This document shows, one piece after another, positions 1 to 53,334 of a stretch of 53,334 nucleotides of DNA; position 1 is the first letter of the stretch; the number at the start of each line of letters is the position of its first letter. This stretch comes from Macrostomum lignano. Taxonomy: Eukaryota. Location: NCBI GenBank assembly GCA_002269645.1, contig NIVC01004248.1, forward strand, positions 1 to 53,334, read 5' to 3'. The notes under the pieces are model-generated. The model searched no databases. It saw only the letters and a program-made list of their open reading frames with translations, and was not told the origin of the DNA. A program made the position numbers and the translations under genes.

Positions 1-112
1 AATGCGAATTACCCTGCTTATCTGGATAAGCTTTCATGGGCCCTCAAACCCCAGCGGAAAAATTATAGGGAGGAGACAAACATTACATGAACTCGTAATA
101 GCGCTTGATGTT

Positions 113-267
113 CAGGGCGTAGCCAAGGGGGACAATGGCGGACATGTCCCCGCCCCTGGAGGGTGGTAAAATTTTTATTGCCTTTGTCATTTGATTTCCA
201 TCGCTAACATCGGAGACGGATTATGTTTCTGTCCCCCAACCCTGACCTGAATCCGGCTACGCGCCTG
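113..267. mobile_element. hAT-type MITE, 155 bp
   Basis: Imperfect TIRs CAGG-GCGTAGCC / GGCTACGCGCCTG. Perfect 8-bp direct repeat TTGATGTT at 105-112 and 268-275; an 8-bp TSD is typical of hAT. Confidence 0.8.
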
Positions 268-2239
268 TTGATGTTTCATCTTTTTACAGTGAGTTAGACA
301 TTAATTAATAGGCCGTATACGAGTATCAATGAAAAATCATTTTAAAAAGACAAGCAAGGATCAAACGACAAAGGAACTGTAATTGCTACCCTTTTAATCA
401 TTTTATTTATTCATTAGTTCATTTATTTTCTATTGTGGAGATCTAGAATACGAACTCCAGTCGTCCAAAAATCCAATGGGTAAATGACACAACCAGATAA
501 AATAAAAAAAGAATAAGTTGCGCATGTTAAATATTCGCGACAAAACACATTACTAAAAATCAGTTGTAAATGCAACTAATAATCTGTTTTATGTACTTTT
601 TAGGGTAGTTCTTAATGTTCTTTAACTAAAAATTACCACCAGGCAACAAGTTTTATTAAAACTTTTGTTTTAATGCGTTAACTTAGTCTGGTTTGCGCAT
701 TTTGCGAGCTAGTACTATTTGTTATAATTTTTTTTTCAAAGCAGCCACTATTGGTATGAATAACGCAACTTCAGCAAATAGTGACAATTTTTTCAGGCCC
801 CATTTATATGTTGACTCGCAATTGCTAATTCCTCTATCTAGTGATTATTCTCAAAGTTTATATACTGACATTTAACTGTTGTTTAGCTGATTGAATAAAA
901 ATTTAAAATTCACCTCGTGAGTTTTTAGAATCGCGCTATCATCAATTAGACCGGCTAAAGCACTATCGTTTATCGAAAACGTATTATTTTAATATTGACT
1001 GTTCTATTACTTTTCCTTTGTGTTATTTATGATGAAATATCCTTGTGCATGCCCAGTAAACTTTTAGTGTAAACTTTGTTTAGCAATTTCTTAATCCCTA
1101 CCAACATAAATAAATAGGTACTTATTTTCGAAAACTTAGGATTAAGGATTTTAAACTTTGATATCTAGTAGTAGGGCCTACTATGTCTTTACTAGTAGGT
1201 CTACATTAATCTTGTAATATAAGTTGAGGCCAAAATACAATTTTGACTAAGCCTAGGCTAAAGTACCTGGGTAAGGTTGGCTTGCAAAATCAAGACCAAG
1301 ACAATTTATAGACCAATTTCCTAGGCCTGTTTTCTTAATGTTAGCTAATGATGCCAGTGCTACTAGGCCTATTGCTAGTGCTAGGCCTAGTGTACCTAGT
1401 TTTTATCAAAATGCTGTTGACCCTTTATTATTTAGGTCTAAGCCAAGGCATTGTAATATGGCTATAGAATATTAGGCCAACCTATAAAATATCAAGTTTT
1501 TTAAGTTTATTATTAAACTATTTTTTAATTGTTATATAATAATATATCAATATTAAACTATTTTTTATTTGTTATATAATAATATATTAAAATGAATATA
1601 AAATTATAGTTGAGAATGCAAAACCAACCTAGGTTAAAAACATTATTTATATTTTATAGTTAGGTTTTAAAGAATAAGATCAAACCAAGACTCTAGAAGG
1701 TTATATAGGCCCCTATATGCCAGAATCTAGGGTCCAGATCATATAATAGTGTATGCTGGAACATAAATCCTATCTCAGCTAAATGTATGCCAATGGCAAT
1801 GTATGCCAAAAAAGTATTCTAAATTATATGCCAGCATTTCTTATAAAGTCTTTCGGTTTTCATAAATAGAGTTTCCTATGAAGGCTTTTGTATAAAACAT
1901 CTTGAAAATATTTTAAGTATTTTCATTTTAAGCAAATTTAAACTATACCTATATGTATAGAATAATGCAAAATTTATATTTTTAGCAATAAGTTATACTA
2001 TATTTATTGTTAATTTTAAAGAAGCAAAAGGCTATCATTGACTTTTAAGACAATATCAATTTTTCTTTATTTTATATAAAAGCATTAATTTACATTACAG
2101 TTTTCAAGCATATAATAAATTTATTCACCAAAATTTATACGCAAAATATAGCATGAATTTGTATGCCTAAAAATTGTAAGAATTTGTATGCCAACTTTGA
2201 AAAGAATCATTTGTATACTGGAATTTTCTAGTGTCTGGG

Positions 2240-4078
2240 TACTTGTACCAGTGCTCTAGTAGCTTTTCAATCCCTTCAGCAAAGAATTCTTTGGTGGTAC
2301 TTCTAATATATTGGCTGACAGCAGAGGCTAGGGCCTGTATGCTATCATAATGGGGACCTCAGGGTAACTCCTTCATCTGCCCAAACAGCCAGTAGTCATT
2401 CAGTGCTAAGTCTATAGTGATAGATCAAAATTATTTTTCAAATCAAAATCAAAATCAAAATCTTCGGTTTTTTAGAATCAAAATCAAAATTGAAATTGAA
2501 ATCAAAATTTTTTGAGCTTAACAAATTTTTACTTTTTGCTAATCATGCAAAAAGGTTAATACCTTGCCTCTGCATGTATGAGCTTACATGTTTTATAAAA
2601 AGTATCTTTGATATGTTTAAACCAGAATACTTAAGATTTAACTTACTTTAAAAATGCAAAATAGAAAATGCTGGTGTATTATGTATTATACACTCGTATA
2701 TAGAAATATAGTAGAAGTTGTATTATACTTCACCACTGTTTAAGCTGAAGATCTAGATACAAGTAGCCTATATCCATTTTATTAAGGCTTTAAGTCTTTA
2801 GGCCAATTAAAATCCATGTTGATGAGTTCAGCCAATAGGCTTGTGGAGGTTAAGGTGGGTGCAGCACAAGGCCTGGAACAGTGTGTGCCCAGCATAATCT
2901 TTTCTTGTAGAAAAGGCAATACTCACCTCCCCACTGAGTCTTTGAACCGCACTTCCTTTCATTTCCTATAGATTTTCTTACTCGTGTAGCATGATCATCA
3001 ATGTCTAAATTGTTAAAATATAACCAAAATTTTGAAATGATTTTCAATGAATGGTGTCAAAATTCAAAATCAAAATCAGCAAATCAGCAATTATTTCAAT
3101 GCAAAATTAGCTTCAAAAAAATTCAGAAAATTGAAATCGAATTTCAATCTATCACTATAAGTCTGGCAAGTAGTGTGGGTTATTGTCCTATTGTCCCTGG
3201 TCAGCTTGCCTTGGTGCTTAGTCTTGATGGCTTGGTGCAAATTCTCTAGCACTTAGATGTAATAAGTATTGGTAATGGTAGTGCGACGTGGAAGCCAGTC
3301 AATGAGCAGAATGCCTCCTTGTCCCAGAAGATGGTTGCCATCTGCTTTCTAGCCAATGGTGCAGCCAGGGCCTTCACTGGGGTGGGCTCTCCAGCTGCCT
3401 TCCAGACGTTGCTCTGCATCTTCGACTCTGGCTCATGTAATGGATCCACAACTCATCCCCAGTCACAATTTAATCCAAAAAGTTTGGGTTGTCGCGGTAG
3501 GCTTGCAGGAGCTGCTGACATACATAGACCCGCTTGTGCTGCTGATCATTTGTCAGAAGCTTCGGGACCCAATGAGCAACAACTCGCGACATCCCAAGCT
3601 TGGCTGTGAGAATTTTGTGAACTGCTGTATAAAAAATATACCCACAGTCTCTGCCAGTTCATGCATGGTGATCCGACAGTCAACATTAAGTGCCTGATGT
3701 ACACACTTGATATTAGACCATGGTGGCTGGCCTTCCACTATGTGGTAGATCTTCAACTGTCTCCTAGCCATCCTCAAACTGCTGCACCACTTGCGGACCA
3801 TCAACTTCAAAGGGGTCATCTTCACCATATCCTGCATGCAACTGGTGAACAATGTTGGCCTGTTGCTTCCCTTCTTTCTACAAGAACCAAATTATGCTTT
3901 GCTTGGCTTCTTCGTAACTTAAAATGACTGCTGTAAAAAATAACAAGCATACTTGTATTTGATTGCACTACCATTAAAAGTTACGGGACAATTGCTGTCT
4001 ATGGCCTAAAGTATGGTGACTTAACTGCTTTTTGTTTGGAAAAATGTTTGTCCACAAACTTTTCAAACGACCCATGTA
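2240..4078 (-). pseudogene. Decayed mariner (Tc1/mariner) transposase, interrupted by an insertion at 2415-3157
   Basis: Minus-strand frames give DLPHSGRP, WVPKLL, IVTGDE, KQMATIFWDKE and ILLIDWLP..TTITN. After removing the insertion they continue PHYLPDLALNDYWLFGQMKE...EFFAEGIEKLLEHW (YSPDL region). Multiple stops and frameshifts. A mariner-like TIR TACATGGGTCGTTTGAAAAGTTTG lies at about 4055-4078 on the - strand. Confidence 0.85.
2415..3157. mobile_element. Non-autonomous hAT-like element, 743 bp, nested in the mariner
   Basis: Perfect 11-bp TIR TAGTGATAGAT / ATCTATCACTA. TSD TAAGTCTA (2407-2414) / TAAGTCTG (3158-3165), 7/8 identical. Subterminal AAAATC repeats at both ends. Confidence 0.8.
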
Positions 4079-5177
4079 TTATAAAAAGATTTTGTTTAAA
4101 AAGAATGTTTTCAAAAAATTTAAAACATTTTTAATAGCAGTTTTCAATCATTCAATCATTTCAATCAAAGTGGCATAACATTGGTGCCATAGTTTGAATT
4201 ATGTATCAGTGTACACTAGGACTAAAAATGTTTTCAACTATGTATACCAAAGTTGTATGCTATTTTTCATTTTTGCTTTTTATTAGTTGTGTAGATTAAC
4301 AAACTTAAATGTTATATACTTGCAACATGCACTGAAAAAAGACAATTTCTATAAAATAAATACTCTAAATATTTTTAAAATAAAATTAAGGAAAAACAAG
4401 GTTTTTAAGGCACAAAGTTTAAAATAGTTTTTTATTATTCTTTGTTCCATGTTGATGGTGTTGCATATAGGATATTTTTATATAAAGTCACCTCTTTAAG
4501 TTTAATTTATTTTGTCATTAGACAATTTGAGGAATTTTCTACCCATTTTATACTTAAGCTTATGCCATAGAAAAAAATAACTAATTTTAATTATTTTTAA
4601 ATAACAGAGGTTTTTTTAAACAACAAAATATTTTTTCATATAAAAATTATGGCAATATTTAAATATAATTTTACTAAATGTTTTGATTAAATACATTTGG
4701 TTTATATGTTGTTTAACCTTATTTAAAATAATATATTATATTATTCATTGTAATTTCATAGAACTAATAGCAATTAAATATATGCAATTATGTTAAAGCA
4801 TCCACTTTTCGATTTTATGCCAATTTTTCTACAATTGTTTCTTAAGCTAAGCATGTACTCTAAGGCTGAATTTAGGACTAAGTTTTTACTAAAAAATTCT
4901 AGCATAGACTAAGGAAGTTTGCACCAACCCAAAGTTGTGGTTAGATTAAAAATCTTTACTATGTATCTGTTCTACTTTCTACTTCTGTTCTATATATATA
5001 TATATGATAAGATAAAATATTTCATTAAAGTTTTTTATTTTATGGTTTATGGCACATTTTAGAAACATCTAGCATAAGTGAAACAAAATGAAGCATTGGG
5101 AACTTTTTTACCCCATGATCATTGTGCATTACACACTTTCCTAGCAAACTTAGCAGAACTGTCTGGATTCCACAATC

Positions 5178-8100
5178 ATGGCAGGCATGGAAGCTGAAAT
5201 AGTCAAAGATGAAACTGGTCAAGAACTAGTCAAACTTGTCATTGTTGACGAGACCAATCAAGGCCAGCCATCTTATGCTTATGTCACGCCTCAAGATGCC
5301 CAGAGAATTCTATCTGGCGAAGCCACCTTGCAAATTGATGAGGAAGGCAATGCTGTTATTGTGGCTACAGAACAGCAGCAGGCTGGTGATGTGGAGACCA
5401 CTGCTCAGAGTGAGCAGCAGCAAGTGAGTTCGAATTATTGTATTGAGAAAACTAAAATTGTGTTTAATTATATATATGCAGTGTACTGAGTTTTGCTAAA
5501 TGATAATGTCCAAGTCTCAGAATTTAAATGCCTGGTCGCTGTACTACTCCAATGCGCTCTCTATCAACCCCTGCCCCCAATGTGCACTCTATCAACCCCT
5601 ACCCCCAATGTGCACTTATCTATCAACCCCTACCCCCAATGTGCACTCGAACAACCCCTACCCACAATGTGCACTTATCTATCAACCCCTACCCCCAATG
5701 TGCACTCTGAACCCCTACCCCCAATGTGCACTCTGAACCCCTACCCCCAATGTGCACTCGATAAACCCCTTCCCACAATGTGCACTTATCTATCAACCCC
5801 TACCCCCAATGTGCACTCTATCAACCCCTACCCCCAATGTGCACTCGATCAACCCCTACCCACAATGTGCACTTATCTATCAACCCCTACCCACAATGTG
5901 CACTTATCTATCAACCCATACCCACAATGTGCACTTATCTATCAAACCCTACCCCCAATGTGCACTTATCTATCAACCCCTACCCACAATGTGCACTTAT
6001 CTATCAACCCCTACCCACAATGTGCACTCTATCAACCCCTACCCCAATGTGCACTCTATCAACCCCTACCGCCAATTCGCACTCTATCAACCCCTACCCC
6101 AAAGTGATCTCTATCAACCCATTGATCAACCCCTACCCCCAATGTACACTCGATCAACCCTTACCCAGTGTACACTCTTACAATCTAATTTTTTGTTTTA
6201 AAAGGCTGAGTCTGCCGAAACGAAGCCAGCGGGCTCTGCTGTTGCGTCCCAGCAGCAGCAACAGCAACAGCAAGAATCCGCAGGCGGCGAAGGTGATGAA
6301 GAACAATTGATCATCACGGAGGAACCTGGCAAAAATGGCGGCCCGCCAACCGTAATCCTCAGCGATTCCCATGGCAACGTGATCACTCGCAAGGAGGTTA
6401 CAAATCCTCATGAGCCAGTTATGCTAGACTATGGCATTCACAAGATCCAATACGTAATGCAGTCAGCTCACGCTGCTGCCACAGCCGCGGCCGCATCTGC
6501 TGCTGCAGCCACTCCCGGTTCGTCATCAAGTGGTAAACTCGCGGCTTCCTCTACTGCGGCTGCTCAGCCACAACAGGCCGCCACAGTGCCCAGTGGCTTA
6601 TCGAAAACTTCCGCGGCTAATGTCACCGCTCAGTTCAGGAGCACCTATCTGCAGCAGGAGCATCTGGATGCGCTGAAGGACGCTGTGGCGTTCCTGTTGA
6701 AGGGTTTGAAGGTAATGACTGTTTCTGTACCCTCGCATGAGTCAGTGACTGTTTCTGTACCCTCCCATGAGTCAGTGACTGTTTCTGTACCCTCCCATGA
6801 GTCAGTGACTGTTTCTGTACCCTCCCATGAGTCAGTGACTGTTTCTGTACCCTCCCATGAGTCAGTGACTGTGTTTCTGTACCCTCCCATGAGTCAGTGA
6901 CTGTTTCCGTACCCTCCCATGAGTCAGTGACTGTTTCTGTACCCTCCCATGAGTCAGTGACTGTTTCTGTACCCTCCCATGAGTCAGTGACTGTGTTTCT
7001 GTACCCTCCCATGAGTCTGTGACTGTTTCTGTACCCTCCCATGATTCAGTGACTGTTTCTGTACCCTCCCATGAGTCAGTGACTGTTTCTGTACCCTCCC
7101 ATGAGTCAGTGACTGCTTCTGTACCCTCCCATGAGTCAGTGACTGTTTCTGTACCCTCCCATGAGTCAGTGACTGCGTTGCTATACCCTCCGTGCATCAA
7201 TACTTTGTTGATCCCAGATCCCGTGTCTTCCTTGTTCAATACGCTAACCCCAAGCCAATGAACACACTCAGGACCGAGTATTCTACCCCGAGCCCTATCA
7301 CAAGCGCTTAGGCAGCTACCAAGCCTACCAAGAGATGGTCAGACTGCAGAGCATCAGCCCAGAGACCGCCACCGAGTCACAACTGGCGCTGCTGCGTCGT
7401 CACTCGATGCTATTCCGACCAAGCGGTCCCAACAGCCGGCCGCTGACTCTCTACGAGCTGTCAGTCAACGAAGCCGCCGCTCAGATCTGCGCCGCTCATC
7501 CTGCTCTACTGTTTCATCGACGGGATTTGGTCAGCTACGCTAGGCAGGCTGTGAAGTACACTGGCATTGATTTTCCAGTGTCTTCACCTGGGCCATCCAT
7601 TGGAACTGTGAGTGGCTTGGTTGCTTAGATTGGCCTGCTCAAAAGTCAGATGATTTCAATCTTCCGAAATCCTCCCAGATCCTCAGTTGCTGGGCCAGCC
7701 TCCCAGATCCCCAGTTGCTGGGCCAGCCTCCCAGATCCTCAGTTGCTGGGCAGCCTCCCATATCCTCATTTGCTGAGCCAGCCTCCCAGATTATCAGTTG
7801 CTGGGCCAGCCTCCCAGATCCTCAGTTTCTGGGCCAGCCTCCCAGATCCCCAGTTGCTGGGCCAGCCTCCCAGATCCTCAGTTTCTGGGCCAGCCTCCCA
7901 GATCCCCAGTTGCTGGGCCAGCCTCCCAGAGTGTCAGTTGCTGGGCCAGCCTTCCAGATCCCCAGTTGCTGGGCCAGCCTCCCAGATCCTCAGTTGCTGG
8001 GCCTGCCTCCCAGATCCTCAGTTGCTGGGCCAGCCTCCCAGAGTGTCAGTTGCTGGGCCAGCCTTAAGCCAACTTGGATCCCACTAAGGTGATTCCTCCC

Positions 8101-11100
8101 CACCCGCAGGCCGGCATGCAGGCCATGGGCCACCGAGCTGCCTCAGCCTCCTCATACCAGAAGTCCGCACCAGCCGCAGCCTCCAGCCTTGCCGGTCGGT
8201 CATCTGTCGCCGGCAGCAGCCGACTAAACGAAGAGGAGCAGGCCCTGATCCGCCAGACTGTGCAAGCAATGCTCAGCGAAGTGGCCTCCGTGCGCAACAA
8301 AGACCGCTACTCTTGTTCCGCTATCGAGCGCTATCTCTACGACGATACTCGCCGACTACAAGAGTTGAAGCAAGCCGGCCAGTTGGACAAGAATCTGGCT
8401 TTCCTGCGTCAGCTGGCCGTTATACACGGCCGGTTCACCCTGGGCCACATCAACCCGCAGGCCGTGCTGACTCCATTCGAAGCCGCTTGCAACGAAGCCG
8501 CCGTCTGGTTTGCCTACGAGAATCCAGCCGTGCTAACGCACCGAAAGCTGCTCATTGAACTGTGCAAACGCGCTGTGAGATCAACTGGCAGGTATTTCCC
8601 ACCGACTGGCGGCATGCCCAGCGATCCAGCTGGCGGTGCAGCCGCTCAGAACCTGACCATCACCTCGCGCGAGAATTCCTTTCACATATCGTTTCAACCG
8701 AACAAGCCGGAGCCCGAGTTCACCTCCACTGAGTCTGTCGTGCTTGAAGATGGCGCTGAAGATGACAGGCTCCCAGCTGAGGTCAACGAAGAGGCTTGGG
8801 CTGTAATCACCGGGGATCAGGATACCGAGGCTGAAGCTCAGGTGAGGAAGTTTTTCCGGGTTTGTCTAGAAGAGTAACCATGAGCTTTAGAATCCCAAAT
8901 TTTCAGAATGGGTGTTTTAGAATCCCAGATCCCTAGAACTGGTGTTTTAGAATCCCAGATCCTCACAATGGGAGTTTTAAAATCCCAAATCCCCGCAATG
9001 GGTTTTAGAATCCCAGCTCTTCACTATGAAGTTTTAAATTCCCAGAAGATCGTCAGAATGGGTGTTTCAGTATCCTAGATTTCAAGAATACGAGTTTTAG
9101 AATCCCAGATCCCAAGAATGGATATTTCAGAATCCCAGATCCCAAGAATGGATATTTCAGAATCCCAGATCCCAAGAATGGGTATTTCAGAATCCCAGAT
9201 CCCAAGAATAAGTATTTCAGAATCCCAGATCCCAAGAATGGGTATTTCAGAATCCCAGATCCCAAGAATGGGAGTTTTAGAATCCCAGATCCCAAGAATG
9301 GGTTTTTCAGAATCCCAGATCCCAAGAATGGGTATTTCAGAATCCAAGATACCAAGAATGGGAGTCTTAGAATCCAAGATCCCAAGAATGGGAGTTTTAG
9401 AATCCAAGATACCAAGAATGGAAGTTTTAGAATCCCAGATTTCAAGAATAAGAGTTTTAGAATCCCAGATCTCAAGAATGGGAGTTTTAGAATCCCAAAT
9501 CCTCACTATGTTAGTTTTAAACACCGAAATCCTTAAACATAAATTTGAAATTTATACTGATTTTGTTTTCCACACAGGGCCGGACCCTGCGCATGACCTG
9601 CACCATAGAGGAGAACTGCCTCACCGATACCCAAATTCTCGTCGCCTCCGGCGCTCACGACATTCGTCACGTGACCTCGCTAAATCTGAGCGGCCTCGGC
9701 TTGACCTCAATTAACCCCGTTCACCTGTCCAAATGCGCTTTTCTACGTCAGCTAGATCTGAGCGAGAATGCGCTGCAGTTCTTGCCCAGGTGTCTGTATC
9801 TGCCCCGACTGACTGTGCTGGACATTTCTGGCAATAATTTTCAGCATGCACCTCTGGTGGAGCAGTTTCCTCTTCTAGAGGAGCTCAAGGTGAGTGATCT
9901 GCATGTAGATTCTCTAGTCCAGCTCTCATTGAGATTCCAGCGTCTCTAGTCCAGCTCTCATTGTGAGATTCCAGCGTCTCTAGTCCAGATCTCATTGTGA
10001 GATTCCAGCGTCTCTAGTCCAGCTCTCATTGAGATTCCAGCGTCTCTAGTCCAGCTCTCATTGAGATTCCAGCGTCTCTAGTCCAGCTCTCATTGTGAGA
10101 TTCCAGCGTCTCTAGTCCAGCTCTCATTGTGAGATTCCAGCGCGTCTCTAGTCCAGCTCTCATTGTGAGATTCCAGCGTCTCTAGTCCAGCTCTCATTGT
10201 GAGATTCCAGCGTCTCTAGTCCAGATCTCATTGTGAGATTCCAGCGTCTCTAGTCCAGATCTCATTGTGAGATTCCAGCGTCTCTAGTCCAGCTCTCATT
10301 GTGAGATTCCAGCGTCTCTAGTCCAGATCTCATTGTGAGATTCCAGCGTCTCTAGTCCAGATCTCATTGTGAGATTCCAGCGTCTCTAGTCCAGATCTCA
10401 TTGTGAGATTCCAGCATCTCTAGTCAAGATCTCATATTAAGATTTTGATGTCTCTAATCCAGATCTCATACTGGAATTCCAGTGTCTCCAATCCAGATCT
10501 CATAGTGGGATTTCAGTGCCCCTTTTCAGCTCCCATTTTGAGATTCCAGTGTCTCCAATACAGATCTCATAGTGAAATTCCAGTGTCTCCAACCCAGATC
10601 TCAGTGAGATTCCAGATCTCATAGTGAGATTACAGATCTCATAGTGAGATTGCAGATCTCATAGTGAGATTACAGATCTCATAGTGAGATACCAGAGTTT
10701 CCAATCCAGATCTCATAGTGAGATTCCAGTGTCTCCAACCCAGATCTCATAGTAAGATTCCAGATCTCATAGTAAGATTCCAGATCTCATAATCAGATTC
10801 CATACCTATAATGTTTCCCAATCGTCTCTATCCAGGTCGACGACAGCGTGCTGTGCAGCGACCTCACTCTGTCCTACTTCAACCCGCGCCTTCGCACCCT
10901 GAACGGCCGGCCATTCAACCCATCCGGCCGCCTCACCGACTCCATGCTGAACGCTCTGCAAAGATCACGTGACGCCATCGTGAAGCAGATCGGCTACAAG
11001 TGGAACGTGGACTACGCCGAGCACTACAAGAAAGGCGTACCGGAGCGCGACGCAAATAAAGTGATTGAAAGCTTCGTGTTGGCTTTGAAGTCTCGCCCGT

Positions 11101-14100
11101 TGCCGCTGGAAGAGCCTTGGTCCCAGTTGAAAGATGTACTCATCAGGCGCTATGTTGGCGACATGCTCAACAGTAAACTGATTCTTGACAAGTCAATCCC
11201 GGCCGAAGTTCGCGATATTGAAGATGGCGAAGGCGAGTCTTCTATTGATCCTCAGGAAGCCAACCGAGCCGTGCTAGAGCGAGCTGTCCGTCGGGGTATG
11301 GCAGTTGTGTACACCGTTGTCAAGTCTCAGGGCGTTGTTGGCAAGCCTACTGCCGACTTCCTGCCAAGCGAAATCTCATTGAGAGGCGCTGCTGCCGCCG
11401 CCGCAGCAGCCGCCGCAGCGGAGCGCAAGCGTGCTAGGCCGGGTCAGGACGACTGGGAGTCCGTGGGGGTGCGCACTCGACCGACTAATAAACGGAAACG
11501 CTACACCGAACTTGGCGTCTTCTCTGAGGAGGAGTATCGAACTTTGAAGACTATCGAAGAGGAGAAGGAGAATCAGAGGCGCGAGATGACTGTACAGCAG
11601 CGTGAGTTGTGCATGTTGTAGCTTTTATTTTATAGCCTTCGTTTCTTAGAAACTGTCTTTAGGTCTTGGTTGGTTTGTTTCTAAGAATCTGTCTCCTTTA
11701 CTGTACAGGTTTATTTCGAAGAAACTCCTCTTTTTCGGTTAGTTTCTAAGAATCTGTCTAATAGTCTGGTTTGTTTCTAAGAATCTGTCTAGTAGTCTTT
11801 GGTTTGTTTCAAAGAATCTGTCTAATAGTCTGGTTTGTTTCTAAGAATCTGTCTAATAGTCTGGTTTGTTTCTAAGAATCTGTCTAATAGTCTTTGGTTT
11901 GTTTCTAAGAATATGTCTAATAGTCTTTGGTTTGTTTCTAAGAATATGTCTAATAGTCTGGTTTGTTTCTAAGAATATGTCTAATAGTCTTTGGTTTGTT
12001 TCTAAGAATATGTCTAATAGTCTTTGGTTTGTTTCAAAGAATCTGTCTAATAGTCTGGTTTGTTTCTAAGAATCTGTCTAATAGTCTGGTTTGTTTCTAA
12101 GAATCTGTCTAATAGTCTGGTTTGTTTCTAAGAATCTGTCTAATAGTCTTTGGTTTGTTTCTAAGAATCTGTCTAATAGTCTTTGGTTTGTTTCTAAGAA
12201 TCTGTCTAATAGTCTGGTTTGTTTCTAAGAATATGTCTAATAGTCTTTGGTTTGTTTCTAAGAATATGTCTAATAGTCTTTGGTTTGTTTCTAAGAATAT
12301 GTCTAATAGTCTTTGGTTTGTTTCAAAGAATCTGTCTAATAGTCTGGTTTGTTTCTAAGAATCTGTCTAATAGTCTGGTTTGTTTCTAAGAATCTGTCTA
12401 ATAGTCTTTAGTTTGTTTCTAAGAATCTGTCTAATAGTCTTTGGTTTGTTTCTAAGAATCTGTCTAATAGTCTTTAGTTTGTTTCTAAGAATCTGTCTAA
12501 TAGTCTTTGGTTTGTTTCTAAGAATCTGTCTAATAGTCTTTGGTTTGTTTCTAAGAATCCTTCACTGTACAGGTTTATTTCTAATAAACTCCTATTTTTC
12601 GGTTAGTTTCTTAGAAACTGTCTTTAGGTCGAGGTGGGCTTGTTTCTAAGAATATGTCTCCTTTACTGTACAGGTTTATTTCTAAGAAACTCTTATTTTT
12701 CAGTTATTTCTTAGAAACCGTCTTTAGGCCTTGGCTGGTTTGTTTCCAAGAAGCAGTCCTAGTCTTGATTGTTTTGTTTCTAAGAACCTGTCTCAGTCTT
12801 CGTTTATTTCCAAGAAACAATTGTCTAACATTTTTTATTTTATTTCTAACAAACAACTCATTGCAGGTATGTTTCTAAGAAACATTCTGCTTTGCTGGTT
12901 TTATTTCTTAGAAACGTTTTTGGAGTCTTCATTGATTTTTTCTAATAATCTCTCCTAGTCTTGGTTTATTTCGAAAAATCACTTTCAGTCTGTTGCTTTG
13001 TTTCTAAGAATCTGTTTCCAAGTCTGTTAGTGTAGATTTGCGTTCAACTACAATGCCTCCCAACCCTGCCACACAGGCCTTCAATACCAGGAGATCAAGA
13101 CCAAGTCCAGCTATACCGAACCGGCCTCGGTTCCAGCGCTGCCGCAGTCTCTCACGGCGTCGGCTGCAGGCGCCACAGCTGCCAGCGCCTCCGGTCGCGC
13201 CCGGGTCAGCTTCCACGAAGAGCCGATGGACGAGTCTGTAGGCGGTAATCTGTCCGACTCGGATATCAACTTGGCCGGTTCGTCCAGCGGCGCCGTTGCC
13301 ATCAGCGGCGGTGCCGGAGTGTCCGGTGGCGGCAACGAACTCCGACCCATCGTCACGGCCTACACCCGGTCACTGCGCGATGTCAGCGATAAATATCGCT
13401 ACCAACCGGTGCACTTTATCCGCTGCCATTCCAAGGATAATAATCCTATGGATGCCGAGACCAAAGTCTGGCGTTGCGCATTCGAACCGGCCATCGGTTC
13501 CAGCGGAGAAGCCATGCCGGACGGGACAACTACTATTGTGGCCACCTGCGGCGGGGACAGCGTCTGTCTAATTGACTGCGACACTGGCAAAGTGGTGAAA
13601 CGGTTCAAGCATTTGAGCGAGGAGTTCTATTGTCTGGCTTGGACCGTTATCCCCATTGAGGATAAGCCGACTAAGATTCTGGGTGAGTTGCTATGGGAAT
13701 TTGTGTTTTTTATAACGCTTTTGGTGGGATTCTAACTCGTGGTGGGGGAGTTCGGGATTTCTAATTAGTGTGGGAGATTTTAAGGGGATTCTATGTAGTA
13801 TGGGGATTTTTAGGGATTAGAATTCGTGTGGAGAATTTTGAGGGGATACTAATTAGTGTGGGATTATTATGGGGTTATAATTAGTATAGGATTCTAATTA
13901 GCGTGTGATAAATATGAAATTCTAATTAGTGTGAGATTTAGGGATTCTAATTAGTGTGGGATTATTATGAGATTCTAATTAGTGTGGGATTATTATGAGA
14001 TTCTAATTAGCGTGGGATTATTATAGGATTATTATGGAATTCTAATTAGTGTGGGATTATTGTGGGATTCTAATTAGTGTGGGATTATTTAAGGATTGTA

Positions 14101-15982
14101 ATTAGTGTGAGGACTTTCGGGGATTTCTAATAGGATTTTTATCTGAAGATTTATAGCATACGTATATGAGGATGCTTTCAGCAATCTTTAAAACTCCCCT
14201 TTGTTTTTATCCCATTCCCAACTATGATTTTCCCAACCAACCCCATTCGCAGCCGCCGCTGGCCGACTCCGCATGATCCGGCTGCTGTACCCCGACCAGA
14301 TGGTCTGCTACAGCGAGATGCAGGGCCACCGGGACGAGATCGCCTGTCTGGCCTTCCACCCCAACCAGCCCACCGTGCTGTTCTCAGGCGACAGCAAAGC
14401 CGCCATCCTGGTCTGGGATATCGGCATCCCCATGCCGCCGGACTTCCAGGCCAGCTACACCCTGCTGGCTAAGCTGCGCTGTCCCCGTCCGGATGTGAAT
14501 CCCGTGCTCAATCTGGTGTTCATGCCGACTCTGGACTGCCTCATTGCCGGCTGCGAAGATGGCATCTTCGTCTGGAAGATGGCCAGCGTGATGTCTGACA
14601 ACAGCAAGGCGCTGCCTGAGCGGGAACCAGACGCTGAGATCAAAGTGCCAACTAATAAAGAGCCCTGCTTTGACGGCCTGTGCCTGCTGAATGACACAGT
14701 TCTAGTGAGCAAATGCGTTGAAGAGGGCCGACTGGTGATCTTCGACCTGTACTCTGTGTATGCCAAGATGACCGGCCATTTCAAGACCATCTTTGTCGAC
14801 ATTCTCGGCTCGGTTCGGTGGAAAACTACTGACGAGATTTATATCAACTGCTCGGCCAGGCCCGGTGTCCAGGCCGTCACCTGCGGCGACAATGAGGGCA
14901 ACATCTGGATTTACGATTTTAGCCGGATTAACTGGGCCGGCGTAAGCCGCAAGAACAAGTTCCGCATGGAGGCTTCCAAGATTCTGCCCTGGCCGCAGTG
15001 CTCCGTTGGAGGCGACGGCAGGATGCCTGAGGTGAGCTGGTTTATTCTATTATAATCTAATAAGCCTCCCAGATCCTCAGTTGCTGGGCTGCCAGCCTCC
15101 CAGATCCTCAGTTGCTGGGCCAGCCTCCCAGATCCTCAGTTTCTGGGCCAGCCTTCCAGATCCTCAGTTGCTGGGCCAGCCTCCCAGATCCCCAGTTGCT
15201 GGGCTGCCAGCCTCCCAGATCCTCAGTTGCTGGGCCAGCCTCCCAGATCCTCAGTTTCTGGGCCAGCCTCTCAGTCTCAGATCCTCAGTTGCTGGGCCAG
15301 CCTCCCAGATCCTCAGTTTCTGGGCTGCCAGCCTCCCAGATCCTCAGTTGCTGGGCTGCCAGCCTCCCAGATCCTCAGTTGCTGGGCCAGCCTCCCAGAT
15401 CCTCAGTTTCTGGGCCAGCCTTCCAGATCCTCAGTTGCTGGGCCAGCCTTCCAGATCCCCAGTTGCTGGGCCAGCCTCCCAGATCCCCAGTTGCTGGGCC
15501 AGCCTTCCAGACCCCCAGTTGCTGGGCCAGCCTCCCAGATCCTCAGTTGCTGGGCCAGCCTTCCAGATCCCCAGTTGCTGGGCCAGCCTCCCAGATCCCC
15601 AGTTGCTGGGCCAGCCTCCCAGATCCTAGATCCAGCCACATCGGCAGCTCCCCCCAACCCGCTCGCTACCCAGGAGAGCTCGGCAGGCAGCCGGGAGCAC
15701 AGCCCAGTTGTGAACACCACAGACGCCAGCGGCGATGGCCAGTTCATCTGCGCAGTCACGGACAACAATCTGGTGTGCATCTGGAAGGCGTCAGCAGCGG
15801 AACCTGGCGCCGCTGGTCAGGGCGAGCTGGACCAGTCCGGCACCTCCACTGCCGTGGCTGCAGCCAGCAGCAGCGTCCAGCTGGCCTCCTCTGGCCAGCA
15901 TGAGGTGGCGGACTTGGACGCTGAGCCGCGGTCTCGGGCGGCTGGCAGCGGCGGAGTCGGCCGGCCCAAGCGATCCACTTAG
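5178..15982 (+). CDS. LRWD1: Predicted ~1530-aa protein: acidic N-terminus, 2x NAB NCD2-like domains, then LRR and WD40 regions of LRWD1/ORCA (9 exons)
   Basis: Exons 5178-5423, 6205-6711, 7272-7607, 8110-8841, 9578-9889, 10836-11601, 13077-13682, 14253-15031, 15674-15982. All introns are GT-AG with matching phases (0,0,0,0,0,1,1,0); total 4593 nt, open to TAG at 15980-15982. AATAAA at 16059-16064. The exon 4 and 9 acceptors are best guesses among in-frame options. Confidence 0.75.
5553..6170. repeat. 28/31-bp C-rich minisatellite (TATCAACCCCTACCCCCAATGTGCACTC), intron 1 of gene 1
   Basis: Tandem copies read directly; source of the repetitive ORFs at 5493-6310. Confidence 0.9.
6717..7173. 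repeat. 30-bp minisatellite (GACTGTTTCTGTACCCTCCCATGAGTCAGT), intron 2
   Basis: Near-identical copies with 30-bp period. Confidence 0.95.
7272..7607 (+). other. Exon encoding NAB conserved domain 2-like repeat 1
   Basis: RPLTLYELSVNEAAAQICAAHPALLFHRRDLVSYARQAV closely matches the recalled NAB1/2 NCD2 motif LTLHELTVNEAAAQLC..ALLTRRDELFALARQ. Confidence 0.8.
7669..8063. repeat. 28-bp minisatellite (CCTCCCAGATCCTCAGTTGCTGGGCCAG), intron 3
   Basis: Tandem copies; same family as 15063-15627 and 18553-19520. Confidence 0.95.
8110..8841 (+). other. Exon encoding a more divergent NCD2-like repeat 2
   Basis: LAVIHGRF...VLTPFEAACNEAAVWFAYENPAVLTHRKLLIELCKRAVRSTG aligns by eye to NCD2 (SAIYGRF...LTLHELTVNEAA) and to repeat 1. 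Confidence 0.65.
8885..9510. repeat. 30-bp minisatellite (CAGAATCCCAGATCCCAAGAATGGGTATTT), intron 4
   Basis: 30-bp periodicity with degenerate edges. Confidence 0.9.
9909..10800. repeat. 32/34-bp minisatellite (CTCTAGTCCAGCTCTCATTGTGAGATTCCAGCGT) grading into 20-bp CAGATCTCATAGTGAGATTA units, intron 5
   Basis: Tandem copies read directly. Confidence 0.9.
11660..13030. repeat. 31/33-bp AT-rich minisatellite (TCTAAGAATCTGTCTAATAGTCTTTGGTTTGTT), intron 6
   Basis: Homogeneous core at about 11750-12560 with degenerate flanks. Confidence 0.9.
13760..14135. repeat. Degenerate ~28-bp repeat (GATTCTAATTAGTGTGGGATTATTATG), intron 7
   Basis: Recurrent TCTAATTAGTGTGGGATT at about 25-28 bp spacing. Confidence 0.8.
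15063..15627. repeat. 28-bp minisatellite, second locus, intron 8
   Basis: Same unit as 7669-8063. Confidence 0.95.
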
Positions 15983-16789
15983 CTGTCCATCAGGCACGGG
16001 TTTCATGCACCCAATTGAAGCAGAACTCTCTTAAACTTGTAAATAATCTTATTTAAACAATAAAAACTACAGTAATATCTCTGTCGGCCTACTAACAATA
16101 TAGCAAGTAAAAATAGTTAGTAGCATGAAGAGGGTTGTAATGTTATGTTATATATAATAATTGCGTCATTTAAATATTTGTTACTTATCCCATCATTGTG
16201 CAAAACTATATTCTTTTAATTTTTGTTGTTTTTTGTGTGGCATAAAATGGCAGCTGCTGAAAAAAAACATTTACGCCCCCGTAATGTTTACACTCGCACT
16301 ACTTTACATTAGTAGTATCACGAATGCGTTTCTACTATATGTTACTAATTAGTAGTCTGATATCTAATCATGGTAAGTAATATTGTTGTAAAATTCTTGT
16401 CTACGAGACGCGTTAAAAATTCAAATTTGTGCAACGTAACTTACAATTTTTGGTTGATGTCTTGTAATTATTATTAATAGCTGTCTGGTTGGTTAATCTT
16501 GAAATAAATTATTAATTAAATAAATACAAACATTCATATTCTACTACTGTCAGCTTGGCAACCATTTGTACTTTTATTATCTATTTTTGGCCTGAAAAGA
16601 TGATTGAATTAAATCTTCTCTGCAAACTGTTTTATTAGCAGTTATGATAATTATAATAATTAGTTTTTAATTAAAACATTAGATAAATTTGTATTAGTTG
16701 ATCATGGGGTGAAAATCATTTTAACAATCATTCAACAATACAACAATCATTTTGACATAATGAGATTTGAGACTTGACTGATTGATTTT

Positions 16790-17125
16790 CAATGGGATTT
16801 GAGAGTTGATCAATTGATTTTCCATGAGATTTGAGGGTTGATCAGTTTATTTTCAATGGAATAAGAGAGTTGATCAATTGATTTTCCATGAGATTTGAGA
16901 GTTGATCAGTTTATTATCAATGGAATAAGAGAGTTGATCAATTGATTTTCCATGAGATTTGAGGGTTGATCAGTTTATTATCAATGGAATAAGAGAGTTG
17001 ATCAATTGATTTTCTATGAGATTTGAGAGTTAATCAGTTTATTATCAATGGAATAAGAGAGTTGATCAATTGATTTTCCATGAGATTTGTGAATTGATCA
17101 ATTGATTTTCCATGAGATTTGAGAT
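16790..17125. repeat. 32-bp monomers alternating as a 64-bp dimer
   Basis: GAG(A/G)GTTGATC starts at 16801, 16833, 16865, 16897 and 16929, with alternating A/B tails. Confidence 0.85.
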
Positions 17126-17190
17126 TTGATCAAAAGATTATCAATAAATCAGTTGAAGTGGGTCAATATATCAATATGGTGTCGGATCTC

Positions 17191-19925
17191 TCAAAGTCCC
17201 TGCTCACAGAGCCGGTCGAGTTTCAGAAAATCCTCAACTTCCAAGGCCCTTGTACTCAGTCCGTAGCATCGCATCCAGCCTGCCAAGCAGCTCTCAGACG
17301 CGGGAGCGAATCCCAGTCTCAGACAGGAGAATCGGTCAGCTTCATCGCTAGATCCCATCTCTAATCCGAGTCCGATTTCGGTGCGGCTTAGAAAAGTCCC
17401 GTTCAAATAGAATCTTGGATTTCTGCTGGCGTTGTAATAGACAAATCCCAGTGACATTGACTGCGGGATTAATGGCTTGGTCCCTGTGTTGGGGAATGTA
17501 TTGGCAACCGACTGGAAGTATGTGCCTCTGATGCCGTTCTCTGACCAGTAGGCATAGTTGTACATGTAGCTGCTGCCTTTGGCGAATGTATTGCCGCTGC
17601 TGCTGTTGTTGCACTGCTGGAATCGGTGGTAGAACTGGTACCTGCGTGATGTGGTGAAATGACATTGATGAAGGTAAGAGTTTTGGGGTGTTGGGGGTAC
17701 GAGTTTGGAGGTTGTTGGGGGGAAGAATTTTGGATTGTTGGGGCAGAGTTTTAGGGTGTTGGGGTGGGGGGTACGAGTTTGGAGGTTGTTGGGGGGGAAG
17801 AATTTTGGATTGTTGGGGGTACGAGTTTTGGGGTGTTGGGGGGTAAGAGTTTTGGGGTGGTGGGGATAAGAGTTTTGGGGTGGTGGGGTAAGAGTTTTGG
17901 GATGGTGGGATTAAGAGTTTTGGGTGTTGGGGGTAAGAGTTTTGGGGTGGTGGGGGTAAGAGTTTTGGTTGTTGGGGGTAAGAGTTTTTGGGTGGTGGGG
18001 GGTAAGAGTTCTGAGGTGGTAGGGGTAAGAGTTGGGAGTGGTGGGGGGGGGTAACAGTTTGGGGTGGCGCAGGGGGTGCGCTCATTAGTTTTGTGTCGGG
18101 ACAAGTGCGGATCATGGGAATCCGCGCTTCCCATGAAGTCCGTTATTCCCTCCGTTGTGTCTTTGTGGGTTCCAATCAGTGTATCCAATTTGTAAATTTA
18201 TGTTTGGCATATTGTCAACTCGTTTATCTGAGTGAAATAAATGACAAAAACACACGCACGCACCTGTTGTCCAACAGGTGCTGCACCTTTGCGTATACAG
18301 AGAAAGAACCGTTGCGTTTGAGAATATTTTCGAATCCCGGTGTCTCCACGCTCAGGTAGGATTCATTGTGGCCTCCAAGCTGCACTCCATCGGCGTCCAG
18401 TGTGGCATTGCGGGCTGACAGGCAGAACTGCCTAGGATCGACTTGGTTGATGAGGCCCGACTGACGGAAATTGTAGAACAGCTTCATGCCGAGGCTGGTG
18501 AGGGCATCTGGAAGGTCAGGTGGGTGGGTGATTGCATAAGCTTGACATATACTCAGTTGCTGGGCCAGCCTCCCAGATCCTCAGTTTCTGGGCCAGCCTC
18601 CCAGATCCCCAGTTTCTTGGCCAGCCTCCCAGATCCCCAGTTGCTGGGCCAGCCTCCCAGATCCTCAGTTGCTGGGCAGCCTCCCAGATCCCCAGTTGCT
18701 GGGCCAGCCTCCCAGATCCTCAGTTGCTGGGCCAGCCTCCCAGATCCCCAGTTGCTGGGCCAGCCTCCCAGATCCTCAGTTGCTGGGCCAGCCTCCCAGA
18801 TCCCCAGTTGCTGGGCCAGCCTCCCAGATCCTCAGTTGCTGGGCAGCCTCCCAGATCCCCAGTTGCTGGGCCAGCCTCCCAGATCCTCAGTTGCTGGGCC
18901 AGCCTCCCAGATCCCCAGTTGCTGGGCCAGCCTCCCAGATCCTCAGTTGCTGGACCAGCCTCCCAGATCCTCAGTTGCTGGGCCAGCCTCCCAGATCCCC
19001 AGTTGCTGGGCCAGCCTCCCAGATCCTCTGCAGTTGCTAGGTCAGCCTCCCAGATCCCCAGTTGCTGGGCCAGCCTCCCAGATCCTTATTTGCTGGGTAA
19101 CCAGCCTCCCAGATCCTCAGTTGCTTGGCAACCAGCCTCCCAGATCCTCAGTTGCTGGGCAACCAGCCTCCCAGATCCTCAGTTGCTGGGCCAGCCTCCC
19201 AGATCCTCAGTTTCTGGGCCAGCCTCCCAGATCCTCAGTTTCTGGGCCAGCCTCCCAGATTCTCAGTTGCTGGACAGCCTCCCAGATCCTCAGTTGCTAG
19301 GCCAGCCTCCCAGATCCTCTGCAGTTGCTAGGTCAGCCTCCCAGATCCTCAGTTGCTAGGCCAGCCTCCCAGATCCTCTGCAGTTGCTAGGTCAGCCTCC
19401 CAGATCCTCAGTTGCTGGGTCAGCCTCCCAGATCCTCAGTTGCTGGGCCAGCCTCCCAGATCCTCAGTTGCTGGGCAGTCAGCCTCTCAGATCCCCATTT
19501 GCTAGGCCAGCCTCCCACCAGATTCTCAAGCTAAAACCGATCACCAAGTCCATTTGGCACTGCTAACCATCAGACGCGGTAGGCTCGCTAGCCGAGTGGA
19601 AAAACGAGCTGCAACCCCCATCCGGAATCCACTGCTGCGCAGTCGAGGCGCACGCTTTACCAAGGAAACAGATGCCGCTGCTAGAATTGAAATGAAAGCC
19701 GTTGCAGACAGACTTGCTGGAGCACAGGACGCTGCAGTCGGCCTCGCTCTCAGTTCTGACAATGAATTCCGAAAACTTCTCCGTTTGCAGACTCAAATTT
19801 GAGTAGTTGTAAATTGCTGGACACAGCTCAGTCTTTTTGAACGATAATCCAGAGGCTCGAACACTCAGATCCGGCCAGGCTGCTGTTATTGCTGCCACCA
19901 GAGTGATGAAGCTTCTAAAAGTCAT
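17191..19925 (-). CDS. Secreted PAN/apple domain + LamG/concanavalin-like protein, about 350 aa, 3 exons
   Basis: Exons 19925-19568, 18507-18264 and 17641-17191; GT-AG, phases 1 and 2 consistent; 1053 nt. Signal-peptide-like MTFRSFITLVAAITAAW. PAN cysteine pattern CSVLCSSKSVCNGFHFNSSSGICFL. The LamG-like assignment of the C-terminal half is by eye only. Confidence 0.7.
17675..18060. repeat. G-rich 23-24-bp repeat (GGTAAGAGTTTTGGGGTGGTGGG), intron 2 of the PAN gene
   Basis: Tandem G-run units; same family at 20795-21270. Confidence 0.85.
18553..19520. repeat. 28-bp minisatellite, third locus, intron 1 of the PAN gene
   Basis: Same unit and orientation as 7669-8063 and 15063-15627. Confidence 0.95.
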
Positions 19926-20794
19926 ACTTGTTCTTTCAAGTCCTTGAAATTTGAGGACGATTTCCATATTGAACCTGCTGGGCCTTTAAATAGCCAGATT
20001 CATGCCGGAGTATGCATGACCTCAGATGACCTCAGCAGTAGCAGCAGCTAGCAGAAACAACAGAATTCACCTCAACCCCCACCCCAACCAGCAATTTATT
20101 GTGTCAACTAAACCACGAATCCTGCTTTCCCTGCAGGCAGCTCAGCATGTTTGCTTTGGCAATTCAAATCTTGAGTTAACGCTGTATGGATGGCAATCAG
20201 CCTCTTCTAGAAGAAGATTCGCATGCCTGCCTAAAAGCGTTAGGCCTGAGAATGATTTCATCAATAAAAAACTTTTTAAAAAATCTATCGGAGTCATAAA
20301 AACGCAAAAGTTTGAAATTGTGTTCACACGATTTTTTCGATTATTCTGTCAAAATCAGTCGATTAAAATAAATCAAATAGAATATTTCTATATAGCACAG
20401 TATGTATATTTGTTAAAAAAAATAATCAATATTATTTGAACAGCAAGATAGCTAAGTGCAATAAGCTTTATAAATATTTGAAAGCAATAAGTCTAGCTTA
20501 ACAATTAACGGTAATAACGCCGTAAACTCGAATAAACATGCTGATATTTAATGCTCTGATATCTGTCTTGTCAGCGATCTGGTTAAAAATAATCTACTTT
20601 AGGGTAAAAATTCTTAATATAAGTGGTTCGCAACAGGAGAAGAATAAAAAGGAAGCGAGGTTAAGGGTGCATTGCGACTGTGGCACTGTTACTTGAATAA
20701 TAATCGGTCTCATAGAAAACAACTATAAATATGGCCACCTCGATCATTTTATTTATTTTAGATTATTAAAGATTGTGTTTTTCGGCTGTGTTGG

Positions 20795-21270
20795 GGGTAA
20801 ATAAGAGTCTTGGTGGTGGGGGTAGGAGTTTTGGGGTGGTGGGGGTAGGAGTTTTGGGGTGGTGGGAGAAAGTTTTGGAGTGGTGGGGGTAAGAGTTTTG
20901 GGGTGGTGGGAGTAAGAGTTTTGGGGTGGTGGGAGTAAGAGTTTTGGGGTGGTGGGGTTAGGAGTTTTGGGGTGGTGGGAGAAAGAGTTTTGGAGTGGTG
21001 GGGGTAGGAGTTTTGGGGTGGTGGGGTTAGGAGTTTTGGGGTGGTGGGAGAAAGAGTTTTGGAGTGTTGGGGTAAGAGTTTTGGGGTGGTGGGAGTAAGG
21101 GTTCGTACTATAAAGCTGTCGTAGCGTAAGTTCGATCGTACGTCGGAACTTTTGCACTGCGAAGATAGGAGCTAAGATCGATCTTATCTTACGGTTGGCT
21201 TTATACGAGCGTAGAACGACCCCTAAGAGTTTTGGGGTGGTGGGGGTAAGAGTTTTGGGGTGGTGGGGGG
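20795..21270. repeat. G-rich 23-24-bp repeat, second locus
   Basis: Same unit as 17675-18060; interrupted at 21099-21223. Confidence 0.85.
21099..21223. mobile_element. PIF/Harbinger-like MITE, 125 bp
   Basis: TAA duplicated on both sides (21096-21098, 21224-21226). Ends GGGTTCGTACTATAAAGC and GCTTTATACGAGCGTAGAACGACCCC form an imperfect inverted repeat. Excision restores the host repeat unit. Confidence 0.7.
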
Positions 21271-21467
21271 AAAGAGTGTTTTAGAACCTTAGATAGAAAG
21301 TTTTGGGGTAATAACGCGTCGATGTCGTAACGTGAATTGTAACCTTCCAAAAGTTTTTGTTGAGCTACGCTGGTTTAGGGTCACACAAAAAAATGATCTT
21401 CCTTAAGCCATAAACTCGGTGTGAGTCAGTGTTTAAATCGAAAGCCGGCAACTCAACAGAAACTTTG

Positions 21468-30914
<9,447 letters not shown>

Positions 30915-32409
30915 TTTGGATTTAATATCAGAAGTTTAGAGGAAGATAATTTATTTTACGCTTTGAAGTACAAAATATAATTGACTCGATAATCACTCGA
31001 TTATTTCACTTTGAATAACAGGTAGCTACTGAAAATAAAAGGCATGATTAAAAATTTAGTTATATTTCACATTTTTTCATATTGTGCGCATTATAAAATA
31101 AAATAGATTACTTCAAGGCTTGAATTTTACTGTAACCCTAACTTATTATGTAAAATTACGCGTCTTTGTTAATATGACTACGTCACGGATTGGTATTGTT
31201 ACTAGAAAATGTAAATCAGTAAAGTGGTACATGCAAAGCATAGATGTGGATAATCTACAAAATGTTAATTTTTCTATTTTATAAATTAGGTATATACATT
31301 ACTGTAATAGTATTTCTTCTATTTACCAGTTGCCAGTATAGTGCATTCATTTGGGCACTATAAATGGCATGATCAACATTTTCGGAGCAGGATAAGCTTG
31401 ATTCGCTGGGGTTCGGGTTAAAATAATTAAATAAAAATAAAAATTCTTTTAAATTAGAGCTGAAACCGTTCTGCTATTAAAAATGACACCCGCCCTCTCA
31501 GTTATAACAACTGAGAAATGTAGAAGTGCTACATTTACACATGCAGATTTATGTTTACGTGGGCATATTACCTTGCATAATCTGTATGACATGCAGTCGT
31601 CGAGCAAGAGAAAATTTAATGTATCGCAAAATTTTTCAGTACACTGCACTAATCTTATTAATACTTTCTATCATGATCATGTATGACTATTATACAGACT
31701 CAAGCAATGTATACATTACTGTATATAAATACACCTAGCCTTACACTGCCCGACAGAAGGGGCCAAGAGCTGCACGACTTTTAGTCCAAAGTCTCCATGC
31801 AATATGCATCGCAAATCATCCTCAGCCTCACGCGCATTATGTCCGTGATGAAGAATTCATTTTGCAGCTGCTGCCCGGCTGTGTGGGGCAGCAAAAAGGA
31901 AGACCATGCAAGAATAAACGGAATGGCCATTTTTTCACTTTGTTTTAATCTATTCATATATATTAAGCACACACTGCATGGCTCGTGCGGCAACTCTCTG
32001 ATTATTTTTTGGCAAAGAAAATCGCGTGTTGGCAATTCTGCACCGAATTCATCATATTGCAGCTGCTGCCGCGCTCCCTGAGGGATTTCTGCAGCTTTCG
32101 ATCCCTATAGCTCACACCGCGCCATTCTTGAATACAATTCCCGGTTGGCATTAGTAGGCGCACGTGCAGTAGCCATTATACTTGTGGAGTATATTTGATA
32201 AACTCCTGCTACTGCTGTTTAAGAATCTTATAGAGAAACGATTGATTAAAATAAAACTAGAATTACAACGATTTCAATTAGATTATCCTTTCGATTGAAG
32301 TCACCGCGGTGATTTGGGATTCAGCTGCTGTCTCCCCAGGTAAAATTAATTTTGGCAATAAAACCTGATAAGGTCACTGGAGCAGAAACTCTGAAATACA
32401 GTACAAGAG

Positions 32410-33178
32410 CTCCAGCACCAAGGGGCGCCAGCACCAAGTGGCAGTGGCGTAGCCAGGGGGGCGGGGGGGGGGGCCGCGGCCCCCTAATCGCCTGAGGGGG
32501 GTGGGGTTGGGCGCGGCGGGTACCAAAAACCATGAGGCAATTGAGTGCCTGCGGCGCCAAAATGAGTGCCTGCGGCGCCAAAATGAGTGCCTGCGGCGCC
32601 AAAATGAGTGCCTGCAGTGCCAAAATAAGTGCCTGCGGCGCCAAAAGTGGCAATGGCATAAGGCATGGCCAGCCAGGCCAACCTGCCCCCCCCCAATTGA
32701 AATTCCTGGCTACGCCACTGCCAAGTGGCGCCAGCACCAAGTGGCGCCAGCACCAAGTGGCGCCAGCACCAAGTGGCGCCAGCACCAAGTGGCGCCAGCA
32801 CCAAGGGGCGCCAGCACCAAGGGGCGCCAGCACCAAGGGGCGCCAGCACCAAGGGGCGCCAGCACCAAGGGCGCCAGCACCAAGGGCGCCAGCACCAATG
32901 GGCGCCAGCACCAAGGGGCGCCAGCACCAAGGGCGCCAGCACCAAGGGGCGCCAGCACCAAGGGGCGCCAGCACCAAGGGGCGCCAGCACCAAGGGGCGC
33001 CAGCACCAAGGGGCGCCAGCACCAAGGGGCGCCAGCACCAAGGGGCGCCAGCACCAAGGGGCGCCAGCACCAAGGGGCGCCAGCACCAAGGGGCGCCAGC
33101 ACAAGGGGCGCCAGCACCAAGGGGCGCCAGCACCAAGGGGCGCCAGCACCAAGGGGCGCCAGCACCAAGGGGCGCCAC
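32410..33178. repeat. 16-bp GC-rich minisatellite (GCGCCAGCACCAAGGG)
   Basis: 16-bp period; source of the ORFs at 32321-33293. Confidence 0.95.
32442..32720. mobile_element. hAT-type MITE, 279 bp, inserted in the 16-bp minisatellite
   Basis: Perfect 16-bp TIR CAGTGGCGTAGCCAGG / CCTGGCTACGCCACTG. Perfect 8-bp TSD CCAAGTGG (32434-32441, 32721-32728). Confidence 0.92.
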
Positions 33179-33741
33179 AGCTTTTGCAGCCTATGGCAGT
33201 CGGAAGCAACCAACAAAGGTGAAAATTAACCGCACAAAATCTGTTATATTTGATAATGTTGATAATTCCGCAAAATTTTGCACGTTTTATTGAACAAATA
33301 CAGTTTCGTTAATTAATTTAATTTTTAATAGTTCAGTGGGTTCAGACAACAGTTGACCCGCAAGCAGTTAATTGCATATACTGAACAGTCACAACAGCAC
33401 AGGAAATTCAGTTTAAATTTACGACAGACAATTATTGACACAAGGTGCTGAGAAATACACAGATATAATCGTAGAACAAAACACGCATAAAAAATCGCTG
33501 ATATTTTTGCAAAAAGTTTTACTTTATCTGTTTATCAAAAGCAAACATTAATTTGGACAGAGCAGACGCGACTGACACTCGGGCCTTGGTTCGATTCCGG
33601 GTGTCGGCCACTCGCACTTATACACTTATGAGGGCCAACCCCCAAGGCGAAGAAGGTGTACATCCTCTCGACCAAGGCTTCACGCAGTGGGTGGCCCACA
33701 ACAAGACTCTCTGTTCACTACAGGCAGGTACAACAAGACTG

Positions 33742-35106
33742 TTAAGTTGGGTTTTGCCTTGGAGAGCCATGAAACTTCTCAGAGCTGCTGCTCTCTCTCG
33801 CCGCCTGCGGGCTGACGTTGGTGTGATGGAAGGTGGCGCACCCGCCGCCAGTCAGGGTCAGGTGCGGGTTGCTGCCTGGGCTGCTCCGTGTGGCCTTGCG
33901 ATAGGTGCAGACCCCGGTGCCAGGCGTGCCGCCCCGACCACAGAACTGCCTCAAGATGGAGGTGGTGCAGGTGTAAATGAAGAAGTTGCAGAGAGAGTCC
34001 AGCTCGACCAGAATGTTGACGACAAGCTCAGTCAGGGGCGCCTTGTTCTTCACGAAACCGAATATGTCAGTGGGACTCTCCAGAATCAGGCAGGTGAGAG
34101 ACAGAGCTACGATGAGGCGGATGCTGGCTCGCTCGCGTTTCGCCTGTCGCTGACTGCTGAGGCCGGCGGCTCGCTGATTTTTGTCGGACACTGCAGGCGG
34201 CTGCCGGCGTCGGGACTGCCGAGTCTCCGGCGGCTCGACGGACACCTTGTCGATGTCGTTAATTAGACAGGCAGCCTGATCCGGCCCGCTGTGCGCTCTG
34301 GCAGCTGCATGCTCCACTGCTCTGTCCTCTATGTGCTCTGTCCAGTTAACGCTGGTGACCGATTTTTCATGGGCTCGATATCGATAGCGGCCACGGATGC
34401 GCCTCGGAAGCGGCTGCTGACTGCCTCTCGATGCCGGGGCTGCTGGCGGCGAGCACAGGCGCTTTCTCAGCTGGCTGGCATTCCTCAGCACCACCACAGT
34501 GATTATGGTGGCCACCAGGATGGACAGGATCGGCACCATGCCCTGGTAGGCGTAGAACACGATCTCGATCGCGTGCACCTGACCGCCGCTCCAGCCGAAC
34601 CTCCCAGTCAGCCTGCCGTCCTGGGCCAGCACCATCAGCAAGCTCAGTACTAAGCCGATAATTGCTGCCCCAGTTTCCATAGCAACCAGGTAGGCCGGCT
34701 TGAAAGCTGTACTGCCCGATCTGCTGCTAACCGGGTTGAACACCGCTTCAACTCGAGACCAGGAGATCAGACCCATTGTCCAGTTCCTCATGGTCAGAGA
34801 GAATCTCAGCACGGTGTAGAGAACCAGCATCTCCACTGGAGTCTCCATGTCCGATTGGGCACTGTAGTGCAGCAGCTGGGTAGCGTAGGTGATAATCACG
34901 GACAGGTGAAACAGCAGCTCGAACACGGACATTGTCACCACCAGGCGCCGGAGCACCGGGTGCACAGCTTTGTCCTTCACCAGAAAGAACAGAGCCGAGA
35001 AGGCGGACAGAATGGCATTCAAAGTTGACAGCGGAATGTACACAAACGGCTCGGCTGGGTGACGACCGCTGCTGGACGCGGAGGCATCAGCGATGGACGA
35101 GTTCAT
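33742..35106 (-). CDS. Intronless divergent class A (rhodopsin-like) GPCR, about 454 aa
   Basis: Seven hydrophobic segments. TM3 end SRVEAVFNP (DRY..V..P position), TM6 CLILESP, TM7 LCNFFIY, long third intracellular loop. First ATG is at 35106; the ORF track starts at an upstream TTG. Confidence 0.85.
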   Translation of the reverse strand: MNSSIADASASSSGRHPAEPFVYIPLSTLNAILSAFSALFFLVKDKAVHPVLRRLVVTMSVFELLFHLSVIITYATQLLHYSAQSDMETPVEMLVLYTVLRFSLTMRNWTMGLISWSRVEAVFNPVSSRSGSTAFKPAYLVAMETGAAIIGLVLSLLMVLAQDGRLTGRFGWSGGQVHAIEIVFYAYQGMVPILSILVATIITVVVLRNASQLRKRLCSPPAAPASRGSQQPLPRRIRGRYRYRAHEKSVTSVNWTEHIEDRAVEHAAARAHSGPDQAACLINDIDKVSVEPPETRQSRRRQPPAVSDKNQRAAGLSSQRQAKRERASIRLIVALSLTCLILESPTDIFGFVKNKAPLTELVVNILVELDSLCNFFIYTCTTSILRQFCGRGGTPGTGVCTYRKATRSSPGSNPHLTLTGGGCATFHHTNVSPQAARESSSSEKFHGSPRQNPT

Positions 35107-35524
35107 GCTCCCCGTAGGCGTTGACAAGGACGCAAATTTTTGCTGTCAATAATAGTACAAACTACTCAGCTCTCGTTAATCAAGCCGTTTTTTGAAGTAA
35201 ACCAACCTAAAACCTAAGGCTTATAAATGCAACTCTTGAGAGAGTACTCTGCTCTGCATGAGCACAGTTTTAGACCCTGCTTACCCAGCCAATGGCAGGT
35301 CAGTTCTAAGCTCCAACCTCCCGTAGTAAGCAGACTCTGTCAGGGATGTGATTAGTGCTGAACAGGGATGGCTGACACACGTTAATGCTTGCCAAGTCAC
35401 TTCGAAGGGAAAATGCTACTTCTATAAGCCAGCAGTTGACAGCACGACTGTTGAAGACCTTCGGTGGAACCGTTCTGCAATCTAATATTTCCTAGCATCG
35501 GGGGCGCTTAACTGGAGGGCTCCA

Positions 35525-35810
35525 CTGTCTCTTGGTAGGCGCCCCTGTCTCTTGGTTGGCGCCCCGTCTCTTGGTTGGCGCCCCTGTCTCTTGGTGGGCG
35601 CCCCTGTCTCTTAATAGGCGCCCCTGTCTCTTGGTTGGCGCCCCTGTCTCTTGGTTGGCGCCCCTGTCTCCTTATAGGCGCCCCTGTCTCTTATTAGGCG
35701 CCCCTGTCTCTTATTAGGCGCCCCTGTCTCTTGGTTGGCGCCCCTGTCTCTTGGTTGGCGCCCCCGTCACTTGGTTGGCGCCCCCGTCACTTAGTTGGCG
35801 CCCCTGTCTC
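35525..35810. repeat. 20-bp minisatellite (GGCGCCCCTGTCTCTTGGTT)
   Basis: 20-bp period. Confidence 0.9.
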
Positions 35811-36237
35811 TCATCCAAAAGAAGCAAAGTCTGTCGTGTTATTTTTATTGTACAGTAGAACGTGGTTACAGTGTTTAATGAGGAGGCAGCGCCCCCCCCC
35901 CATCAGCGTATGTACGCCACTGTATCAGGTAGGATTTAGTTCGCTTTTTAAATCCTTGATCTCGTGTTCACTTCGAAAAAATTCTAACTAAGCCTTTCCT
36001 AGAAATAAATTACACTCCAACACAGTCCTCTCGGCCGCCTCTTTCCTGTTCTGACTGCAGCTCACTTGAGTTGAATCTCAATTGTGTAGAATTAGAAATA
36101 ATGAAGCATGCACAAGCGGATTAATTTCTACGCGCTATTGGCTGTAGAAAGCTGTTTGTACGGAAACTGAGTATATTGGTAACTATGCATGCGAGTAAAT
36201 GCAGAAAGTACTTATCTGTCGGGATATTTTTTGCGCT

Positions 36238-37535
36238 GACACCCTACTCAAATGAAATGGCACCCTACTCAAATGAAACGGCACCCTACTCAAATGAAAC
36301 GGCACCCTACTCAATAGAAATGGCACCCTACTCAAATGAAATGGCACCCTACTCAAATGAAACGGCACCCTACTCAAATGAAACGGCACCCTACTCAAAT
36401 GAAATGGCACCCTACTCAAATGAAACGGCACCCTACTCAAATGAAATGGCACCCTACTCAAATGAAACGGCACCCTACTCAAATGAAATAACACTCTTCT
36501 CAATAGAAACGGCACCCTACTCAAATGAAATGACACCCTACTCAAATGAAATGACACCCTACTCAAATGAAATGACACCCTACTCAAATGAAATGACACC
36601 CTACTCAAATGAAATGACACCCTACTCAAATGAAATGACACCCTACTCAAATGAAATGACACCCTACTCAAATGAAATGGCACCCTACTCAAATGAAATG
36701 ACACCCTACTCAAATGAAATGGCACCCTACTCAAATGAAATGACACCCTACTCAAATGAAATGGCACCCTACTCAAATGAAATGGCGGCTCTACTCAATT
36801 TAAATGGCACCCTACTCAAATGAAATGGCGGCTCTACTCAATTTAAATGGCGGCTCTACTCAATTTAAATGGCACCCTACTCAATAGAAATGGCACCCTA
36901 CTCAAATGAAATGGCACCCTACTCAAATGAAACGGCACCCTACTCAAATGAAATGGCGGCTCTACTCAATTTAAATGGCGGCTCTACTCAATTTAAATGG
37001 CACCCTACTCAATAGAAATGGCACCCTACTCAAATGAAACGGCACCCTACTCAAATGAAACGGCACCCTACTCAAATGAAATGGCACCCTACTCAATAGA
37101 AATGGCACCCTACTCAAATGAAATGGCACCCTACTCAAATGAAACGGCACCCTACTCAAATGAAATGGCACCCTACTCAATAGAAATGGCACCCTACTCA
37201 AATGAAACGGCACCCTACTCAAATGAAACGGCACCCTACTCAAATGAAACGGCACCCTACTCAAATGAAATGGCACCCTACTCAATAGAAATTGCATCCT
37301 ACTCAAATGAAACGGCACCCTAATCAAATTAAATGGCACCCTAATCAAATTAAATGGCACCCTACTCAAATGAAATGGCACCCTACTCAATAGAAATGGC
37401 ACCCTACTCAATAGAAATGGCATCCTACTCAAATGAAACGGCACCCTAATCAAATTAAATGGCACCCTATTCAAATGAAATGGCACCCTACTCAAATGAA
37501 ATGGCACCATACTCAATTTAACTGGCACTCTACTC
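36238..37535. repeat. 21-bp minisatellite (GGCACCCTACTCAAATGAAAT)
   Basis: 21-bp period, about 1.3 kb. Confidence 0.95.
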
Positions 37536-38639
37536 AACTGAAATAAGTACGCCTCTTAATATGAAAGCTCTTGGCTTGTCCCAGGTGTCGCAGGCAAGTA
37601 ATGGGCTAACTGAAATTTTCGTGGTTGAATGAATGCATCAATAATTGATGCTGTTTGGTCAGTCAGCACAGAAAGGTGTTTAAATTTCTCAGAAACTGCA
37701 GGTGAAGTTGGGGTGAGGGCAGTGCAGGTAACTTGAGAGTTTGTAATCGAATAAAATGTCCATTACATGTTGTGTTTTGTCCATAAAACGTTAATGTTAT
37801 GTCTATAAGAGGTCAATATTTCCTGTCTATAAGATCCAAAACTTGTTTAGAAAGCCTGTCTAATCAATACTAATCCTACGAATGTAAGACAAGAAGGTCA
37901 TGTGTGTTTTCCGACAGATGGCGTAAGTGTGTGCTATTTATTTACTCATTTTCTTGTAGCAACATTGCACTTAATCCACAAAGAAAAGCATCAAATATGT
38001 TTCGCTTCTGTGTCTATCTACAATATTCTAAATAGAACTTGGTTTTTTTATTGTCTTAAATTTCAGACGAATCCTGTATGTATAATAGAATATTTACTGT
38101 ATACAATCTGTAAGCCTAGCAACTGAAATAGTAACAGCGAGTCTGTACGGCACCCGACAGCAGAAGGTGCATGCACCGAAGCGGATCAACTGCTGACTAT
38201 AGAATCAGGAAAAAATTTTTAAAATACAGAATCATTCCGACTGACTGATTGACTGCATGTGCACTTCAATTAGAATGAAAATCTCCCCTCTATACATAGC
38301 TCTATCTGCGTGTGCAGCGAATGGAAGACAGCAGGCAAGACTGCGGAGGCGGAGACGCTGTACCTACAATAAAAGTGCTAACGGATCGATGTAGGGATTC
38401 AATCTAAATTTATACAAAGCTAATCACCCTGCCGCCTACAAACAGCCATCTAACGATTAATTTGACAACAGCTGGACAAAGTGGCGGATCAACTTGAACT
38501 GGGAATTTATATCTACTAGTAATTTGGAACAGTAGTATCCAACCGGAACTAAGTGCTTCGCTACCAACCTGATGGATATTTTTACTTGATTTTTTGTTCG
38601 TTGCGCCTTATCTCAAACCTTAGGGCGATTCTGTCTAGC

Positions 38640-38885
38640 ACATGTGACACTGCTGTCTAACACACAGGTGACATTGCTGTCTAACAGGTGACATTGCTGT
38701 CTAGCAGGTGACACAACAATCTAAGACACAGGTGACACTGCTGTCTAACACACAGGTGACACAACTATCTAACACACAGGTGACACTTCTGTCTAACACA
38801 CAGGTGGCCCTGCTGTCTAACACACAGGTGGCCCTGCTTTCTAACACACAGGTGACACTGCTGTCTAACACACTCAGATGACACT
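38640..38885. repeat. ~24-bp repeat (ACACACAGGTGACACTGCTGTCTA)
   Basis: Read directly. Confidence 0.8.
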
Positions 38886-39679
38886 CCTAAAAGATTGACA
38901 AACCCACATTTAAAAAATCAGAAGCACTTTTAAGCTCCCACAGTGCATTTCATTTCCTACAGATCATCAATAAAAGTGTTGGCTATTCTATAATACAGCA
39001 AACACGAAAGTAATAATCTCCGATTGTCGCCCATAATCTCCGATTGTCGCCCCATAATCTCCTTAAGAGATTTTAAGAATTGAAAGCATCAAAGTACAGT
39101 GAGCCTAAGGATTTCGTTAAGACTTTAAGAATCCCAAGAGAGGATATGCACGGGGAGAAATACGCGGATTGAGAAAACTGAACGGTCTCCTATAAATTAT
39201 TTGAGCAGATGTCGCGACAGAACAGTGGAGGGGAGGAGAGGGGGAGGCCAATCAAGTCTGAACGATTCCACGAAACCAGAAAGTAGATAAGAGAGGGAGG
39301 GAGATAATTAGCTGGGTCCCAGGAAGTGCGGGACGTGAAGATGATGGAGGGCACAGAGAGATTGAAGATAATTGCGATGCCTGCTCAATTCAAGCGGCTT
39401 AAAATGGCACGAAGGAGTTTAAGAGATCGTTTCAAGATGAGGCGCATTAATGGTTATGGAAAACTAAACCAGGCTAAAAAATCCTAAACATAATATAAGT
39501 GTACCGAGGGACCAAAACTCACTGAAAGTCGCTTAGAATTATAATAAAATGAGTATTAATAGTAAAGTAAGCTACATGTAAATTTGAGCGGCAAAATGTG
39601 TCAGACTTCGTGTCAGAAGTCTATCAGATTGAATATGAGGAGGTCAATGTGTCAGGAAGTGCCAAGCTGACTGTCAAAG

Positions 39680-40185
39680 TGACTGTCAGATGGTGCCGAG
39701 CTGATTGTCAGATGGTGTCAAACTAACTGTCAGATGGTGTCAAACTGACTGCCAGATGGTGTCAAACTGACTGTCAGATGTGTCAAACTGACTGTCAGAT
39801 GGTGTCAAACTGACTGTCAGATGGTGTCAAACTGACTGTCAGATGGTGTCAAACTGACTGTCAGATGGTGTCAAACTGACTGTCAGATGGTGTCAAACTG
39901 ACTGTCAGATTATGTCAAACTGACTGTCAGGTGGTGTCAAACTGACTGTCAGATGGTGTGTCAAACTGACTGTCAGGTGGTGTCAAACTGACTGTCAGAT
40001 GGTGTCAAACTGACTGTCAGGTGGTGTCAAACTGAGTCAGATAGTGTCAAACTGTTAGATGTGTCAAACTGACTGTCAGATGGTGTGTCAAACTGACTGT
40101 CAGGTGGTGTCAAACTGACAGTCAGATAGTGTCAAACTGTCAGATGATGTCAAACTGACAGTCAGATAGTGTCAAACTGACTCTC
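39680..40185. repeat. 22-bp minisatellite (TGTCAAACTGACTGTCAGATGG)
   Basis: 22-bp period. Confidence 0.9.
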
Positions 40186-40824
40186 AAAAATGTTCTCAAT
40201 CTGAGCAAAACAAAATGATTTTAACATTGATTAAACAAAATGACAAAAACTTGATCTGCCTTATTAGCAATCGATGAAAACACACAGAGCAAGGCTTGCC
40301 TAGCGAAAACAGAGATAATTTATTTAATCCTACTGAGTGGCAAAGAATTTTATTATATTCATAATCAAAACGGACAGAAGCAGCGAGCCAGAGGGGCAGC
40401 AAACTCTACACAGAATTAGCTTTAATTATTCTATATAATATGAATCGATGCATAGGCATAATTTCATTGCAACAGTAAAAACAGAATTACAGAAATCTTC
40501 GCGTCCCTAAGAAATGTTCAAATCTGTGCAAACATTGTAAGGCATATTTAATAAGCACATATCCAGTCTGTTTAATTAAAACTAGAGTTGAAATTGATGA
40601 TGCAGAGGTACAGCTGCCAGTGTACAGACTAGTGCAAAGCATTGTAAAGGAGATCCATTGTTAATAAAGGCACAACGCTACATAAAAGTTAAAGGGTAAT
40701 ATAAAATAATTGAAAAACGACACTAAATTTATATATAAATATTGGTACAGTTTTGTTTTAACTGAAAAAATTGTTTACCATAAATTCATAAATAAAATTG
40801 TCACATTGCACTTCACTATCAAGC

Positions 40825-41465
40825 CTGTAACACTCCTGTCTAACATGTAACAGTCATTTGTAACATGTAACACTCCTGTCTAACATGTAACACTCCTGTC
40901 TAACATGTAACAGTCATTTGTAACATGTAACACTCCTGTTTAACATGTAACACTCCTGTCTAACATGTAACAGTCATTTGTAACATGTAACACTCCTGTT
41001 TAACATGTAACAGTAATTTGTAACATGTAACAGTCATTTGTAACATGTAACAGTCATTTGTAACATGTAACACTCCTGTCTAACATGTAACAGTCATTTG
41101 TAACATGTAACACTCCTGTATAACATGTAACAGTCATTTGTAACATGTAACACTCCTGTCTAACATGTAACAGTCATTTGTAACATGTAACAGTCATTTG
41201 TAACATGTAACACTCCTGTCTAACATGTAACAGTCATTTGTAACATGTAACACTCCTGTCTAACATGTAACAGTCATTTGTAACATGTAACACTCCTAGT
41301 CCTATCTAACCTGTAACACTCCTGTCTAACCTGTAACACTCCTGTCTAATATGTAACACTCCTGTCTAACATGTAACACTCCTGTCTAACATGTAACACT
41401 CCTGTCTAACATGTAACACTCCTGTCTAATATGTAACACTCCTGTCTAACATGTAACACTCTTGT
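40825..41465. repeat. 20-bp minisatellite with two interspersed variants (TAACATGTAACACTCCTGTC / TAACATGTAACAGTCATTTG)
   Basis: 20-bp period. Confidence 0.95.
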
Positions 41466-42177
41466 AGAACAATGATTTAGAAAATGCAGAAACAAGAAAA
41501 GTTGCACTTATAACATATCTTATAACAACAGAGGTTGACAGAAAAGAGACGAGCATACTATATAAGTACATGTACTCCAGAAGTCACCGAAACTGCTAAG
41601 ATTAGTGCAACACATAAATTTACGTCAAAAAACGGTAAATCTTATTAAAATTAGAAACAGACCCCCACGTCAGCCAATTTAGAATCGCTTTCATTAAGTA
41701 CTTGACTGAGAACAATGGCGCTTGGAAAAATGACAAACCCAAAATTACCTTGTCAAAAAATTTAAACTGAAAATTCCAATTTTTGCATTGGTGCCATTAA
41801 TAAGGAATAAAAAACTAGATTGGGTTCTTCATCTTTCACGGGGGCTTAACAATTCTAAAATGCTTCCCCGGCGAGGCGGCTTTAGTATTTGTACTTTTCT
41901 CTGCTTAAGTCTTAAACATCTTCTGCATGGAAGCCACACAAGAGTTGAGTTTGAGTTCATTCCGGCAATACTATTGTCTTTTCCAAGTTCACGACGCGCG
42001 GCCATTGTTTTACAGCGTAACATTACTTTCTTGGGGTTTATAGAGGACCAGTTTGACAGCATTGCAGCACTCCTCCTCTCCTCAAGTAAATAGCAGTTTT
42101 TTGTTTCCTTTTTACTGGAATCATGCGTGTTTATACTACTTATGGAGTGACTTCTTGTTGTTATGAGGGGCGATAGA

Positions 42178-43380
42178 GTCAGCTGCTACCAGAGGTCTTT
42201 GTCGCGGTTGGGGAGGATCGGACAGATTCTCAGATAGTCAGCTGCTACCAGAGGTCTTTGTCGCGGTTGGGGAGGATCGGACAGATTCTCAGATAGTCAG
42301 CTGCTACCAGAGGTCTTTGTCGCGGTTGGGGAGGATGAGACAGCTTCTCAGATAGAGTCAGCTGCTACCAGAGGTCTTTGTCGCGGTTGGGGAGGATCGG
42401 ACAGATTCTCAGATAGAGTCAGCTGCTACCAGAGGTCTTTGTCGCGGTTGGGGAGGATCTGAGAGATTCTCAGATAGAGTCAGCTTGTACCAGAGGTCTT
42501 TGTCGCGGTTTGGGAGGATCTGAGAGATTCTCAGATAGAGTCAGCTGCTACCAGAGGTCTTTGTCGCGCTTGGGGAGGATCGGACAGATTCTCAGATAGT
42601 CAGCTGCTACCAGAGGTCTTTGTCGCGCTTGGGGAGGATCTGAGAGATTCTCAGATAGAGTCAGCTGCTACCAGAGGTCTTTGTCGCGCTTGGGGAGGAT
42701 CTGAGAGATTCTCAGATAGAGTCAGCTGCTACCAGAGGTCTTTGTCGCGGTTGGGGAGGATCTGAGAGATTCTCAGATAGTCAGCTGCTACCAGAGGTCT
42801 TTGTCGCGCTTGGGGAGGATCTGAGAGATTCTCAGATAGAGTCAGCTGCTACCAGAGGTCTTTGTCGCGGTTGGGGAGGATCTGAGAGATTGTCAGATAG
42901 AGTCAGCTGCTACCAGAGGTCTTTGTCGCGGTTGGGGAGGATCTGAGAGATTGTCAGACAGAGTCAGCTTGTACCAGAGGTCTTTGTCGCGGTTGGGGAG
43001 GATCTGAGAGATTCTCAGATAGAGTCAGCTTGTACCAGAGGTCTTTGTCGCGGTTGGGGAGGATCGGACAGATTCTCAGATAGAGTCAGCTGCTACCAGA
43101 GGTCTTTGTCGCGCTTGGGGAGGATCGGACAGATTCTCAGATAGAGTCAGCTGCTACCAGAGGTCTTTGTCGCGGTTGGGGAGGATCTGAGAGATTGTCA
43201 GATAGAGTCAGCTTGTACCAGAGGTCTTGTCCCGGTCGGGGAGGATCGGACAGATTGTCAGATAGACTCAGCTTGTACCAGAGGTATTTGTCGCGCTTGG
43301 GGAGGATTTTACAGATTCTCAGATAGAGTCAGCTGGTATCAGAGGTCTTTGTCGCGACTGGGGATCTGACAGATTCTCAG
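42178..43380. repeat. 59/61-bp minisatellite (GAGTCAGCTGCTACCAGAGGTCTTTGTCGCGGTTGGGGAGG...)
   Basis: About 20 tandem copies. Confidence 0.95.
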
Positions 43381-43391
43381 CACAAAAGTGA

Positions 43392-43874
43392 TCAATTGCC
43401 ATCAGAAGCAGAATCAGCGTTGGCTTTCTGCAAAGCCAGAGCCGCATTAATCTGCCGCTGCCGCTCCGCCGCACCGGGAGGTGGGCATTCGCCCATCAGG
43501 CCCTGGCGGTAGTCTTGCACCGCCTCGCGGATCTCCTGCTCTGTGCACATGGCGAACGGGCCGTACTTGACAACGGGTTCTCGCAAAGGCACACCGGCGC
43601 CAATCAACAGGTGGCAGGGCTCGCTGTCTGTGGACACTAAAAGAGATTCGCCTTGGCCGAGAGAGGCTCGCCAGTGCGGGGGCAGTGGCCGGCCGCCCAC
43701 AATGGCGCTTGAGCCGCTGAAGCAATAGGCGAATGCGCAGCCGTACTGGTCTGGGATCTGCGGGGAGCGAGGGGGACAGGTTTAGCGCGGTTTAGTGCAG
43801 TCATGCAGTGTATTATTGCCTTAGCATCTTTTTAGAATAATCTCATAGGTTGTCTGTCCCAGTGTGTCTGTCCG

Positions 43875-43967
<93 letters not shown>

Positions 43968-44232
43968 TGCCAGGACCTGCACCGGAGCGGTTACGAAAAT
44001 TAGATTTCTCGGTAGTTGTACGCACTCTTTTGCACTACTTGAGTAGTCTGATTTTCGTTCGGCATGGCTGGTTCCAGCAGGTAGTTCCTCAGGATAAAAG
44101 CGCTTACCGCGCCCATTGGCTTTCCAGCTGCCTTAATCGTTTCCGGTGATCTTGTGTGCGTGCTTTTAGCTTGATTGGCTGCGGCAAGCAAGCTCGAAAG
44201 AGCTCGCTTCGCTCGCTCTTTCTCGCTATCTA

Positions 44233-44265
<33 letters not shown>

Positions 44266-47200
44266 CATCTATCCATCTATCTATCCATCTATCTATCTAT
44301 CCATCTATCTTCTGTCTGTCTGTCTGGCTGACCGTAACTGACCACCCTAACATTTCCAGCCCCCATGAGCTGAGATTGCAGTCTTACGCATGAAAACCCA
44401 ATAATTGACAGCCGGAAAATGCCAGCAGGTAAACAGTCAGAGCAACTATGCACGCGTTTAAATAGTAGCAATGCTTCGTCATCTTCCGAGTCAAAGCCTT
44501 GGCTATGGGCATACAGTATGTAGTTTATAAAAATTGCCAAATAGAGTCAGTCTCTAAATATAGTTAATTATTCTCATAATTTCTACTCAATACTTCCAAA
44601 CCAAAATAGAGTCAGTCTCTAAATATAGTTAATTATTCTCATAATTTCTACTCAATACTTCCGCACGTCCATTTTCAAGGACGTCAGGTAAATTCAAAGC
44701 TTGCACAGCTAAAAGTCTGGTAAAATAACAATTATATTTTCAATTATTTTAAAAAAGCGTTATTTCCCATTTTAAATACTCTTAGTAGGCAATAAGCTTA
44801 TTTTATAATTTTTTTCAATACTAATTTAATTTACTAATTTATAATTACATACAAAGTGTTTTTTGTTTTACTCTGTAAACCAATTTTCTTTAATAGATTG
44901 TCACACCTTAAACCATCACTCTTCAATATCTCTGTCACTCCTTAAACCATCACTCTTCAATATCTCTGTCACTTTTTAAACAATCACTTTTCAATATCTC
45001 TGTCACTCCCTAAACCATCACTCTTCAATATCTCTGTCACTTCTTAAACCCTTAAACCATCACTCTTCAATATCTCTGTCACTTCTTAAACCCTTAAACC
45101 ATCACTCTTCAATATCTCTGTCACTCCTTAAACCATCACTCTTCAATATCTCTGTCACTCCTTAAACCATCATTCTTCAATATCTCTGTCACTCCTTAAA
45201 CCATCACTCTTCAATATCTTTGTCACTCCTTAAACAATCACTCTTCAATATCTCTGTCACTCCTTAAACCATCACTCTTCAATATCTCTGTCACTCCTTA
45301 AACCATCACTCTTCAATATCTTTGTCACTCCTTAAACAATCACTCTTCAATATCTCTGTCACTCCTTAAACCATCACTCTTCAATATCTCTGTCACTCCT
45401 TAAACCATCAGTCTTCAATATCTCTGTCACTCCTTAAACCATCACTCTTCAATATCTTTGTCACTCCTTAAACAATCACTCTTCAATATCTCTGTCACTC
45501 CTTAAACCATCACTCTTCAATATCTGTCACTCCTTAAACCATCACTCTTCAATATCTCTGTCACTCCTGAAACCATCACTCTTCAATATCTTTGTCACTC
45601 CTTAAACAATCACTCTTCAATATCTCTGTCACTCCTTAAACCATCACTCTTCAATATCTCTGTCACTCCTTAAACCATCACTCTTCAATATCTCTGTCAC
45701 TCCTTAAACCATCATTCTTCAATATCTCTGTCACTCCTTAAACCATCACTCTTCAATATCTTTGTCACTCCTTAAACCATCACTCTTCAATATCTCTGTC
45801 ACTTTTTAAACAATCACTTTTCAATATCTCTGTCACTCCTTAAACCATCACTCTTCAATATCTTTGTCACTCCTTAAACAATCACTCTTCAATATCTCTG
45901 TCACTCCTTAAACCATCACTCTTCAATATCTCTGTCACTCCTTAAACCATCATTCTTCAATATCTCTGTCACTCCTTAAACCATCACTCTTCAATATCTT
46001 TGTCACTCCTTAAACAATCACTCTTCAATATCTCTGTCACTCCTTAAACCATCACTCTTCAATATCTCTGTCACTCCTTAAACCATCACTCTTCAATATC
46101 TTTGTCACTCCTTAAACAATCACTCTTCAATATCTCTGTCACTCCTTAAACCATCACTCTTCAATATCTCTGTCACTCCTTAAACCATCACTCTTCAATA
46201 TCTTTGTCACTCCTTAAACAATCACTCTTCAATATCTCTGTCACTCCTTAAACCATCACTCTTCAATATCTGTCACTCCTTAAACCATCACTCTTCAATA
46301 TCTCTGTCACTCCTTAAACCATCACTCTTCAATATCTTTGTCACTCCTTAAACAATCACTCTTCAATATCTCTGTCACTCCTTAAACCATCACTCTTCAA
46401 TATCTCTGTCACTCCTTAAACCATCACTCTTCAATATCTTTGTCACTCCTTAAACAATCACTCTTCAATATCTCTGTCACTCCTTAAACCATCACTCTTC
46501 AATATCTCTGTCACTCCTTAAACCATCACTCTTCAATATCTTTGTCACTCCTTAAACAATCACTCTTCAATATCTCTGTCACTCCTTAAACCATCACTCT
46601 TCAATATCTGTCACTCCTTAAACCATCACTCTTCAATATCTTTGTCACTCCTTAAACCATCACTCTTCAATATCTTTGTCACTCCTTAAACAATCACTCT
46701 TCAATATCTCTGTCACTTTTTAAACAATCACTATTCAATATCTCTGTCACTCCTTAAACCCTTAAACCATCACTCTTCAATATCTCTGTCACTTTTTAAA
46801 CAATCACTCTTCAATATCTCTGTCACTTCTTAAACCCTTAAACCATCACTCTTCAATATCTCTGTCACTCCTTAAACCATCACTCTTCAATATCTCTGTC
46901 ACTCCTTAAACCATCATTCTTCAATATCTCTGTCACTCCTTAAACCATCACTCTTCAATATCTTTGTCACTCCTTAAACAATCACTCTTCAATATCTCTG
47001 TCACTCCTTAAACCATCACTCTTCAATATCTGTCACTCCTTAAACCATCACTCTTCAATATCTTTGTCACTCCTTAAACCATCACTCTTCAATATCTTTG
47101 TCACTCCTTAAACAATCACTCTTCAATATCTCTGTCACTTTTTAAACCATCACTCTTCAATATCTCTGTCACACCTTAAACCATCACAGTTCAATATTCG

Positions 47201-48539
47201 TCACTCATGAGACAGGTGTAAACCCCAATAACCCATTAAACTTCCAGCCACTACAAAATCATCAAACGCACCTCCAGTTTAACGCTGGCATCTCGGCGGA
47301 TCAATTGTACATCCAACAGCAGCACGGGTGTAACGCAGCTGACGGCACCTTCAACTCCGTGACTCGTACCGCTAATGACTCGAATCTCGGCGCCGCCGTC
47401 CTCAGTTCGAACTCGGGGCAAATCGTCAGGCGCTACTTCTGTGTAGACAGGATTGCAGAGCTTGTCAGCTGGCGGCAGGTTTACCCAGATCTGGTAGCCT
47501 TCAAGAGTTCCCCCAGATTCCACTAGAGCTGGACCGGGCATCTCAAAGTGCACCAGACCGCGGCCGAATCGAATGTGCTGCACGGTGCCCGCCGGCAGGA
47601 CGCTGTCATGTCCCGCACTGTCGGCGTGATGCACGCTGCCCTGCAGCAGGACGCTGATCAGCTCCATGCCTCTGTTAGAAATCAGCGAGATTTATATTCT
47701 GACATATCCATTGTGAAAGCTGAGATAGGCCTACAGTACATATGACTTATTTCATAGAAAGTCAACGCCACATCTTTGAAAATTGAATATTTCTTGGAAA
47801 CCGGAAACCATTTCTTAAAATTTTCTAGGAAATTGGACTGTTTTGAAAGCTATTTCTAAGAAATTAGATGCTTTTGAAAGCTATTTCTAAGAAATTGGAT
47901 TGTTTTGAAAGCTATTTCTAAGAAATTGGATTGTTTTGAAAGCTATTTCTAAGAAATTCGATTGCTTTGAAAACTGTTTCTAAGAAATTGAATGCTTTTG
48001 AAAGCTATTTTCAAGAAATTGGATTCTTCTGAAAGCTGCTTAAATGAATTTTGATTCTACTGAGAGCAATTTTTAAGAAAATTGATTCTGAGAGCGATTT
48101 CTAAGAAATTTGATTCTCCTGAAAGCTAACTTCAAGAATTTGGATTCTGGAAACTATGTCTAGAAAGTTGAAACGGCTGTACACCACGAACTGGAAAGCT
48201 AGTCACTCCTGTCATAATAATTTTTTCATTTTCAAAATTCCATTAGAAGTTTTTGACTATTTCTTTTAAATCCTTTAAATCATTAATAACAATACTAAGT
48301 ATTGTCTGAGCTATTAATGAAATCATTTTAATTAAACAAGACAAGCATTACCTGTGCGGATGATCTGCAGCTCCCACAGCTTCCCCAGGCCGAAAAGTGA
48401 CTGGGCCAATATGATCAAACAGTAGAAACGGGTCCGAAGCTTCAGTATCGTCAATAACTTTATACACTGGCAGGCCAGATTCCATTTGATATTGTGCGCA
48501 TTGTTGCGAGTCTGACTGTGTGCGATCTTTTACTCGCAT
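43392..48539 (-). CDS. PIR: Pirin (bicupin, iron-binding), about 317 aa, 3 exons
   Basis: Exons 48539-48352, 47671-47272 and 43757-43392; GT-AG, phases 2 and 0; 954 nt. Motifs DPFLLFDH, DHPHRG, HADSAGH, GRGLVHFE (His/His/His/Glu ligands intact), QIWVNLP and EPVVKYGPF. Confidence 0.92.
43875..44310. repeat. Two (TCTA)n/(TCCA)n microsatellites (about 43875-43967 and 44228-44310) in pirin intron 2
   Basis: Read directly. Confidence 0.95.
44895..47190. repeat. 34-bp satellite, about 2.3 kb (TCACTCCTTAAACCATCACTCTTCAATATCTCTG), pirin intron 2
   Basis: 34-bp period, roughly 65-70 copies. Confidence 0.97.
47825..48165. repeat. 31-bp repeat (TTTGAAAGCTATTTCTAAGAAATTGGATTGT), pirin intron 1
   Basis: 31-bp period, degenerate ends. 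Confidence 0.85.
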
Positions 48540-48949
48540 TGTAAGTAATATAAACTGTTAAGTTATAAGATTTCTAATTTTTTTAATTATGTAGCAAAAC
48601 CCAACTAGTAGGGCAAAGTGGCACAGACTGATTATCTGACATGAAGAATAAATAAATATGAAAATTATTATTAACAATCTTGTCTTACAAACATGGTCAT
48701 AAAGTACAATAACTCACCATAATACCATCTTTGAACACTAATATATACAAATCATTACAAAAAAGTAAAAAATGTTCATAATATACTACTTAGGAGGCAA
48801 ATAGTAGCATGATCAGTTTATACATCATGACTAAAAATTATAGCAAGATTTTTTGAGATCATTATGGTGGTGGCAGCACTAAACTACTGATAGTAAGCCC
48901 TAATGCAAATCAGCATACATTGCATTCCGTGTAAGAGAACCTAAATGAC

Positions 48950-50650
48950 TTGCGCTGCATTTTATAACCACTCTACTACAATTGAAACTACCCTCCTCTT
49001 GGAATTGAGGACCCCGGCAGATGGAGTAACCCAGCTGGAACAGCAAACCGAAGCTCTCCAAGAGCAGTGCCGAATTCTAGATGCCAGATGCCCTGAGTAA
49101 TGAGCAGCAAGAGTTCCACTTGCTGGGATCACAAATAATGATACCTAGGAGCCATGGGAACTGACTGACCATCAGCTGTGGGATTCTGGGTCTTTTGGCA
49201 CAACTGATTTCTTACGCCCTCAAGTCCTCGCTGCTACTAGCGTAGACGAAGACGCCCAAGTCACAAAACCTGGCACCTGCTATGTGCAGCATCATCAGTT
49301 CCATCAACTTCAGCAACTGCACCACAAGACGGCAGCAATCTGCCGCCAAGGACACCGCCAGCAGTAGGTCAATGTAGACAACAGTAGCAGCAGCAGCAGA
49401 GTTCACGTCTGGCACTTACCACCCTGGACTCATGCCAGATGACAGCGATGGAGAAGCTGGAGCGAGTAAGCCCCACCGTAGCCGACCTGGCAGCCAGCCT
49501 GAACGTTGTCTGGACAGATGGGTCCATCGGCAAAGGCTTGCGGAACGGCGGTGGAGCTCAAGAGGCTTAAGACACCCGCCACCAAGTGCCTGTCGGAGCC
49601 TGGTGCAGCAGCTTCAGGGCGGAGCTGGTCACCATCCATGAGGCTCTCCTTTTTCTTCCTGACAATGCCCCACCACACATTAGCCTGACTTAGCACTTGG
49701 CACTGACTATAGACTAGGACAAGATACTGCCAGCCACTTTGATAGCCCTAAGATCAGCAGTTAACTGGACCACAGGATTCTTGTCGCACTATGTTGTATA
49801 TGAAATGCCCTATCAATATTTAATCAATAACACCCTAGACTGACTGAATATTTAGCTGCTTACCTCCTAGAGTACATCGCGAAGCATCAGCAAAGACTGG
49901 CAAAGACGGAAAGGATTATATAACAATGGCTACAAACATAGATCCAGTGCCAAGAAGAGAAGAGTCTGCTTAGCCATACATGCGCAACAGTCAGCTGAGT
50001 TGGCCGATCTGGCCAACCAATTTGGTGGCCAACCAGGTAAGTCACAAAAATGCCCACCCAAATAAATACCAAAGTAGTACTAAGTAGATGACGAGGCATT
50101 TTGCCTTAATAAGACAGTTATAATTATTCTTGCCATTTACTCAAAGTTGCATTAATTTTACTTTAGGGTGGGTTTCTTTTACATGTAAGTTGCATTTTTG
50201 GCCAAAAACTATATCACATTTTTGTAAAAGTCGCACGGCCGACCAAATTTTGGAGGTTGCGCATGCATGTGCTTAGCTAACCCTAAGCTTAAACTGGGAG
50301 AGCTGCTTAAATTTCATTGGCCCTAAAATAGCATGTACAAGGTCACCAAGAAAGTAGGAGAAGTGGCATACTAGATCAAGCCAAGCCAGCAACTGCCTAG
50401 CAAGGACACCCTGCCAAGATGTTAGTGCACAATAGCATTATCAAGGTGCCGCAGATGATGGCTGATAGACTGCAAGAGCCATTGCGCCTAACTGAAAGAC
50501 CAATGTTACCCTACAAGTCTAGCGAGGATAGCGACTTGGAACCAGCAGAGCAGCCTATTCCAGAACAACAACGTGCAGCTCAGTCTGACCTGCGAGGTAG
50601 CCAGCTATTCGAGCCAAGCTTGAGACATCCCAAGATGTCCAGATGAGACC
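48950..50650 (+). pseudogene. Decayed non-LTR retrotransposon 3' part with RNase H domain (I/Loa/R1-like clade)
   Basis: At about 49420-49690: LPPW, then LNVVWTDGSIGKG..GG..VPVGAWCSSFRAELVTIHEAL (RNase H D and E motifs). Weaker QW..(H) / ELADLA remnants at about 49920-50020 and a PRCPDET zinc-knuckle-like remnant at about 50630. Many stops; boundaries approximate. Confidence 0.6.
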
Positions 50651-50664
50651 CAGATCTACCAGAT

Positions 50665-50900
50665 AAAAGGAGAAATGAGAGATGAGAGAGCAAACAAGAG
50701 AGAAAAGAGGATAGAGAAGAGAAAAGAGAAGGAAAAACAAAAGAAGAAGGGGAGAGAGGAGAGAGGAGAGGAGAGAGAAAATAAGAAAAGATAAGAGAGA
50801 TAAGAGAAGAGAGATAAGGGAAGATACAAGAGAAGAGGGGAGAAAAGAGAGAGAAAAGAGAAGGAAAGAAAGATGAAAGACAAGAGAGAAGAGAGGAAAC
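50665..50900. repeat. GA-rich low-complexity tract
   Basis: Read directly. Confidence 0.9.
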
Positions 50901-51949
50901 AAAATGAGAATATTGAAACTTCAAAGGAGATGTAGGGAGAGTCAGAGACAGAGGCAAGAGTTTGCCAATATATGTTTTAAAGTCAGACAGACATTGCCTA
51001 ATATTCTGCTGCACCCCAGCCAACAAGATCAATGCTTGCCTCAAATTTTAATTTTACACAAATATGCTCTATTTTATGTTTACCTCTATCCTACTAACTA
51101 TTAACAAGTTTTTGTTTGCATGTGACTTTAGATTTTGTAATACATGCATTTAAAATAAATAATTCCAGGGGTTAGAATTCCCAGGGTTCAAAATCTGCGG
51201 GTTTCAACAGCTTGTAAAATAATATAAGTACTACCCCAATCTATAGAAAGAAAGGTATTGATAGACATTTCTATTGTATATTAGCCCTACTTATCTGGTA
51301 GGCCTAGCATAAATAGAAATTTATTGAAGGAGGCAGATTTTGCACAATAAATACCTAGGGAGGAGATAGAGACTAGAGAGGATGGCTTTGTGTCTATATT
51401 TTGGCAAAAATTTGCTTGTTCTTCCCCTTGAATTTTTGGTCTTTGCCTAAGAGAAGAGGCAATTGTTCCCCCTGGTTGTGCCACTATACTTCCCAGTGGA
51501 AAAAAATGGCTCAGGCCACCGGTGGCCATTCGATGGCCAGTTGGCCTTATGGTGGCCATTACAAAAACTTATGTATGCCCCTATTTGACATTATAACACC
51601 ATTATAGGTATCTGCTTTGTCAATTATCACATCGTTTAACATAAAAATGCGAGATAATTCAACCTCGGCAAATGCATGGCACTTCTTCGGCTTGGCCATA
51701 TAGGAGGCAAAGCGCTAGTCATGCCGCGGCCAAACTGTCTGCAAACCAGTCATACTACTCATAGTAGACAACTAGGTATGCGGAGATATTTGTATAAAAT
51801 TTATTTATTTTAGAGAAATGAGAAAATAATAATTTTCTCAATTTGAGATTGTGGCAGCTGAGGCAAACATCCAAGTGGAGTGCTAATCTGGGCGGAGTGC
51901 TGGTAATCTGAGGGTGGGTGGTGCTAATCTGGGGGAGTAATGCTAGGGC

Positions 51950-52232
51950 TGGGGGGATGCTTGCTATCTGGGCTGGGCGGATGCTTGCTATCAGGGAATG
52001 CTTGCTATCAGGGATGCTTGCTATCAGGGGATGCTTGCTATCAGGGAATGCTTGCTATCAGGGATGCTTGCTATCAGGGAATGCTTGCTATCAGGGAATG
52101 CTTGCTATCAGGGAATGCTTGCTATCAGGGAATGCTTGCTATCAGGGAATGCTTGCTATCAGGGAATGCTTGCTATCAGGGGATGCTTGCTACGAGCTGT
52201 ACCAGGAAATGCTTGCTATCAGGGGATGCTTG
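51950..52232. repeat. 17-bp minisatellite (TGCTTGCTATCAGGGAA)
   Basis: 17-bp period. Confidence 0.92.
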
Positions 52233-52449
52233 CTATCTGCGCAGGGTGTCAGAACCGGGGAGGGGCACAAGGGGGCTGAAGCCCCCCACTTTTTTGCATG
52301 ATCCTCCAAATGCCCTTTTTGAATTTCAAGCAAATGTCATCCAGTTTTCGGCTTTGGCTTTAGTGAGTCTTGGAAGCAAAGGGTACCAGCTGATATAATA
52401 GTTCATGTTCAGTTTTTATCTAATGTGCCTAAGCCTAGTGCTTTTAGTG

Positions 52450-53061
52450 CAAGGATCAGCAAACTTTTTACCTCAAGGGCCAGATTGAGAACAGCGCATG
52501 ACTGCCCTTCTGGTCCGCTTTGCTGGGCCCATAAGCAAAATGCGTGCCCAGGAGTCCCTGATGACTGCGGGCTATAGGAGAGAGGATAGGGAATAGAGAC
52601 GAGAAATACGAGCGCAGGAGAAAGGAGAAGTGAAAGAAAAAAGAGAAGAGAGATAAAATAGGAGAGGAGAGGGAGAGGGGCAATGAATGAGGAGAGGAGA
52701 GTTGAAATATATGAGAGAGGAGAGAAGGAGAAGAGAATGAGAGGAAATAGGAGATGAGAGAGAGGAGAGAGGTGAGAGGAGAGGAGAGAGGTGAGAGGAG
52801 AGGAGAGAGTTGAGAGGAGATAAGAGAGGTGAGAGGAGATGAGAGACAGGAAGAGGTGAGGAGAGAAGAGAGAGGACAGAGATTGAGAAGACAGAGGTGA
52901 AGAAAGAGAGGTGAGAGAAGAGAGAGGTGAGGGAAGAGAGCTGAGAAAGACAAAAACATTGAGTGGGCCGGATTGCTATTGTGAGGTTTCAAAGGACGGC
53001 CAGATAGAGAGGCTTTGCGGGCCGGGCCACATTTGGCCCTCAGCCGGAGTTGTCAACCCTG
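52450..53061. mobile_element. hAT-Charlie-like (MER20/MER58-type) MITE containing a GA-rich expansion at about 52585-52950
   Basis: Left end CAAGGATCAGCAAACTTTTT..AAGGGCCAGAT; right end GGCTTTGCGGGCC..GAGTTGTCAACCCTG. TSD TTTTAGTG (52442-52449) / TTTTAGTA (53062-53069). Confidence 0.7.
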
Positions 53062-53334
53062 TTTTAGTAGCTCGTAAAAGCACTAAAAAGCCGTCAGATA
53101 AAAGAATAGAGTCAGCGCAAGAGAACTGAGGAAGGCAGTCAAAAGATCCAGAAAATTACTGTCTGCCCTGGCAATTGCCCTGGCCAATTTTCATTCATTT
53201 GAGATATTTACTAAATAAATTAATAGTGCAGTGCAGTTGCGTAATGTTTGAGATTAATTGAAAATTCGAAACATTTTTCAGACTTTTGGACACTTTCAAT
53301 TCAACACAGAATTGAATATTGGCCTGGTTGTCAC

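Follow-up and report, generated by a model that had tools for sequence, protein, structure and literature searches.

The interval 5178-15982 on the forward strand of contig NIVC01004248.1 is one gene of Macrostomum lignano, Mlig008621.g5, and we hold with high confidence that it encodes a flatworm form of LRWD1/ORCA, in which a 607-residue extension carrying tandem NCD2 domains is joined in frame to a complete LRWD1. The window (the whole stretch of DNA that was analysed) comprises positions 1 to 53,334 of this contig. The gene has nine coding exons, and all of its introns are of the GT-AG type. The exon list of the preliminary description was slightly amended, the start of exon 3 and the bounds of exons 6 to 8 being corrected to those given here:

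5178..5423, + strand: exon 1; residues 1-82; start ATG at 5178-5180; conserved N-terminal motif at about residues 5-48
6205..6711, + strand: exon 2; residues 83-251; low-complexity, rich in Q/A/S; NCD2 copy 1 begins at about 6631
7272..7607, + strand: exon 3; residues 252-363; core of NCD2 copy 1
8110..8841, + strand: exon 4; residues 364-607; NCD2 copy 2 and acidic linker; 3' end CAG|GTGAGG
8842..9577, + strand: intron 4; 736 nt, phase 0; donor GTGAGG, acceptor CCACACAG; the disputed junction
9578..9889, + strand: exon 5; residues 608-711; GRTLR, Met613 (9593-9595), LRWD1 N-terminal head and first LRRs
10836..11601, + strand: exon 6; residues 712-967; remainder of the LRR_LRWD1 domain and middle region
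13077..13682, + strand: exon 7; LRWD1-type WD40 propeller begins at about 13400
14253..15031, + strand: exon 8; WD40 propeller
15674..15982, + strand: exon 9; WD40 propeller ends at about 15790; C-terminal tail; TAG stop at 15980-15982
16059..16064, + strand: first AATAAA 3' of the stop codon; probably serves the fused mRNA as its poly(A) signal

Spliced together, the nine exons give 4593 nt and a protein of 1530 aa, to which the NCBI entry PAA48055.1 is identical (100% identity, full length). The number of residues ahead of the exon 4/5 junction, put earlier at about 605, was computed as 607.

Residues 608-1530 constitute the complete LRWD1, composed of the LRR and the LRWD1-type WD40 segments. 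The LRR_LRWD1 profile (PF23211) scored 45.8 bits (cut-off 28) over profile positions 16-164 of 190, at residues ~637-791 (genomic 9665-11075), while WD_LRWD1 (PF23215) scored 200.6 bits (cut-off 30.7) over positions 11-387 of 388. The LRWD1 structures 8siy and 8siu were matched with E values of 4e-69 and 5e-58, respectively. The LRR domain aligns to residues 24-143 of 8siy; counted from Met613, the alignment begins at residue 25, which corresponds to chain residue 24. Met613 lies five codons past the 9578 acceptor and coincides with the canonical LRWD1 N-terminus. The N-terminal LRR and the C-terminal propeller, both near full length, are shared with the human and mouse LRWD1/ORCA (8siy, 8siu). 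The mammalian protein begins ~24 residues ahead of its first LRR, whereas the flatworm protein has ~610 additional N-terminal residues with two NCD2 domains and the conserved N-terminal motif, and its middle region is longer and of low complexity.

The extension opens with the conserved motif, continues with two helical domains of the NCD2 fold separated by a disordered linker, and closes with the acidic linker. In residues 1-607 the Pfam NCD2 profile (PF04905) was matched with 71 bits in two stretches. Scanned alone, copy 1 (residues ~225-352; genomic 6631-7574, spanning intron 2) reached 49.5 bits and copy 2 (residues ~400-532; genomic 8218-8616) reached 28.8 bits, both above the gathering score of 25 bits. 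NCD2, LRR and WD40, the domains named in the preliminary description, thus all exceed their Pfam cut-offs. An AF2 model of residues 224-539 comprises two helical modules (mean pLDDT 72.9), for which the sole meaningful PDB match by Foldseek was 2yuf, the NCD2 of human NAB1 (probability 1.00, TM 0.63). A profile built from flatworm sequences matched 2yuf as well, in NCD2 copy 2, with an E value of 1.3e-11. The N-terminal motif is 57-61% identical to contigs of DRR639055, and residues 1-145 of the M. lignano protein share 33% identity with M. corti.

NCD2 is a portable repression domain, and NCD1 is the domain by which NABs bind EGR factors and which also mediates multimerisation. To our knowledge NCD2 has no established binding partner, mammals included. 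The Pfam scan for NCD1 (SAM_NCD1, PF04904) gave no match at E<=1 in residues 1-618 or in four sub-segments; canonical mollusc NABs, scanned identically, carry this domain at 146-152 bits. Assignment of the N-terminal half to the NAB family was rejected because NCD1 is absent, and the label of EGR corepressor used in the earlier account is not transferable. What is shared with NAB1/NAB2 is the NCD2 fold and its sequence signature, with PF04905 above threshold twice and 2yuf as the only structural match. The flatworm protein differs from them in being devoid of the EGR-binding NCD1/SAM domain and in having NCD2 tandemly duplicated and joined to LRWD1. Its NCD2s also cluster away from those of canonical NABs in a neighbour-joining tree of one 128-aa block, a tree that bears no support values. 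In NAB proteins, NCD2 is described as a transcriptional-regulation domain (PMC2768752).

The junction between the two parts reads as had been stated, with exon 4 ending in GCT CAG|gtgagg (8841) and exon 5 opening as ttttccacacag|GGC CGG (9578), both in phase 0. The reported lack of AATAAA in the intervening intron was reproduced for 8842-9577 and extends to ATTAAA; only CATAAA is present, at 9538. The donor GTGAGG matches the cis-donor motif of M. lignano, GT[G/A]AG. The acceptor shares its 8-mer with intron 6 and departs from the [T/C]TNCAG motif that is enriched at spliced-leader (SL) sites. By a rule quoted in PMC8629364, cis-splicing is to be expected at an acceptor that has a cis donor upstream of it. 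Intron 4 has, at both ends, the signals of ordinary cis-splicing. Splice-site compatibility by itself is weak evidence, because about one third of junctions are in phase, and the fusion question is settled by transcript and comparative data and not by the match of splice phases.

Supplementary Table 2 of PMC5816591 lists Mlig008621.g5 (Length 5281, TRANSSPLICED, Pfam NCD2+LRR+WD40) with LRWD1 as its human reciprocal best hit and assigns it to the category 'Neoblast, stringent'; the table gives no coordinate for the SL site. The mRNA is SL trans-spliced at its 5' end and is enriched in neoblasts, the proliferating somatic stem cells. A search for the spliced-leader sequence itself found none within the window. 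In the construction of the gene set (TBONE), SL-read peaks and poly(A) sites served as the points at which transcriptional units were cut (PMC5730564), and the transcript model of Mlig008621.g5 is uncut at 9578. The basis for the 8841^9578 splice junction is this published transcript model and not individual RNA-seq reads.

The order and frame of NCD2 and LRWD1 are repeated in at least six other flatworm genomes. In L007 (Logan DRR639055), a single exon at 2822-3465 has one frame open throughout, which covers NCD2 copy 2, the linker and the LRWD1 head; the LRR exon comes next. In L008 (a cestode, SRR24765318), the exon at 3025-4926 holds both NCD2 copies and the LRWD1 head, and exons for the LRR and WD_LRWD1 lie downstream. 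The site equivalent to the M. lignano junction is likewise within an exon in Cichlidogyrus and F. gigantica. Gene predictions for two trematodes and one cestode (Dicrocoelium, Mesocestoides and F. gigantica) include full-length proteins with two NCD2 domains, LRR and WD_LRWD1, and partial models with NCD2 and the LRWD1 LRR were found in one monogenean, a further trematode and a further cestode. Because a single exon spans NCD2 copy 2 into the LRWD1 head in other flatworms, the fusion is at least as old as the divergence of Macrostomorpha from the parasitic flatworms, and the architecture is therefore an old flatworm trait. The single protein of ~1530 aa with two NCD2s ahead of an intact LRWD1, as originally proposed, is supported by the 5281-nt transcript model, the SL/poly(A)-cut gene set and the junction-spanning exons in two flatworm genomes. 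An intron shared with trematodes is not claimed, because phase and position differ: the trematode introns are of phase 1 and lie 4-5 codons before 'LSL(S/T)', whereas the M. lignano intron is of phase 0 and lies 3 codons ahead of the aligned 'LRM'. Word-index protein searches with the full fusion, the junction fragment and a block alignment returned almost nothing; low-complexity and LRR words flooded the candidate list, and the query centred on the junction missed even the gene's own protein.

The fused mRNA could be the main product and be accompanied by minor isoforms, a variant that we consider unlikely. One such isoform would be an LRWD1-only mRNA trans-spliced at 9578, with a predicted product of 918 aa. 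The other would retain intron 4 and run into the TAA at 8875-8877, 11 codons past the donor, giving an NCD2-only protein of 618 aa. The M. lignano SL ends in ATG, which is in frame if joined at 9578, and an LRWD1-only trans-spliced isoform is therefore mechanically possible; Met613 and the early stop also speak for such isoforms. In SL organisms, cis- and trans-splicing can compete for a single acceptor. The published gene table argues against such isoforms, as it has no second gene model at the locus, and the models that it lists (g1, g3 and g5) are all fused.

The same mechanical features would also serve an operon of two genes, in which an NCD2-only gene ends at the early TAA, LRWD1 is SL trans-spliced at 9578 with translation starting at the SL AUG or at Met613, and annotation has wrongly turned a polycistronic precursor into one fused model. 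SL trans-splicing affects about 30% of M. lignano genes, and 15% of the genes belong to operons, whose spacers are often filled with repeats and have a repeat-adjusted spacing of ~100 nt. Intron 4 contains a 30-bp minisatellite (8886-9502) and, minus this array, is ~120 nt long, which resembles such spacers. The locus is further like an M. lignano operon in that it has, one behind the other on a single strand, two coding units that were ancestrally separate, with a repeat-filled spacer of 736 nt and a CAG acceptor between them. In the WormBase MAKER models the donor is another one (...EEAWA|GRTLR), and therefore at least one fused model was built without read guidance. In contrast to the operons, a consensus cis donor (8841/8842) precedes the spacer in phase with the acceptor, the spacer is free of both poly(A) hexamers, the acceptor is outside the SL-site motif, and the TBONE set, cut at SL and poly(A) sites, retains one mRNA with NCD2 and WD40. 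In two other flatworm genomes, moreover, a single uninterrupted exon is collinear with both flanks of the junction. We judge the operon very improbable. A chimera of assembly or gene prediction, such as a mis-joined contig, can be dismissed as next to impossible: the Mlig_3_7 assembly contains many repeats and is duplicated in part, and other models of the gene are clearly faulty (P0006, spuriously extended to 2361 aa, and P0002, truncated), but three paralogous M. lignano loci on three separate contigs have the same arrangement with intron 4 and its flanks identical, the earlier ML2 assembly also yields fused models, and gene order and frame recur across the other flatworm genomes.

For the single fused protein, a function may be proposed by homology. 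In mammals, repressive histone marks are bound by the WD40 domain of LRWD1, and ORC and H3K9 methyltransferases are associated with the protein (PMC9233303, PMC4442312). The WD40 and LRR part of the flatworm protein would act likewise, reading repressive histone methyl marks such as H3K9me3, H3K27me3 and H4K20me3, binding ORC and scaffolding H3K9 methyltransferases. The tandem NCD2 would, by its homology to the NAB domain, supply a covalently attached surface for repression or protein interaction at LRWD1 sites. Because the EGR-binding NCD1 is absent, this module probably acts independently of EGR factors. LRWD1/ORCA connects replication licensing with heterochromatin, and the fusion may couple NCD2 functionally to both. 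It might also be read as a 'Rosetta stone', according to which repression by the NCD2 of NABs runs via the heterochromatin machinery of LRWD1, ORC and H3K9 methyltransferases, NAB NCD2 contacts LRWD1 or its partners in other animals, and the link is hard-wired in flatworm stem cells; we regard this broader proposal as speculative and doubtful. Retention of the fusion in free-living and parasitic flatworms, together with its neoblast expression in M. lignano, predicts that the two activities act jointly. The fusion makes testable both the identity of the NCD2 binding partner and whether flatworm LRWD1 silences chromatin via NCD2, questions that can be addressed in M. lignano with the transgenesis and RNAi that exist for this species.

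The preliminary description did not recall this architecture as described. This holds for the literature open to search, in which no paper that discusses the NCD2-LRWD1 architecture was found, but not for public annotations. Broad annotation, one of the refuting conditions set in that description, is indeed present: the architecture is catalogued in models of several flatworms in NCBI, UniProt and WormBase ParaSite and in the published supplementary table.

The 53,334-bp window covers the entire Macrostomum lignano contig NIVC01004248.1 (assembly GCA_002269645.1, Mlig_3_7). The gene model rebuilt from its sequence has nine exons, all GT-AG, which sum to 4593 nt. The spliced product of 1530 aa is identical end to end to NCBI PAA48055.1 (BOX15_Mlig008621g5), which bears out the single protein of ~1530 aa proposed in the preliminary description. 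Exon GC is ~55-68% in the window and the introns are mostly AT-richer; all eight carry a minisatellite (period ~28-34 bp, 4-25 copies).

Exons of the rebuilt gene model and minisatellites of its introns
5178-5423, + strand, exon 1
5549-6120, intron 1 minisatellite
6205-6711, + strand, exon 2
6716-7191, intron 2 minisatellite
7272-7607, + strand, exon 3
7671-8064, intron 3 minisatellite
8110-8841, + strand, exon 4
8886-9502, intron 4 minisatellite
9578-9889, + strand, exon 5
9911-10802, intron 5 minisatellite
10836-11601, + strand, exon 6
11737-12559, intron 6 minisatellite
13077-13682, + strand, exon 7
13754-14131, intron 7 minisatellite
14253-15031, + strand, exon 8
15063-15627, intron 8 minisatellite
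15674-15982, + strand, exon 9

The junction that joins the upstream extension to LRWD1 reads GCT CAG|gtgagg at 8841 and ttttccacacag|GGC CGG at 9578, in phase 0 on both sides, as originally described. The claimed lack of AATAAA in intron 4 was likewise found: neither AATAAA nor ATTAAA occurs in 8842-9577, where only CATAAA is present, at 9538. Retention of this intron would add 11 further codons before a stop (TAA, 8875-8877).

A Pfam scan of residues 1-618 returned NCD2 at 71 bits in two stretches, with no other notable match and no NCD1. The two NCD2 domains claimed at the outset each exceed the Pfam gathering score of 25 bits when scanned alone (copy 1, ~residues 225-352, 49.5 bits; copy 2, ~residues 400-532, 28.8 bits). 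A flatworm-sequence profile matched PDB 2yuf, the NCD2 of human NAB1, with E 1.3e-11. The AlphaFold2 model of residues 224-539 (mean pLDDT 72.9) comprises two helical modules with a disordered linker between them, and 2yuf is its sole meaningful PDB match (probability 1.00, TM 0.63 on target). The downstream half matched LRR_LRWD1 (45.8 bits), WD_LRWD1 (200.6 bits, profile positions 11-387/388) and PDB 8siy (E 4e-69); by these matches it is a complete LRWD1, in line with the intact LRWD1 first claimed. Because the 8siy alignment begins at residue 25, numbered from Met613 (9593-9595), versus chain residue 24, the fusion point lies at the ancestral LRWD1 N-terminus. Two short motifs of the N-terminal extension, at residues ~5-48 (window 5190-5321) and at ~6340-6400 (TVILSDSHGNVITRK), are common to flatworm orthologues and have no Pfam match. 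Motif identity is 57-61% in the DRR639055 contigs, and the cestode 'TVLLEDDKGNVIDQK' resembles the second.

We searched 1.84 billion representative proteins by phmmer with residues 223-607. The closest relatives were flatworm proteins only, each also bearing LRWD1 parts, whereas canonical NABs (NCD1 and one NCD2) scored far lower.

Fused proteins in other flatworms
Fasciola gigantica (trematode), 1605 aa, NCD2x2 + LRR + WD_LRWD1
Dicrocoelium dendriticum (trematode), 2092 aa, NCD2x2 + LRR + WD_LRWD1
Mesocestoides corti (cestode), 1950 and 1992 aa, NCD2x2 + LRR + WD_LRWD1
F. hepatica (trematode), partial model, NCD2 + LRWD1 LRR
Dibothriocephalus latus (cestode), partial model, NCD2 + LRWD1 LRR
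Cichlidogyrus casuarinus (monogenean), partial model, NCD2 + LRWD1 LRR

Exon 2822-3465 of a flatworm Logan contig (L007, DRR639055) is a single open frame encoding NCD2 copy 2, the linker and then '...EARMKGETMYLECEPVDNVLSEAAILQITGTDDLR', which aligns with the M. lignano '...EAEAQ|GRTLRMTCTIEENCLTDTQILVASGAHDIR' as one HSP across the junction; a GT-AG intron and an LRR exon follow. Linker alignments between flatworms have low similarity except in the conserved head. In a Logan contig (L008, SRR24765318) from a cestode ~70% identical to M. corti, the two NCD2 copies share exon 3025-4926 with the LRWD1 head, followed downstream by LRR and WD_LRWD1 exons. The junction equivalent falls within an exon in Cichlidogyrus and F. 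gigantica also. Since the junction region is exonic in all four, the fused frame is independent of the M. lignano intron. It is older than the Macrostomorpha/Neodermata split. A published table (PMC5816591) names planarian dd_Smed_v6_2942 and Schistosoma Smp_160000 as orthologues. In a neighbour-joining tree of one 128-aa block, drawn without support values, parasitic flatworms seem to have two paralogue types of the fused gene: one with Fasciola, Cichlidogyrus and D. latus model P0014, the other with Dicrocoelium, Mesocestoides and D. latus model P0109, both types being present in D. latus. The DRR639055 sample has two copies (L006, L007).

Mlig008621.g5 is one 5281-nt transcript in Supplementary Table 2 of Grudniewska et al. 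2018 (PMC5816591), with Pfam NCD2, LRR and WD40, human LRWD1 as reciprocal best hit, and the flag TRANSSPLICED; the table gives no coordinate for the spliced-leader (SL) site. Minor isoforms alongside the fused mRNA, either LRWD1-only trans-spliced at 9578 or NCD2-only with the intron retained, are conceivable but rather unlikely. An operon boundary at 8842-9577, with an NCD2 gene upstream and LRWD1 SL trans-spliced at 9578, is highly improbable. In M. lignano, ~30% of genes are SL trans-spliced by a leader ending in ATG, ~15% lie in operons, and operon spacers are often repeat-filled, ~100 nt after removing repeats (PMC8629364); here the 736-nt spacer contains a 617-bp repeat array and the acceptor at 9578 is in frame, with Met613 just downstream, so these features could mark a boundary. 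However, the TBONE pipeline, source of the NCBI models, splits transcriptional units at SL-read peaks and experimentally mapped poly(A) sites (PMC5730564), yet it left this gene uncut. The 5281 nt agree with the fused 4593-nt CDS plus UTRs, whereas an LRWD1-only mRNA is expected at ~2.9 kb. The donor GTGAGG agrees with the species cis-donor motif GT[G/A]AG, and the acceptor 8-mer CCACACAG is that of intron 6, within the LRWD1 part, and unlike [T/C]TNCAG, the motif enriched at SL acceptors.

The mRNA of the fused gene is lowered by irradiation and raised in S/G2/M cells, and belongs to the 'Neoblast, stringent' set of 357 genes (PMC5816591). Mammalian LRWD1 is described (PMC9233303, PMC4442312) as reading repressive histone marks through WD40, associating with ORC and scaffolding H3K9 methyltransferases; by analogy, the flatworm LRWD1 part would do likewise. 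In NAB proteins, NCD2 is a transcriptional-regulation domain and NCD1 binds EGR (PMC2768752). The NCD2 tandem would provide a repression or interaction surface at LRWD1-bound sites; the fusion, unlike NABs, is without NCD1, and an EGR link is therefore not expected. Every functional statement on the fused protein is drawn from homology. The main value of the locus is the conserved domain fusion, which predicts that repression by NAB-type NCD2 is functionally tied to the heterochromatin machinery of LRWD1/ORC.

The architecture had been put forward as possibly undescribed; it is in fact present in NCBI, UniProt and WormBase ParaSite models, and NCD2 + LRR + WD40 appears in the published supplementary table (PMC5816591). 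The literature searched contained no co-mention of LRWD1 with 'flatworm' or 'NCD2', and no main-text mention of Smp_160000 or dd_Smed_v6_2942. The architecture is catalogued but, it seems, undiscussed and uncharacterised. Several other models of the same M. lignano gene are faulty: among P0004, P0005 and P0006 (UniProt/WormBase ParaSite), the 1506-aa models use another donor (...EEAWA|GRTLR) and skip EQFPLLEELK, and the 2361-aa model has a spurious ~850-aa N-terminal extension; P0002 (Mlig008621.g3) takes an internal Met as its start and has a frameshifted tail. Pfam found no helicase domain in the Fasciola models P0009 or P0101, only NCD2, LRR and WD_LRWD1, and the name given to P0009, P0101, P0102 and the Hymenolepis/Echinococcus UniRef50 clusters looks like a propagated mis-annotation.

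The 28-bp unit CCTCCCAGATCCTCAGTTGCTGGGCCAG fills introns 3 and 8 and recurs outside the gene at 18552-19517 (34 copies). Many further 16-61-bp arrays fill 16-53 kb of the window, and a 2.3-kb array at 44899-47206 (34-bp unit TGTCACTCCTTAAACCATCACTCTTCAATATCTC, 67 copies) accounts for the strongly negative GC skew between 44 and 48 kb. An ORF at 25832-26425 (- strand) matches the last part of a kinesin motor domain and then Kinesin_assoc, pointing to a kinesin-3-like gene on that strand.
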